DNA of 64,000 nt from the NCBI GenBank assembly GCA_963772365.1, contig CAVYXA010000005.1:160001-224000 (forward strand), in the 5' to 3' direction. Below are positions 1-64,000 of the stretch, piece by piece. Numbering within the stretch: the first letter of the stretch is position 1; each line of letters starts with the position of its first letter. A program made the position numbers and the translations under genes. The notes beneath the pieces were generated by a model. The model saw only the letters and a list, made by a program, of their open reading frames with translations, searched no databases and had not been told where the DNA came from. Source of the DNA: an uncultured Verrucomicrobiae bacterium (lineage in GTDB: Bacteria; Verrucomicrobiota; Verrucomicrobiia; Chthoniobacterales; UBA10450).

Positions 1-283
1 CACCATGTTCGAGAAAGTGAATGTCCCAGTCCTCGGTCTCATCGAAAACATGAGCTATTTCGTCTGCCCGAGTGACGGCAAACGCTACGATATTTTCGGC
101 AGCGGCGGCGGGGAACGCGAAGCCAAACGCTTGCGGGTCCCGTTGCTCGGCCAAATCCCGATCGATATCGCCACTCGCGAAGCGGGTGATCGCGGAATGC
201 CGATTGTTGGCGAAGATCGACAATCGCCTGTCAGTGCGGAATTCCTGAAGATTGCAAAACGAATTCGGGAAATGATCGACTAG
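1..283 (+). CDS. Mrp/NBP35 (ApbC) ATP-binding Fe-S carrier protein, C-terminal part (truncated by window start)
   Basis: MFEKVNVPVLGLIENMSYFVCP...DIFGSGGG...LGQIPID is the typical Mrp C-terminal signature. Confidence 0.9.
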   Translation, partial: TMFEKVNVPVLGLIENMSYFVCPSDGKRYDIFGSGGGEREAKRLRVPLLGQIPIDIATREAGDRGMPIVGEDRQSPVSAEFLKIAKRIREMID

Positions 284-389
284 GGTGGAACGCGTTGTCC
301 TCAACGCCTTGGTGAACCTATGCGGCGGAGCCGCCTCACTAGCGCCTGCGGCGATTGTTTATCATCGCCTTCGGGGAAGCCGATCCACC
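284..389. repeat. Intergenic palindromic element with GGTGGA...TCCACC ends, copy 1
   Basis: Shares ggtggaacgcg, gcgcctgcggcg and gaagccgatccacc with 57800-57927. Confidence 0.7.
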
Positions 390-552
390 ATTTTCCAAAA
401 AAATCTTGCCGGGTGAAACGCGATCTCCGAGCGCGTTGCTACACCCTGCTTCGCCGAAAGCGACAAATCGATCAGACATCCATTTAAATAGGTATGCCCG
501 ATGCTTCGTCATATACTGACAAGCTGGTTTTTGTTGACCGGTTATCAGTTTT

Positions 553-792
553 ATGGAAAAAAATCCATCGATGCCCCAGATCAAGGAGGATAAGGCCGAG
601 CTGGTTAAGAACTCCGTCCTGTACAAGGAGTTCCTGGCCGAACGCGAGGAGATCCTGAAACACAAATGGATCGAGAGCGAAAAAGCCGGGAAAGACATCG
701 GCTTTGAAAAAGCTCTGCTCGATTGGATCGTGAAACATCGCTCCAATTGGCGAGATCGAAGAATGAAGGAGGCGCGCACCGAATCCCGATAG
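553..792 (+). CDS. Small conserved protein, DUF4032-like
   Basis: SVLYKEFLAEREEILKHKWIESEKAGKDIGFEKALLDW motif. Confidence 0.75.
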   Translation: MEKNPSMPQIKEDKAELVKNSVLYKEFLAEREEILKHKWIESEKAGKDIGFEKALLDWIVKHRSNWRDRRMKEARTESR

Positions 793-812
793 AGATCGGG
801 CCTAATTTTTTG

Positions 813-848
813 TTCCTTTAACGGCGATCCCGTGAGGTCGCCAAGGAG
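813..848 (+). promoter_or_regulatory. PyrR-binding RNA stem-loop overlapping the pyrR ribosome-binding site
   Basis: TCCTTTAA-CGGCGA-TCCCGTGAG-GTCGCC-AAGGAG matches the PyrR element pattern; ATG follows at 853. Confidence 0.8.
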
Positions 849-852
849 CGCA

Positions 853-1410
853 ATGAAAAACCAACCAGAAAAACTTACCGGCGGCCCGATGATGGACGGC
901 GCCGCCATCGAACGCGGCCTGCGGCGTGTCGCGCACGAAATCATCGAGCGCAATCCGGATTTGCGATCGGTCGTGCTGGCCGGGATACCTTCGCGTGGTG
1001 TCGAGATCGCGCGTCGCATCGCCGAATTCATTCACGGAATCGAGAAGATTGAGGTCGACTCCGGCATCATCGATGTCGCGATGCATCGCGACGATGTCGG
1101 GACGCGCGCCGAACTGCCGGTAGTGCACGAATCCAAACTGCCGGTGCCGCTGGAGGGACGGACAGTAATCATTGTCGATGATGTTCTCTTTACCGGACGC
1201 ACCGTGCGCGCCGCCATGGATGCGATCAGTTCGTTCGGACGCCCAGCGCGCATTCAATTGGCCGTTTTGATCGACCGCGGTCATCGCGAACTCCCGATCC
1301 GGCCCGATTACGTCGGTAAGAATTTGCCGACACGTCCCAATGAAAAAATCCATGTTCGGTTTCAGCAGACCGACAACGAACCCGATGCAGTTTTTCTAGT
1401 GCGAACATGA
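853..1410 (+). CDS. pyrR: Pyrimidine operon regulator / uracil phosphoribosyltransferase
   Basis: [48 protein letters not shown] before ATG 853. Confidence 0.97.
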
Positions 1411-2336
1411 ACCCGCGCTGGACACGAAAAGATCTGCTCGGCCTGCGCGAACTTTCGGCCGAGGAAATCAATTTCATTCTGGAAACAGCCGATGCTTTCA
1501 AACAGGTCGGGACTCGCGAGATCAAAAAAGTCCCCGCTTTGCGCGGCAAGACGCTGGTCAATTTCTTTGTCGAACCCAGCACGCGCACGCGCATTTCGTT
1601 CGAGCTGGCCGCGCTACGCTTGAGCGCGGATGTCATCAACATTTCTGCCGCCACCTCAAGTCTTACTAAAGGCGAATCGCTCAAAGACACTGCGCGAAAT
1701 CTCGAAGCGCTCCTCACCGACATCATTGTCTTGCGCCACAGCTCCGCAGGTGCGCCGCAATTTCTGGCAAGTCGCTTGAAAGCCAGCGTGATCAATGCCG
1801 GCGACGGCGCCCATGAGCATCCGACTCAAGCGCTGCTCGATCTTTACACCATCCGCGAGAAACGCGGAACCATCGCCGGACTGCACGTTCTAATCATCGG
1901 CGACATTCTCTTTAGCCGCGTCGCTCGCTCGAATATTTTCGGTCTCACTAAATTGGGCGCCCGCGTGACGCTGGTCGGGCCGACCACGATTGTCCCGCGT
2001 GAATTTGAAAAACTCGGGGTCGCGATTTCGCACAACATCGACAAGGTTCTGCCCAACGCTGACGTGGTGAATCTTTTGCGGATCCAGCATGAGCGTCAGC
2101 GCAAGGAATATTTCCCGGGGATTGGCGAGTATCGGACCCTGTTCGGACTGACCAAGGAACGAGCCAAGCTTCTGAAACCGGATTGCCTGATCATGCATCC
2201 GGGCCCGATCAATCGCGGTGTCGAGATCGACAGCGACATCGCCGATGGCCCACAAAGTGTAATCCTCGATCAGGTCACCAACGGCCTCGCTGTTCGCATG
2301 GCTGTTCTCTATTTGTGCGGAGGTATCGCGACATGA
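1407..2336 (+). CDS. pyrB: Aspartate carbamoyltransferase catalytic subunit
   Basis: [40 protein letters not shown]. Confidence 0.98.
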
Positions 2337-2358
2337 CAGATTTCCAAGTCAGCGATCT

Positions 2359-2515
2359 GGGTAGCGCACTCATTCTGAGTGCTGGTGATCGCATCCTGCG
2401 ATCACGAACTTTTCCCGAAAATCAACAAGCGCGTTTCGCGACTACAGCGACTACATTTAACAAAAGCTCTTCGCCGCAAAATGCGGCGACCAGCATGCTG
2501 CAAGCGTGCGCTCCC
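2359..2515. repeat. REPIN-like inverted repeat pair between pyrB and pyrC
   Basis: gggtagcgcac...gctggtgatcgcatcctgcgatcacgaacttt pairs imperfectly with aaagctcttcgccgcaaaatgcggcgaccagc...gtgcgctccc; each arm has internal hairpins. Confidence 0.7.
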
Positions 2516-2520
2516 CTGCC

Positions 2521-3807
2521 ATGAACGCGACCGTTCTCCGCAACGGACGTATCATTGATCCCACGAACCAGCGTGATGAAGTTGGCGATGTTGGGATCGT
2601 CGATGGCCGAATTGTCGATCAATCCGAAGTCCGACGCACGAAAACCGAAACTGAAGAGATTGATGCCAGCGGATTGATCGTCGCGCCAGGGCTCATCGAC
2701 ATGCACGTGCATCTGCGCGAGCCGGGATTTTCTCACAAGGAAACGATCGAATCTGGTGCGCGTGCGGCAGCTGCGGGCGGATTCACCACGATCGTATGTA
2801 TGCCGAATACGTCGCCTGCCGCGGATAATCCAAGCACGATCGCCTGGATCAGAGATCGTGCGGCTCAAACTGCTTGCGTCAACGTGGTACCCACCGGCGC
2901 GATTTCTAAAAATATTGCCGGCGAAGAACTGGCGCCGATTGGATCCCTTGGCCGGGCCGGTGTGGTCGCAATCACTGACGATGGTCATTGCATTCAAAGC
3001 AATGAAGTGATGGGACGCGCGGTGGAATATGCGCGCATGGTTGGTCTGCCGGTCCTCGATCATTGCCAAGATTACAACCTGGTCGGCAATGGTGTCGTAA
3101 ATGAGGGCTTCTGGAGCACGCTCCTCGGGTTACCCGGCTGGCCGGCGGCCGGGGAGGAATCCATCGTGACTCGCAACGTCCTGCTCGCGGCAAATTACGA
3201 TCATCACATTCATTGTCAGCACATCAGCGCGGCCGGAAGCGTACGCTTGATCCGCGAAGCGCGAGCGCGCGGCGTTAAAGTCAGCGGCGAAGTTTGCCCG
3301 CATCACATTGCATTAACGGATGAAGCGATTCAGAATTTCGATACGAACTTTAAGATGAATCCGCCTCTGCGAACACAAGCGGATGTCGATGCAATTCTGG
3401 ACGGAATCGCCGATGGGACGCTATCGATCCTGTGTTCCGATCACGCGCCCCATGCCGGGTTTGAAAAGGAAGTAGAGTTCGATCAGGCGCCGTTTGGAAT
3501 CATCGGGCTCGAGACTGAACTCGCATTATTTATCGATCTGCTCGTCCACAAACATCGCAAGATCGACATCGTCCGCCTGATCGAGATATACACGGTTGAA
3601 CCGGCCAAATTATTGAAACTTGATGCCGGCACTTTGTCGGTCGGGGCGCGAGCCGATGTTACGCTGATTAATCCGGATCTGGAATGGACCGTTAGCATCG
3701 ACAATTTTCAATCTCTTTCGCGCAACTCGCCTTTCGATGGCTGGAAACTCAAAGGCCGCGCCGTGCGGACAATCGTGGGCGGAAAGACGGTGTGGCAGTT
3801 GCGTTAA
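2521..3807 (+). CDS. pyrC: Dihydroorotase
   Basis: PGLIDMHVHLREPG, KMNPPLR, SDHAPH; follows pyrB. Confidence 0.96.
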   Translation: MNATVLRNGRIIDPTNQRDEVGDVGIVDGRIVDQSEVRRTKTETEEIDASGLIVAPGLIDMHVHLREPGFSHKETIESGARAAAAGGFTTIVCMPNTSPAADNPSTIAWIRDRAAQTACVNVVPTGAISKNIAGEELAPIGSLGRAGVVAITDDGHCIQSNEVMGRAVEYARMVGLPVLDHCQDYNLVGNGVVNEGFWSTLLGLPGWPAAGEESIVTRNVLLAANYDHHIHCQHISAAGSVRLIREARARGVKVSGEVCPHHIALTDEAIQNFDTNFKMNPPLRTQADVDAILDGIADGTLSILCSDHAPHAGFEKEVEFDQAPFGIIGLETELALFIDLLVHKHRKIDIVRLIEIYTVEPAKLLKLDAGTLSVGARADVTLINPDLEWTVSIDNFQSLSRNSPFDGWKLKGRAVRTIVGGKTVWQLR

Positions 3808-3822
3808 TTAGCGCACCTACCT

Positions 3823-4272
3823 TCAGGCGACGTATCCGCCGTGGATGTAGCTCTCGAGATGCTCGATCGCCGCGCTCTGACAGGAAATGATGTGTTTGAC
3901 CAGGTCGCCGATTGAAATGACACCGACGACGGTATCACCGTCCACCACCGGCAAATGCCGGATGCGTTTGTCCGTCATCAGCCGCAGGCATTGGTCAACC
4001 CCTTCGCAAGGATGAGTCGTAGACACATCGGTAGACATGATCTCAGCGACTTTCGTTTGGCGCGATCGTTTCCCGCGCAGGAAAACCTTGCGGGTGTAGT
4101 CGCGTTCCGAGATGATTCCCACCAGTTTCTTTCCCTCCATCACCAGTAATGCTCCGACATTTTTTCCGTCCATCATTTCGATTGCCTCGAAGACGGTGGA
4201 ATCAGGCGAGATAGAAAAAACGTTACCGTCTTTCTGGTTCAGAATGGCACCGATATGTCCGCTCACGTCCAT
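3823..4272 (-). CDS. CBS domain-containing protein
   Basis: VGALLV...GIISERDY and RIRHLPVV...GVISIGDLVK (CBS pair). Confidence 0.93.
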   Translation of the reverse strand: MDVSGHIGAILNQKDGNVFSISPDSTVFEAIEMMDGKNVGALLVMEGKKLVGIISERDYTRKVFLRGKRSRQTKVAEIMSTDVSTTHPCEGVDQCLRLMTDKRIRHLPVVDGDTVVGVISIGDLVKHIISCQSAAIEHLESYIHGGYVA

Positions 4273-4395
4273 ATCAAATTGGATAGCGTCAGAGAATACG
4301 TCCGAAGCATTGAGGGACGCAATCCAATTCTCGCGTCGGCTAATCTTGGGAGAACAGTGCTTCCGGAGGCAATCCCTTGAGCGGCAGTGCAGATT

Positions 4396-4829
4396 TTAAC
4401 AGGTCAAGCAGACTTCCTCGCACCACGCTTTAGTGCGCTCGCGAATCTGGTCTCGAATCTTCCGTGTGCCTTCCAGTCTCCGCGCCCGGGTTCCACTCAG
4501 CGCTGCCGGATCCGCAAAGTTCCAGTGTAAACGCATGGTTACGCCGGGAAATATCGGACAACGCTCCGCGTTGCTCTCGTCACATACGGTAATCACATAG
4601 GAAAAAAGTTCGCCCGATTTGAAGAGATCGAAAACCGATTGGGTCCGGTTTTTGGAAATGTCGATTCCAACTTCGGCCATGGCTTCAATAGCCAGGGGGT
4701 TAAGCGTTCCCGGTTCAAGGCCGGCGCTGTGTACTTCAAACTTGTCGCCACAGATCTGGTTCAGGAACGCCTCCGCCATTTGGCTGCGTGCGCTGTTCTG
4801 GACACAGATAAACAACACTTTTTTTTCAT
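4396..4829 (-). CDS. arsC: Arsenate reductase / LMW phosphatase family; apparent 1-nt deletion in an A8 run just after the start
   Basis: [14 protein letters not shown]-loop, [21 protein letters not shown] 4829 overlaps the upstream stop but is out of frame by one A (MKKKVLF expected). Confidence 0.85.
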
Positions 4830-5683
4830 GAGGTGATTAGTCTCGGGGAACAGGCAATTTTTGTCGGTGGTTCGCCATCAACGGACGTCGAAAATGGGTT
4901 GTAATGTACAAGCTCAACACGGCCGTCATAGTGCTCTACCAGAGTCGAGCAACTTTCCACCCAATCGCCACAATTGTAATAAATGACCTCGCCAAAGCGT
5001 CGAATGGCAGCGTTGTGAATATGACCGCAAAGAACGGCATCTACCGAAAATTGCCGGGCGTAACGGATGATTTCCTCCTCGAAGCGACCAATAAAACTTA
5101 CCGCGTCTTTCACCCGCTTTTTTGCATAAGCGCTGAGCGACCAGTAACCGAGACCAAAGCGTCTCCGGACAAGATTGATGAACGGGTTTAGCGAAAGCAA
5201 AAACTGATAGCCAATGTCGCCGAGAAATGCGAGCCACTTTGCGTTCTGGACGACAGTATCGAGCTCGTGGCCGTGAATAATCAGGATGCGCTCGCCTATT
5301 GCAGTCTCGTGAATCGTATTAGCGCTTATCTCGATATTGCCGTAGCTGCCTATGAAATCCGCAACCAGCTCGTCGTGATTTCCTGGAATGTAAACCACGC
5401 GCGTGCCTTTTCTGGCCTTGCGCAGGATTTTTTGAATTACATCGTTGTGCTGCTGTGGCCAGTAACGTCCGCGCCGCATCGACCAGATATCGATTAAATC
5501 GCCAACGACATACAGGTTGTCGAAATCGTAATCGCGGAGGAATTGGAGCAGCGCCATGGCATTGCTCGTTCGCGTGCCGAGATGAATGTCGGATATCCAG
5601 GCGGTTCGAACGCGTTTTGCCGGCCCGACTGGATCTGGCGGCGCTTCGAATGAAAAACGGGGCTCGACACTTAGGATCGACAT
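4826..5683 (-). CDS. UDP-2,3-diacylglucosamine diphosphatase-like metallophosphoesterase
   Basis: ISDIHLG, VGDLID, PGNHD, IHG, CGHIH, NCGDWVE motifs. Confidence 0.9.
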
Positions 5684-5706
5684 GTTACCGAAGGAATTGT
5701 TGAATA

Positions 5707-5743
5707 GAAAGCCCGCCGAGGACGCGCTCCCCGGCGGGCTTTC
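5707..5743 (-). terminator. Intrinsic terminator-like hairpin downstream of the porin gene
   Basis: gaaagcccgccg...cggcgggctttc perfect 12-bp stem. Confidence 0.7.
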
Positions 5744-5809
5744 GTTGACCTAACCCGTTAAGCTCTAGTAATCCGATCAGAATTTGAACTGGTTGAGAAT
5801 TAGTGGTGC

Positions 5810-7351
5810 CTAGAATTTCACGCTCAGATCGGCTTGGAATAACTGGTATTTATCCAGCGGATTGATGCCGATATCGCCCGCTCCACCGGTGCCAAGGGCT
5901 TCATCCACCCGCCACGCATAGGCGTAAGTGAGTTTGAATGTGATCGCATCGGCGAGGTTGTAAGCGGCCGAGGCGACCAGCCCTTCCATATTGACGCGAG
6001 CGTCGAACAGATCTGAGTCCACCAGGTTGGGATCGAGAGCGTATTGCTCGGTGTGCTGCCACCAACCTTTCAGTTCCCAGTCATTTTTTTTCTTCAACTG
6101 ACCGACGCCCACGCCTCCCAGATAGGCATAACGCTGATCTCCCTTGTCCGGATGGAAAGCCGCGGTGGCGCGATCGTCGCCGTCGAAATTCACCGCAAAA
6201 TCCCCAAAAACACGCATCGGCAATTTACCAAGCTTCCATCCGAATTCGCCCGGCACATCAAAGACCAAAAGGCTGTTTACCCCGGTTTGGTTGAATCCCG
6301 GATCACCCACGTAATGGGTATAGAACGTATCACCGGTTCCGGTGTAATTATAAATGGTAGGCGCAAGCTGGAAGTAAAACTTCTTCGGAAAATCAAACTT
6401 CGCTCCCACCTGCCAGCCGAGCAGGAACGCATCGGTATTCGGCACTCCGGACGGCCGCGGCCCGATCGGGTTTTCCGGATTTGAGTCGTCGTAAACGAAT
6501 TGCCCGAAATTGGCGAAGACGTCGATCTTAAGCATCGGTTCGGCCGGAGCAGGAGCAACGACACCCTTTCCATCCTTGCTATACGATTCCATCGGCACGG
6601 CCTCGCCGCCGATTGCGAAGGTGTGCTTCCATTGTTCCGCCAGACCTTCGGGGTTAATGTCGTCATCCCAAACCAGGTCAGTAAAGACAAACGGGATCGG
6701 CATTCGCCCGGCGGTCAGAGTGATGTCGCGAAATCCCTTGTAGCCGAGGTAGGCCTGACCAACGCTGATTCGATCGCTATCCTTCGAAAAAGGTCCGTTC
6801 ACCCCGGAATCATCGCCAAAGGTGATGTTCGTCGAACGTGGGCTGGTGCTCGTCTCCAGACGCAATCCAAAGAACCAGTCGTCCGTCAATTTGCCTCTCA
6901 GCCCAAGGCGGACGCGATAGCGTTCACGCTTGCGCTCCAGCCAATCACTTGGATTGAAGAAATCATCCGATGGCAGCCTGCCGCCACGATATTCGTAACG
7001 AACGCGAGCATCGCCATAAAGTTCCAGCTCGGTCAGCGGGGTTGAGAGTTTCCATTTCTCGGCACTGGTCTTTTCAACGGGAACGCTTTTTTCCACGTAT
7101 GTTTTTCCGTCATACGTCGTTTGCGTTTTCATCGGCCCTTCGGCGGGAGCGGCCGGGCCTGATACCGCGTGCTTTCTTAAGCTATGGACTTCCGCTTCCA
7201 ATTCGGCGTTCCGTTTTTGCAATTGATCGACCGCGCGCTCGAGCTTTTCGAGGCGCTCGGAATCGGATGGTGTCTCACCGTGTAATGGTTGCAGAGCCAG
7301 TAAGGCAATGGCGGCGAAAACGCCGCTTTTTAATACAAAGCATTTGTTCAT
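5810..7351 (-). CDS. Putative outer-membrane porin
   Basis: Signal peptide, coiled coil (ERLEKLERAVDQLQKRN), GDARVRYEYR, R-x-R-x-RLG, C-terminal beta signal DLSVKF. Confidence 0.85.
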   Translation of the reverse strand: MNKCFVLKSGVFAAIALLALQPLHGETPSDSERLEKLERAVDQLQKRNAELEAEVHSLRKHAVSGPAAPAEGPMKTQTTYDGKTYVEKSVPVEKTSAEKWKLSTPLTELELYGDARVRYEYRGGRLPSDDFFNPSDWLERKRERYRVRLGLRGKLTDDWFFGLRLETSTSPRSTNITFGDDSGVNGPFSKDSDRISVGQAYLGYKGFRDITLTAGRMPIPFVFTDLVWDDDINPEGLAEQWKHTFAIGGEAVPMESYSKDGKGVVAPAPAEPMLKIDVFANFGQFVYDDSNPENPIGPRPSGVPNTDAFLLGWQVGAKFDFPKKFYFQLAPTIYNYTGTGDTFYTHYVGDPGFNQTGVNSLLVFDVPGEFGWKLGKLPMRVFGDFAVNFDGDDRATAAFHPDKGDQRYAYLGGVGVGQLKKKNDWELKGWWQHTEQYALDPNLVDSDLFDARVNMEGLVASAAYNLADAITFKLTYAYAWRVDEALGTGGAGDIGINPLDKYQLFQADLSVKF

Positions 7352-7548
7352 GGATCTGATTCTTTCTTCTTGGGTTGAGGTGATTAGGCTGATGCAATTG
7401 CCAGCTCGGGACGCCGTGCTCCCACGTCCCAAGCCAGTATGCGGGCGGAGCCTAGAATGCGATTGTTACAGTTTGATGACGCTCAGGTGACGATTCCGAA
7501 AATTTTTCCGGATGCCCGGCATCCAGAAAACTGAGACTATTCGAATCG

Positions 7549-7953
7549 TTAGGGCTGCGTGCCTGTCGGCGAAGCGGTCGCCGTTTCTGCTGGTGATTGC
7601 GAAGACTGTGGATTGCTCGCCGAAGGAGAAACTGCGGGAGCAGCAGGCGAAGGAGAAATGGACGGCGCGCCTTGAGTTTTTTCCAGCTCACGTCGAAGCG
7701 CTCTTTGCCCGACGCTTTTGTGAGCATACAGAATCGACAAGGCAAAGGTCAGCACGAAAAAGATCCCAGCCAGCCAGGCCGTGATTTTCGTGAGCACATT
7801 CGTCGTTTGCGCACCGAAGATGTTTTCCGTCACCGCTCCGCCAAATGCCGCCCCCAGGCCTTCGCTTTTCGGCCGCTGCATCAGGACCACAAGCACCAGG
7901 AGAAGGGAAACGAGAACAAAAATGGCGAGCAATAAATTCGTCAGAATCGACAT
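7549..7953 (-). CDS. secG: Preprotein translocase subunit SecG
   Basis: VLMQRPKSEGLGAAFGG, two TM helices, Pro/Ser-rich tail. Confidence 0.93.
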   Translation of the reverse strand: MSILTNLLLAIFVLVSLLLVLVVLMQRPKSEGLGAAFGGAVTENIFGAQTTNVLTKITAWLAGIFFVLTFALSILYAHKSVGQRALRRELEKTQGAPSISPSPAAPAVSPSASNPQSSQSPAETATASPTGTQP

Positions 7954-7976
7954 CGGGACGGGCAATATGCCAAGTA

Positions 7977-8004
7977 AATGACGAATGTCGAATAACGAAT
8001 GCCG
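7977..8004. repeat. Four degenerate 7-nt tandem units (AATGACG-like)
   Basis: aatgacg aatgtcg aataacg aatgccg. Confidence 0.65.
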
Positions 8005-8041
8005 GAAGAGACAGCCGCTGGTTCCAGCTGATCATTTGCCA

Positions 8042-8812
8042 CTAAACTCTTCTCATTTTCACCTGATTCCAAATCGCGTCCAGCTCGGCAAGATCGACAT
8101 CGCCCAGCCGTTTGCCTCGTGCTTGAAGCTCATCCTCGAGGCGGTTGAAGCGGGCGACGAACTTGTCCGTAGCTTTTTGGAGCGCGGCCTCGGCATCGAT
8201 GTTGCATTTGCGGGAAAGATTCGTCACGGCGAACAGCAGATCGCCAATCTCGTCTTCCATTGCTTCCCGGATCTGTGAGTCAATGGCTGCTCGGGTCTCC
8301 TTCATTTCTTCCTCAACCTTTGCCTGCACGTCGCGAATTTCTTTCCAATCAAAATTCACCCGGGCGACTTTCTTTTGCGCTTTTTCTGCACGGACCAGCG
8401 CCGGCAATGCATCGGGAAGACTCGACAGATAATGCGTGTCGCTCTTTTTCTCCGAGCGCTTGATCGCTTCCCATTGCTTGATCACGGCGCTGCTGCCGCG
8501 CACATCGCTGGTCCCAAACACGTGCGGATGCCGGCGGATCAGTTTCTCCGTTACTTCCTCAATGACATTGTCGATGTTGAATTTTCCCTTTTCGCGGGCG
8601 ATCTCCGCATTCATAACGACGAGGAGAAGCAAATCGCCGAGCTCTTCTCGAAAATTTGCCGTGTCCTTTTTGCGAACAGCACCGGCTACCTCGTAAGCCT
8701 CCTCTATTAACGCCGGCAACAAAGATTCATGCGTCTGTTCCCGATCCCAGGGACAACCGCCCGGCGCGCGCAGCTTCGTCACGATCTCGCAGAGCTTCTC
8801 AAATGCAGTCAT
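8042..8812 (-). CDS. mazG: Nucleoside triphosphate pyrophosphohydrolase
   Basis: LRAPGGCPWDREQTH, EELGDLL, KLIRRHPHVFG, DEIGDLLF. Confidence 0.96.
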   Translation of the reverse strand: MTAFEKLCEIVTKLRAPGGCPWDREQTHESLLPALIEEAYEVAGAVRKKDTANFREELGDLLLLVVMNAEIAREKGKFNIDNVIEEVTEKLIRRHPHVFGTSDVRGSSAVIKQWEAIKRSEKKSDTHYLSSLPDALPALVRAEKAQKKVARVNFDWKEIRDVQAKVEEEMKETRAAIDSQIREAMEDEIGDLLFAVTNLSRKCNIDAEAALQKATDKFVARFNRLEDELQARGKRLGDVDLAELDAIWNQVKMRRV

Positions 8813-8845
8813 TCGGACAGAATCCCGTTGCACTGACCATCGAAG

Positions 8846-9565
8846 TTAAATCCGCCACAGCGAACGGTGGGTGCCGAATTCGGAAATCTCACCGGACGTT
8901 CTCTTGCTTACGTAAATGGTAATGCCAATGACGACGGCGAATGTTGCGACGAACACAAAAGCCACCAGCCAGGATGGGATGTGACCAACGCTCAGCGCGT
9001 GGTAGAAATCGGGTAACCCCTCCATTGCATGCGGAGCATGCAGAAAAATCTTCGTGATCCAGGCGATCAAAATCAGGATGAAAATGAAAACGTAATTTCT
9101 TTTCAACCGGCGCCCGATCGCTTCCAATTTGGTGATTTTAAAACTGGGAAGAATCAGATCTTCGCACACCAATTTCTTCCATTCGCCCTGAAGCATGTCG
9201 CGGTTTTCCATTATCATCGGCACCAGGAAATGAGCTTCCAGCATCCGGACCCGGGCCCGGAATGCATCGTAGAATCGGTATCGGCGCGCTTCGATCCAGA
9301 GCATTACCCAGACAATGGCAAGATTGAAAAAGAAGATGATGTGAGGCACTTCGGGAGCGGAAAACGCAATGGTAATGATGGCTGTGCTGCTGGTAATGGC
9401 CCAATTGGTGGTGATGTCGAGCCGTTGCCGCCAGACCATGATGCGCCCCAATTCACCGCGATAGAAATGTGACATGGCATTGACATATCCCGGGTCGTAA
9501 ACGCTGCGTTGCCAGGAGACGGTCGCTTCGTTCGTCAGATGATCGGGAGTATTTTCAGCTGCCAC
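8846..9565 (-). CDS. DUF2270 family membrane protein
   Basis: HFYRGELGR...WRQRLDITTNWA, IEARRYRFYD, RRLKRNY. Confidence 0.88.
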   Translation of the reverse strand: MAAENTPDHLTNEATVSWQRSVYDPGYVNAMSHFYRGELGRIMVWRQRLDITTNWAITSSTAIITIAFSAPEVPHIIFFFNLAIVWVMLWIEARRYRFYDAFRARVRMLEAHFLVPMIMENRDMLQGEWKKLVCEDLILPSFKITKLEAIGRRLKRNYVFIFILILIAWITKIFLHAPHAMEGLPDFYHALSVGHIPSWLVAFVFVATFAVVIGITIYVSKRTSGEISEFGTHRSLWRI

Positions 9566-9628
9566 GGTTCTCCGCTAATTGAATACCTACCTTTGCCCTG
9601 ATAATGCAATAAATCTCATCGTTCGAAA

Positions 9629-10855
9629 TCAGCGCCCCGGCATCATTTCCAGTAGGACGCCTTTGAAATATTCAGTTTCCGGAATTGTTGGCAGCACCGG
9701 ATGATCCTGTGCCTGTTCGAACCGGCGCAGCCGGCGAGCGGAACGCCGCGCATCGACAAGCGCATCGGCAATCGTTTGCGAAAAAGCCGCATCACTCACG
9801 TGATGCGAGCAGGAAAACGTCGCCAGCAATCCGTCCTTCGATAACAGCTTGAAAGCGCGCATGTGCAATTCGCGATAGCCTCGCAACGCATCTCGTAAAC
9901 CGCCTTTCGTTTTGGTGAACGATGGCGGATCCAGCACGATCAAATCGTATTGCGTGTCCGATTTAGCCGCTGCCCGAAGAAACTGAAACACATCCTGCTC
10001 GATCCATTGAACGCCGAGTCCATTCCGCTGCGCATTTGCTTTCGCAGCAGCGATATTCTCGGCGCTCTCCTCCACACCAGTCACTTCTGCAGCTCCGGCG
10101 CGCGCGCAGGTTAAGGCGAAAGCGCCCTGATTCGTAAAACAATCAAGCACGCGGCGATCACGGGCGTATCCGGCCACAACAGAATAGTTCTCCTTCTGAT
10201 CGAGGTAGAATCCCGTCTTTTGTCCGTGGAGAAGATCCACATCGAATTTTACTCCAGCGATTTCGATTTCGGTTTTCGCGGCATCCCCGTGCATCATGCC
10301 GTTGCGCAGCTCAAGTCCTTCCATCCGGCGCACTGCGACATCATTTCGCTCGATAACGCAGAAGGGTTGTAGGGCAGGCGCCTCGCCTGCCAGATGTTCG
10401 CCCCCGGCAACCGGAGCGGTTGCCTTACAAAAAACATGTTCCAGCGCTTGCACAATCAAATCTCGCCGCAGATCCATCGCCAGCGTGACCGTCTGTAAAA
10501 CGAAATGATCGCCATACCGATCGAGAATCAATCCCGGTAATCCATCACTCTCGCTCCAAACCACCCGCCGCAATTTTGGATCTACGGCGCGCCGGTCGCG
10601 ATATTCATTGGCCTGCGCGATCCGGCGTTTGAAGAAGTCGAGATCGAGATCCTGTTTCCGCCGCGAGAATCTCCGGGCCACGATTTGCGACTTCGAATTG
10701 TAAATCGCGCTGCCGATCAAATGATCCCGGCCGTCCCGGAGCGAAATCACATCGCCATCAGCCGGTTTTCCGAACAGCTTCAGGACCTCGCTGGAAAAAA
10801 CCCAGTCGTGTCCATGCAAAATTCGCGCCCGCGGTTTGACGACCAGTCCAGCCAT
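9629..10855 (-). CDS. RlmI-like class I SAM rRNA methyltransferase
   Basis: PUA start GHDWVFSSEV, SESDGLPGL, GQKTGFYLDQ, VLDPPSF, FSCSH. Confidence 0.9.
   Translation of the reverse strand: MAGLVVKPRARILHGHDWVFSSEVLKLFGKPADGDVISLRDGRDHLIGSAIYNSKSQIVARRFSRRKQDLDLDFFKRRIAQANEYRDRRAVDPKLRRVVWSESDGLPGLILDRYGDHFVLQTVTLAMDLRRDLIVQALEHVFCKATAPVAGGEHLAGEAPALQPFCVIERNDVAVRRMEGLELRNGMMHGDAAKTEIEIAGVKFDVDLLHGQKTGFYLDQKENYSVVAGYARDRRVLDCFTNQGAFALTCARAGAAEVTGVEESAENIAAAKANAQRNGLGVQWIEQDVFQFLRAAAKSDTQYDLIVLDPPSFTKTKGGLRDALRGYRELHMRAFKLLSKDGLLATFSCSHHVSDAAFSQTIADALVDARRSARRLRRFEQAQDHPVLPTIPETEYFKGVLLEMMPGR
10368..10429. repeat. GTAG-type REP doublet inserted in-frame in the rlmI-like gene
   Basis: tgtagggcaggcgcctcgcctgcc ... 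ggcaaccggagcggttgccttaca; each arm is self-palindromic. Confidence 0.8.
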
Positions 10856-10870
10856 GACGAACAATCCTAG

Positions 10871-11803
10871 ATGCAAACCACTCCACAATCGATTGTCGAT
10901 CTTCCCGGAATCAAAAAGCTGCGCAGCGGCAAGGTCAGAGAAGTATTTGATCTTGGCGATACACTCCTATTCGTGGTGACCGATCGGTTGTCGGCGTTCG
11001 ATGTCGTTTTGCCCGACCCGATTCCGCACAAAGGCGCGGTCTTGAATCAGCTCTCAGCTTTCTGGTTTAGAAGATTCGCCGACAAGATCGGGAAGCCCGA
11101 GAGGGGCGGCGATCCGGGAGGCGAGCTGCTCAACCACTTCGTCACCGCAGATTTCGAGAAGTTTCCGAACGAGCTGAAAAAATTTCGCGATCAACTTGCG
11201 GGCCGTTCGATGATCGTGAAGAAAACAAAGCCGCTCACGGTCGAGTGCGTGGTGCGCGGTTATCTGGCCGGTTCCGGATGGAAGGAATATCAAAAATCGC
11301 AGAGCGTATGTGGAATCAAATTGCCGGCCGGATTGCAGCTCGCCTCCCAGTTGCCCGAGCCGATCTTTACGCCGTCAACCAAAGCCGAACAAGGCCATGA
11401 CGAAAACATCGACATGGCTACATGCGCGAAAATGCTGGGCAACGAAATGGCGGAACGCGTCAGGAGCTTGAGTCTGGAAATTTATTCAAAAGGACGTGAC
11501 CACGCCGCCGCGCGCGGAATCATCGTGGCCGACACGAAGTTTGAGTTCGGGACTGTCGATGGGAAACTTCTATTGATCGATGAATGTCTCACCCCGGATT
11601 CGTCGCGGTTCTGGCCGGCCGATCAATACGTTGTCGGTCAAAGCCCGCCCAGTTTCGATAAACAATTCGTGCGCGATTATCTCGAGACGTTGGATTGGGA
11701 CAAGACGCCGCCTGCGCCCAGATTGCCGGCTGATGTGATTGAGAAGACCTCGGCCAAATACATCGAGGCATTTGAGCGGATCACGGGCGAGAAGCTCCTA
11801 TAG
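10871..11803 (+). CDS. purC: SAICAR synthase
   Basis: [58 protein letters not shown]. Confidence 0.98.
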
Positions 11804-11816
11804 CGCTTCTAAGAAA

Positions 11817-11915
11817 CTGTCATCCCGAGCGAAGTCGAGGGATCCCGTTGTCGAACCCAACGGCCATGCCACGGGATTCTTCGACCCCGAATATCTTTGG
11901 GGCTCAGAATGACAG
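11817..11915. repeat. GTCATCC...GATGAC-type palindromic element between convergent purC and mdh
   Basis: ctgtcatcccgagcgaagtcgagggatccc ... gggattcttcga[ccccgaatatctttgggg]ctcagaatgacag. Confidence 0.8.
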
Positions 11916-11923
11916 CGGGCGGC

Positions 11924-12910
11924 TCAACCGCCCAGCAATTCCGCCACCAGCGATTTCTCTTCCCTCAGCTCGGCGATCGATTTGTCGATCTTGTTCCGGC
12001 TGAAATCGTTGAGCGGGAGTTTCTGGACGATCTCCCATTTGCCGCCCTCAACTCGAACCGGAAATGATGAGATCAGGTCTTTTTCCACGTTGTAACTGCC
12101 ATCCGAGCAAACCGCGACGCTGTGCCAATTGTTTGATTCCGTGTCGTTAGTCAAAAAACGAACCGTATCGACAATGGCATTCGCGGCCGAGGCGGCTGAG
12201 GAAAGGCCACGCGCTTTGATGATCGCGGCGCCACGTTGTTGCACTGTGGCGATGAAGTCATTTTTCAGCCAGTTCTCATCGCCAATCACTTCGTTGGCCG
12301 GGCGATTGTCGATCTTCGCGTTGTAAAAATCGGGATACTGCGTTGAAGAATGGTTGCCCCAGATTGTCATGTTCGTGACGCGGTTGATCTCGACGCCAGC
12401 TTTATGTGCAAGTTGGGCCCGCGCGCGGTTCTCATCCAGCCGGGTCATCGCGAACCACCGGTCGCGCGGAATTTCCTTCGCGTTGTTCATCGCGATCAGA
12501 CAATTGGTATTGCACGGATTCCCGATCACCAGCACGCGGACATTGGCAGCGGCGTTTTTCTCAATCGCTTCCCCTTGGCCGATAAAAATTTTCCCGTTAA
12601 TGCCGAGCAGATCTTTGCGTTCCATTCCGGCCTTGCGCGGAACGCTTCCGACCAGCAACGCCCAGTTTACATCGCGGAATCCTTCATCGAGATCGGCCGT
12701 GGGCACGATCGATTGCACCAGTGGAAACGCACAATCGCGCAATTCCATCACCACGCCTTCCAGCGCGTTCAGAACAGCCGGAATCTCGATCAGATGCAGG
12801 GCCACCGGCTGATCCCTGCCGAACATTTCGCCGGAGGCGATTCGAAACAAAAGCGCGTATCCAATCTGCCCGGCCGCGCCGGTGACAGCGACTTTAATCG
12901 GTGATTTCAT
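11924..12910 (-). CDS. mdh: Malate dehydrogenase
   Basis: [41 protein letters not shown]. Confidence 0.97.
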
Positions 12911-12920
12911 GATTCAATTA

Positions 12921-13029
12921 GCCACAGATGAACACCAGCCTTCGTCTGAAACTACGGCTTGGCAAGTGGATGAAACACGGATTTCCAGAACAGAATTCTC
13001 ATCCGTGAATATCCGTGTTAATCCGTGGC
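12921..13029. mobile_element. Gene-less copy of the GxxExxY-flanking inverted-repeat element, with a 32-nt insert in the left arm
   Basis: gccacagatgaacac[insert]ggatgaaacacggat, 18-nt spacer, atccgtgaatatccgtgttaatccgtggc. Confidence 0.7.
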
Positions 13030-14720
13030 TAAGTTCTTTCGCTCTTCTCCAGCAATTCCCGAATCAATTTCATTCGCTTTCGTTCTTTCGGACTGCGCGC
13101 GATCTGCGCGATCGTACGGTTCATTCGACGGCTCCAATTTCCACTCGCCGCCGTTCCAGGAATGTTGAATCGATATTTGCGCGCCAGCAGATCTGTAATC
13201 ATGACCACCGCGATCCACGATTCGCTCTGGAAAAGCGCCTTCATGATCGCCGAATAAAAATCGTTCTCGTAGCTGATCGGTTCTTCCCGTGCCGAAACCC
13301 CGGCGAATTCGGCAATCTTGTTCAACGCGTCTCGCGCCTGGTCCGAAGTCGATGTGGTCCGCTCGACCGCTTCTTCCCACAACTTTCGCAACGGTTTGTG
13401 ATCGTGCGTGGCATACGTCGCAACGGAAAGCCGGTCGTACTCCGAACCGGGAGTAACACGTCCGCCATAGACTTCCCATTGCGGGATCTTGAAACCGGCG
13501 ATGCCGAGAGAGCGCAAACTTGGTCGCACATAATCGGGCACCGTCCCCAGATCTTCGCCGATCACCCGCTCATTGCCGGATTCCTCAAGAACGACGCGCA
13601 AGTATTTCTCTCCCTCCTGCCGGTTTGCTTCGCACTCCCGCGGATTCGAATCGTCTCGCGGAACAAAATGGGGCGCGCGGCCGCCGGTGCGTTCGAGCAT
13701 GTCATTCCACTCCAGATCTAAAAATTCCTTGTTCCGCGATGGTCGCCACGGGAACGCATAGATCCGATAAAATCCAAGCACATGATCGATCCGGAAAAGA
13801 TGAAAGATACGCCGGACGCCACGCACGCGCAGACGCCACCAATCGAAGTTGCGCGACCGCATCACATCCCAGCGATAGAGTGGGATCCCCCAGTTTTGTC
13901 CCCATTTTTGGGTAAACTCGTCGTCCTTGAAATATTGTTCCGGTGGCGCGCCTCCCGACCAGTCGAGCGCAAATTCGTCAGGCCGGGCAAAAACATCCGC
14001 GCTGTAATAACTGACCCCGAATGGGATGTCGCCCATCAAGGCCACTCCGCGTTCGTCGGCAAAATTTTTGATGTCGCGCCATTGCTCGTGCGCGATCCAT
14101 TGCACGTATCGAAACAAATTCTGTCGTTGTTCGAATCTTCGTCGTCGATCTTTCGGCAAACCGCGAAACCAGTCGTGTGCGGCAGCCGTGGTAGAAGTGT
14201 TCCATTGGTCCCAATTTTCTCGTTCGCCGTTCTCCTCCATCAGGGTGCGAAATAACGCATAGCCATCGAGCCAGTCGGTCTCCTCGCGGCAAAAGTCGCG
14301 GAACGCCGATTGTCGATCCTCGCCCGCTCCATCGCAAAACCGAGTAAAGGCTTTCTCCAGCAAGCGCCGCTTCAATTTCTTGACCGGCGCATATTTTACC
14401 GGGCAGCGCCGCAGTTTCGTTAGATCGACATCAGCGATAGCCGCCGAGAAATCCTCCGAAGTCAATTCCTTCGGGCTGCCCGGCGCGAGGTGAATCGTCG
14501 TCGGCTCGATCGCCATTGCACTGATCGCGTTGTAAGGACTATCATCGCCGCCGATTTCGTTAATCGGCAACAGTTGGATCAACTTGAATCCGCTCTCCGA
14601 GACCCAATCAATCAGTTGCCGCAACGTTTCCACGTCGCCAATCCCGAGATCGTCTTCCCGCCGCAGAGCGAATAATGGCGCCAGGACTCCCGCGATTTTT
14701 TTCTCCGGAGAAAGATTCAT
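13029..14720 (-). CDS. malQ: 4-alpha-glucanotransferase (GH77)
   Basis: LGIGD, QLLPIN, SPYN, MGDIP, GAPP, GQNWGIPLY, FRIDHVLG, GEDLG, THDH. Confidence 0.95.
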   Translation of the reverse strand: MNLSPEKKIAGVLAPLFALRREDDLGIGDVETLRQLIDWVSESGFKLIQLLPINEIGGDDSPYNAISAMAIEPTTIHLAPGSPKELTSEDFSAAIADVDLTKLRRCPVKYAPVKKLKRRLLEKAFTRFCDGAGEDRQSAFRDFCREETDWLDGYALFRTLMEENGERENWDQWNTSTTAAAHDWFRGLPKDRRRRFEQRQNLFRYVQWIAHEQWRDIKNFADERGVALMGDIPFGVSYYSADVFARPDEFALDWSGGAPPEQYFKDDEFTQKWGQNWGIPLYRWDVMRSRNFDWWRLRVRGVRRIFHLFRIDHVLGFYRIYAFPWRPSRNKEFLDLEWNDMLERTGGRAPHFVPRDDSNPRECEANRQEGEKYLRVVLEESGNERVIGEDLGTVPDYVRPSLRSLGIAGFKIPQWEVYGGRVTPGSEYDRLSVATYATHDHKPLRKLWEEAVERTTSTSDQARDALNKIAEFAGVSAREEPISYENDFYSAIMKALFQSESWIAVVMITDLLARKYRFNIPGTAASGNWSRRMNRTIAQIARSPKERKRMKLIRELLEKSERT

Positions 14721-14726
14721 TCCTTA

Positions 14727-14756
14727 GCCACGGATGAACACGGACGAAACACGGAT
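14727..14756 (+). repeat. Left 30-bp inverted repeat of the GxxExxY element
   Basis: gccacggatgaacacggacgaaacacggat (three CACGGAT-type units). Confidence 0.9.
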
Positions 14757-15151
14757 TAAAAGATCAGGCGTTTGTACTCAACTTTGAGTCGGCCGAAGTT
14801 GATTAGCAGACCAACCTTGAGCCCGGTTGCTTTTAGCTCGTTCAGCAATTGCGCCTCGTCCCGCTTGTCGTACTGCGGATTTACTTTGATTTCGACAGCA
14901 ACGGAATCGACGACTATCAAGTCGGCATCATAATCTCCAACGACGACGCCTTTGTATTGGACTTGAATGCGTTTTTCAATTTCTGCAGCGACACCGCGAT
15001 TGATCAATTCCACTTGCAATGCTCGCTGGTAGACTCGTTCCAGAAATCCATATCCAAGTTGCTGGTGAACTTCGAATGCAGCTCCGATGATCGCTTCGGT
15101 AGTAGCCCGGTGTAGCAGTTTGTCCGGGTGTTCGTCCTGGATTTCTAACAT
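14756..15151 (-). CDS. GxxExxY protein (PD-(D/E)XK nuclease superfamily)
   Basis: GFLERVY motif, ADLIV...VEIK catalytic motif, QLLNELKATG.KVGLLINFG. Confidence 0.95.
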   Translation of the reverse strand: MLEIQDEHPDKLLHRATTEAIIGAAFEVHQQLGYGFLERVYQRALQVELINRGVAAEIEKRIQVQYKGVVVGDYDADLIVVDSVAVEIKVNPQYDKRDEAQLLNELKATGLKVGLLINFGRLKVEYKRLIF

Positions 15152-15157
15152 TCCGTT

Positions 15158-15187
15158 ATCCGTGTTTCATCCGTGTTCATCCGTGGC
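15158..15187 (-). repeat. Right 30-bp inverted repeat of the GxxExxY element
   Basis: atccgtgtttcatccgtgttcatccgtggc is the reverse complement of 14727-14756 with one mismatch. Confidence 0.9.
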
Positions 15188-15192
15188 AAAAA

Positions 15193-17193
15193 TCAAGATC
15201 GGCTTACCTGCCAATCTTCGACGAGATTGTTTGGAATTTCTTTGAGGAACCGGGATGGCCTTTGGAAGACGTCGCCATAGCCGGCATTCAATCGCATGTG
15301 CGGATACGTGAGATACAGCTCGTCTTTCGCGCGGGTGATTGCCACATAGAACAACCGCCGCTCTTCTTCGAGCGCTTCACGAGTATCGAGCGAACGGCTG
15401 CTGGGAAACATTCCGTCGGTGAGCCAAATGACGAATACCGAATGGAATTCCAATCCTTTGGCCTGATGGACCGTGGAAAGATTCACCGCTTCTTTCTCCG
15501 CGGTCTGGTTCGGCGCAGCCTCAGCATCGACATTGCTGATGAGCGCGAGCTGGGCCAGAAATTCGTTTACATTCTTGAACTGACGCGAGAAAGCCGCCAG
15601 CTGGTTCAAATCTTCCTTGCGCAGCTCGTAATTGGTGAAGTTCACTTTCGCATAGTCATCGTAGATCGCTTCGACAACAGAGGTGATCATTTCCGAGGGA
15701 GGAATCGGCTGACCGCCCGGCGCGATCTCATTCAGGGTGTGCGCCAGTTGCGTCCAGGATTTCTTCGATTTCGCCGGCACATTCATCGCCAGAAATTCCT
15801 GTCCGAAGTTCTGGCCAGAATCGCGTATTCCGCTCTCCCATGTATTCCATAAATTCTCGGCGGTTCGATTTCCGATTCCGGGGAGCAACTTGACCATTCG
15901 CTTAAACGCAACTTCATCCCGAGGATTCGCCACGAATCGAATGAACGCCGTTACATCCTTGATGTGGGCCTGCTCGAAAAATCGGATCCCACTTGTGATC
16001 TGATAGGGAATGCCACGGCGGGAAAGCTCGAGCTGCAACTCGAGCGCGTGATAATGCGCCCGATATAACACCGCGATCTCGTTAAGATCGACATTCTCAT
16101 CGCGCAACTCGAGAATCCGTTGAGCCACGAATTGCGCCTGCTCACTCCCGTCGTTTAAGGCAACGACCGCAGGCTTGACCTCACTTGATTCCCGCGTCGG
16201 TGAAAGATTTTTCCGGAACTGCTCGACATTCGCAGCAATCGCCGCGTTTGCGACCTCCAGCACCTCTGGCACGCTCCGGTAATTCATCTCAATCTTGAAC
16301 ACCTGTGCGCCCGGATAGCGTTTCGGAAATTCGAGAATGTTCTTAAAGTTCGCGCCTCGCCAGGAATAGATCGACTGCGCGTCGTCGCCGACAACCATTA
16401 CGTTGCGATGTTCCGCTGCGAGCGTGTCGATGAAGTCGGCCTGGATCTTGTTCGTGTCCTGATATTCATCAACGAGGATGAATTGAAATTGCCGCCGATA
16501 AATCTCCGTGATCCGCTCGTGCTGTTTTAACATCGACAATGTCTTCTCCAGCAGGTCGTCGAAATCGACCGAGTTAGTGGCCTTTTTCTTCTTCTCGTAA
16601 CGCGCCTGGATATCTTTGATCTTGTCCAGTAGCGGGAGGAAATACGGAAATTTCTCGGCGAGCAATTCCTCGATTGGCGTTTCCGTGTTTACGACGAAGC
16701 TGAAAATTTCGGCCAGCACATCGCCTTTCGGGAACCGGATTTCCCTGGGATCAATTCCAGCGCTGGCCACTACAGTGTTGATCAAATCTTTTTGATCTTC
16801 ACGGTCCATGATGGTGAAGCCGCTGGAATAACCGAGCGCGCTGCCATGACGTCGCAGCATGCGATTCCCGATCGAGTGGAACGTCCCGCCCCAGATTCCA
16901 CTCGCATCAAAGGGCAGCAGATTCGCCACGCGATCGAGCATTTGGCGCGCGGCCTTGTTCGTAAAAGTGAGCAGCAAAATATTTCGCGGATCGATTCCGT
17001 TCTCGAGGAGATACGCCACGCGATATGTCAGCGTCCGTGTTTTGCCCGATCCCGCGCCAGCGATGACGAGCAGTGGCCCTGGCGGCGCGGTCACGGCCGC
17101 GTGCTGTTGCTCATTCAATTCCGCCGCATAATCGATATGGATCCCGCCGTCGCGGGATGCTGGTGCGTGTTGGAGCGTGTATTGGCGAGACAT
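15193..17193 (-). CDS. UvrD/PcrA/Rep family ATP-dependent helicase
   Basis: AGAGSGKT, TFTNKAA, VDEYQD, VGDDAQSIY, STVHQAKGLEF, EERRLFYVAITRAK. Confidence 0.95.
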   Translation of the reverse strand: MSRQYTLQHAPASRDGGIHIDYAAELNEQQHAAVTAPPGPLLVIAGAGSGKTRTLTYRVAYLLENGIDPRNILLLTFTNKAARQMLDRVANLLPFDASGIWGGTFHSIGNRMLRRHGSALGYSSGFTIMDREDQKDLINTVVASAGIDPREIRFPKGDVLAEIFSFVVNTETPIEELLAEKFPYFLPLLDKIKDIQARYEKKKKATNSVDFDDLLEKTLSMLKQHERITEIYRRQFQFILVDEYQDTNKIQADFIDTLAAEHRNVMVVGDDAQSIYSWRGANFKNILEFPKRYPGAQVFKIEMNYRSVPEVLEVANAAIAANVEQFRKNLSPTRESSEVKPAVVALNDGSEQAQFVAQRILELRDENVDLNEIAVLYRAHYHALELQLELSRRGIPYQITSGIRFFEQAHIKDVTAFIRFVANPRDEVAFKRMVKLLPGIGNRTAENLWNTWESGIRDSGQNFGQEFLAMNVPAKSKKSWTQLAHTLNEIAPGGQPIPPSEMITSVVEAIYDDYAKVNFTNYELRKEDLNQLAAFSRQFKNVNEFLAQLALISNVDAEAAPNQTAEKEAVNLSTVHQAKGLEFHSVFVIWLTDGMFPSSRSLDTREALEEERRLFYVAITRAKDELYLTYPHMRLNAGYGDVFQRPSRFLKEIPNNLVEDWQVSRS

Positions 17194-17236
17194 TTGGCGG
17201 TTCTGCAACGAACCGCAGCAACCGGTTCGACGCAAC

Positions 17237-19510
17237 TCAACGGACCGCGACGCGAGACGAAGCCGCCCGTCCGTGATCGTCGAGAGCGGTGATCTCATAA
17301 TCGCCAGTGCCCGGCTTCCATAAACACACGTCACCGCACGCCGCCGTTCCGATCAAAGTTTTGCCCGCAAACCAGTAAATTTCGCGAACATCGCCGTCCG
17401 TTTTCGCTTTTAACGGAATGCTTTTCGAGGATGTGAGTACAATTCGTTGTCCCTCGGCCGGCGAAATGATTCGCGGAGGAGTTCCATCGCGAGCCGCGAG
17501 TTCAACTGACGAGCCGGGCAGAAATGGCGGCGGCAATTTCCGAGGCAATCCGGCGCTGGCAAAGAGCGTCATAAATTCGCTGGACCAGAATTCGTAGATT
17601 TCATGGCGCAAAACGTGTCTGCCGTCATCAACCGGCAGGCGCAATCCGGTGGCTACATCGACGAGCACTTCGCGATGAACATCGCAGGTTTTAATCGGCG
17701 AAACTCCGGGAATGAACCAGCCCTCGACGCGCTGCGTGCAGAACGGCCCGGGCAAATCGCCCGAGACAGCGCAAAATTCCACGCGTTTCAGATTTGCACC
17801 GGCCAGCGGCAAATGCGGTTCGTTAGGCTGTGGCCAGGTCGCGCGCAGACTATCGATGATCCGGAACAGCAGCGGAGCGGCTGCGCTTCGCCCGATGAAG
17901 TTTGGATTGGCGCGGCCATCGAAGTTCCCGATCCAAACAGCAAGCACATAATGATCGAAGATCGCCACCGACCAGGCATCGCGAAAACCGTGCGATGTTC
18001 CAGTTTTCCAAAAGACCGGCGCCATTCGTGTCGAATCCGCGCAGGCCATTTCCGGTCTGGGCTGATCCAGCATTTCAATGGTAAGAAAAACAGCTTCGGG
18101 TGAAATGAGGCGCGACGCGTTCGCGGCAATCGGATCGCTGCGAACGCGGCGGAGTGGACGAAGTTCTCCTTCATTCGCCAAAGCGGCGTAGAGTCGAACC
18201 AGGTTCTCCATCGAAATTTCTGCCCCGCCAAGCGGAAGCGTTAGGCCATAGGTCGATTCCGAACCTGCCAACGGAACACCGGCGCGGCGGAGAAATTCGT
18301 AGAAGGTCGGGTGCGACAGTTTCGAGGCCAGTTCGATTGCGGGGAGATTTCGGCTGCGGGCGAGCGCGTCGGTTGCGCGAATCGGGCCGAGAAACTCGCG
18401 ATCGAAATTCTCCGGATTATAATCGCCGAAACTTCGCGGCGCATCGGCCAGGATCGACAACGGATGAATCAAACCTTGATCGATCGCGAGCGCGTAAACA
18501 AACGGCTTTAGTGCCGAGCCCGGCGAGCGCGGACTGCGTGTTCCGTCGACCTGTCCCTGAATTGCCGCGTTGAAAAAATCGGCGGAACCGATTTGCGCGA
18601 GCACATCCATCGTGCGGGAGTCGATCAGCAATGCCGCAGCGTTCTGCATTCCGCGATTTCGATTCATCCGAATGTAACCGGCGACACGGCGCTCGATCAG
18701 TTGCTGTCGATCCAAATCGAGCGTGGTTACGATCGCTCGCTCGTTTCTGCGTGTTATCAGAACTTGCTGAACAAAATGTGGCGCTAAAAATTCAGGCTCT
18801 GTCTCTGCTCGCGGCCGGAACAAAATTGCCGCATCGCTGTTATGTCGGGTGCGCCGGGAGAGAACGGCATTCAGCGCGTGATTCTCGCGATCGACCAGCA
18901 GCGCGCGTCGCGAAGGACTTTGCGGAATCATGCTCAAAGCGATCGATTCAGGCCGGCTTAAACGCGCGGCAGGCTTCACGAAGTAGAATTCGCTCGCCGC
19001 GGCTGCGCCTTCGATGTTTCGCCCATACGGCGCGAGATTCAGATACGCTTCGAGAATTTCGTCTTTCGAGTAATGACGTTCGATTTCCAGAGCCAGCAGG
19101 ATTTGATTTAACTTTCCAGCGAATGTTCGCGTGTGCAGATGAAAACGGAGACGCGCCAGTTGCATCGTGATTGTCGATGCTCCCATGCGCGGAGCGCCAC
19201 GCAACAAACCAACTGTGGAGCGAAATAAGGCGACCGGATTCACGCCCGGATGACGCCAAAAATATTTATCTTCGTATCGCAGCGTCGCACCGATCAGTTC
19301 CGGGGAGATGTCACGCAGCGGTGTAAGGATTCGAAATTTCTGGTCGGAAGTGAGCGTGACTCTGAGCAATTTGCCATTTCGATCGCGAACAGATTGCGAG
19401 AACGAAACACCGTCGAGCAACTGTGGCTTTGGCAATGCGAGCCAGAATGCAACAGCTAATACGGCGAGAAATAAGAGCGACCGCAGCGTCTTCTTCAATC
19501 GCATGTTCAT
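17237..19510 (-). CDS. pbpC: Penicillin-binding protein 1C
   Basis: Transglycosylase (YEDK, GASTITMQLAR), transpeptidase (SPGSALKP, SRN, KTGTS), C-terminal domain; adjacent to alpha-2-macroglobulin. Confidence 0.95.
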   Translation of the reverse strand: MNMRLKKTLRSLLFLAVLAVAFWLALPKPQLLDGVSFSQSVRDRNGKLLRVTLTSDQKFRILTPLRDISPELIGATLRYEDKYFWRHPGVNPVALFRSTVGLLRGAPRMGASTITMQLARLRFHLHTRTFAGKLNQILLALEIERHYSKDEILEAYLNLAPYGRNIEGAAAASEFYFVKPAARLSRPESIALSMIPQSPSRRALLVDRENHALNAVLSRRTRHNSDAAILFRPRAETEPEFLAPHFVQQVLITRRNERAIVTTLDLDRQQLIERRVAGYIRMNRNRGMQNAAALLIDSRTMDVLAQIGSADFFNAAIQGQVDGTRSPRSPGSALKPFVYALAIDQGLIHPLSILADAPRSFGDYNPENFDREFLGPIRATDALARSRNLPAIELASKLSHPTFYEFLRRAGVPLAGSESTYGLTLPLGGAEISMENLVRLYAALANEGELRPLRRVRSDPIAANASRLISPEAVFLTIEMLDQPRPEMACADSTRMAPVFWKTGTSHGFRDAWSVAIFDHYVLAVWIGNFDGRANPNFIGRSAAAPLLFRIIDSLRATWPQPNEPHLPLAGANLKRVEFCAVSGDLPGPFCTQRVEGWFIPGVSPIKTCDVHREVLVDVATGLRLPVDDGRHVLRHEIYEFWSSEFMTLFASAGLPRKLPPPFLPGSSVELAARDGTPPRIISPAEGQRIVLTSSKSIPLKAKTDGDVREIYWFAGKTLIGTAACGDVCLWKPGTGDYEITALDDHGRAASSRVAVR

Positions 19511-22500
19511 TCCGTCACGCTGATCCGTCCGCCGACGCCCACTCCTTTGATATTGCGTTCGTACATCGAGCCCGCGAAAACCGGTGGAACGACAAACTCG
19601 CCGCGATTATCGGGCTTGATCTGATAATTGATCTCAAGCACTCGCTTGGACACGGTCGCGAAAAAAACGGCGCGATCTTCGCGAAGATCGACGTAATCGA
19701 CGCCCGCGATGGAGGAAATGCCCGGCTGCAACGATGTTGTTACGACTTCAAATCCGCCTGGCAGAAGATCGATGATGGCGACATTGCTGATCCATTCGCG
19801 ATTCACGCTCCGCACATGCAAGCGAACGTGAACCGGTTCGCCCAATTTCGTGCGCGTCACTGGCTTATCGTTTTTGTCGAGCAGCTCGCGATAAACTTCC
19901 AAGCCTTCCGTCACCGCCTTTTGCGGAACAGATCGATCGAACCCGGCTTCGATCACCTGGAAAAACGTACCCAGCGGATTCGTTGCTCCTGCGCTTTTGA
20001 AACGCAGCGCAGTCGCTTTTTCTGAAAATGCGGAGCGCAGCATCATCTTCGCGCCGGTGGCCAAAGTCGTCTCACGTTTGTCCGTACGGACGTCGGCGAT
20101 GGTGAGCGTCGGCAGATTTTGCGCGACAACATGCGAATATGTTTTTAACGCCTGCACCGCATATGCCGCCGAAAGCGTGTTGAAATCGCCTTCGCCGATC
20201 GGTTGCAGAATTTGTTCGAATTGCTGCGCTGAAAGTCTTTTCAGGCGCGACGGAAATTCACGCCCGAGCACGGCGACATATTGCGAGTTGGTCCCGAGAG
20301 GCTGGCAGAAATCATCGTAATCACGCGCGGCACGATTGTCGATCTTGAACTGGTCGATCAGACTCTCGGCATCGCTATCCTTGTGCAAGAGCTTGAGCGC
20401 TCCGGCGAGATAGACACCGGTGAGATCGTTCTCCCAGTTGTCTTCGTGATTCTTGTCGAGGTAATCGCGGAGATTGAGAATGTAATTTGTGGTGATGACC
20501 CCTTCGCGCGTGAGCACGTAAATCGCATAGGCAATCGTGCGCGCTTCCGCCAGATCCGATGGTTCGCTCGCGACCATTTTCCGGAGATAACGCAAACCGC
20601 TGGCGAACATCTCTGGAGGCGGCGGAAAACCGGCGACCTTTGCTTCGCTCAGAAAATGCATCCCGTAAGCGGAAACAAAGCTGATCTTTTCGCCGGTCTC
20701 CGGAGCCCAATAACCAAATGCGCCTTGATCGTTTTGTCTGCGCTGGAGCACTCCAAATGTGCGCTCGACCTGCTTGTTAATTTCCGCGCGGCTCAGTCCG
20801 AAATCGGCTTCGTCGGCCAGCAGCAGCCGGCAAAATGCGCCGCTAACGAGCTGCTCGGTACAACCGTGCGGGAAATTTTTTAGGTAAGCGTCGAGTCCGC
20901 GGGCCAGGCCAAGCGGCAGCGCGGAAGCAGTCGCGTCGCGTTTCGCAAACTCGGAATAAATCTGGCGCGTAATCGGAATTTCCGTGCTGCCCTTCTTAAG
21001 GTTTCCGCTACGGACGTCGGTCACGAATGGCGTAGCTGGCCGAATGCTGAGTGTCGCGCGTCGATGCGTTTCGATCCCGTTTCGGCTCGCAGTGAGGTTG
21101 ATCTCGCCCGAGCCGAGAACATCATTTACGCGAAATCGAAACGTTGCGCTTTGCTCCCGTCCTTCTGCAATTTTCATTTTCTGGCTGGCATTGCCGAGGA
21201 TCGACAAGTGCGGAGAAGTTTCCGCGCGTAGCGCGATCTCGGCATCCGCGCCTGAACCTTCGACGTTGTTCGCCACCGTCACGCCAACTTCAAATTCATC
21301 CCCCGGCGCCGCTAAAACCGGGGCGCTCGGCGTTATGACGAACGGCCCCCGAATCAACGTTTCGCGATCCGCTGATCCCGTCGTTTCGTTCGAAACGGCG
21401 ACGGCCATTATTTTTAAGGCGCCGTCAAAGAAATCAGGCACGTCATAGACGACTTCGCGTCGCGTTGTGTCGGCATCGACAATTCCAGACCAAAACACCA
21501 CCGGCTTTTCGGTGACGCGCTTGAATGGATTCAGCTTTTGGACTTCACCGCCGTCACCGCCGAAAGCCGAGAGCGATCGCAACAGGGAAAATTCGGGAAT
21601 GATAAGATCGACAATCTGCGCAGTCTCGACTCCGAGCGCGCATTTGCGGAAGAAGTAGGCGAGCGGATCGGGCGTTTTGTAATTCGTGACCTGTAAAATT
21701 CCCTGATCGACCGCGAAGATGACGATTTTGCCCGGCCGATCTGTCTTGTAGCCGATCCGTAGCGGCTCGCCCGGTTTTGATTTGGCAGCGGTATCGATGT
21801 CGATCTTGAGGCGGCGCTTCTCAACATTTGCCGTAAACGGAACAACGCCATAGCTCAGCGGGCTCACAAAAATCTCCTTCGAATCGAGCGCCCGGACAAA
21901 AGCCACATTGACATAACCACTTCCTTCGAAATCAGCTGGCAGCCGAATGTGCTGAACGCTGCTGGCGCTGCTCGTCTCGAACCAGGCAAACGCATAAACT
22001 TTTTCGCGCTCGATTGTGATGAGTCCACTCCCGGCGTAGGGCGCCGTCACGCTCACTGCAATCTCGTCACCGGCCCGGTATTCTTTTTGATCTAGCTTGA
22101 TTTCGAGCTCAGCGTTTTTCTCGAGCGCATGGGCGACGCCTTGGCCGACGACGGAGAAATGAACGTTCGCAAGCGCGCGATTGTGATCGTCGCGCAGGTC
22201 TAGGATGTAATTGCCCGGCTCATGGGTCGGCAGCGTATAATGCAAACCAGTCGCAGGAATCACGATCTTTTCCGTGGACGTCGGGCGTTCGCGCAGGACC
22301 GATTCGTAAACGTAATTTCCGTTCTCCTGTTTCTTGAGAACAGAAACGTACTCCTGGGCGATAACGTTGACCGTGACATTTTCGACGGCGATCCGATTGA
22401 GCTGCGCGTCGACGGCAATCAAATCCACCGCCCGCGGTTTGCTCATGTCGATGTAACGGAGATCGCCGCCGGTCTTGCAGCCGACGACATACGGCAGCGC

Positions 22501-25287
22501 CGAGACGAGCGCGCTAACATAGCTGGTCACGCTGCGGCCGCCTTCGCTTTCGAATCCCTCGGCGATAAAGCGGACCGAATAGGTCGCGTCAGCAAATCGT
22601 TCCAGTTTCAAATCGAACCCAGTGCTTCCCTGTTCGTTCGTCTTGGTTTCGCCAAGATCGACAGTTTGCTCTTCGCGATATTTCTTTTCGTCCAGCAATG
22701 GATCGAAAAATGTGTAGTCGCGAAATTCCGGAAACGAAAACGCGGCCGGGGCGAGCTCGATTTTTCCGGTGACACGGCGATCGGTTGCCGGTGTTCCGTA
22801 AAGGTTGGCCAAAAGAACCGACGCATGAACGTTATCCGGGCTGATCCAGCCGCGTGGGGCGCTTTTGGAAAGGCGCGCCTCGATCTTCATCCGATCGGGC
22901 AGAAACTCTTTTACGTTTGCAGTTGTCGATCCCAACAAGGTCGCACGCCTGTTGTTCTTGATGAGATAAACATTGATCGTGTAAAGGCCGGTGGGGGACT
23001 CGTTAGCCGTGAGATAACTTAGCTCGACAAAACCGCTGTCGGGCAGCGTGATCTTTTTGGTTTGGACGCGCAGATCGCGTGCATCGACAACCTCGGTTTC
23101 AACTGGCAGATCTTTCAGGTTTCCATGCCAATTGCGCTGTTTCACCACCGCGCCGATGTGGATCTCGTCGCCCGGCCGATAAACGCCGCGCTCAGTGAAA
23201 ACAAACGCGTCCAAACCGTCAGGGCCGATGTTCTCCGCGCCGTCGATATCGAATCGCGAAAAATTCAGGACGCGATCGTCGGTCGCAAATGGTAGGAAGG
23301 AGACGTCATCGCCGTAGCGCGCGACAAATGCGACCGGTGCTTTTTCCCGCTCAGATTTTTCCACCGATGGAAAAGAGCAATGTCCACCGGTGTCCGTTTG
23401 AGCCGACTGAATGGGGACACCATTCTTGCCCAGGATCTCAACGGTAGCGCCACCGATCGGCTTTCCGGTTTTGATCGAGATTAGGAAAACGTCGCTGCTG
23501 CCGCCGTTGTTTTTCTTACTCAGGATTCCGATATCGGTGATGAGGAGAAATCGACTGTCTCTCACCGATTGAATCGTTTTTTTTGTGACCGGGTCCCAAC
23601 CACGTGCAGTCAGGAAAAATAAACCACGCTCACTTCCGCCGTCCGCCGGCTTGGTCAAGTAGGCCGAGAAATTGAATGCGGAATAATTCGCTTTCCATTT
23701 GTCTGGGGCCGCGATCGGCTGCTGTTCCAGACCGATTCGTGAAATGTTTTCCTGGTTAAACAAACCGGGATCGCGAAATTCCGGCTCTTCAAATTTTCCT
23801 TCGGTCTGACTGACGAGATGATTGATCTGGGTCGTGGCTACGCGGGCGATTTCGTATTCGATCGCCGTCAGGCCGCGCGAGCGGATCGACAATTTTCGTT
23901 CGCCATTCAATGCCAGCAATCCACCCTGGCCTTCGATTTGAACCTCGCGCGGCAGCTCTGGAACATCGACAACTGCGTTGTGATCTTCCACCAGCGGGTA
24001 ATCGCCGAGCGCGCGCACTCCTTTTGCGATCCGGATGTAAAGCTCGCCATCAGTTTCCACCCGCACCCGAAATGCGTGTTGTCGATCCTGCGCTTTCTCC
24101 GACGGAATTGCGGTGATCTCAATTGATTTGGCTTGATCGAGGACTTGATCGGGAACATCTGATGCGCTCTTCCATTTCGAATTTTCGCTCACAGATTCCT
24201 CGTTAGATTCCTCCGATTCCTGCGAGTCAGTGTCGGCCGATTCGTCTTGGTCAGCAGCTTCCTCTGCTCGTTTTGGCAGCAGCCAAACTTTTACGGCTTT
24301 TGCCAGATCGCGCGTGGCAATGTCTGCCGTTGTTGTGACAATGAGGACTTGTTCCGGCTCGCCATTCTTGTTTCGAACGATTATGCCGGAAACGGAATCG
24401 ATCTGGAACGCCGTGGCGATGGACGGGATTCGCACTTTCTCCTCGACATCCTCATTTGTTTGCGCACCGCCTTGAGTTGTGCGAACGCCTTTGCTCAGCA
24501 CGAGCTTCATGAAATCCTCCCGCTCTGGCAGTGTGACTGGCGAACTGCGCAGGTAGGCCAGCCGGTTATGCAGTCCGTAGTTAATATTGAAATGGGGCGC
24601 GCTCTCCGATGGTGGAAACACATTTGAGCCACCGATCATTTCCAATTGAATGTGTCGATCCAACTCGCCGGGCTCGACTGCATGGGTGAGCTCCAGCGTC
24701 GCGGTTACTTCCCGCCGGGTTGGGTTGGTCGGGTCCTGATAGAGTTCGAGCTGTTTTATCGCGATCGTGAACGGCGGCGTCTGCGCCTCATATTCCAGCC
24801 GCTCCATCCGTATCTGGTTCGGAAAAAATTTCTTGTCGAAAATGATCCGGAATTTTTTGTCAGCAGGCCAATCCTGATTGGGTTTAAAGAAGAGATGTTT
24901 GTCACCCGCCCACATCCACTTGCCAGCCGTCGGCGGATCGAGCCGCACTCCTCGGAGATCGGTCTTTTTCAGATCTTCCAGACGCGCCACGGAGTCGCTG
25001 AATCGGATATCGAGCGTGGGAAATGTTAACTCTTTGTCCAACTTCGTTACCGGAATCGGTTCGACAGTTACCGTGACGTAACGCGGTTTTGGCCGATGCT
25101 CGTACCAATTCAAAGTCCAGGCTGCCCCGGAAAGGAACAGAAGAACGAGGACGACTACCGCAGCGACCATGCGCGGATGTCGCTCCAATGCCGCGCGGAC
25201 ACGATTGATCCAGTCGGGCGGACGCCACGCGATATTGCCGAAGATGTGAGCCGGAAGTTGCCGACAGAACACGAAAAAGTTTTTCAT
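19507..25287 (-). CDS. Bacterial alpha-2-macroglobulin
   Basis: 1926 aa; TERGVYRPG, FAVDQGIL, thioester motif PHGCTEQ, DLLPGGFE, REDR. Confidence 0.95.
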   Translation of the reverse strand: MKNFFVFCRQLPAHIFGNIAWRPPDWINRVRAALERHPRMVAAVVVLVLLFLSGAAWTLNWYEHRPKPRYVTVTVEPIPVTKLDKELTFPTLDIRFSDSVARLEDLKKTDLRGVRLDPPTAGKWMWAGDKHLFFKPNQDWPADKKFRIIFDKKFFPNQIRMERLEYEAQTPPFTIAIKQLELYQDPTNPTRREVTATLELTHAVEPGELDRHIQLEMIGGSNVFPPSESAPHFNINYGLHNRLAYLRSSPVTLPEREDFMKLVLSKGVRTTQGGAQTNEDVEEKVRIPSIATAFQIDSVSGIIVRNKNGEPEQVLIVTTTADIATRDLAKAVKVWLLPKRAEEAADQDESADTDSQESEESNEESVSENSKWKSASDVPDQVLDQAKSIEITAIPSEKAQDRQHAFRVRVETDGELYIRIAKGVRALGDYPLVEDHNAVVDVPELPREVQIEGQGGLLALNGERKLSIRSRGLTAIEYEIARVATTQINHLVSQTEGKFEEPEFRDPGLFNQENISRIGLEQQPIAAPDKWKANYSAFNFSAYLTKPADGGSERGLFFLTARGWDPVTKKTIQSVRDSRFLLITDIGILSKKNNGGSSDVFLISIKTGKPIGGATVEILGKNGVPIQSAQTDTGGHCSFPSVEKSEREKAPVAFVARYGDDVSFLPFATDDRVLNFSRFDIDGAENIGPDGLDAFVFTERGVYRPGDEIHIGAVVKQRNWHGNLKDLPVETEVVDARDLRVQTKKITLPDSGFVELSYLTANESPTGLYTINVYLIKNNRRATLLGSTTANVKEFLPDRMKIEARLSKSAPRGWISPDNVHASVLLANLYGTPATDRRVTGKIELAPAAFSFPEFRDYTFFDPLLDEKKYREEQTVDLGETKTNEQGSTGFDLKLERFADATYSVRFIAEGFESEGGRSVTSYVSALVSALPYVVGCKTGGDLRYIDMSKPRAVDLIAVDAQLNRIAVENVTVNVIAQEYVSVLKKQENGNYVYESVLRERPTSTEKIVIPATGLHYTLPTHEPGNYILDLRDDHNRALANVHFSVVGQGVAHALEKNAELEIKLDQKEYRAGDEIAVSVTAPYAGSGLITIEREKVYAFAWFETSSASSVQHIRLPADFEGSGYVNVAFVRALDSKEIFVSPLSYGVVPFTANVEKRRLKIDIDTAAKSKPGEPLRIGYKTDRPGKIVIFAVDQGILQVTNYKTPDPLAYFFRKCALGVETAQIVDLIIPEFSLLRSLSAFGGDGGEVQKLNPFKRVTEKPVVFWSGIVDADTTRREVVYDVPDFFDGALKIMAVAVSNETTGSADRETLIRGPFVITPSAPVLAAPGDEFEVGVTVANNVEGSGADAEIALRAETSPHLSILGNASQKMKIAEGREQSATFRFRVNDVLGSGEINLTASRNGIETHRRATLSIRPATPFVTDVRSGNLKKGSTEIPITRQIYSEFAKRDATASALPLGLARGLDAYLKNFPHGCTEQLVSGAFCRLLLADEADFGLSRAEINKQVERTFGVLQRRQNDQGAFGYWAPETGEKISFVSAYGMHFLSEAKVAGFPPPPEMFASGLRYLRKMVASEPSDLAEARTIAYAIYVLTREGVITTNYILNLRDYLDKNHEDNWENDLTGVYLAGALKLLHKDSDAESLIDQFKIDNRAARDYDDFCQPLGTNSQYVAVLGREFPSRLKRLSAQQFEQILQPIGEGDFNTLSAAYAVQALKTYSHVVAQNLPTLTIADVRTDKRETTLATGAKMMLRSAFSEKATALRFKSAGATNPLGTFFQVIEAGFDRSVPQKAVTEGLEVYRELLDKNDKPVTRTKLGEPVHVRLHVRSVNREWISNVAIIDLLPGGFEVVTTSLQPGISSIAGVDYVDLREDRAVFFATVSKRVLEINYQIKPDNRGEFVVPPVFAGSMYERNIKGVGVGGRISVTE

Positions 25288-25376
25288 TTTGGTATAGATT
25301 CGTCAGTTCACTCAAAATCTTTCAAAAAATCGATACTATTTGTCTCTCGCACCGGAACCCGATAAGTAGGATCGGG

Positions 25377-25988
25377 ATGAAAACCGGCGGCCTGCTCGCT
25401 ACCCGGCGAAGTCTGATCGATCGATTGGCCAACTGGGACGATCAACGGCGCTGGCAGGAATTTTTCGATACCTATTGGAAATTGATTTACGGCGCAGCGC
25501 GTCGATCGGGTCTGACTGACGCCGAATCACAGGATGTGGTCCAGGAAACGATTATCACCGTTGCGCGACAGATTGAGAAACTGCATTACGATCCGGCGAT
25601 TGGTTCGTTTAAAGGCTGGCTTTTGCAGATCACGCGGTGGCGGATCGGGGACCAGCTTCGCAAACGGGATCGCGCGATAAAACTGCAGGCGAATGATGAT
25701 CAGCGAACGGCAACGATTGAGCGGCTGCCCGATCCGAACATTGTCGATCTTGAGACATTTTGGGAACGCGAATGGCAGGAGAATCTGTTGGCAGCAGCTA
25801 TCACGCGCGTGAAAAAGAAAGTCGATCCGAAACAGTTTCAGATTTTCGATTGCTATGTGCGCAAGGAATGGCCCGCGCAAGAAGTGGCGCGGAAATTACG
25901 GGTCAGCGTCGGCCAGGTTTATTTGGCGCGACACCGCGTCGGCGCGCTTTTGAAAAGGGAAATCAGGACGCTGAAAAAGACTGGCTGA
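25377..25988 (+). CDS. ECF sigma-70 factor
   Basis: TRRSLIDRL, WQEFFDTY, QDVVQE, GSFKGWL, C-terminal HTH. Confidence 0.93.
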   Translation: MKTGGLLATRRSLIDRLANWDDQRRWQEFFDTYWKLIYGAARRSGLTDAESQDVVQETIITVARQIEKLHYDPAIGSFKGWLLQITRWRIGDQLRKRDRAIKLQANDDQRTATIERLPDPNIVDLETFWEREWQENLLAAAITRVKKKVDPKQFQIFDCYVRKEWPAQEVARKLRVSVGQVYLARHRVGALLKREIRTLKKTG

Positions 25989-26012
25989 TAGCAAAGACGA
26001 AGTTTCGTAGCG

Positions 26013-28328
26013 TTGCCACTCCGCCCGCCGTTGTGTAAAATCGCTTTTATCGCTAACGAGGTTTCCGCGAAAATTCCAATCATCCCCGATCACGAAGTGC
26101 TACGCGTGATTGGGCGAGGCGCGTATGGAGAAATCTGGCTGGCGCGCAGTCTCACCGGCACGCTTCGCGCCGTAAAAGTGGTGTATCGCAGCACATTTGA
26201 AAGCGAACCCGCTTTTCGGCGCGAATTTGAAGGAATGTGCGCCTTCGAGCCGATCTCGCGGGCTCATGCTGGCTTTGTCGATATTCTTCATGTCGGCCGG
26301 ACCCGCGATTATCTCTACTACATCATGGAATTGGCGGATGATCACCTGACTGGCCGCAAGATCGACATTGCCGATTACATTCCCCGCACTTTGAAGAGTG
26401 ATCTCGACCGGCAGAAGCATTTCTCCGCTGCAGAATCGATTAAGCTCGGCTTGTCGTTAACTGAGGCGGTCGACGCTTTGCATGCGCGCGGACTCAATCA
26501 TCGCGATATCAAGCCGTCGAACATCATCTTTGTCGATGGCGTTCCGAAATTGGCCGACATCGGATTAGTCGCTGCAACAGGGCAGCGTTCGTTCGTTGGC
26601 ACCGAAGGATACGTACCTCCGGAAGGGCCGGGGACGCCAGCGGCAGACATTTTCAGTTTGGGCAAGGTTCTCTACGAAACCTGCACTGGCAAAGATCGGC
26701 TCGATTTCCCGGAGCTGGATTCGCGCTTGAGCGATCGCGGCGACAAGGAGCAACTGCTGCAATTGAACGACGTCTTGATGACGGCGTGCGCGAACGAACC
26801 GGGGCGCCGTTATCCATCCGCCAAAGCAATGCACGACGATCTGGCAGTGCTCAGGCGGGGAGAACCGCTGCCTCGAAAAAGATCGCGCACCAAGTTTATA
26901 GCCGTCGCGGCTGCGGCTGCTCTGTTGATGTTGTTTGGGGTGGCGGTTTTGTATCGCGCGTTCCACGCGCAAAATCCGAACCAAGTCGATCTTCGCGTCG
27001 TGATAAACACGGAGCCAGGTAACGCGCTGGTCTTATTGGGCGATCATGCGAAACGGAGCCCGGCCACGTTCGAAAATGTGGAACCGCGAAACTACAAGCT
27101 TCGGATCATGCTGTCGTACTACGATCCAGTGGAAACGATCGTCGATGCTGAAAAATCAACGTCTCTGCCGGTTTTTCATTTGGTTCGCAGCAAGGGCGGC
27201 CTCGAAGTTCGATCCCAGCCAGCGGGAGCGACGGTTTCGATCCGAAGCAATGACGGCCAGGTATCGCGCAGCGGAATCGCACCGGCAAATTTTTCGGATT
27301 TGCCGGCAGGCAAATACATAGTGAGTGCGGCGCGCGGGGATTGGGAATTGCGCGATGAAATCGAGGTCCAGCGCAGTCAAACTACAGAGAAGAATTTTGT
27401 ATTCGCTAATGGAAGCGTAAAGATCACGAGCGCACCCAGCGGCGCGACCGTGATGCGGGGCGATCGCGAGCTTGGGCAGACGCCGTTGGTGATCGACGAG
27501 GTCAAACCCGGTCGCGTAGTTTACGATCTGCGATTGGCCGGCTACAAATCTGCATCGGTCGAAGGACGAGTCGAACCGCAGCAACAGGCGTTCCTAGCCG
27601 CGCGACTGGAAAGAAATTTGAGCCCGGAACCTGGACAGCCCTGGACGAACTCACTTGGAATGAAATTCGTCCCACTCGGCCAAATTCGGATGTCTGTCTG
27701 GGAAACGCGGGTTCAGGATTATGAAACATTTTGCCAAGCCACCGGCAGGCATTACGAACCTCCAGATTTCGAACAAGGTCCGACCCATCCGGTTGTAAAA
27801 GTGAATTGGTTTGACGCGATGGCATTTTGTAAATGGTTAACCGAAAAAGAACGCGACGAAGGTTTGCTGGAAGATCGACAGATGTACCGGCTCCCGACCG
27901 ATTTGGAATGGAGCGCCGCAGTGGGCCTACCGAATGAGAGCGGCGGGACGCCGGAGGCGCGAGATGGCAAGATTCGTAACGTATTCCCATGGGGAAAACA
28001 ATGGCCGCCGCCGCCTAGCGCGGGGAATTATTCCGTTGGAACAGGACAACGCAGCGGTACCAGCAGGCCGGTGGGAAGTTTCAGCCCCAATGCGCTTGGG
28101 ATCTACGATCTAGGCGGAAACGTGTGGGAATGGTGCATTGAAAGTTATAAAGGGAGCAGCGGCACAACGGGACGCGACTGGGGCGTCTTGCGCGGCGGTT
28201 CGTGGGCCACGAGCAATCGGCTGGAATTGCAATCGTCTTATCGCAATGTGGTCGATCGCAACGAGCGCGACGTGATTTACGGATTTCGTTGCGTTCTGGC
28301 CGCCGAAGGTAAGATCGACAATCAATAA
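26013..28328 (+). CDS. Ser/Thr kinase with TM helix, PEGA repeats and FGE-sulfatase (SUMF1) domain; start uncertain
   Basis: GRGAYG, HRDIKPSN, DIGL, GTEGYVPPE; SQPAGA/SAPSGA PEGA; HPVVKVNW, RLPTDLEW, DLGGNVWEW, RGGSW, GFRCV. Confidence 0.9.
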   Translation: MPLRPPLCKIAFIANEVSAKIPIIPDHEVLRVIGRGAYGEIWLARSLTGTLRAVKVVYRSTFESEPAFRREFEGMCAFEPISRAHAGFVDILHVGRTRDYLYYIMELADDHLTGRKIDIADYIPRTLKSDLDRQKHFSAAESIKLGLSLTEAVDALHARGLNHRDIKPSNIIFVDGVPKLADIGLVAATGQRSFVGTEGYVPPEGPGTPAADIFSLGKVLYETCTGKDRLDFPELDSRLSDRGDKEQLLQLNDVLMTACANEPGRRYPSAKAMHDDLAVLRRGEPLPRKRSRTKFIAVAAAAALLMLFGVAVLYRAFHAQNPNQVDLRVVINTEPGNALVLLGDHAKRSPATFENVEPRNYKLRIMLSYYDPVETIVDAEKSTSLPVFHLVRSKGGLEVRSQPAGATVSIRSNDGQVSRSGIAPANFSDLPAGKYIVSAARGDWELRDEIEVQRSQTTEKNFVFANGSVKITSAPSGATVMRGDRELGQTPLVIDEVKPGRVVYDLRLAGYKSASVEGRVEPQQQAFLAARLERNLSPEPGQPWTNSLGMKFVPLGQIRMSVWETRVQDYETFCQATGRHYEPPDFEQGPTHPVVKVNWFDAMAFCKWLTEKERDEGLLEDRQMYRLPTDLEWSAAVGLPNESGGTPEARDGKIRNVFPWGKQWPPPPSAGNYSVGTGQRSGTSRPVGSFSPNALGIYDLGGNVWEWCIESYKGSSGTTGRDWGVLRGGSWATSNRLELQSSYRNVVDRNERDVIYGFRCVLAAEGKIDNQ

Positions 28329-28334
28329 GGCCAC

Positions 28335-30239
28335 GTGAAGATACAAATCGCAGCGCAGGACCCGTCTATTCGCGACCAGGTCGGAATTGATAAGCTGAAA
28401 GCGAGCCTGAAAAACCATTTCGGTTATTCCGAGTTTCGGCCGTTGCAGGAGGACATTATTCGCGATGCGCTAGCCGGGCGGGATGTTTTTGTGTTGATGC
28501 CGACGGGCGGTGGCAAGTCGCTTTGTTTCCAGTTGCCAGCGTTGATGCGCGATGGGCTGACGATTGTCGTGTCGCCGCTGATTTCGTTGATGAAAGATCA
28601 AGTCGATGCGCTGCAAACGAGCGGGATTGCTGCCACATTCCTGAACTCGACGCTGGATCGACAAGAAGCGACTGCGCGATGGCGTGCGCTGCATCGAGGC
28701 GAGTACCGGATGCTCTATGTCGCACCGGAGCGATTGATGCTCGATACGTTTCTGGAGCGGGCCTTGAATTGGAATATCGCGCAATTCGCCATCGACGAGG
28801 CGCATTGCATCAGCGAGTGGGGCCACGATTTTCGGCCGGAATATCGCGAGCTCAAAAAATTGCACCGACATTTTCCCGATGTGCCGGTGATGGCATTGAC
28901 AGCCACGGCAACCGAACGGGTCCGGGCCGATATCATCAAGCAACTGCAACTGCGCGAACCGCAATGTTACGTGGCCAGTTTCAACCGGGCTAACTTGTCC
29001 TATCGGGTCATTCCCAAATCGGCGCCTTACGAGCAGGTTCTCTCGTTCATACGCGCGCGGCCAAACGAAAGTGCGATTGTTTATTGCGCGAGCAGAAAAG
29101 GCGCCGAATCGCTGGCGCGGAATCTCAATGAAGATGGTGTGAGCACAAAGCCGTATCATGCCGGGCTCACCACAGTTGAACGTACCAAGCATCAGGAGCT
29201 TTTCCTGCGCGACGACGTGCGCGTGATCACGGCCACGATCGCGTTCGGCATGGGTATCAACAAACCGAATGTGCGTTTTGTTGTTCATTACGATCTGCCG
29301 AAAAATCTGGAGAGCTATTATCAGGAGACGGGCCGGGCCGGGCGGGATGGATTACCGAGCGAATGCGTTTTGCTCTTCAGCGCGGCCGACGTGGTGAAGC
29401 AAACGCGCTTTATCGAGGAGAAGAGCGAGAGCGAAGCGCGCATCGCACGGGAACAGCTTCGACAAATGGTGCATTATGCCGAGACGCGGGAATGCCGCCG
29501 GTCCGTGCTTTTGCGCTATTTCGGCGAGGATTACGGGAAGCCATCATGCGACGGATGCGATAATTGTTTAGCACCGCGGGAGACTTTCGACGGGACGATT
29601 CCGGCGCAGAAATTTCTCTCGTGCGTGCATCGGGTATGCGCGAAGAGCGGTTTTGGTTTTGGATTGAATCATGTTGTCGATGTTCTCCGCGGAGCGGACA
29701 CAGAAATGATTCGGCAACGAGAACACAATAAGGTTTCCACTTACGGCATCGGAGGTGATTTGAAGCGGGAAGCATGGCAGGCAATTGGGCGTGAACTGTT
29801 GCGGCTCGGGTTAATTGAGTGCGCGCCCGGCAAGTTCGCGACGTTAACGTTGAGCCAAGCCGGACACGCGGCATTACGCGACCGGACGCAGATTACACTG
29901 ACCAAGCCTGTCGATGTCGCATCGAAACGGGCTCGTGGAAGCGCGGGCTCAATTGAATGCGACGAAGCACTGCTCGAAAGATTACGCGCTTTGCGCCGAA
30001 AGCTTGCCGACGATCGCGATGTGCCGGCCTACCTAATTTTCTCCGACGCCTCGCTGCGGGAAATGGCCAGAAGTTATCCCACTACGAGCAGCGAATTCCG
30101 GCGGGTTCCCGGGGTAGGCGAGCAAAAATTGAGAGATTTTGCCGCGCCGTTTCTTGCTGAGATCGCTCATTACTTGCGAAGGAATCCGAGGCGCGATTTC
30201 AGTCGAGTGCCGGCCAGCGGGAAGCGCGGCATGCGATGA
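28335..30239 (+). CDS. recQ: DNA helicase RecQ
   Basis: MPTGGGKSLCFQ, DEAHCISEWGHDFRP, QETGRAGRDG, Zn-binding cysteines, RQC and HRDC. Confidence 0.97.
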   Translation: MKIQIAAQDPSIRDQVGIDKLKASLKNHFGYSEFRPLQEDIIRDALAGRDVFVLMPTGGGKSLCFQLPALMRDGLTIVVSPLISLMKDQVDALQTSGIAATFLNSTLDRQEATARWRALHRGEYRMLYVAPERLMLDTFLERALNWNIAQFAIDEAHCISEWGHDFRPEYRELKKLHRHFPDVPVMALTATATERVRADIIKQLQLREPQCYVASFNRANLSYRVIPKSAPYEQVLSFIRARPNESAIVYCASRKGAESLARNLNEDGVSTKPYHAGLTTVERTKHQELFLRDDVRVITATIAFGMGINKPNVRFVVHYDLPKNLESYYQETGRAGRDGLPSECVLLFSAADVVKQTRFIEEKSESEARIAREQLRQMVHYAETRECRRSVLLRYFGEDYGKPSCDGCDNCLAPRETFDGTIPAQKFLSCVHRVCAKSGFGFGLNHVVDVLRGADTEMIRQREHNKVSTYGIGGDLKREAWQAIGRELLRLGLIECAPGKFATLTLSQAGHAALRDRTQITLTKPVDVASKRARGSAGSIECDEALLERLRALRRKLADDRDVPAYLIFSDASLREMARSYPTTSSEFRRVPGVGEQKLRDFAAPFLAEIAHYLRRNPRRDFSRVPASGKRGMR

Positions 30240-30241
30240 TG

Positions 30242-30436
30242 TCAGCGCTTTTTCTTTCGGCTTCGGGTTGGTTTACCTTTGCGCTTCGTCTTGGCCATTT
30301 TGCGGAGTTCCTTTTTGTCCATCGATTTGTACATCGATTTTGAAGCGCCCCGAAGTGACGACTTGGATTTCTTCCCGCGCTTGGCGGCGAGCGCCGCACC
30401 GGCGGCCATTTGTTGTTTCTTGGATTTTGCAGGCAT
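30242..30436 (-). CDS. DUF3008 family small basic protein
   Basis: MPAKSKKQQMAAGAALAAKRG...LRGASKSMY. Confidence 0.85.
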   Translation of the reverse strand: MPAKSKKQQMAAGAALAAKRGKKSKSSLRGASKSMYKSMDKKELRKMAKTKRKGKPTRSRKKKR

Positions 30437-30512
30437 ACCCCTGAATCGGATCGGATAGACAATTTGGTTTGCCTGCGATTTCGGCGGAATCGTCGCCGGG
30501 GATCTGCCGTTG

Positions 30513-30734
30513 CTAGCTGATATGAAAGCGGCGCATCAGGTCCTCGCGCGCTTCCATTGCGATCTCTGGATTTAGGCGGCTGAGAATTTTCTCGCGCCTG
30601 TCCGGATCCATGGCAGCGAGATCGCGTACCAACCTGTCGCGTGTTTTCCATTTGGCATAACGACTCCAGCCCACACCGATCGCCAGTAGCGCAGAGATCG
30701 TCCAGACAGCAATGTCAGTTCCAGTGACCGCCAT
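30513..30734 (-). CDS. Small hypothetical membrane protein
   Basis: One TM helix then a charged helical tail; fills the gap between genes. Confidence 0.55.
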   Translation of the reverse strand: MAVTGTDIAVWTISALLAIGVGWSRYAKWKTRDRLVRDLAAMDPDRREKILSRLNPEIAMEAREDLMRRFHIS

Positions 30735-30821
30735 TGTTGAAAGTTTCACTCACGTTGCTGGTCCTTCAACTCCTTCAGAAGGCACGCAAATAATCGATCG
30801 GGCACGAATTCTCGTACAACT

Positions 30822-31745
30822 ATGAGTACTTACGGGAAAAATGGCGGCAGTAATCAACGGCTTGAAGGGAAAGTGGCGATCATCACGGGGGCCGGCACTG
30901 GGATCGGTGAAGCGATTGCACATAAGTTTGCCAAAGAAGGCGCAGCCGTGATGGTTTGTGGATTAAAGAGCGATCCGGTGGAGGATGTCGCGGAAGCGAT
31001 CCGCAAGAATGGAGGCGAAGCGGTTGCTTTTGGAGGCGATATTTCCGAAGAAGAAACAGCAAAGGAGTGCGTCGATCTTGCGATTCAGAAATTGAAACGG
31101 CTCGATGTGCTCGTAAATAATGCCGGCGTGTTCCTCGATAACGCAATGACCGAAGATTATCCGATCGAGGATTTTGATCTCACAGTGCGAATGAATATCC
31201 GTTCCGCCTTCATGATGACGCGGTTCGCCTTGCCTCATTTGCAAAAGACGCAGGGCAACATCGTTTCGGCCGGTTCGGAATCGGGCATGATCGGTCTTGC
31301 TCAAAACACAACTTACGGCGGAACGAAGGGATGGATGCATGCATTCATGCGCGGCGTGGCGGTTGAACAGGCCCAAAACGGAGTGCGGGCGAATTGTGTT
31401 TGCCCGGGACCGATCGATACCGCATGGACCCACAAGGAAACCGGACCGATGGACAAGCAAATGGAAAAGAGCCTGGTGCAGGCGACTCCATTAGCCCGTC
31501 GTGGCACGCCGGAGGAAGTGGCCAACATTTACGCTTTTCTCGCTTCCGATGAGGCGAGCTATGTGACCGGCGCGCTCTGGACTGTCGATGGTGGAACCAC
31601 CGTCGCCAAGGGTCCGGTAGGCGATCTCGTTCCGGAATCGCGGCGCAAGGAACCGAAAGGCAAGCTCCGGCTTGAACATTCCCTGGACGGTCTGCGCAAC
31701 AAAGAAACCCATCGGATAAAGCCGACCAAGAAAGAAGCTGCCTGA
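30822..31745 (+). CDS. SDR family oxidoreductase
   Basis: TGAGTGIG, NNAG, YGGTK, CPGPIDT, VDGG. Confidence 0.95.
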   Translation: MSTYGKNGGSNQRLEGKVAIITGAGTGIGEAIAHKFAKEGAAVMVCGLKSDPVEDVAEAIRKNGGEAVAFGGDISEEETAKECVDLAIQKLKRLDVLVNNAGVFLDNAMTEDYPIEDFDLTVRMNIRSAFMMTRFALPHLQKTQGNIVSAGSESGMIGLAQNTTYGGTKGWMHAFMRGVAVEQAQNGVRANCVCPGPIDTAWTHKETGPMDKQMEKSLVQATPLARRGTPEEVANIYAFLASDEASYVTGALWTVDGGTTVAKGPVGDLVPESRRKEPKGKLRLEHSLDGLRNKETHRIKPTKKEAA

Positions 31746-31761
31746 CAGCGCGGGCGAAACA

Positions 31762-32679
31762 TTAATGGCCGGACGGCTGCGAAATAGCGTCCGGATGATA
31801 TTTTCGCCAGTAGCGGATTGATGCGGCGACTGCCATGTAACTCGGGTCGGCGGCTTCGTAACCTTGTACATCACTCTCGCTCGCGCCGGCTGCACGCAGT
31901 TCCGAATGTTCGAGTTTGGCGAATGTCGATCCTAGTTTCGCTTCGTCATCGCCGTCGCGGATTCTCTGGCGGAACCATTCCGACCAGCGAATGACCCGCT
32001 CGTCGACAGCATCGAGATGGTCATTGATCGATCCAGGAATTTTTCCAAAATGCGGCAGATACAGGTGCGCAGCATTCAGGGCGCGGATTTTCCGGATCGA
32101 GTCGCGCCACGATTCAACATGCAACTCAGGTGGAACAAACGGCGGAATCGGCGGGCCATTGCCGATGCGGACTCCCGCAATATCCCCGCCGAACACGACA
32201 TCCTCCCAATGATAAACATGATGATGACTGGCATGGCCGGGAGTTGCGATGGCGCGAATTTCGAAAGGCGCGATGTGCACGGTATCGTTGTCCTCCAGAA
32301 TCTTTACGCATTCGGCTGGAACTGGCGCAATTTTTCCCCAAAGTCGGTCCATCTCGTCACCAAAAATGCGCGTGGCCGATTCAATTAGCTTTCCCGGATC
32401 GATTAAGTGCGGCGCCCCTCGCGGATGAACGTAAATTGTCGATCCTAGCTCGGCGAAGCGCCATGCCGCCCCGGCGTGATCGAAATGGATGTGACTAACA
32501 AAGACGTGACGAACGTCCTCGGGTGCAAAACCAATCTTGCCAAGATCGACAGCGACATTGTCAAAAGTCGATTCCGGGCCGGAATCGAAAAGAGCAATCC
32601 CGTCATTTATCTCCAGCGCAGTCGCGGCGATGATGCCGGGGTGGCCGAGCTGGCGGGTATCTAGGACGTGAATTTTCAA
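31762..32679 (-). CDS. MBL-fold metallo-hydrolase; start uncertain
   Basis: SHIHFDHAGA, TPGHASHH, GDIAG, PHFG. Confidence 0.9.
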   Translation of the reverse strand: MKIHVLDTRQLGHPGIIAATALEINDGIALFDSGPESTFDNVAVDLGKIGFAPEDVRHVFVSHIHFDHAGAAWRFAELGSTIYVHPRGAPHLIDPGKLIESATRIFGDEMDRLWGKIAPVPAECVKILEDNDTVHIAPFEIRAIATPGHASHHHVYHWEDVVFGGDIAGVRIGNGPPIPPFVPPELHVESWRDSIRKIRALNAAHLYLPHFGKIPGSINDHLDAVDERVIRWSEWFRQRIRDGDDEAKLGSTFAKLEHSELRAAGASESDVQGYEAADPSYMAVAASIRYWRKYHPDAISQPSGH

Positions 32680-32797
32680 ACGGTAAGGGTTTCGTTCCCC
32701 AGCAACGATGTACGCCGCCTTGGAAATGCGCAAACCCCGTGGGCTCTTGGCGTTCGCCTACGGTCAATCCATTCGCCTCAACTGTGCAGACGTCTCA

Positions 32798-33394
32798 TCA
32801 GGCGGTCTGTGAAGCGCGCCTGCCCAGAGTGAGTGCTGCGATAATGCCAACGATCAGGAAACCGATAATTTGTATAAACATGTAGGCGGCGGTGTATCGC
32901 TTCGGGAAACCGTACCAATTGCAATACGAAACATTGGTAGCGATCGCGGCCAAAACGCCGGCCCAAAAAACGAAAGCAACGCGGCCAAAAAAACTCTCGA
33001 TTCGCGTCTGAGCCAGGAGAAAAACGACGATGAGTGCTTCGATAAGTTCCGTGACGAACTCGATACCGAGTAATTTGCCGAATACGAAGTGCCGGGTCGG
33101 ATGATAAAGCAAAAGCCCCGACGGACCGGTGCCGGCTTTACCCATGGCGAGTTTCATTGCCTCCTGCTTTTCCTGACGTGAGGCATTTGGGCCAGCTTTG
33201 TATCCGGGAAAAGCGTAAAGGCCTTGGGCGTCGCCGAGATTCGTCTTCATGGCGTCGAGCATTGGCGCTTCGGCGTCAGTTCGGAACTGACGGATCCCGA
33301 TCTCGCCCAGAGGCAGCAAATCGTGAGCAATGAAACTCCAGATGAACATGCCAATGGCGCTCAAAATACCAGCCAGAATGATGCGTGTTGTCAT
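32798..33394 (-). CDS. Hypothetical integral membrane protein
   Basis: Four hydrophobic helices; GGAGG RBS upstream. Confidence 0.8.
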   Translation of the reverse strand: MTTRIILAGILSAIGMFIWSFIAHDLLPLGEIGIRQFRTDAEAPMLDAMKTNLGDAQGLYAFPGYKAGPNASRQEKQEAMKLAMGKAGTGPSGLLLYHPTRHFVFGKLLGIEFVTELIEALIVVFLLAQTRIESFFGRVAFVFWAGVLAAIATNVSYCNWYGFPKRYTAAYMFIQIIGFLIVGIIAALTLGRRASQTA

Positions 33395-33477
33395 AAGTAC
33401 CTCCGATTCAAAGGGCAGGAATTATGAACAGGAAAGGCTACCCGGGGGAAGCTAAAAATGATGATCCGGAACCGGAC

Positions 33478-33849
33478 CTATTTCCTAAAATCAAGCGCGC
33501 CTTTCCTGAGGGCGTAAATGTATCCCACCGTCAGGATCGAGATGAAGCTCAGCATGCTCCAGAAAATCAGAGTCCCGTGCTTGATCGCGTCGCGATAGAC
33601 GACGGCCCACGGATACATGAAAACAATTTCGAGGTCGAACAGGATAAAAAGCATCGCCACCAAATAAAACTTCACGCTGAAGCGCGGTTGCGCTTCACCC
33701 TGCGGGATCATGCCGCATTCGTAAGCAGTATCTTTGGCCCGGCTCCGTTTCCCGCTCTTGCCGACCAGCACACTGACAAGTAACGCGCTTCCCGCAAAGC
33801 CGATCGCTACCAGGATCTGCAACAGAATCGGCAGATACTCGTGGAGCAT
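33478..33849 (-). CDS. nuoA: NADH-quinone oxidoreductase subunit A
   Basis: YECG, FSVKFYLVAMLFILFDLE, YPWAV. Confidence 0.96.
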   Translation of the reverse strand: MLHEYLPILLQILVAIGFAGSALLVSVLVGKSGKRSRAKDTAYECGMIPQGEAQPRFSVKFYLVAMLFILFDLEIVFMYPWAVVYRDAIKHGTLIFWSMLSFISILTVGYIYALRKGALDFRK

Positions 33850-33893
33850 AGCGGTTTTCCTTAAAACCGGTCAGGACGGCGTTCCGTCAACTA

Positions 33894-34208
33894 CTATTTC
33901 GCCCCTGCCGGGACATGCCCGTTTTGGGGCGCAATCGCAGCTGCCAGGGCTGAAGGAAGACCTTTATATTTCTTGCCATTCTTTTTGACCGCTCCACGTG
34001 CTACGAGGTTTTGCAATTTTTCGTAAGCGCGCAGGCGCAGCATTTCCTCACCGCCGCTGGCGGCATTTCGTGCCCTCAGGTTTTCGTGGACGATGTCGAA
34101 GAGTTGCTTGAACTCGAAGGAGGCGCGCCTGGAAAGCACCGCCACAAGTTCCTCGGTAACAAGGTCCGGGACGCGACGGGAAAACGCATTTTTCTTAAGA
34201 ATAGCCAT
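33894..34208 (-). CDS. Small basic hypothetical protein, possibly winged-helix
   Basis: GGEEMLRLRAYEKLQNLVARGAVKK; co-oriented with nuoA. Confidence 0.7.
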   Translation of the reverse strand: MAILKKNAFSRRVPDLVTEELVAVLSRRASFEFKQLFDIVHENLRARNAASGGEEMLRLRAYEKLQNLVARGAVKKNGKKYKGLPSALAAAIAPQNGHVPAGAK

Positions 34209-34320
34209 AGGGGCAGAAGAATAACACATTTTGGCCGGTTAGCAGCACTTTTCTTTTGTCAGTTGCCAGTAGGCGAAGAGGGTCGAAATGACCCTGTCTC
34301 CGCTCTGGGAGCGTCTGTGT

Positions 34321-36099
34321 TTACGGCGTTACGGTAGGGCTCGGAGAAGGCGTCGGAGTGGGTAAACTCCTGTTGGTCGTCCCAAGATATTTAGCAGCGC
34401 CTTTCGCCTCATTTGCGACCGCAATGCTAGCGATGGCTAAGCCGAGCGTTGCCTGACCTAATGTCACCGGGCCGGCCGACTCGGTGACGTAACCATCATG
34501 ATCATATCTTTGGGAGGAAACGATCGGGCTAAGGTGTCTTGTGACGACTTCCGTTTCCGGAAACTTGGCAAGATCGACATACTCATTGACATCGCGCATA
34601 AATGCCGCAGCCATCAATAACAACGGACGAAATGTCGTATCCAGCCGCGTATATAGCAGTTGAGTATCGAGGTAGGCGAAAAAATTGGTGGGCGTGGGAA
34701 CGGAACGAGCGGTCGTTTTGTATCTGTCTTGCTTTGCCAGTTGCGACGTCGAATCGCGGCTGCGTTTGATCGCATCCTCGACCGAAGTTGAATCAAGGCC
34801 GAGAATGAAAAGCCGGTCCGACAAAGCAATCGTCGGCTGAATGGCTATGAGCGTAGCGGGAGATTGCATCGAAAAATAGCGCACGCCTTCTTTTTCAGTT
34901 CGGTTCCAGGATGAATCTTCATCTACGCGCAGAAGGGCGTCGACGATTTTGGTGGCCTTCTTCGGATCGAGCACCGGCAATGTAATCAGGAGCGACGGAA
35001 AACGGGTATTCTCTGGCCAATCTGCTAATGCTCCCAGCTCGAGACCGAATGCCATTTTCCAATCCTGAGCCGTAATGCCATTTTGGGCGAAAGTTTGAAA
35101 TAGCTTTTGCAGCCGATCGCCGAGACCTGGCGCCTGGCTGAGGATGTCGATCTTTTCGCCCAGGTTAAGCAGGCTCGCGAGATACAAAAACGTGTTAGTG
35201 GTTCCCAGCGCCAAAGACGATTCAGTCAGCGCAGGCATCTGCTGGACCTTGGGCAGTCCCAGAAAGAGCGTGTCGTGAATCTTGCCGCCGTCGAAACGAA
35301 TCGCGCCGCAAACGCTCCGAATTTGCTCGATCAGCGTGCGCTGGGCCGGACTAACTGGGGAACCGACAACCGCTCGAAGCTCTTGTAATTGCCGGGCGAA
35401 TGTTTTGGGTTGTAGATAAAAAACTGCCGAATACGTCGAGGGCATATGCGCCATGGCTGCGCGATACGCCTCGCTAGCTTCCAGCGTCGTTTCCCGGTCG
35501 CGCTTTCGTTGATCGACTCGATCCAGTAAAGTTTTCAGTTCTGCAAGATCGTTACCGGTGAAAAACCACTGGCCATCAAAAGCCGAGAGTAACGTGAAAG
35601 CCTCCACTTTGAGACTGTCGATCCTGTGCCGCTCGTACTGGATTGTTTCTCGGTTCGCGACGGAACTATTCGCCAGAAGCTTGCCCCGCCACTTTTCGAT
35701 AAATGTTTCTGCGGTCTTGTGACTTTCGCGAAAATGAAATCCGGCAGCGAAAGTGAGATTGCTTTGGTCAACGCGGGTCAAGGCGAAAAAGAGATCTCTC
35801 GCGCCAAGTTGGCCGAGTTCCTGAAAAGCCTCGGAAGCATCGTTTTTTCTAGGAAGTTGCGAGAGCGGTTTGCGCAAGAAATCCTGCACAGCAGGCTCGC
35901 GATACAGTTGGCAAAGATCGGATTGATGCCAACGGTCGCGGGTCCGATTAAAGTCCTGTACGTGAAACAGAAAAACAGTCTGGCGGGGCAGGATCCCGCT
36001 CACCGCCGCGGCCGGAACTATTTGGCTGAGTCGGAATAGGTACCAGGCGACAGCTCCCACGACGACGATCGCTGCCACTCCCCACAAAATTCGTTTCAT
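34321..36099 (-). CDS. Membrane-anchored hypothetical protein
   Basis: 592-aa ORF with N-terminal TM and Pro/Thr tail. Confidence 0.8.
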   Translation of the reverse strand: MKRILWGVAAIVVVGAVAWYLFRLSQIVPAAAVSGILPRQTVFLFHVQDFNRTRDRWHQSDLCQLYREPAVQDFLRKPLSQLPRKNDASEAFQELGQLGARDLFFALTRVDQSNLTFAAGFHFRESHKTAETFIEKWRGKLLANSSVANRETIQYERHRIDSLKVEAFTLLSAFDGQWFFTGNDLAELKTLLDRVDQRKRDRETTLEASEAYRAAMAHMPSTYSAVFYLQPKTFARQLQELRAVVGSPVSPAQRTLIEQIRSVCGAIRFDGGKIHDTLFLGLPKVQQMPALTESSLALGTTNTFLYLASLLNLGEKIDILSQAPGLGDRLQKLFQTFAQNGITAQDWKMAFGLELGALADWPENTRFPSLLITLPVLDPKKATKIVDALLRVDEDSSWNRTEKEGVRYFSMQSPATLIAIQPTIALSDRLFILGLDSTSVEDAIKRSRDSTSQLAKQDRYKTTARSVPTPTNFFAYLDTQLLYTRLDTTFRPLLLMAAAFMRDVNEYVDLAKFPETEVVTRHLSPIVSSQRYDHDGYVTESAGPVTLGQATLGLAIASIAVANEAKGAAKYLGTTNRSLPTPTPSPSPTVTP

Positions 36100-36146
36100 G
36101 AGTCAGGGATGCTAGATGCTGGCTGGTCAATGGCAAACCAGAACCC

Positions 36147-37049
36147 CTATGCGCGCGGATGAAATCGATGGTGAACAGCTTTCAGGCGCTGTTGATCGAC
36201 ATGAGTGTAAACCTGGGTCGTGGAAATATCGGCATGCCCCAGCATTTCCTGGATGATTCGCAGATCCGCGCCATTGCCGAGCAGATGCGTGGCGAAACTG
36301 TGCCGAAGCAAATGCGGATAGATGTTTTTTTCCAAACCCGACCGGCTAGCGTATTTCTTAACGATTTGCCAAATCCGGACAGTAGTGAGTTTTGCGCCTC
36401 GCTCGGACAGAAAAATTTGTGTACCACTTCGGCGCTTTACCAGTTTCGGGCGTTCAGTGGACAGATAAGCCGCAACGGCTTCCGCGGCTTTTCGACCTAC
36501 GGGAACCAGGCGCGTCTTGTTTCCTTTTCCGGTCACGCGCAGAATTCGCTCTTCCGAATCAAAATTTTCCAGCCTGGCGTTCGACAGCTCCGAAATGCGC
36601 AATCCGCTGGCGTAAAGCAGTTCGACCATGGCCCGGTCGCGTAGACCGAGAGTTGTTTTGGTATCGATGCTTTCAATCAACTGCTCCACCTGCAATTCAT
36701 TCAAAGTCTCCGGCAAATAACGCTCGATTCGGGGAAGGGCGACCGCTTCGGTGGGGTCGCGTTCCACATCTCCTTTGCCGAGTAGAAAGCGAAAGAAAAT
36801 CTTGAGCGCGACGACAATCAATTTTATGGAAGCCGCGGAAAGTCCTCCGCGCTTCCGATCGGCAAGATATTCGCTGACGAGCGGCAAAGTCACGGCTCGA
36901 GCATTGTCGATCTTCTTTTTCGACCGACACCAGCGCGCGAATTCGCTCAATGACCGTTGGGTCGAAAGCTGATAATTTTCGGAGAGACCGCGTTCGACGG
37001 CGAGATAGCGAATAAACGTATCGATCGCCTGCTCCACGGAGTGCACCAT
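36147..37049 (-). CDS. xerD: Site-specific tyrosine recombinase XerD-like
   Basis: ERGLSEN, LPETL, RDRAMVELLYASGLRISEL, GKGNKTR, HLLRHSFATHLL, LGHADISTTQVY. Confidence 0.85.
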   Translation of the reverse strand: MVHSVEQAIDTFIRYLAVERGLSENYQLSTQRSLSEFARWCRSKKKIDNARAVTLPLVSEYLADRKRGGLSAASIKLIVVALKIFFRFLLGKGDVERDPTEAVALPRIERYLPETLNELQVEQLIESIDTKTTLGLRDRAMVELLYASGLRISELSNARLENFDSEERILRVTGKGNKTRLVPVGRKAAEAVAAYLSTERPKLVKRRSGTQIFLSERGAKLTTVRIWQIVKKYASRSGLEKNIYPHLLRHSFATHLLGNGADLRIIQEMLGHADISTTQVYTHVDQQRLKAVHHRFHPRA

Positions 37050-37149
37050 GCCGCATCGAGCATTGTCGATCAACAAATTGGCCCGGAAATTGTCTGATCT
37101 GCAGAGTTATTGACAACTCAACGTTAAATGTCGGATGCTTTAAACCGGG

Positions 37150-37896
37150 ATGAGTCTGGATCTAAACACGATTCTGAGGGATTGGCCGCACGAGAACGGG
37201 AAAATTAAGGTGCGCAAAATTGTTGGGCTGGATGGCCGCGAGAAGTTGCAATTGCGGATTGATCTCGGAGTTTTGCAAATGGAGTTGATCGGGCGTCCGG
37301 ACGGAGTTCGACCGCACGGATGTGAATCGCTCCTGGAATATCATCAAACGCGTGCGGAACAGGCGTTGAAACGCGGAGAAAATTATCAACTCACGATGGA
37401 GCAATGCGCGGAACTGCAACAGGAAGGGATCCAATATTACCATCGATATCTGAGTCTGTTCCAGATCAACGATTTCCCCAGTGTTGTGCGCGACACGCAA
37501 CGAAACCTCGATCTGTTCGATTTCGTGGCGGAACATACAGACCGCGAAGAGCTAAGCTGGAACCTGCAACAATTCCGGCCTTATGTGCTGATGATGAACA
37601 CGCGCGCCAAAGCTTCCATTCTGCTCGCTCAAGGGAAATTTCCGGAAGCAATGCGTGAGATCCAAGCCGGACGCGATACGATTGCGGGTTTTTTCGAGCA
37701 ATCGAATTTCCCCGAGCTGGTCTCGAAAAGTTCTGAGATCGCGTTTCTGGACGAATGGCTGGAGGAAGTCAGGGCCAAACGCCCGCTCTCGAAGCTGGAG
37801 ATCATGGAGCGCGAAATGGAGACGGCCATAGCCAAGGAACTCTACGAGCGCGCCGCTGAGCTGCGCGACGCCATCCGGCTCCTGAAAAAGGCCTGA
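37150..37896 (+). CDS. UvrB/UvrC motif-containing protein
   Basis: KLQLRIDLGVLQME.GRPDG N-terminus; C-terminal ELYERAAELRDAI UVR motif. Confidence 0.85.
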   Translation: MSLDLNTILRDWPHENGKIKVRKIVGLDGREKLQLRIDLGVLQMELIGRPDGVRPHGCESLLEYHQTRAEQALKRGENYQLTMEQCAELQQEGIQYYHRYLSLFQINDFPSVVRDTQRNLDLFDFVAEHTDREELSWNLQQFRPYVLMMNTRAKASILLAQGKFPEAMREIQAGRDTIAGFFEQSNFPELVSKSSEIAFLDEWLEEVRAKRPLSKLEIMEREMETAIAKELYERAAELRDAIRLLKKA

Positions 37897-38030
37897 TTTT
37901 CGAGCCAGTCCACCGCTCGTTCCTCCAAGTCCTGTCGACTTGGTTATTTTGTGCTTGCTATTTGTTAACGGCGGTCGCAAACCGGAACCGATCTATGATC
38001 AGTGCCAATTCGGCCTAGGAGGCTACTACT

Positions 38031-38475
38031 ATGAACCGATTTCTAATCGCGATTTTAGCTTTGGTTGGGATCAGTATCGTACCTGTCCGCTTTTACTCTA
38101 ATCAGGGTATCTAAGCCACAAACGGGACCGACCATATCGAAGGACTCCCCGGTTACTATCAAACTTACCTGCGATGACCAAAAGCTCGTCAAAATTAAGA
38201 ATGGTGGTGATCCAAAAACAATTGCGAGCTTCGAATCTCTTTTGGACAAGGTCCAAACTTCTAACGGCACCAACGATGACTCGTCGGTGACAATAAAATA
38301 TTACGACGGAACCCAATGGTTGCAGGTAGATGGACCCCCGTTTGCCGGGAAGACACCTGTGCCGATCCAACAACCTGCTAGTATGCACGTCACCCAACGA
38401 TTAACTTTCAACAACCTGGCCGATATGCAGGCGGTGCTGGACCAGATCGAAGGTCCTCCACCCTCCTGCCCATAA
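38031..38475 (+). CDS. Secreted hypothetical protein; one extra base near 38066-38069 separates the signal peptide from the body
   Basis: AGGAGG RBS at 38017; MNRFLIAILALVG joins SVSYLSA-FTL... if one G is removed. Confidence 0.65.
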
Positions 38476-38529
38476 ATAGTACAGGAAATTGCGACATCGG
38501 ACCTTCGCAATTTTAAACGGGCATTCTCG

Positions 38530-39126
38530 GTGCGCTTTTATAAGTCTTGGTTCGTTCTCCATTTTCTCTTTGTCGCTATGATCTGTTGCCGTGAGGCATT
38601 TTGGGTAATTGCGCATACATCGACAATTGTTCCGAACTATTTGGTCAGGCTCGTAGACGAAGCTGAACCGGTTGTAGCTGCGGCGGTCGGGCAGAGAATG
38701 AACTATTCGAATCCGATTCGCCGCGGCCTTTTCACGTATTTCCACTTCGCGGGAATCGATCACGGCTATGGCTATTTTGCGCCGAATATCCCCGGCAGCT
38801 ATAAGCTTGTGTTCGAGCTTCGTTATGCTGGCGGCCGGACAGAATACGAGCTGCCTTGCCTGAAAAGCTACCAGGGTGATTTAACTCTTTCCACGTTGCT
38901 GGATACAGTTGGTCGGTCAGAATCCGAGCGGCTGCGCGCCTATCTGATTCGCGGTCTCGTCCGTTCGATTTGGCAGAAGCATCCGGATGCGAATTCGATC
39001 CGGGCTATTCTTGGTGTGAGCACCTTGCCCACGATGGAGCAATTCCGAAACGGCCAGCGAGCGTCCTACCAGTTTTTGCATGCGTATGACTTCAATCGCT
39101 CCCAGATATCCGCAGCCGCTAATTAG
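38530..39126 (+). CDS. SdpA/DUF5819-like membrane-anchored protein
   Basis: N-terminal TM with H; GYGYFAPN resembles the W-x-F-F-A-P motif; directly upstream of an HTTM gene. Confidence 0.6.
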   Translation: MRFYKSWFVLHFLFVAMICCREAFWVIAHTSTIVPNYLVRLVDEAEPVVAAAVGQRMNYSNPIRRGLFTYFHFAGIDHGYGYFAPNIPGSYKLVFELRYAGGRTEYELPCLKSYQGDLTLSTLLDTVGRSESERLRAYLIRGLVRSIWQKHPDANSIRAILGVSTLPTMEQFRNGQRASYQFLHAYDFNRSQISAAAN

Positions 39127-40108
39127 TGAGTCGTTAACCAGAATTTGGTGCGGCCTGACGAATTTTCTCTTTTCACCAAGCACAGACTCCTGGCTAACGG
39201 TTTTAAGAGTTGGTTTGGGACTCCAAGTTGTCCTCTACACGCTATTATTCTCCGGGAGTTGGCTAGCTGGCATCGACCAAGGCTTCGTCGGCCGAGCATT
39301 CTCTGAGGCTCTTCTGTCGAGAGAAAGCCCTTTCATTCCACACATCGGCTGGTTGGTCATGATGGGAGAGCAATGCGGGCTTTGCGAACATACTGTGCTT
39401 TCCATGACGTTGTGGTTCTTGCTTGCTGCCGGATGGGGTTTGTTGCTCGGCGTTTTCAGTCGGCCGTGCGCTGTTCTTGCGTGGTTTCTGCACCTTTGCG
39501 CTGCCAATAGTGCAGACCTCATTTCGTACGGAGTGGACAGTTTCATGACGATTGGGCTGTTCTATCTGATGCTGGCTCCGCTGCCGGATCGCTTCGCCTT
39601 CGAGCATCGCTGGCGAGCTCGGCACAAACAAGATCGACAACTTCCGGGGTTTTGGCGCCGGGTCTTGCAGGTGCATCTCTGCTTCATCTATTTCTTTAGC
39701 GGCTTGTCCAAAGCTCTGGGGAGCGGCTGGTGGAACGGTGAGAGCCTGTGGCGTGCCCTAACGAGACCTCCGTTTAATCTCGTCCCGGCCGAAATCTTGA
39801 TTCACGGGAACTACTTGTTCCCCGTGGCCAGCATTTCGGTGCTCCTTTTGGAGGTGGGTTATCCGCTGGCGATTTGGTGGAGGAGGACGCGCACGACGTG
39901 GCTTCTTTGTATTATTGCACTTCACATCGGCATTGGTCTGGCGATGGGAATGTATTTGTTCTCGCTTGTCATGATTATTTTGAATGTGGCTGCGTTTGGT
40001 TCCGGGTTCCTGGACAAGAAGGAATTCGCCCGACCCGAAACAGCGCACAGCGTCGGACCAGCAAATTTTCGACAAGCCTGTTTGGGCTCGACCAACACGA
40101 CGAATTAG
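39080..40108 (+). CDS. HTTM-domain (SdpB / vitamin K-dependent carboxylase-like) membrane protein
   Basis: LRVGLG, YGVD, QVHLCFIYFFSGLSK...WWNGESL, LE, HIGIGLAMGM. Confidence 0.85.
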   Translation: MRMTSIAPRYPQPLISESLTRIWCGLTNFLFSPSTDSWLTVLRVGLGLQVVLYTLLFSGSWLAGIDQGFVGRAFSEALLSRESPFIPHIGWLVMMGEQCGLCEHTVLSMTLWFLLAAGWGLLLGVFSRPCAVLAWFLHLCAANSADLISYGVDSFMTIGLFYLMLAPLPDRFAFEHRWRARHKQDRQLPGFWRRVLQVHLCFIYFFSGLSKALGSGWWNGESLWRALTRPPFNLVPAEILIHGNYLFPVASISVLLLEVGYPLAIWWRRTRTTWLLCIIALHIGIGLAMGMYLFSLVMIILNVAAFGSGFLDKKEFARPETAHSVGPANFRQACLGSTNTTN

Positions 40109-40135
40109 CCGTAGATTCTGATCTACTGCCCGAGA

Positions 40136-42532
40136 TTGAGCGCGCACGATATCTCTGCTGACAGCAAACCCGATCTCCCACTCGAGATCGCACACTTGTT
40201 GTTAATCGACCTCGTCGGTTATTCAAAATTACTCCTGAACGAACAAGTCGATCACTTGCGCAAATTGACTCGGATAGTTCGCGAGACTCGCTGTTTCCGC
40301 GAGGCCGAGGAAAGCGGGAAACTGGTTCGGCTGCCTACAGGCGATGGAATGGCGCTGCTATTCTATCGCAATCCCGAAGAGCCGGTGCTCTGTGCGCTGG
40401 AGATTAGCCAAGGGCTAAAAGCCTGCCCCAATATTCACGTCCGAATGGGGATTCACAGCGGTCCGATCACAACCATTCAGGATGTTAACGAAAAACTGAA
40501 CATCGCCGGCGGCGGTATCAATGTCGCGCAGCGAGTGATGGATTGCGGAGACGCGGGCCACATTCTGGTCTCAAAACATGTAGCCGAAGATTTGGCCGAA
40601 TATCGACACTGGCAGCCGTATCTAAAGGATCTGGGAGAATGCGAAACGAAGCATGGCTTGCGATTGCATATCTTTAATCTTTGCAAGGATGATCTCGGCA
40701 ATCCGGCTATTCCCGAAAAACTTCGTGGTCGAAAAGGCCACTTAGCGACAGAAAGGCGCGCGGTTTTTCCGGCTGCCTGGCAAAAATGGGCCTTGTCGAT
40801 CCTTCTGGCGGCGGGCATCGCAGCGGCCACCTTGTCGATCTTCTTCCATCGCGGTCCTCTACCGCAGTTCTCCGATAAGAGCATCGCAGTTTTGCCCTTT
40901 CAAGACCTGAGTGATGAGAAGGAGAACGCATTTTTTGCCGAAGGCATGCAGGAAGAAATCCTGACCGCGCTGGCTCGTGTGGCTGACCTGAAAGTCATCA
41001 GCCGCACTTCGGTGATGCAATTTCCAGCCGATGCGAAACGCAATCTGCGCGAGATCGCACGGTCTCTTGGTGTCGCCAATATTCTGGAAGGGAGCGTGCA
41101 GCGACTGGGGGAACGGGTGAAAGTCTATGCGCAGCTGGTCGATGCCCGCACCGATACGCAGCTTTGGGCAAATAAATACGAGCGGCCACTCAAAGATGTA
41201 TTCGCCATTCAAAGTGAAGTCGCGGAAAACATCGTTTCCGAGCTCAAGAGTAAACTGTCGCCGCCTGAAAAAGCTGCGATTGAGCGGCCGCCGACGAGCG
41301 ATCTTTTGGCCTACGATCTTTACACGCGTGCCAAGACCATCATTCTGGAGGTGATAACCGTTGAACTAAGTTCTGAAAGACTGGCCGACGCAGTCGGTCT
41401 CCTTGAGAAAGCCGTAAAACGAGACCCGGCATTTCTCCTCGCTTATTATCAATTGGCCAATGCTCATGACGAGTTCTATCACCTAGGATACGACCATACG
41501 GCTGGCCGACTTGCGCTGGCGGAGACAGCTATTGAATCAATGGAGCGATTGCGGCCTGGGGCGGGTGAGACACATCTCGCTCGGGCTCGGCATCTGTACT
41601 GGGGATACATGGATTACGATCGAGCGCGAGCAGAGCTTCAGCTTGCGCGAGCGAAACTGCCAAATGATCCCTCGGTGTTCCTGTTCACCGGTTATATCGA
41701 TCGTCGCCAGGGCCGCTGGCAGGAATCAACCATGAACATGGAGCGTGCATTGGAACTCGACCCCCGAAATCTTCTCGTTCTTCAGCAAATGTCGCTGACC
41801 TACGAAAGCCTTCGCCGCTATGCCGATCAAGCCGAGATCCTGGATCGCGCGGTCCAAATTGCTCCCGGGCAGCTGGGTCTGAGGATTCAGCGGGCCTCTG
41901 TCGATCTAAACTGGCGAGCGGATTCAAAGCCGCTCCACGCGGCAATCGATGCGATCCTGGCCGCAAAGTCCGAATCGATTTCCGAGATAGGCGATCAATG
42001 GCTTTACCTGGCGCTTTGTGAGCGGGACAAAACCGCGGCACAGCGCGCATTGAATGTCATGTTGCCCGATGGATGCAATCGCGATGGCATCCCGTTTCCC
42101 GTCGCTTGGTGCGAGGCGATGGCCGCCCGCACTAGCGGTGACGCTGAAGCAGCGCGCAACGCTTTTCTCCGGGCTCGAATTGATGTGGATCAAATCGCGC
42201 GGAACGAACCGAAGTTCGCAAAAGCAATCTGTGCTCTCGGTCTGATCGACGCCGCGCTGGGGTACAACGAGGAGGCTGTGAAAGAGGGGCAACGCGCGAC
42301 CGAGCTTCTGCCGGTTTCGAAGGATGTTGTCGATGGCTCGCTATTGGTTCAGTACCTCGCCATTATTTACGCGTGGACAGGCGATAAAGATGCGGCTCTG
42401 GATCAGCTCACTCTGGTGGCAACGCTGCCCGGCTATTTAAGTTATGGACACTTACGCTTGCATCCGTTCTGGGATCCGTTACGCGGCGATCGGCGATTTG
42501 AAAAAATTGTTGAATCGCTCGCGCCCAAGTAA
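40136..42532 (+). CDS. Class III cyclase-like domain, TM helix, TolB-like domain and TPR repeats
   Basis: IDLVGYS, TGDG, RMGIHSG, INVAQRV; KSIAVLPFQDLS, VISRTSV, LEGSVQ; C-terminal WDPLRGDRRF. Confidence 0.9.
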   Translation: MSAHDISADSKPDLPLEIAHLLLIDLVGYSKLLLNEQVDHLRKLTRIVRETRCFREAEESGKLVRLPTGDGMALLFYRNPEEPVLCALEISQGLKACPNIHVRMGIHSGPITTIQDVNEKLNIAGGGINVAQRVMDCGDAGHILVSKHVAEDLAEYRHWQPYLKDLGECETKHGLRLHIFNLCKDDLGNPAIPEKLRGRKGHLATERRAVFPAAWQKWALSILLAAGIAAATLSIFFHRGPLPQFSDKSIAVLPFQDLSDEKENAFFAEGMQEEILTALARVADLKVISRTSVMQFPADAKRNLREIARSLGVANILEGSVQRLGERVKVYAQLVDARTDTQLWANKYERPLKDVFAIQSEVAENIVSELKSKLSPPEKAAIERPPTSDLLAYDLYTRAKTIILEVITVELSSERLADAVGLLEKAVKRDPAFLLAYYQLANAHDEFYHLGYDHTAGRLALAETAIESMERLRPGAGETHLARARHLYWGYMDYDRARAELQLARAKLPNDPSVFLFTGYIDRRQGRWQESTMNMERALELDPRNLLVLQQMSLTYESLRRYADQAEILDRAVQIAPGQLGLRIQRASVDLNWRADSKPLHAAIDAILAAKSESISEIGDQWLYLALCERDKTAAQRALNVMLPDGCNRDGIPFPVAWCEAMAARTSGDAEAARNAFLRARIDVDQIARNEPKFAKAICALGLIDAALGYNEEAVKEGQRATELLPVSKDVVDGSLLVQYLAIIYAWTGDKDAALDQLTLVATLPGYLSYGHLRLHPFWDPLRGDRRFEKIVESLAPK

Positions 42533-43072
42533 TCAATGTAGAGCGAAACCCCGGGGATGCGGGGTGAACAGAAGACGCGCGAGCGCGATCAAAATGAGTG
42601 CGCTTACGATGATTCCTGCGGCAACGACGATGGCGAGCAGCCCGAGCACAAAGATTACGAATATCCAATCGCTTTTTCTTCTCCGTTGGGGCTCGGCACT
42701 ATAGCGCCTGAGCAGCTCGTAATTGCGGGCATTCGATTTGAACCAAAACGAAAAGGCATCCCCGATCCCGGGTATGATCCCGACCAGTTCGTTGATCAAA
42801 ATATTTGCCGCCATTCGGGCGAGCAAAATTTTCGGTTGCCCGGAGCGCGCCGCATAAATCAACGCCAGCCCTGAAACAATAGCTGACGCGGTATCACCTA
42901 CTCCGGGCAATAGCCCGATGATTGGGTCGAGCCCAAATCGAAATTTTGTCCCCGGCAAACGGAGCAAGTTATCCATAATGAGCGCGAGCCATTTGAAAAT
43001 AGGATCGACAGATGAGCGTTCTTCCTTTTCCTCCGGCGGAAGAACTTCCCACTCTGGTTCGCTTTCCTTCAT
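42533..43072 (-). CDS. DUF4112 domain protein
   Basis: MDNLLRLPGTKFRFGLDPIIGLLPGVGD, GIIPGIGDAF...N.RN. Confidence 0.9.
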   Translation of the reverse strand: MKESEPEWEVLPPEEKEERSSVDPIFKWLALIMDNLLRLPGTKFRFGLDPIIGLLPGVGDTASAIVSGLALIYAARSGQPKILLARMAANILINELVGIIPGIGDAFSFWFKSNARNYELLRRYSAEPQRRRKSDWIFVIFVLGLLAIVVAAGIIVSALILIALARLLFTPHPRGFALH

Positions 43073-43878
43073 GGTTTGTGAGCCGTGACAATCAAAGTCC
43101 GGCCGAGCAGAACATCGCGAGAGTTGATCGATCGAACCAGCCACTCGTTCTGCGCATCAATGGTGCGATATTTTCCCGATTCGCGCATTCTGGCTCGGGC
43201 AGCCGCGAGGCGAATCGGCAACAGTAAAATCGCGTAGGCTAAAAACGACCGCCGCTGATAACGATCCACTCTCAGTTTCAGATCGACAAAACCATTCTCG
43301 AGAAGAGCATGGGCAAGATAAAACCAGCTCACCGGGTTGATGTGGCCGCGCGGGCTGTGAACATCGCGGCTCCCGATCGAAAGCGGACCGAAGAGTGAGG
43401 CGAAACCAAACGCGAGGTAACGAGTCCGGGACCGCAGGTTCAAAATATTTGGCGTGGTAATCACGGCCAGACCGCCCGGCTTCAACACGCGATAAATTTC
43501 CCGAATCGTTTGGCGATAATTCTCCAGATGCTCGATCGTTTCCGCGCACGTGACCAGGGTGAAGCGGTTATCCTCGAACGGTAGCGGCTCGGAATTAAGA
43601 TCGACAATTTCGACCGGCTGACTGCGCACCCGCATGAGCCGGTCGGTATAATCGCAGGCAAATGCGCGTAAGGCGTAGCGCTGGCGAACAAAGCTCAGCA
43701 GTTCTCCGGCACCGCTTCCGACATCGAGGTAATCGCCAGCGAATTTGCGCGGTGCTGCTTTTTCAATCGCCTTTAAGATAGCGCGCTGAATCGTAGGCGT
43801 GCTCAGCTCGGCAGGTTTTTCGCCTTTGCGCCGTCGCCCCGATAATTTTTTAACAATTCTGCGCAGCCGCATGAACAA
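43069..43878 (-). CDS. Class I SAM-dependent methyltransferase
   Basis: LDVGSGAG, LPFEDNRF, ETIEH, RVLKPGG, TTPN. Confidence 0.92.
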   Translation of the reverse strand: MFMRLRRIVKKLSGRRRKGEKPAELSTPTIQRAILKAIEKAAPRKFAGDYLDVGSGAGELLSFVRQRYALRAFACDYTDRLMRVRSQPVEIVDLNSEPLPFEDNRFTLVTCAETIEHLENYRQTIREIYRVLKPGGLAVITTPNILNLRSRTRYLAFGFASLFGPLSIGSRDVHSPRGHINPVSWFYLAHALLENGFVDLKLRVDRYQRRSFLAYAILLLPIRLAAARARMRESGKYRTIDAQNEWLVRSINSRDVLLGRTLIVTAHKP

Positions 43879-44170
43879 CTGTACACCCTCGACTTAAAGC
43901 TCGGCGAGGATGATTAGGCCGAGACGGCACATAGTCCATCTGCTGTCGGTTTATAGATTTCGCAAGATCGACATGTAATTTTTCGGAATTTTGGCCGGCA
44001 AATCTCGGAGAACATCGGTGAGGATGAAAATTTCCCGCCCGGTCACTGTCTCGACGTTTTCGCGGATCGCAGAGACAGCCTGGCAGCTCGCTAACTCCAG
44101 GGTTTTTCGGGCTGGCCAGGACCGGCGGGATATTCGGCTGTCGCCGTAGCGCATAACTAACACGCAGACG

Positions 44171-44365
44171 ATGACAACGGTAATTCTCCTCACAATCAGC
44201 TTCATCGTAATCGGGTTGTCTGCGGGAATCGTTCTGAAGATGCAGCCGGACAATCATGGCGCGATTTGTGGGGCCTGCGGTTGGCACGTCCCTGAACGTT
44301 CGTCGCGCGAACTCATGCGCACTCACACGAAATGCCCCCGATGCGCCGGAATGAAATGGATTTAG
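44171..44365 (+). CDS. Small protein with TM helix and CxxC...CxxC zinc ribbon
   Basis: MTTVILLTISFIVIGLSAGIVL then CGAC...CPRC. Confidence 0.55.
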   Translation: MTTVILLTISFIVIGLSAGIVLKMQPDNHGAICGACGWHVPERSSRELMRTHTKCPRCAGMKWI

Positions 44366-44483
44366 CGGTTGCGCCATTTTTTCTGGGGCAGTGGCAACGG
44401 CCTACCGAGATCGAAAGGAAGGATTGACTTAGTTGTTACGTTTTCGGTATAAGCGGTGTTCTACGCGCAACCCTAATCCAGCC

Positions 44484-45106
44484 ATGAAAAAGAAATTCCT
44501 TATCGCAATTCTCTGCGGCGCGACAGCGACAACCCCGCTCTTCGCCCAACAGCACATGCAATCATTGTCGTTCAGTGGTCCATCGACAATCGATATCACC
44601 ACAACAAATATGTTCACGGTTTCGGTGGATTTAACCTTTAGCGGATACAGCGCCTACGGTTATTCCTATTGGTTGGAAGTGCAATCGGCCTTGGCGCCGT
44701 TTCTCACTATTACTGGCACGACTCATTACCCGCCATTTCCCGGCGGCCCGGACCCGGTCCCCATAGCTTTCAATTTACCCGACGGTTCCGGGTACACCGG
44801 CGAGGCGCCTGGCCTTGGCGGGGGGACCAACCCGCCGGATTCGGTACGCCCGGCACGTACCACGTCATGGATCTCACCTTCATGCTGGCTCCGGGAACTC
44901 CTCTGGGTATGTACGACCTTCGCACGACTACAACTTCCCCACGAGCTTCGGAAGTGACCGACACGGATTTCATGGATAACAACCTCCCAGCGGCTCATTT
45001 CTCCATCAACATCGTGCCGGAGCCGAGCACGCTTGCTCTGCTCGGGATTGGAGCGATCGGCTCAGGAATGTGGATCTTTCGTCGCCGAACAGGTCAAAAC
45101 GGTTAA
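44484..45106 (+). CDS. PEP-CTERM protein; one base missing near 44847
   Basis: Signal peptide MKKKFLIAIL in one frame; PGTYHV...VPEPSTLALLGIGAIGSGMWIFRRR in the other. Confidence 0.8.
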
Positions 45107-45127
45107 ACGAAGCTGAACGGCTTCTTC

Positions 45128-45197
45128 TGTAGCGGCGCTCTGTGAGCGTCGCAAAGTTCCCACCCAAGAATGGCGACGGTCACAGACCGCCGCTACA
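45128..45197. repeat. GTAG-type REP doublet (REPIN) between convergent genes
   Basis: tgtagcggcgctctgtgagcgtcgc / gcgacggtcacagaccgccgctaca, 23/25 complementary. Confidence 0.85.
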
Positions 45198-45206
45198 TCA
45201 TCCGGC

Positions 45207-46535
45207 TTAGCCCGGGATTTCCTTGAGCATCTGCTTGTTGGTCGGGAATTTTTTCACGAACATCAACAACCGCTGGATCGCTTCCTCGGGTTTGTGTCCG
45301 GCCAGGCCGCGGCGGATGAGATTGATTTTCTCTAACTCCCACGGTTCGAGCAGCAGTTCTTCCCGGCGGGTTCCGGAAAGAAAGATGTCGATGGCCGGGT
45401 AGATGCGTTGATCGCTGATTTTGCGGTCCAGCACCATTTCCATATTTCCCGTGCCTTTGAATTCCTGGAAGATCAGCTCGTCCATTCGGCTGCCGGTTTC
45501 GATAAGTGCGGTCGCCACAATCGTTAGCGAGCCCGCTTCTTCGGTATTGCGCGCAGCGGCGAAAATTTTCCTCGGGATTTCCATGGCACGAGCATCGATA
45601 CCGCCGCTCATAGTGCGGCCCCCGCCGGACATCGCATTGTTGAAGGCGCGGGCCGTGCGGGTGATCGAGTCGAGCAGGATGAAAACATGCTCGCCAGCTT
45701 CGACCAGCCGTTTCGCGCGCTCAATCGCAAGCTGCGAGATTCTCGTGTGACTCTTGATATCGGCATCATTCGAGCTGGCCATCAATTCTGCCGTCGGATG
45801 CGACCGACGAAAATCGGTGACTTCTTCGGGCCGTTCATCGACGAGGAGAATGATCAATTTCATCTCGGGATGATTCTTCGCGACTGCCTCAGCGATGTGA
45901 TGGAGGAGCGTTGTCTTGCCAGTGCGCGGTGGCGCGACGATCAACCCGCGCTGGCCCATGCCGAGCGGCGTCATCAAATCCATGATCCGCGTTGTGTAAC
46001 GGTCGGGAACCGTTTCCAGTTTGATTCGCTTGTTCGGATTAATCGTGGTCAGCTCCTCAAACGGCTTCAACCCCTGATATTTCGCGGGCTCTTCGCTATT
46101 GATCTTGAGCAGCTTGGTCAATTGCGGGCCGCGATTGCCTCGGCGGGTTTCGCCGTAGATCCACATGCCGTCGCGCAGAGAAAATCTACGCACAATCTCC
46201 GGGGTAACGAAAATGTCCTGGGCAGCCTGGACGAAGTTGCGCTTGGGATCGCGCAGAAAACCAAAGCCTTTACCCGAGATCTCGATGATGCCTTCGCCGA
46301 ATTCCGGCTCCGCCGAAGTTTGATCGCCGTTTTCGACCGCGCCTTCGGATTGTCGATCCAAAGTGTCAACACCCGCTTCGGGTGAAGAATTAGAATTCTC
46401 GTTGAATCGATCCCGGTCGCGATAGCGCCGACGGGAAAAACGACGGCGCGGTCGATGATGACGTTGTTCCGGCGCGGCGGCGGCTTCGGTTTCCACCGGT
46501 GCAGGTTGATTTTCGTTCTCTTCGTTCATAAGCAA
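45207..46535 (-). CDS. rho: Transcription termination factor Rho
   Basis: GFGFLR, GQRGLIVAPPRTGKTT, DERPEEV, LDSITR, EFKGTGN, SGTRREE. Confidence 0.97.
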   Translation of the reverse strand: MLMNEENENQPAPVETEAAAAPEQRHHRPRRRFSRRRYRDRDRFNENSNSSPEAGVDTLDRQSEGAVENGDQTSAEPEFGEGIIEISGKGFGFLRDPKRNFVQAAQDIFVTPEIVRRFSLRDGMWIYGETRRGNRGPQLTKLLKINSEEPAKYQGLKPFEELTTINPNKRIKLETVPDRYTTRIMDLMTPLGMGQRGLIVAPPRTGKTTLLHHIAEAVAKNHPEMKLIILLVDERPEEVTDFRRSHPTAELMASSNDADIKSHTRISQLAIERAKRLVEAGEHVFILLDSITRTARAFNNAMSGGGRTMSGGIDARAMEIPRKIFAAARNTEEAGSLTIVATALIETGSRMDELIFQEFKGTGNMEMVLDRKISDQRIYPAIDIFLSGTRREELLLEPWELEKINLIRRGLAGHKPEEAIQRLLMFVKKFPTNKQMLKEIPG

Positions 46536-46604
46536 ACAGGGTGCGCACTCGCCATTCGAGCGCTTCCAAAAGATTTTTCAGCGGAGTTCTTTTCAGGCCG
46601 GCAA

Positions 46605-47348
46605 TCAGGCCAGTAATTCGTCGGGAATTTCTAGATTTGAATAGACGTTTTGCACGTCATCATCGTCTTCGAGCGCATCGCACAACCGGAGCACCTGCCG
46701 CGCCACGTCCTCGTCGGCAACCGGAACAGTCGTATCGGGAATGAAAGTAAACTTTTGCCCATCGGTATTTACGCCCGCATTTTTGAGCGCCTCAGCTACA
46801 GAGTAGAGCCGATCGTGCGAAGTAATAATAAGATACTGATCCTCGTCGGTTGTCAACTCTTCTGCGCCGGCCTCGAGGACTAATTCCAGGAGCCGGTCCT
46901 CGTCGATGCTCGGTCGCGGAATGGTGATTTGTCCTTTCTTGTGAAACATGAACGAAACGCTTCCGCTGGTGGCGAGATTGCCATTGTTCTTAGTAAAGAT
47001 GCTTCGGATTTCGGCGGCGGTGCGGTTCTTATTATCGGTTGCGACCTCGACGATCACGGCGATGCCACCGGGACCATAGCCCTCATACACGATCTCCTCG
47101 AATTGTTGCGCATCTTTGCCCTCGCCAGTGCCCCGCTTGATCGCGCGATCGACATTATCATTCGGCATGCTTTGATCGCGCGCCGCCTGGATCGCGCTAC
47201 GCAGACGCGGATTGCCATTGGGATCGCCTCCGCCGGTTTTCGCGGCGATGGTGATCTCTTTCGACAACTTGCTGAAGATCTTGCCGCGCTTGGCGTCAAT
47301 GGCGCCCTTAAACCGCTTGACCTTCGACCACTTGCTATGTCCCGCCAT
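46605..47348 (-). CDS. YebC/PmpR family protein
   Basis: MAGHSKW, NPRLR, YEGYGPGG, TDNKNRT, LEDDDDVQNVYSN. Confidence 0.96.
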   Translation of the reverse strand: MAGHSKWSKVKRFKGAIDAKRGKIFSKLSKEITIAAKTGGGDPNGNPRLRSAIQAARDQSMPNDNVDRAIKRGTGEGKDAQQFEEIVYEGYGPGGIAVIVEVATDNKNRTAAEIRSIFTKNNGNLATSGSVSFMFHKKGQITIPRPSIDEDRLLELVLEAGAEELTTDEDQYLIITSHDRLYSVAEALKNAGVNTDGQKFTFIPDTTVPVADEDVARQVLRLCDALEDDDDVQNVYSNLEIPDELLA

Positions 47349-47498
47349 GGTGGGGAGTTCCTAATCTCTGCGATGAATTGACTGACTAAAAGCTGCAAAT
47401 CCTGAACAGCGCCTCGCCGAGAGAGTGGCTGGCGAGAAGAATTACTGCGCAGTATTGAAATCGCGAAACGAACCCGTGTCAATATAGCGAACCGAGAA

Positions 47499-48245
47499 TC
47501 AATGTTCGGGGATCCATTCCCCTCGCACGGGCGCTTGGGGGACGGGACGAATGATTCTGCGGCGCGGAGGAAAAATTGAGGAGCGTCTTCCGGGTAACAA
47601 ATTAAGTGCGGCGAGCGTTTCCAAGTCGAGTCGGCCGGTCACTGGCAGCCGGATTTTTGCCTGATAGGCCCGCAATGAAAACTCGGTGCCCGGCCCGAAG
47701 ATTCCGTCGATCTCGCCGCGGTAAAGATCGCGGTGGGCCAGGATGCTTTGCGCCGAAGCGACTACATTGCTTTGAATCTCAGGCGGCGCCATTTCGTAGG
47801 GAGTTCCGGCAAATAACCCGCCGCCCGATGGAACAATCGCAGATGGTCCAGATGGATACTGTTGTCGATCTTGCGGTCTGGCGACCAAAGCCTGCGGAGG
47901 AGGTGCTTCCGTTGGCTTTTCATCGTTCTCGTTTTGCTGTGAAGTCTCGTCCGATGTTTGGGGCCGCGGCAAAGGAGAACTTGTAACTATGGGTTGGGAG
48001 GAGCGAGGCGCTTTGGCTACCAAGGCCTGCAAAGTCTCTTTGTCCAGATCACCGGAGACATGTAACCCATTTCGAATCTGGTAGCGCCGGATGGCGGCAG
48101 TCGTGTCTGTGTCCTTTTGGCCAGTGATTTCGCCGTAATAAAAACCCTGATCTTTCAGCGCCTGCTGCGCCCTGGCGATGGTATCATCCGCTCGCAGCAA
48201 CGCGATCGATCCAAGAAAAATCGCCAGACCAATCCTCAGTTTCAT
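47499..48245 (-). CDS. Secreted protein with two peptidoglycan-binding domains
   Basis: AQQALKDQGFY.GEITG...AIRRYQ and YRGEIDGIFGPGT...YQ. Confidence 0.88.
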   Translation of the reverse strand: MKLRIGLAIFLGSIALLRADDTIARAQQALKDQGFYYGEITGQKDTDTTAAIRRYQIRNGLHVSGDLDKETLQALVAKAPRSSQPIVTSSPLPRPQTSDETSQQNENDEKPTEAPPPQALVARPQDRQQYPSGPSAIVPSGGGLFAGTPYEMAPPEIQSNVVASAQSILAHRDLYRGEIDGIFGPGTEFSLRAYQAKIRLPVTGRLDLETLAALNLLPGRRSSIFPPRRRIIRPVPQAPVRGEWIPEH

Positions 48246-48281
48246 GTCGATCTTGCTAAGACGTCGCCAACATTGGCTTAT

Positions 48282-49118
48282 TCAGCGCGCCGGCTCGGTC
48301 GGGATGGAGGATGGCTGCTTCGTAACCGGCAGACTTACCGCAAGTGTGGTTTGCTGTTCCTCAATGGCATCGCGATATCGCAAAATTCCATCCGTGATCG
48401 CAACAGCGAGCATTTCCCGATAATCGGCATTTCCTAGCTTTGTAAGGTCGTCGTCGTTACTGAGAAATCCGGCTTCGACCAATACAGCCGGCTGAGTCAC
48501 GTTCCTGATTACGAAAAATTGCTGCGGTTTTGCGCCACGATCCATCGAATGCGTCTGCGTCACCAGCGATTGCTGAATGAATCCGGCTAGACTCTGGCTT
48601 TTGAAATTAGGGGAACCGGACAAACCACGGCCCAGGAAAGGAATCCAGGAAATCAATGTCGGCAGCGGCGCACTTTGATGTTCGGCATAATAGGTTTCCA
48701 CTCCGCTCGTAAGCGGCCGTTCCCCTTCGTTAAAATGAATGCTGACAAAAATGGAGTCGGGCACGCGATTGGTGATCCGAGCGCGATCCACCAGGGAAAC
48801 AAAATTGTCATCGTTGCGCGTCATCAGAGTAGCGATGCCCTGCGCTTCCAACAATCGATTGACCCGTTGAGCTACGTCGAGCGTCAGGTTTTTCTCGACA
48901 ACATTCCCGCGCACTGCACCCGAATCATCGCCGCCGTGACCGGGATCCAGAACAACGGTGCTGAACGAGCCGCGGCCGCTGGAAGATCTGGTTGTCGAAG
49001 TTAAACCCCGCGAACGTGGCATCGAAACTAACCAGGTGAAACAAGCCACCATCAGCAACAGACCCGCCAAGGCGGCTGTCTTTTGCAGCACGCGTCCGAT
49101 TACAAATCGCCGCACCAT
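48282..49118 (-). CDS. N-acetylmuramoyl-L-alanine amidase (Amidase_3)
   Basis: LDPGHGG, EK, SIHFN, PAVLVEAGF. Confidence 0.93.
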   Translation of the reverse strand: MVRRFVIGRVLQKTAALAGLLLMVACFTWLVSMPRSRGLTSTTRSSSGRGSFSTVVLDPGHGGDDSGAVRGNVVEKNLTLDVAQRVNRLLEAQGIATLMTRNDDNFVSLVDRARITNRVPDSIFVSIHFNEGERPLTSGVETYYAEHQSAPLPTLISWIPFLGRGLSGSPNFKSQSLAGFIQQSLVTQTHSMDRGAKPQQFFVIRNVTQPAVLVEAGFLSNDDDLTKLGNADYREMLAVAITDGILRYRDAIEEQQTTLAVSLPVTKQPSSIPTEPAR

Positions 49119-49127
49119 TTTTCCCCC

Positions 49128-49908
49128 CTAAGAATTTAGTGATGAGCGTACATCTTTGTCCGATAAATTGCGATACCGAATCGCGGAACCGTTGTTTCGC
49201 TCGAGCACGGCTGCTTCGATGCCTTTGCCGGAAAGCTGTTCCTGTCGATGTTGCGCAATGGCCTTTGCATCGGGCAATTCCTTCGGCCCATCTTTTTGCA
49301 AAGCCATGTGTCCCACGCTCCAGGCATCGAGCGCAGATTCGATGGAGGCTTCAAAAGCGCCGCCCGGAGTGTGTTTTTCTTTCAGGAACGATTCCATCAA
49401 TGCAGCCGACTCACGATTCCCGCTCAACACCGCAAAGTCCTGACGCGCTTCCGCGATTGTGGCGGCATTCGTGGCGATTGAGCCGTCGTAATCGACTCGC
49501 AAAAATAAATCGTCCTCAGGTCGCGCTCCAATTCGGCAAAGAGCAGTCGCGCGAGATACGGCGCGCCATAGACCTGCTCAAACGCGTTCTTCATCGCCGG
49601 GCTGAGCGAATAATGCGACAAGCCGCCGAAGCGAGACATCGGCTGCCGATCGAGTGAAACCTTCCGTGCTGGCCAGCTCGATCGCTGCCATTCGCAACCG
49701 CTCGATATCGCCCGGATGCCCGATCGCCCCCATCGCGATCCGATCGTAAATTTCGAAAATTTTCTGCCGTCGAACCGCCCGAGCGTCAGGAACAAAATCC
49801 CGTCGCGATAACTCACCGCCGCGATCGGACTTCCCGTCGCGAATTGGTCTCGATGTATTCGCGTCGATTCGCGATCGCCTCGACCCAGCGATACGGTTCT
49901 TCGATCAT
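49128..49908 (-). CDS. prcA: 20S proteasome alpha subunit, broken by about 4 frameshifts
   Basis: Stitched frames: MIEEPYRWVEAIANRREY, GSPIAAVSYRDGIL, RQKIFEIYDRIAMGAIGHPGDIERLR, PYLARLLFAEL, RVDYDGS, IEAAVLER. Confidence 0.8.
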
Positions 49909-50730
49909 GGCACTGTTTTTCGAAAGACTGCCGCCGATTTTTTCATCCGGCAGCGTGATGATTCCTTCGCTCGACACAATTTTGACATCGGAAAAATCTT
50001 GCCGCTCCGATCGACCCCGCCGGTGGCCGTGTCGGATTCGGCCGCCGTATCGAGCGCGCGCAACGCGAGCACGATCGCCTCGTCTTCGCTTCAATTTGCT
50101 GCAACGGCTTTTTCCCCACTTGTTTTCGTAGTAGAGAATCCTGCGCACGGCCGGCGATCCCGAGCCGGTCGCCGCGAAATCGGCCACCTCGAATTGCGCG
50201 CCCATAGCGTCGTAGAAATAGAGCCGCGCCTTCCGGCTGGGCATTGGCATCGTAGGTCGCGAAAATCGGCACGACGATCCCGACGCCCTGCATAAGCGAA
50301 GCCGAAATTATCGCGCAGCAATTTCGACAGCGCGCGCACTTTTCCATCCACGACTCATCTCCTGGAACTGGCTGCGCCGGAAAAATTGAAACGAATGCTC
50401 GAGCACGCGCGCCATCTCCCACGCGGTCGCCGGCACGCCCGCGATCGCCATGATCGAATGGCGATCGATTTCGAGCACTTTATCCGCGCGATCGTAAACC
50501 ACCGTATTGCCCGCGGTCGCGCGGCGATCGCCGGCCACCAGCACGCCGCCAGCGAACTTAAACGCGAGAATCGTCGTCGCTTCTGTTGGCGTAAATCCGC
50601 CGCGATTGACCGATCCGTTAGGATCGACAACTGCTGCCGCATCCATCAAACCTTTGCGTCGGAGCAGCGCAGGGAAATCCTCGCCTGTGCCAGAGAAAGT
50701 CTGCTCCGGCGTGACGGAAAACGGTTCCAT
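49905..50730 (-). CDS. prcB: 20S proteasome beta subunit, broken by about 6 frameshifts
   Basis: Propeptide then TTILAFKFAGGVLVAGDRRATAG, DKV, AIAG, ATGSGS, ALDTAAESDTATGG. Confidence 0.82.
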
Positions 50731-50732
50731 CC

Positions 50733-50909
50733 TTATTGACCGGTGCGCTGGCGATAGCGCTTGGATTGATTAGGATCGACCTTGCGCATTTTTTTCAAAA
50801 GCTCTTTCGTATCCGGCCGCGATATATCCGGCGAACGCGGCCCACCTTCATCCCCCTGCTTCGGCTCCCACGGCGCCGGCTCCATTGGCTTTTGAATGCG
50901 ATCTGGCAT
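50733..50909 (-). CDS. ubact: Ubiquitin-like protein UBact (58 aa, absent from the ORF track)
   Basis: Hand translation MPDRIQKPMEPAPWEPKQGDEGGPRSPDISRPDTKELLKKMRKVDPNQSKRYRQRTGQ; ends 2 nt before prcB. Confidence 0.92.
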   Translation of the reverse strand: MPDRIQKPMEPAPWEPKQGDEGGPRSPDISRPDTKELLKKMRKVDPNQSKRYRQRTGQ

Positions 50910-51004
50910 GTCAAAAAATTAAAGCCAATTGTTCGAAAGGCAAGCTGTGCACCCGAGTGCACCGGCGCTTGCCAGAGAAAGATGCCAATGGCAACATTTG
51001 GCGG

Positions 51005-51463
51005 ATGAAGCTTGGCGCGTTATTGGCTACTGCTTTCTTTGGTGGTGCAGCCCTGCTAGGGGGTCAAACATTTGCTCCGAGTCCCGGTAAACAATCCTCT
51101 GAAGCGATGCAGCTTCAATTGTTAACGAAAAAAATCGACGAGCAAAACGCCAAGATCGACATCCTTTCTCAACAAATTCTCAAGCTCGAACAACAGCTCT
51201 CACATACTCGTCCCGGGATGATGATCGGCGAGGCTGAGCCATCTCAATCAAAGTCTGCCTCCACACCAATACCGCGCCCAGCGGGCACAACGACACACAC
51301 GGTGCAGCGGGGCGAGACACTCACTTCCATCAGCAAAATGTACGGAGTTAGTATCACGGAGCTGCAAACGTTTAATCACATCGAGGACCCGCTGAAATTG
51401 CGAGCTGGCCAAACGATTTTTATCCCGCCGTCGCCGACGCCCGCGCCATCGCCCGGCCATTAA
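51005..51463 (+). CDS. LysM domain secreted protein
   Basis: Signal peptide, coiled coil, HTVQRGETLTSISKMYGVS...LRAGQTIFIP. Confidence 0.9.
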   Translation: MKLGALLATAFFGGAALLGGQTFAPSPGKQSSEAMQLQLLTKKIDEQNAKIDILSQQILKLEQQLSHTRPGMMIGEAEPSQSKSASTPIPRPAGTTTHTVQRGETLTSISKMYGVSITELQTFNHIEDPLKLRAGQTIFIPPSPTPAPSPGH

Positions 51464-51499
51464 TTCTTTACATCGACAATCGCTCGTCGGACGTAAACA

Positions 51500-51607
51500 G
51501 TCATCCTGAGCGGGGTGAAGGGACCTCGCCCATAAAGCTTCGGTCGCCTACATCGGAAGCGTGATCTCATCATCCTGTGTGAGCTCCCTCACTTCGTTCG
51601 GGATGAC
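51500..51607. repeat. GTCATCC...GGATGAC palindromic element overlapping the 3' end of the ABC gene
   Basis: gtcatcctgagcggggtgaagggacctc ... gagctccctcacttcgttcgggatgac. Confidence 0.8.
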
Positions 51608-53509
51608 CGCATTAGATGCGCCATCGGACGGACTCGCCGCGGCTAGCAGACTCTGCTGGCACAACCGCGCATATTTTCCTCCGAGCGAGATCAACTCCTC
51701 ATGTTTGCCGCGCTCGATGATCCGGCCGTGATCGAGCACCAGGATTTGATCGGCATGAACGATGGTCGAGAGCCGGTGAGCAATCACGATCGACGTCCGG
51801 TTCGCCATCAAATGCTCGAGCGCTTCCTGGATCAGGCGCTCCGTGGCCGTGTCCACGCTCGCCGTAGCTTCGTCGAGAATTAGTATGGGCGGATCTTTCA
51901 ACAGCGCGCGCGCAATCGAGAGCCGCTGCTTTTCGCCGACGCTTAATTTTACTCCGCGCTCGCCCACGATGCTTTCGAGACCATCCGGCAAACGCTCGAT
52001 GAATTGCCGGGCATTAGCCGCATCGACAGCGCGCCAGAGTTCTTCGTCCGTCGCGCCCGGTTTTCCCATGAGCAGATTTTCCCGAATACTGCCATTGAAC
52101 AGGAAACTCTCCTGCGTCACCACTCCGATCGCTTCCCGCAATTCCCACAGCGCATAATCACGAATTGGCTTTCCGTCGACGCGAATTTCGCCGGTCGTGA
52201 ATTCGTAAAACCGGACCAGCAGATTCACCAGCGTCGATTTTCCCGCGCCGGTCGCGCCCACCAGCGCCGTTGTCGATCCTGGCGGCGAATGGAAGGAAAT
52301 GTTGCGCAGCGCGGGCAAACCGTCCGTATAACTGAAGCTTACGTTTTCATAGCAAATATCGCCAGCGATGCGACTTAGTTCGCACGAAGTGCTTTGGACT
52401 GCGGTGAATCTTCGCACCGCTTTTACAGCGCTGGTCTGCGCACTCTCTTTGTAAAGCGACGCGGGGACGCCCGCCACGGCGGGCAGGCTGTGCGTACTCC
52501 AAAGCTGACGCGAAAAAGAAGGAGCGACGATGTTGGCTTTTTCCTCGAAACCGGGCTCGACCGGTTCGTCGAGAATTTCGAATACGCGCTCGCCCGCCGC
52601 GCGCCCGGCTTGAATAAGCTGGTTCAGCTGATGCAACCGGCTCACCGGATCGTATAGGAACGCCGCCAGCATCAGGAAAGCGACAAGATCGCCCAGCTGC
52701 ATTGCACCATTGAGAACAGCGTATCCGCCGAAGCCGAGCACGAGCAACGCCCCGATCGCTTCAAACAACGACATCGAGGGCGAGTAGATCGCCCAGACTC
52801 GCATCACGACCAGGGTGGCCTGCCGCAATTGATCGCTCACCCGATTGAATCGCGCATGTTCCTCGCGTTCGCGCACGAAGCTTTTGATCTGACGAACGCC
52901 GGACAGATTATCGTGCAACAACGCATTCATCGCCGATGCGGCCCGGCGTTGTAATCGATAACGGCGATGGGCCGTAAGGGTGTAACTGAGTGCGCCAGCG
53001 ATCAGCAATGGAAACGGCACGAGCGCGAGCAATGCCAGTTTGGCGTTGAGATAAAACATCACGCTGATGACGATCACGATTTGCAGAACGGCCACGCTGC
53101 CCTGTTCGATTCCATCGATCAATACTCGTTCGACCGAGTTCACGTCCTCGATCACTCGCGTCATCAGATCGCCCGTAGCGCGATTGTCGAACCACCGGAG
53201 CGGGAGCAGTTGAATGTGGGAATAGAGATCGCTGCGTAGATCAAAAATGACCCGCTGCTCGAAAGTGTTATTGAGAATGATTCGCAGCGAATTGAACGCA
53301 TGCTGCAAAACAAATGCACCGGCCGCGATGAAGATCAGCGGCAGTAGTTTATCGGGCCGATGGGCGCGGATCACATCATCGACAATCCATTTTGTCACGC
53401 CCGGGAAAACGATCACCATCAGCGTGCTGACGATCGCGCAGGTCAATGTCCCCGCTGCTATCCACGGGCAACGTTTCAAATATCGAAAAACGCGCCAGAC
53501 CGTTTTCAT
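51548..53509 (-). CDS. ABC exporter, fused TMD and NBD (MsbA-like)
   Basis: Six-TM domain, GATGAGKS, LSVGEKQR, LDEATAS, IAHR. Confidence 0.95.
   Translation of the reverse strand: MKTVWRVFRYLKRCPWIAAGTLTCAIVSTLMVIVFPGVTKWIVDDVIRAHRPDKLLPLIFIAAGAFVLQHAFNSLRIILNNTFEQRVIFDLRSDLYSHIQLLPLRWFDNRATGDLMTRVIEDVNSVERVLIDGIEQGSVAVLQIVIVISVMFYLNAKLALLALVPFPLLIAGALSYTLTAHRRYRLQRRAASAMNALLHDNLSGVRQIKSFVREREEHARFNRVSDQLRQATLVVMRVWAIYSPSMSLFEAIGALLVLGFGGYAVLNGAMQLGDLVAFLMLAAFLYDPVSRLHQLNQLIQAGRAAGERVFEILDEPVEPGFEEKANIVAPSFSRQLWSTHSLPAVAGVPASLYKESAQTSAVKAVRRFTAVQSTSCELSRIAGDICYENVSFSYTDGLPALRNISFHSPPGSTTALVGATGAGKSTLVNLLVRFYEFTTGEIRVDGKPIRDYALWELREAIGVVTQESFLFNGSIRENLLMGKPGATDEELWRAVDAANARQFIERLPDGLESIVGERGVKLSVGEKQRLSIARALLKDPPILILDEATASVDTATERLIQEALEHLMANRTSIVIAHRLSTIVHADQILVLDHGRIIERGKHEELISLGGKYARLCQQSLLAAASPSDGASNAVIPNEVRELTQDDEITLPM
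52379..52514. repeat. Palindromic element inserted in-frame in the ABC transporter linker
   Basis: gctttggactgcggtg...caccgcttt paired with aaagcgacgcg...tactccaaagc; nested hairpin cccgccacggcggg. Confidence 0.7.
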
Positions 53510-53549
53510 GTGAGGGAAAGCTACCATAAGCGCGGACACTCCGCATTGC

Positions 53550-53573
53550 TGTAGCGTGCGCTGTCTCAGCGCA
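53550..53573 (+). repeat. Single GTAG-type REP
   Basis: tgtagcg-tgcgctg-tct-cagcgca. Confidence 0.5.
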
Positions 53574-53611
53574 TCACGTCCCGAGAGGTAGCTGCAGCGT
53601 GCTTTCAGCGA

Positions 53612-55819
53612 TTAGGGAAGTCCGGTGCCGATCTTGGATTTCAGGAGCGCAATGTCTGCGGAATCGATGAAGCCATTGGCAGTTACATCCGAACGGAAAT
53701 TTGTCTGATTCAATTGCTGACCGATCCGCGCCTTTGTTTGGCTGATGTCGGAAGCGTTCACTGTGCCGTTGCCGGTGGCGTCGCCAATGAGGATCGACAT
53801 GGGGACCACGATATCGGTCGCACCATTCACGCCGTAGAGCGTGACATTTATGGTCTGGGCATTGGTCACATTGGTCAGTGGAATCGTTACGATATTTCCT
53901 GCAATAGTGACGTTTCCGCCGTTGTTGATGCCGTCGCTTCCGATTGTGCCCATTCCTGCTGTGACGGCTGCTTGTGGACTTCCAGTGACTGATACGTTGG
54001 CGTTAAAGGCGAGAACAATGTTGTAATCGCTCGTCGGCCCACCAGCGCGGCATTCAATTCCAGGCGTCCCATTCAATGGAAGAGGGATATCGAATGTGCC
54101 GGCAAAGCCATGTGTCTTTCGTGAAGCGACGTTCTGGAGAATAGGATCTGAAGGTTGCGCACAGTACACTCCCCCGGTGTTGAGGACGTCGATGTCATTT
54201 ACTCCGCCCCAGACAATCATTTGATTGCCAGTCCAGACTGCCGTCGAATGAGTCTGCGCATCCGGTGCGCTTACTGTCGTAGTTGGCATCCAACTATCTG
54301 TGCTCGGAGTATATCTGCCACCAGTGTTGAAGATTGTCACCGTATCGTTGCCCCCCCATACAATCATCTCGCGGCCAGTCCAGACCCCCGTGTGACCGGC
54401 GCGCGGAGAGGGCGCGTTGTTGATGCTAGTAGCGACCCAGCCACCGTTTACAGGATCGTACCTCCCGCCCGTGTTTGTTGCATTGAAGTTCTCATCGACA
54501 CCACCCCAGACGATCATTTCGCTGCCGGTCCAGACTGCCGTGTGGGCGGTTCGGCCGAGTGGAACATTCGCGAGATCTGTGGGCGCCCAATTATCGGTGC
54601 GAGGATCATAGCTCCCGCCAGTATGGAGATAGTTGGTGCGATCGCTTCCACCCCAGACGATCATCTTATCCCCGGTCCAGAGCGCATTATGGAAAAACCG
54701 TGCGGCGGGTGCATTGATCGTGCTGGTAGCCGCCCAGGTGTCGCTGGTGGGGCTATATCTACCGCCCGTGTTAAAAGTGCAGTTCCCACCACATCCGTGC
54801 CCGCCCCACACTATCATTTCGCTCCCAGTCCAGACCGCAGTGTGAGCATTGCGTCCAGTAGGCACGTTGACGGTGCTTGTAGCTATCCAACTGTCGCTGG
54901 CCGGATTATACCTCCCGCCTGTGTTCACATACACGTTATTGCTACCCCCGCCCCAAACAATCAACTCGGTGCCCGTCCACACCGCCGTATGAATCCATCG
55001 GGGGCTGGGAGCATTGGCAGTGCTTGTCGCCATCCAACTGCCAGTAGCTGGGTCGTATCTCGCCCCGGTGTTTAAATGACCAGATACAGTGTTGTCTCCA
55101 CCCCAAATGATCATTTCGCTGCCGGTCCACACTGCGGTGTGTCCCTGGCGCGCATCCGGTGCATTCGCAGTTGTTGTAGGGGTCCAACTGTCGTTGACAC
55201 ACTCTAGAGGAGAGATTTCAGGCAGCTTGTACGCATATTCGTAGGCGGCCGCCCCCGGACTCGCCGTATCCGTTGCTTCTAAAACCGCACGGCTCAGTGA
55301 GCCGTCGCCACCTACTGCGGGATGGCCCAAGGCGCTGAGGAGTCGGCCCGCCAAAGTCGGCCTCGCCAGGCATTCAGCGATGACGAACGGATCATTGTCC
55401 AGCGCCGCAAAAATCTCGCGCAACATACCCGGGCGTTTCGTCTCACGGGCCATTCGCTCGATCTCGTCTTGAAGTTCGATCGTGGTTATTGGCCATCCAC
55501 GTCGATCCCACACAGCCTGAGATTTACGCAGATAATCGCTGACCTTATTTTCGATTTGGCCGCGCGAGACTACCTCATCTAATGGCCGCTTCGGCCCTGG
55601 ATTATCTTTCGGCCAAATCCGGTGACGCCAATAGATTTCTTCTATCGCATACTGGTACGCTACACGTCCCGCGACCGTGAGCATTCTATGGGAAGGGATA
55701 CCCGCCTTGGCGGGTGACGTCGCTCCCAACAGAAACGGAACGCCCACGCAAAGAAGGCAAACGGCTATAGCGTTCCCGTCAAAATGGACGCGTTGTGACC
55801 GGTTTCTAAATGTCTTCAT
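53612..55819 (-). CDS. Secreted kelch-repeat protein with C-terminal dockerin-like domain
   Basis: Seven repeats of HTAVWTGxEMIVWGG...TGGRY; GDATGNGTVNASDI and DVTANGFIDSADI. Confidence 0.9.
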   Translation of the reverse strand: MKTFRNRSQRVHFDGNAIAVCLLCVGVPFLLGATSPAKAGIPSHRMLTVAGRVAYQYAIEEIYWRHRIWPKDNPGPKRPLDEVVSRGQIENKVSDYLRKSQAVWDRRGWPITTIELQDEIERMARETKRPGMLREIFAALDNDPFVIAECLARPTLAGRLLSALGHPAVGGDGSLSRAVLEATDTASPGAAAYEYAYKLPEISPLECVNDSWTPTTTANAPDARQGHTAVWTGSEMIIWGGDNTVSGHLNTGARYDPATGSWMATSTANAPSPRWIHTAVWTGTELIVWGGGSNNVYVNTGGRYNPASDSWIATSTVNVPTGRNAHTAVWTGSEMIVWGGHGCGGNCTFNTGGRYSPTSDTWAATSTINAPAARFFHNALWTGDKMIVWGGSDRTNYLHTGGSYDPRTDNWAPTDLANVPLGRTAHTAVWTGSEMIVWGGVDENFNATNTGGRYDPVNGGWVATSINNAPSPRAGHTGVWTGREMIVWGGNDTVTIFNTGGRYTPSTDSWMPTTTVSAPDAQTHSTAVWTGNQMIVWGGVNDIDVLNTGGVYCAQPSDPILQNVASRKTHGFAGTFDIPLPLNGTPGIECRAGGPTSDYNIVLAFNANVSVTGSPQAAVTAGMGTIGSDGINNGGNVTIAGNIVTIPLTNVTNAQTINVTLYGVNGATDIVVPMSILIGDATGNGTVNASDISQTKARIGQQLNQTNFRSDVTANGFIDSADIALLKSKIGTGLP

Positions 55820-55863
55820 CGCCTTTACCCGTAAAGCGACTTTCCCATTCGATGATATCCGCG

Positions 55864-56930
55864 CTAAGGATTCATGTCATAGATACGATCAAGATAAACG
55901 TATCCGTTAGCGGAATCGTAAGTGACCTGTGGATGCCAGCCCTGACCTGTTGGATACGTAATTGATTCGCTGCGAAAGGTAGTTTCGCTCAGGCCTTGAT
56001 CTGCGTGCAAGAGAGTGTATCGGTTGGGCGCCGAGCTAAAGTCGCCTGTCATTGTTACCATCAACCGGCCCTCCAACAGTGCTTGCCTCGTGACTTCGAC
56101 ATTATCCGCGCCGCTTGGTGAAACATTGCATACCGTAGTGGCAGTGGGGTCGAGTTGGAGCTTACTGTCGATCGTAAGTGTGCCTCCTTTCGGCTCGATC
56201 GTCCCCTTGACGAAGGTTAGGGGGATAAAGCTGCCGTCACTCGTGCCTTGAAGAGTTCCGTTGCCAGTCACCGTGCCTGAAGGCCCCACCCAAATCCAGA
56301 GGGCAGCACTCCCCACTCGATAAACCGTCACGACAGCCCCGTTGGTAATGCTTAACAGCGCCGGCCCCCCGTCCGCAGGTGGTTGAAATGTCCCGCTAAT
56401 ATTAAGCAGGCCCTTGACCGACCAAGTAGAGGGTGTGCCGTCCGTTGGGCTTACGCCATCCACCCTTACTGTTCCATGGGAGTGTGCCACGACCCACCGG
56501 GATATTCGGCGACGAATGACGTTCCGCTGGTGACCTTTCCCCCATTGGTGATAGTCAGGGTACCTTTGCCGTACATGCCGACAAAAATATTTTCTATATC
56601 GGGTTGGTCAGGGTCGCCAATGGTGACGGCTCCGCCATTCGTACCATCCACCGACAAGCTGCCGGAATCCGGCGTATCTGCGCCAAGCGTCAACCGCTGA
56701 GCAGAAGCGTTTGCATTATTATTTATCTGTGCGGTACCACGGTTATTAATACAGGCTAGAGATGTATACGTGGGGCAACCGTTAGACCAATTGTTGACGC
56801 AATCAAACCAATCACCTATGCCAGCGGTCCAACTTGTGGAGCAGGTTTGCGCCAGTACAGGCGAGCACGCAAACGCGAATATTAGAAGCAGGCAGATTAG
56901 AACTGATTGTGATTTGAGATTTGTTTTCAT
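55864..56930 (-). CDS. Secreted autotransporter-passenger-like beta-repeat protein, frameshifted near 56490
   Basis: Signal peptide, GDWF..NNWSNG, VGMYGKGTLTITNGGKV; continues in the other frame as HGTVRVDG...GTVTGNG. Confidence 0.65.
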
Positions 56931-57136
56931 GATTTCTCCTTGAGGGGTTAAGGTTTTCTTCGATTTTCCTTTTAACGCAAAAAAAAAAATGAGTCAAGCT
57001 TTTATTTGTGCGTTTTTTGATGGATGGCGACTTGGCAGTTGCGGCATTGATTGCGCAGTTATTTCCTCGACGCGTTTGACTCGCGCGGCGCATTCTGGGA
57101 AAAACGGCAATAACCAGCGAAGAAAGGAAACGACTT

Positions 57137-57790
57137 ATGAAAATCGGCGAGATAGCACCAGATTTCGAAGCAGAAACAACGCAGGGCCGGATACGATTTC
57201 ACGATTGGCTTGGCGATTCGTGGGCCGTCCTGTTTTCGCATCCGAAGGATTTCACTCCGGTTTGCACGACCGAACTGGGTTACATGGCCAGGATCAAACC
57301 CGAGTTCGACAAGCGAAAGGTGAAGGTGATCGGGCTATCGGTCGATTCGACGGGCGATCACGAAGGTTGGGCAAAAGACATCAAAGAAACTCAGGGTCAC
57401 GCGCCAAATTATCCCATCATCGGCGATGCCGATTTCAAGGTGTCGAAGTTATACGGAATGTTGCCGGCCGGTGTGGAAGGTGATCCGAAGAAGCGAACGC
57501 CGGCTGACAACGCGACTGTGCGCAATGTCTACGTGGTTGGCCCCGACAAGAAGATCAAACTAGTCCTGGTTTATCCGATGACGACCGGTCGGAATTTCGA
57601 TGAAGTGCTGCGCGTAATCGATTCGCTGCAGCTGACCGCGAAACATCAAGTGGCGACGCCGGTCAATTGGAAACCGGGCGATGATGTGATCATCTCCGGA
57701 TCGGTTTCTGACGAGGAAGCCAAGAAACGTTACCCGGAAGGTTGGAAAGCGCCGCGGCCGTACATTCGTATCGTCCCACAACCGCAGTAA
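57137..57790 (+). CDS. 1-Cys peroxiredoxin (Prx6)
   Basis: FSHPKDFTPVCTTELG, YPMTTGRNFDEVLR, TPVNW. Confidence 0.96.
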   Translation: MKIGEIAPDFEAETTQGRIRFHDWLGDSWAVLFSHPKDFTPVCTTELGYMARIKPEFDKRKVKVIGLSVDSTGDHEGWAKDIKETQGHAPNYPIIGDADFKVSKLYGMLPAGVEGDPKKRTPADNATVRNVYVVGPDKKIKLVLVYPMTTGRNFDEVLRVIDSLQLTAKHQVATPVNWKPGDDVIISGSVSDEEAKKRYPEGWKAPRPYIRIVPQPQ

Positions 57791-57799
57791 TCGTGCATT

Positions 57800-57927
57800 G
57801 GTGGAACGCGACCTTTGGGGCGCGTTGGTGATATAATTGCGGCGTGCGGCCAGGCTTGCGCCTGCGGCGTTTGGGTCTTTAGCATCGGTCCGAGCCGGAC
57901 TGGCACATTCGGAGAAGCCGATCCACC
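57800..57927. repeat. GGTGGA...TCCACC palindromic element, copy 2
   Basis: Same ends and internal gcgcctgcggcg as 284-389. Confidence 0.7.
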
Positions 57928-57942
57928 TTTTCGCCTCACGAG

Positions 57943-58407
57943 TCAGTGATCGGTCTGTCGCTTGTAGACGATGTCTTCCTTATTGAAGAGCTGGGGGTCC
58001 TTCAGGTGTGCGCGTATGATTTTCTGTAGATCGGATGTCGTGCGCAGCGAATCAGGAACCACGTCTTTGTTGATCGCACGCACCCGGACGCGGTCCGGTT
58101 CCTCAAATCGATAATCGATGAAGGCAAACTTGCGCGCATAGGTTCCGCCTGAATCCAGATTTTGCACGCTTAGAAAATTCAGACCGCCGAAATCAGAGTG
58201 AAAGACACGGTAAACTTGCGTGCCGTCGATGAGAACGAAATTCGAGTCGTCGAATTTTCGGATTTGGATCTGGCTCGGTTTTTCCTCGACCGAAACCCAG
58301 TCGCCGATGAGCCGTTCGTCGATCTTGCGCGTTGGTGATTCAGTGAGCGGCGCTTCGTAGATGCAGGACGCAAGCAGTAAGCAGAGGAACAGCGGAAAGA
58401 TGCGCAT
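57943..58407 (-). CDS. Hypothetical lipoprotein
   Basis: Lipobox LLASC; DERLIGDW. Confidence 0.8.
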   Translation of the reverse strand: MRIFPLFLCLLLASCIYEAPLTESPTRKIDERLIGDWVSVEEKPSQIQIRKFDDSNFVLIDGTQVYRVFHSDFGGLNFLSVQNLDSGGTYARKFAFIDYRFEEPDRVRVRAINKDVVPDSLRTTSDLQKIIRAHLKDPQLFNKEDIVYKRQTDH

Positions 58408-58410
58408 GGG

Positions 58411-59307
58411 TCAAACGTGATCGCCGCGATGTTTATGCCGGTTCTTGAAGGTTAACTCTGCGATGCCGGACTTGTCGAGTTTGCCAAGGCCTCCGGCAAC
58501 CATTGCATCGTATTGTTCTTTCGTCGCACGCGCGAGCGGCAGGTCGAGGCCAAGGTCTTTTGCCAGCTGCAACGCGATGCCGCTGTCCTTCGCGGCATGC
58601 GCGGCGGAAAAGAAGCAACTGTGTTCCCGGTTTTGCATGTCCTCTCCATCGGTTTCGAGTACTCGTGAATTGGCGCCGGTTTGAGAAAAAACTTCGCGTA
58701 ACATTTTCAAATCGAGCCCGAGCGCGTCGCCGAGCCCCAGTCCTTCGGCCAGACCGGCGGTGTTGATGTTCATCACCATATTGACCAACGCTTTGACCTT
58801 TGCCGCTTCACCGGCTTTGCCGATGAATCGAATTGTCGATCCTAATTCCTTCAGAATCGGCTCCGCTGTGCGAAACGCTTCCTCGCGTCCACTGCACATC
58901 AGGTAAAGTTTGCCTTCGCGCGCCTGCGTAATGCTCGATGCCATACACGCTTCCAGAGTTTGCGCACCGGCCTTTTCGGCGAGTTTCTCAACATCGACAT
59001 GGACCTGCGGTGTGATTGTCGCGCAGTTGATGAATAATTTTCCGCGCGCGTTGATCAACAGGTTGTCACCAGACCGCGAAAATATTTCGCGCATCGCATT
59101 ATCATCGGAGACGACAGTGATGATCACATCTGATTCCGCGGTTACTTCCGACAAATCCTGCGCGGCTGCGCAACCAAGTTCTGCCGCGCGATCGGTCGCC
59201 GCTTTCCGATTCGAATCGTAAACCGCGGTGACATGAACCTGTCGATCCTTCAATCGACGGGCCATGTTTGCGCCCATTCGGCCAATACCTACAAAGCCAA
59301 TGTTCAT
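58411..59307 (-). CDS. 3-hydroxyisobutyrate dehydrogenase family NAD(P)-dependent oxidoreductase
   Basis: GFVGIGRMGANMA Rossmann motif; KALVN catalytic Lys. Confidence 0.92.
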   Translation of the reverse strand: MNIGFVGIGRMGANMARRLKDRQVHVTAVYDSNRKAATDRAAELGCAAAQDLSEVTAESDVIITVVSDDNAMREIFSRSGDNLLINARGKLFINCATITPQVHVDVEKLAEKAGAQTLEACMASSITQAREGKLYLMCSGREEAFRTAEPILKELGSTIRFIGKAGEAAKVKALVNMVMNINTAGLAEGLGLGDALGLDLKMLREVFSQTGANSRVLETDGEDMQNREHSCFFSAAHAAKDSGIALQLAKDLGLDLPLARATKEQYDAMVAGGLGKLDKSGIAELTFKNRHKHRGDHV

Positions 59308-59317
59308 GAGATTCTAA

Positions 59318-59394
59318 GCCACAGATGAACACGGATGAAACACGGATGTAAAGGCCTCACTGCTGATCTGTGAAAATCCGTGCTAATCCGTGGC
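59318..59394. mobile_element. Gene-less copy of the GxxExxY-flanking inverted-repeat element
   Basis: gccacagatgaacacggatgaaacacggat, 18-nt spacer, atctgtgaaaatccgtgctaatccgtggc. Confidence 0.75.
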
Positions 59395-60216
59395 CTAAAC
59401 TTTTCCAGCAAAGAACGGATTGTGCGCTTTTTCCTCTCCGATCGTCGTCATAGGCCCGTGCCCTGGGCAAATGATTGTTTCATCCCGCAGGGTGAGAATT
59501 TTATCGAGATTATTTCGAACTGCGTCGGCGTAGGAAATATTTCCACCTCCCATTGAGCCGGCGAAAATTGAATCGCCGGCGATTGCGACCGGCCGCGCGA
59601 GTCCGTTCGCGACGAATGTCATTCCGCCGGGCGAATGTCCCCAGGTCGAGCGTGCTTCGATGTCGATCTTTCCCAGGTGAAAATGTTTACCTTCCTCGAT
59701 CGATTCCGCCCCGGGCACGGATTCTTTCTGAGGTGCAAACACATGAGCGCCGGTTTCTTCGCGTAACCGTGGCAGATCTGCCACGTGATCGGGATGCGCG
59801 TGAGTTAGCAGAATCATTTGCACGTGGAGCTTGTGAGCTTTCACAAAGCGGAGCATTTCCCGGCAATCTGCGCCGGTATCGAATGCGGCGGCATTCCTGG
59901 TTTCTGGGTCCCAAACGAGATATGCGTTGACGAGCATTCCATCATAATCGGTGCTGAATTGGGCAAGCCCGTCGAGCTTGTCGATCTTCTTCGGCTTCCA
60001 CCTTTCTCTGGCAAGATCGACAAGCGCATCCGGATTGAGATCGAGCGCGGAGGCGACTGCGCGAATGGTCTCGTCGTCAAATTTGCCCTCGCGGAGCTGG
60101 CGAGCTTTTTCCTGCGTGACGCCTGCTTTTTCGGCAAGCTCGCTGTCGGAAATCCGCAGGCCGCGCTGCGCTTTGCCAATCACATCGCCAAAATTATCTT
60201 CGAGTGGAACGCTCAT
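59395..60216 (-). CDS. MBL-fold hydrolase with N-terminal XRE-like HTH
   Basis: GDVIGKAQRGLRISDSELAEKAGV; THAHPDH, GHSPGG, GD, PGHGP. Confidence 0.9.
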   Translation of the reverse strand: MSVPLEDNFGDVIGKAQRGLRISDSELAEKAGVTQEKARQLREGKFDDETIRAVASALDLNPDALVDLARERWKPKKIDKLDGLAQFSTDYDGMLVNAYLVWDPETRNAAAFDTGADCREMLRFVKAHKLHVQMILLTHAHPDHVADLPRLREETGAHVFAPQKESVPGAESIEEGKHFHLGKIDIEARSTWGHSPGGMTFVANGLARPVAIAGDSIFAGSMGGGNISYADAVRNNLDKILTLRDETIICPGHGPMTTIGEEKAHNPFFAGKV

Positions 60217-60260
60217 TCCCCAGTTTGGATTCGGTTTTCGCTTCAAACCTATCTCAAAAC

Positions 60261-60453
60261 GTCATTCTGAGCGAAGCGAAGAATGGAGCGAATGGGATGA
60301 GCGACATGGACTGTAAGGCCGCAAGGGTAGCGGCGAGTGAGTCGGGAGACGAACGAGTTCAATCTCTGATCATTTTCTGTAGAGAAAAAGAATGAGATGT
60401 TTCCCAGCCTTCGCATAAAGCTACGGCGAGGCAAGTGCTGCGCTCAACATGAC
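60261..60453. repeat. GTCATTCTGAGC...CTCAACATGAC palindromic element with two nested inserts
   Basis: Arms gtcattctgagcgaagcgaagaat..ctc and gagatgtttc..gctgcgctcaacatgac, interrupted at 60285-60363 and 60404-60436. Confidence 0.75.
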
Positions 60454-60540
60454 AAGCTATTTGTGAGACCGATTCCAGGCTATTGGCGGAACGTCACTGT
60501 TTCTATCTCGATACAAGGACATGCAATCGGATCTGATTTA

Positions 60541-62593
60541 CTACCGCGGCGGCAAGAACCGGCGGATCATTCGCGAGATTTCTTCCGACTGACGGCGCTT
60601 ATCATCGGCTCTGGTTCGTCTTGGGGTCGACTTGTGGGTAGTGGATTCTTTCTCGGAATCATCTTCGGGTGAAGGCGAAGCATCAGCCAAAGCGGAGCTA
60701 GGGTCGGTTTGCACGATCGCGCCGCGTTCGCGATAGATATTTTTCTTGTCGGTACCGTCAAAAGTGACAATGCACCATGGTCAATTCACTTTTCGGTCCC
60801 GCGCCTACGCCAAAGACTGTGTTGCCGCCGAAGCGACAGTTATCCAGCGTCACTGAACCGCGCCACGATGATTTGCCACGGTAACCGCTCAGCACGCCGC
60901 GGGAATTGTTCTGCACATCGCAATCGGAGGCGGTCAGCTCGCCGTTAAGGTAGGCATAAAGTCCGTGATCGCGATTTGAGAGCACTTTTGTCTTGGTGAC
61001 TTTGAGGTGTGAGTTTGGGTCGATCACTACCAGACCGTCGTTATTGTCGTGAATCTCCGAATCTCCAACTTCAGCAGAGGCGCCGGCACAAACCCCGAGC
61101 GCGGTAGTGTTGCGGAAAAATTGCGAATGTTTGATTTCCGCCATGCCCCCGGGCTGGGTGCGATCGCCTACCACGAGACCGAGTCCCTGGGAACCGGAGA
61201 TTTCCGAATCTTCGAGCGTCAGCTTTGCGCCCAAAAGCACGCTCATCCCGTACGGGGCCGAATTCGCGACCACAGTGTGACGTATGACTGCAAAGGACGA
61301 CTGACCGACGACAGAAATCGGCAGCGATCCCGCGGCGATCTGGTTAGGCTGTCGAAGGCCGTTCTGATTGAAGTTGCACTTTTCCATCTCCAGATGGCCG
61401 CCATTGGTAATCAAAACGCCAGACCGATTCGATTCGAAAGAGTCGTTCGTCAGTCTGGCGTGTCCCGATGTGCGCACGATCAACAATCCGACTACGCCTC
61501 GCGACGAAGCACCGTTTTCCTTGAAGGAAGTGTTTGTCAGAGTAAGCGACGCATTGTTTTCGACTACGATGCCAACCTCGTTATTCGTGAAATGACAATC
61601 GTCTCCGGTCAGTTGTGTCTTCTCTCCGGCCATCGAGATGATCGCGCCTTCGCTATCGTTGATCGCGCTGTTTTCAAACGCGCACGAATGCAACTCGGCG
61701 CTCGCTCCGCTCAGCGCGGTCAATCCGATTTTCGAATTCGCGAATGAAGACTGAGTGAAATTCCCTTTGGCGTTCTGCTGCAAACCCACCGCTGCTCCTT
61801 TTGCCGAGGTAAAACTGGAGCCGACCGCCTTAATGGATGCGTTTCCCGTAGCCATTACGCCTAGGTTGGTATTCGATTGCACTTTGCACGTGTCCATTGT
61901 CAGATCGGCACCGTCCGCGACGACGACGGCCGGCAAATCGCCGATACCATTGCAGAGTAGCTGTATATTTGTTAGAGAAACATCCTTCGACATCACCACG
62001 GCGCACGATTTTCCTTCGCCCTGAATCATCACCAGGCCGCCGATGGTCGATTCTCCGACCAGATGAACCGGCTTCTTCAAAATTAAATTGCCCGGATACA
62101 GTCCGGGCGGAATCTTAATTGTCGTCCCCGCCGGCGCATTGGCGATCTTCTCGGCGAGATCGCTGATTCCCTGCCCACCGCCGGGACGCGTGGTATCATT
62201 GCCGATCTCTGCGCCGTTGCCCGAGCGTGGCGGAATCACGACGATGGTGGTGCCATTTTGTGTTCGCACAGAAGTGGTCGCACTTGGCGGTGGCTGCGGA
62301 TTCTGTTTCGTCACACCGGTTTTTTTGGAACCGGAATGCCTAACGGCAAATGCGACGAGCGCGAGCACAACGATCGCAGCGATCGGGATCCCGATAGTGC
62401 GCGGGTTCAGCGAAATCGGAATCGAAATTGGCGCCGCCGGCTTTTCCAGATCTGGAGGAAGCGGTGGAGGCTCCGCGGGTTTCTCGACTGGCGGGGCAGT
62501 TACAATATTTACCGCCCCGCAATCCGGACAGTTTGCATGCTTCGTCGGATCGTAAACGCGACCACAAGTGCAACGAATGCGTTTCACGTTCAT
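60541..62593 (-). CDS. Zinc-ribbon, TM and right-handed beta-helix protein; extra T near 60760 truncates the last ~70 aa
   Basis: CTCG...CPDCG, TM, beta-helix repeats; removing one T gives HF-DGTDKKNIYRERGAIV...RRFLPPR-stop at 60541. Confidence 0.8.
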
Positions 62594-63732
62594 GGCGTCG
62601 GTGAAGGCGAAAGCCGCCGATTTCTTAGTTCGATCGCTTTCCGTCTTCTTTCCTCGATCGCACTTTGCGCGCTAGGGGAAGCGCTTGTGTTTGGTGCGGG
62701 CGATTGCCGCTGCAATCGCTCTCTCCGCAGCCTTTCCATCTCGTCCCGACCCTGATCCGCCGACGCGCCAGGTGTAGGCTGTTTGCCCGCGCGTTCTTTT
62801 CGCAATCGCTCCATTTCATTCCGCACATCGTCTCCCGGAAAAACCGGCGCAGTCGTGGTCACGGATGGGGATGGCGCAGGCGTAGGGATTTTCACATTCT
62901 TCATTAACGCCGTCCACTCGGCTTCGCGTTCGGCTGGAGTCGCTTCCTTGAAGGCAAGCTTATTGTCAGTATCGACCACAACGGTTCCAAGGAACGACCA
63001 ATATCGCTCCGGGGTCAGCGTTACTGCAGGCAGGACGAAATTCGTGCTTTTTCCGAAATCGCCGAAGACTGAGGTCCGTATTTCCGTTGCCGCTCTCGTT
63101 GTCGCGTCGCTGGCCAGTTTCACGTACACTTTGAAGTGCGTATCCGCGGGCGTGTCGGTTGTCATCCACACTGTGACCCCCCGACCCGGAACATACGCCA
63201 TTTCATCGTTCGACCAATTACTGAAGTTACGCGCTTTCGCGGGATCAAGAGGCCCGTTAACGCCCTTTCCTGTCTTCTCCGAAATCATGTCGTCCTGCAG
63301 GTATAGATCGATGTCCTGTGACATATTATTTCCAGTCGTGACGACGAGAAACGGTTTCTTCTGCTTTAGCCTTTGGTCTTTCTTGTCGATCGCGGCCTGC
63401 AAATCGTCGTTCTTCTTTTTCAATTCCTCATTTTCCGCGGCGTACGAATTCACCTGCCCTTGAAGTTGCTTCACCTGCGCTTCGAGTTCCTGAAGCTTTT
63501 TCTTTAGTTCTTCGACCTGGTTTGGATCCGAAAGATCGCCGTCTTGCAATCGATTGATGTCCTTGAACAAATCGTCAGTCGCCTGCTGTTGCTCTCGCAG
63601 ACCGCCGCTGCCGGGTGGTTTGTAATACGGCAGCGAGACAATCATCATAAAACAGAACGCGCCGAGCGCTCCGCACAAAATGTCGATGAGCGACATGTTG
63701 AAGATGTTTATCTCGCGCGGTCGAACTTTCAT
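62590..63732 (-). CDS. Single-TM partner of the MotA/TolQ protein with coiled coil
   Basis: REINIFNMSLIDILCGALGAF (Asp in TM, as in MotB/ExbD/TolR), coiled coil, Pro-rich tail. Confidence 0.75.
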   Translation of the reverse strand: MKVRPREINIFNMSLIDILCGALGAFCFMMIVSLPYYKPPGSGGLREQQQATDDLFKDINRLQDGDLSDPNQVEELKKKLQELEAQVKQLQGQVNSYAAENEELKKKNDDLQAAIDKKDQRLKQKKPFLVVTTGNNMSQDIDLYLQDDMISEKTGKGVNGPLDPAKARNFSNWSNDEMAYVPGRGVTVWMTTDTPADTHFKVYVKLASDATTRAATEIRTSVFGDFGKSTNFVLPAVTLTPERYWSFLGTVVVDTDNKLAFKEATPAEREAEWTALMKNVKIPTPAPSPSVTTTAPVFPGDDVRNEMERLRKERAGKQPTPGASADQGRDEMERLRRERLQRQSPAPNTSASPSAQSAIEERRRKAIELRNRRLSPSPTP

Positions 63733-63740
63733 TACCTGTA

Positions 63741-64000
63741 TCAGCTGCCGACATAGAGCCTGTTGATGAGATTCCGCAGCGTATAGTCGCCCGCTTTGTT
63801 CACGGCTGATTCTTCTTCCTGCTGCACCAGATGAAGCAGAAAAACGAGAATCGCGCTCTCGACCAGCGCGACCATGGTGCAATCGAAACCGACGCCCAGG
63901 GTCTTGGCGACCACCTTAAGGTCGAGAGTCGTCCCCGGGTCCCCCGCGGCCGAGAGCGACGCGCCTAGCGAGTAAACAGTGCCGATGAAACCAAGCGTCG
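63741..64000 (-). CDS. MotA/TolQ/ExbB proton channel family protein, 3' part
   Basis: Hand translation PTLGFIGTVYSLG...LGVGFDCTMVAL...LINRLYVGS-stop. Confidence 0.85.
   Translation of the reverse strand, partial: TLGFIGTVYSLGASLSAAGDPGTTLDLKVVAKTLGVGFDCTMVALVESAILVFLLHLVQQEEESAVNKAGDYTLRNLINRLYVGS

Follow-up and report, generated by a model that had tools for sequence, protein, structure and literature searches.

The window (the whole 64,000-nucleotide stretch of DNA that we analyzed, from the genome that we call G000) contains a small cassette that fills the 472-nt gap between a uvrD-like helicase gene and malQ (Table 1). An earlier reading, made from the sequence only, had described this cassette as a 131-amino-acid GxxExxY gene between 30-bp inverted arms, each with three CACGGAT-type units, in a tiny gap between uvrD-like and malQ genes; it also reported that the stop codon overlaps one arm by one base and that 6 nt separate the ATG from the other. 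All of these claims proved correct. One arm is the reverse complement of the other except at 1 of 30 positions (96.7%), the protein matches both PF13366 and TIGR04256, and profile matches confirm the identities of the neighboring genes. The units are 7 bp each and of the form CAC(A/G)GAT, with starts at 14729, 14739, and 14750 in the first arm, which are spacings of 10 and 11. A further claim, that a degenerate unit recurs in the first codons of the gene, did not hold up: we found no match to CAC(A/G)GAT there, and the putative unit falls in the variable N terminus.

The complementarity of the arms stretches to 33 nt at 94%; the whole window has 14 inverted pairs of at least 20 nt (within 700 nt of each other), and this pair is the longest. 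We counted the two-unit arm pattern 5 times in the window and 0 times in 100 shuffles. The arms lie just 5 nt from the helicase gene and 6 nt from malQ. The transcript of the cassette is predicted to fold (z = -6.3), which would bring the stop codon of uvrD beside the start of malQ. No promoter-like site was found on the GxxExxY gene's strand at this locus, and the gene is probably read from the operon. The near-perfect match of the two arms over 30 bp appears to be partly luck, because in relatives, the linkers between the units differ from arm to arm. Elsewhere in the window (45128-45197) there is a short hairpin of the intergenic type, with 25-nt arms at 92%, that is unrelated to the GxxExxY arms.

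Table 1. Features of the cassette and its surroundings, in window coordinates
Feature	Position	Strand	Comment
3' (downstream) arm	14727..14756		GC and three units of the CAC(A/G)GAT type; the stop codon's final base doubles as its innermost base
GxxExxY gene, 131 aa, PD-(D/E)XK fold	14756..15151	-	putative catalytic residues E38, D77, E87, K89, Q101
5' (upstream) arm	15158..15187		reverse complement of the 3' arm; lies 6 nt ahead of the ATG
uvrD/pcrA-like helicase gene (upstream host gene)	15193..17334	-	mechanical ORF start; true start is probably later
malQ, GH77 4-alpha-glucanotransferase (downstream host gene)	13029..14720	-	start is 6 nt outside the arm
Gene-less pair of the window's arm type, malQ-mdh gap	12920..13029		one arm is interrupted, within its second unit, by ~32 nt of foreign sequence
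Gene-less pair of the window's arm type	59318..59394		three units per arm, spacer of 18 nt; the two flanking genes are co-oriented

The window's protein is a plain member of the PDDEXK_3/PF13366/TIGR04256 family. It matches PF13366 with E = 2.5e-35 (121.8 bits, with a cut-off of 22) and TIGR04256 with E = 8.9e-37 (126 bits, with a cut-off of 35), and PF13366 is its only match in Pfam. The proposal that it belongs to the PD-(D/E)XK superfamily is supported by a confident AlphaFold2 model (pLDDT 91.5), by the matches of the predicted fold, and by the kept acidic residues and lysine. According to Foldseek, the top match of the model is SSO0001 (E = 5.9e-5), which we take to be a Cas4, followed by the LHK and lambda exonucleases and Hjc. 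A wide structure search also found SSO0001 (Z = 8.5, rmsd 4.1, 100 aligned), with three other entries within 1. Every top match belongs to the PD-(D/E)XK superfamily. The E, D, ExK, and QxxxY motifs are those of the RecB family. Among 56 sequences, E38 is kept in 52, D77 in 53, E87 in 55, K89 in 54, and Q101 in all 56; the tyrosine of the family's QxxxY motif is mostly glutamate in the window's clade (46/56). In an alignment of 102 rows, E38, E87, and K89 are invariant and D77 is present in at least 90%. The protein thus seems to have a minimal RecB/Cas4-like fold with its catalytic residues kept, on the basis of a modest structural match. A common fold by itself does not show a function.

For the window's protein, there were no matches in PADLOC, PHROGs, or a sequence search of the PDB, and there was no usable match in the ESM Atlas beyond PF13366. 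A search of IMG/VR with a paralog found two weak partial matches. The family is very large (16,805 clusters at 50% identity, with E <= 1e-10). GxxExxY genes are present in 102 of 201 genomes from the phylum, and some GxxExxY gene is present in 133 of 151 genomes from the family of bacteria that G000 belongs to. Homologs were found on 6 of 72,556 plasmids and on 0 of 50,697 phages. The median dN/dS of the GxxExxY genes is ~0.10 (21 unsaturated pairs), compared to 0.075 and 0.13 for the flanking genes. About 30 of the best 150 cluster representatives (P0121-P0144) have two GxxExxY stretches in one chain, and these could have arisen by tandem fusion or by reading through tandem cassettes. The accessible part of a previous account (PMC3424549) lists the function of PDDEXK_3/PF13366 as "Unknown" and mentions "multiple transfers, mixed clades"; arms, home sites, and in-place exchange do not appear in that part of the account.

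Arms accompany GxxExxY genes across phyla, instead of being generally absent from the family. An inverted-repeat score of 12 or above was reached at 33 of 34 loci from the family of bacteria, 24 of 28 from the phylum, and 58 of 79 from GTDB, and after shuffling, at 0, 1, and 1 loci. (One of the 142 loci was dropped for its short flanks, and the GTDB set came from a single sub-clade query.) Using unit classes that were defined from the same data, we found an inward 3' arm at 133 of 171 loci and an inward 5' arm at 107 of 171, versus 2 and 2 if we looked 400-500 nt further out. An archaeal locus (L283) is among the arm-framed loci. The comparisons show a unit: one promoterless nuclease gene within two inward arrays, each with three 7-bp units that are spaced by 9-11 bp.

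As the earlier reading had anticipated, the repeat and the protein covary. On a protein tree with 142 labeled rows from ~15 phyla (29 rows without a class were excluded), the unit class changes 31 times, versus a mean of 82 and a minimum of 74 if the labels are shuffled. For the 57 named GTDB rows, unit class requires 17 changes (shuffled minimum 20) and phylum requires 31 (shuffled minimum 31). Arm class tracks the protein better than the host does. This covariation is predicted by linkage alone, and it indicates a unit rather than recognition. The identity of one residue (N versus S/T) is linked to the last base of the unit in 138 of 140 cases, which rest on about one deep split. Direct repeats of at least 45 nt are present on both sides of the gene at 20 of 141 loci, and these often comprise a whole hairpin and the same spacer. 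At L059 and L247, direct repeats span the gene's end, the arm, and the start of the next gene, which suggests tandem duplication of whole cassettes.

G000 contains six GxxExxY genes (seven HMM matches, as one gene is frameshifted), and its five intact paralogs are 33-50% identical. All six genes lie in a small gap between inward arms with their own motif: CAC(A/G)GAT, CGCGAAT, CGCAGAT, CAC(A/G)GAG, CAGGAAAG, or ACAGAAT. The window's arms also form ten pairs without a gene, of which nine were identified by pattern and one is the split pair at 12920-13029; as a control, we searched G000 for outward-facing pairs of these arms and found 0. The spacers of the ten pairs are unrelated and their sites are scattered. 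Four of the five other motifs have 1-4 gene-less pairs each, and ACAGAAT has none. Using a crude gene call, the gene-less pairs are mostly intergenic and of either polarity (11 between co-oriented genes, 4 between divergent genes, 2 between convergent genes, and 2 inside ORFs), with orientations near the background rates. A piece similar to the ~32-nt piece in the split pair is found in a similar place in L017, and another lies within a different hairpin in L212. These pieces are one repeat family that inserts into the arms of another.

Some other genes in G000 also have repeats around them. Twelve genes for PF05635 four-helix-bundle proteins (L355-L366) lie in mRNA operons, and most of these have inward-facing arrays of 6-7-mers around them, with a motif specific to each gene. 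At G000:C1:377020-379069, there are five tandem GIY-YIG genes with a spacing of 321 nt, plus a sixth, with tRNA-like pieces between them, and the GIY-YIG gene at C6:263 is framed by tRNA-like direct repeats. Another GIY-YIG gene (G000:C3:612865) is framed by an abundant palindrome of the GTCATTCCGAGC type. This palindrome is also found in the uvrD-malQ gap of relatives and is nested in other hairpins (L145, L207, and L226).

Across 300 genomes from the family of bacteria, malQ was found in 255 and the window's clade of GxxExxY proteins (E <= 1e-30) was found in 70, with a single copy in 69 of the 71 matched genomes. We viewed 50 of the 74 matches: 42 lie between uvrD and malQ, all of them co-oriented with the operon, and the remaining 8, which have the same arms, are spread over six other gaps. 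Four of these six gaps correspond to arm-free gaps in G000. A second clade of GxxExxY proteins, which is present in 37 of the 300 genomes, has a different home: 29 of 29 loci are at one other gap. As judged from these comparisons, each protein clade has its own unit and its own home gap in a housekeeping operon.

The gene is not fixed and syntenic in all relatives, which would have argued against a mobile element; it is patchy at its home site. Among 102 distinct uvrD-malQ junctions that we selected via malQ alone, 31 contain an open gene, 14 contain a broken gene or a remnant (so 45 have some trace of it), 54 contain hairpins of four other kinds without a gene, and 3 have nothing in them. (The labels for L131 and L142 are doubtful, and the census is of metagenome contigs, including near-duplicates and possible assembly errors.) On a host tree with 96 rows, the state of the junction changes at least 33 times (shuffled mean 47, minimum 41), and the gene-bearing junctions are nested within clades that have other hairpins. 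In the pair L192/L210, the flanks are ~95% identical up to the ATG of malQ and to a few bases before the stop codon of uvrD. Hairpin types also turn over in the malQ-mdh gap, with 0 GxxExxY genes in the junctions of 17 relatives. The malQ-mdh gap of L002, L003, L006, L010, and L012 still has, by the start of mdh, the outer end of an old CAC(A/G)GAT arm, and another type of hairpin occupies the rest.

One of the off-site cassettes, L097, came from the uvrD-malQ site and has a ragged end, because 75 nt of the start of malQ lie behind its arm (score 71, versus a maximum of 29 for shuffles). A uvrD-like piece ahead of L097 is marginal (32 versus 30). At the other seven off-site loci, carry-over of the flanks was not above shuffles; the match at L084 is at chance level and lies away from the arm. 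We saw no constant target duplication, by eye, at the 50 loci, which did not include a close pair of empty and filled new sites. Decay of the gene forms a series, from L205/L218 to L008 and then to gene-less pairs. The cassette decays to pairs of arms, and occasionally it arrives at a new gap, in some cases along with part of its old neighbor. In L179, L204, and L209, the middle of the GxxExxY gene is replaced by ~650 nt, and the arms and the ends of the gene stay; these are a cargo-carrying form of the cassette.

At the uvrD-malQ site, copies that came in from other lineages have overwritten the resident cassettes, and the breakpoints fall within the arms or a short way outside them. Across 56 loci, and using pieces of equal length, the correlation of distances between the gene and a flank is 0.18-0.25, versus 0.54-0.61 between the two flanks across the cassette. 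Across 49 loci, strong splits conflict in 11 of 16 cases for the gene and uvrD and in 12 of 16 cases for the gene and malQ, compared to 3 of 19 and 3 of 29 for uvrD and malQ. AU tests reject nearly all foreign trees, including those of one flank for the other, and from these tests we considered only the size of the gap (~830-1130 versus 120-300 log units), along with the split counts. Differences in rate cannot account for the conflict between the gene and its flanks because both directions occur. For instance, L188 and L206 have near-identical arms and a synonymous difference of 0.70 in the gene, versus 0.30 and 0.17 in the flanks, whereas L062 and L064 have a synonymous difference of 0.18 in the gene, versus 0.45 and 0.49 in the flanks.

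Near-identical hosts can have unrelated interiors between near-identical arms, and among 7 pairs of close hosts in which both genes are intact, the gene has been swapped in 6. L213 is a hybrid: an old arm is followed by a stub of 14 codons (41 nt, of which 38 are identical to L223, from the host's sister) and then by a whole divergent cassette. This arrangement gives the order of events, with the old gene overwritten by the divergent cassette. We considered whether the piece between the stub and the cassette could be the end of the donor's uvrD, and rejected this, as 18 of 100 shuffles score as high. There is a ~90-nt tract of co-conversion into malQ for L062/L063 and none for L192/L210; the mean excess is small compared to the control, and the partial correlation for co-conversion is weak (0.19 at best). 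At the second clade's site, the correlations are 0.22 and 0.40 (versus 0.46) and the split conflicts are 2 of 7 and 1 of 7 (versus 0 of 6), so the conflict between gene and flank is weak there. The window's own copy of the cassette is old, because its synonymous sites are near saturation relative to all eight relatives that we compared it to.

The counts for clades, malQ, loci, correlations, inverted and direct repeats, and residues include unpublished genomes, either as loci (G003, G008, G014, G141, G161, G188, and G225) or in tallies only (G217, G259, G273, and G283). These genomes were left out of the trees for splits, unit classes, and hosts, the 171-locus arm count, the junction census, the comparison of close-host pairs, the shuffle tests of flank carry-over, the dN/dS analysis, and the test of the second site. 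The named example pairs do not use them.

The arms could be sites on DNA or the stem of an RNA. In the 38 of 62 cassettes that we could parse, six positions of the unit are invariant in 220-228 of 228 units. In the same cassettes, the linkers match between arms about as often as expected (5 versus 3.8 expected and 20 versus 16.7), and we found no strand bias toward G.U among the arm mismatches (13 G.U versus 14 A.C). The A/G position agrees between paired units in 95 of 109 cases, and a hairpin would predict this as well. A spacing of 10-11 bp places the units on one face of the helix. Overall, the pattern is more in keeping with sites for a protein on double-stranded DNA than with the stem of an RNA. 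The cassette has no match in Rfam.

We propose that the cassette is a selfish, homing-like element whose nuclease cuts at the arm arrays and which is copied by recombinational repair. Given the comparative data, which show a unit, a home site, patchiness, overwriting in place, decay, and rare new sites, we lean slightly toward this explanation. The protein would bind the phased units, which are about one helical turn apart, on double-stranded DNA, and would nick or cut in or beside the arm array. The host's recombination machinery would mend the break from a donor that bears the cassette, with the arms and the flanking genes serving as regions of homology, and the gene would be copied. Gene-less pairs would be both deletion products and landing pads. 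Neither precise ends of the transposase type nor a target duplication would be required. Several observations weigh against this proposal. Conflict between gene and flank is weak at the second site, the tracts of co-conversion are short, and the window's own copy is old. Unrelated gene-less hairpins turn over at uvrD-malQ (33 changes) and at malQ-mdh, so turnover is not special to the GxxExxY gene. And since only 3 of 102 junctions are empty, the classical target of homing, an empty allele, is rare.

The scattered arm pairs bring to mind another explanation, which is mobilization like that of REPINs or MITEs: the nuclease would excise or copy arm-bounded DNA, whether or not this includes the gene, via an extruded hairpin or a circle, to new gaps, and the in-place swaps would reflect recurrent insertion, either into resident arms or into a slot where inserts are tolerated. 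This would account for ten scattered intergenic gene-less pairs with unrelated spacers and for the six off-site gaps. The direct repeats of at least 45 nt at 20 of 141 loci are what a single crossover of a circle would leave, and the fold matches include Hjc junction resolvases. But site fidelity is strong (42/50 and 29/29), the clade has one copy in 69 of 71 matched genomes, and the paralogs are only 33-50% identical. Also, the ends are imprecise (L097 and L213), no constant target duplication was seen by eye at 50 loci, and homologs are on just 6 of 72,556 plasmids and 0 of 50,697 phages. We consider this explanation to be unlikely. The nuclease might instead be a passenger, or be useful to the host (for defense, repair, or the policing of repeats), and be swapped by ordinary recombination among palindrome-rich gaps, with arms that are operators or anchors for recombination. 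Purifying selection (dN/dS ~0.10) and the presence of some GxxExxY gene in 133 of 151 genomes are consistent with a host function, as is the churn of unrelated hairpin types at both uvrD-malQ and malQ-mdh. The four-helix-bundle genes in G000 are framed alike and, to our knowledge, do not encode nucleases. On the other hand, 14 of 45 gene-bearing junctions are broken or remnants (some of which may be assembly errors), the window's clade is in just 70 of 300 genomes, there is no match in PADLOC for the window's protein, and the sites are in housekeeping operons, not defense islands. Unaided recombination would also have difficulty in producing swaps between genera with flanks that differ by 18-25%. 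We view a passenger or a host-useful nuclease as quite improbable.

An RNA-level element, akin to the intervening sequences of rRNA, has less still to recommend it, and we think it very unlikely. The arms would pair in the operon's mRNA and loop out the gene, and processing by RNase III or by the protein itself would hide the insert from the host. The predicted hairpin in the transcript (z = -6.3, with the uvrD stop next to the malQ start), the co-orientation of gene and operon at 42 of 42 on-site loci, and the matching of the A/G position across arms could all be explained in this way, and the accessible part of PMC4990558 describes intervening sequences of similar size with a 28-bp stem and an ORF. 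However, the arms lack a G.U strand bias (13 versus 14), their linkers are unpaired, and Rfam has no match. Gene-less pairs are found in either polarity and also between divergent or convergent genes, near background rates. Pairing in RNA would leave the spread of the cassette unexplained, and it could coexist with homing-like copying.

If the homing-like explanation is correct, it gives the GxxExxY family, which is very large and has no known function, a role, and it explains a class of abundant intergenic repeats. It would also extend homing to the gaps in bacterial chromosomal operons, with the element's own arms as the target. More tentatively, and with a little less than even confidence, we suggest that there is a large, undescribed class of selfish elements in bacteria and archaea, with the GxxExxY genes as its autonomous members. 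In this self-targeting class, dozens of orthogonal pairs of nuclease and motif would coexist. A simple residue-to-base code (such as N104 versus S/T for the last base) would let the nuclease read the phased array of three 7-mers, the element would home into the arms of resident or gene-less copies, and rival hairpins would be displaced from operon gaps. The natural orthogonal pairs (a 131-aa nuclease and a 7-mer array, with six in G000) make specificity directly testable, and they could yield very compact site-specific reagents. We found no description of an arm-framed GxxExxY element in the literature that we searched (mostly non-subscription, without supplements). The architecture appears to be categorically new, and the putative mechanism is borrowed from homing.

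How does the cassette compare to known systems? Insertion sequences and MITEs comprise an autonomous copy that bears a gene and internally deleted, non-autonomous copies with the same ends. The cassette similarly has gene-bearing and gene-less copies with the same ends. However, it has neither a DDE nor an HUH transposase, is not spread in many near-identical copies, is nearly absent from plasmids and phages, and has imprecise ends, with no constant target duplication by eye.

The intervening sequences of 23S rRNA that bear an ORF for S23p (PF05635) are about the size of the cassette, with a 28-bp stem, according to the accessible part of PMC4990558. Judging from that part, the two share a length of ~450 nt, terminal inverted repeats of ~30 bp, a single small ORF, and a scattered distribution, and the PF05635 genes of G000 have similar arrays, albeit in mRNA operons. 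The cassette differs in lying between protein-coding genes instead of in rRNA, in its nuclease fold, in the periodicity of its units, and in having no bias for RNA pairing.

The sequence-only reading proposed that the nuclease mobilizes the arms as RAYTs do for REPs. The idea of a mobile unit survives in part: gene and arms form one unit, there are gene-less copies, the site is polymorphic, and there are new sites. The parallel with RAYTs has to be revised, given that the gene is inside the arms, that one genome has six clades, and that exchange occurs between lineages at the home site. RAYTs are described, in the accessible part of 10.1101/2021.07.10.451892, as single-copy, immobile, congruent with the host, and outside of their REPINs. 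From what is given there, both systems have short intergenic hairpins with conserved inverted arms and a variable spacer, and in both, the hairpins are tied to a cognate enzyme with a lineage-specific match of sequence. The cassette shares the non-autonomous population of hairpins, but not the HUH/Tyr (Y1) transposase (PF01797 genes are elsewhere in G000), nor a single-copy, immobile gene whose tree is congruent with the host. Its arms are tandem 7-mers rather than palindromic REPs, there are about ten copies rather than hundreds, and it is also found in an archaeon (L283).

Free-standing homing endonucleases are the closest parallel. In phage T4, mobE is a promoterless nuclease gene between two co-transcribed housekeeping genes, and its spread by gene conversion, along with flanking DNA, has been shown (accessible part of PMC2790892). 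As far as that part of the account goes, mobE and the cassette share a fixed home site, patchy presence, and a position between genes; spread by gene conversion was demonstrated for mobE and is inferred for the cassette. A fixed site, patchiness, and exchange between lineages are all seen at uvrD-malQ, and more weakly at the second site. In contrast to homing endonucleases, the cassette is chromosomal and not on a phage, and its nuclease has a RecB/Cas4-like PD-(D/E)XK fold, not HNH or GIY-YIG. It is framed by its own arrays of units, it has a gene-less population, and it replaces occupied alleles, as empty ones are rare. Also, its protein has just 131 amino acids, without a separate DNA-binding domain. 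On the features that we tested, the cassette falls outside of the RAYTs, the insertion sequences, and the intervening sequences, and it has the comparative features of homing. Homing by gene conversion is a closer match for it than REP-type mobilization or cut-and-paste transposition.
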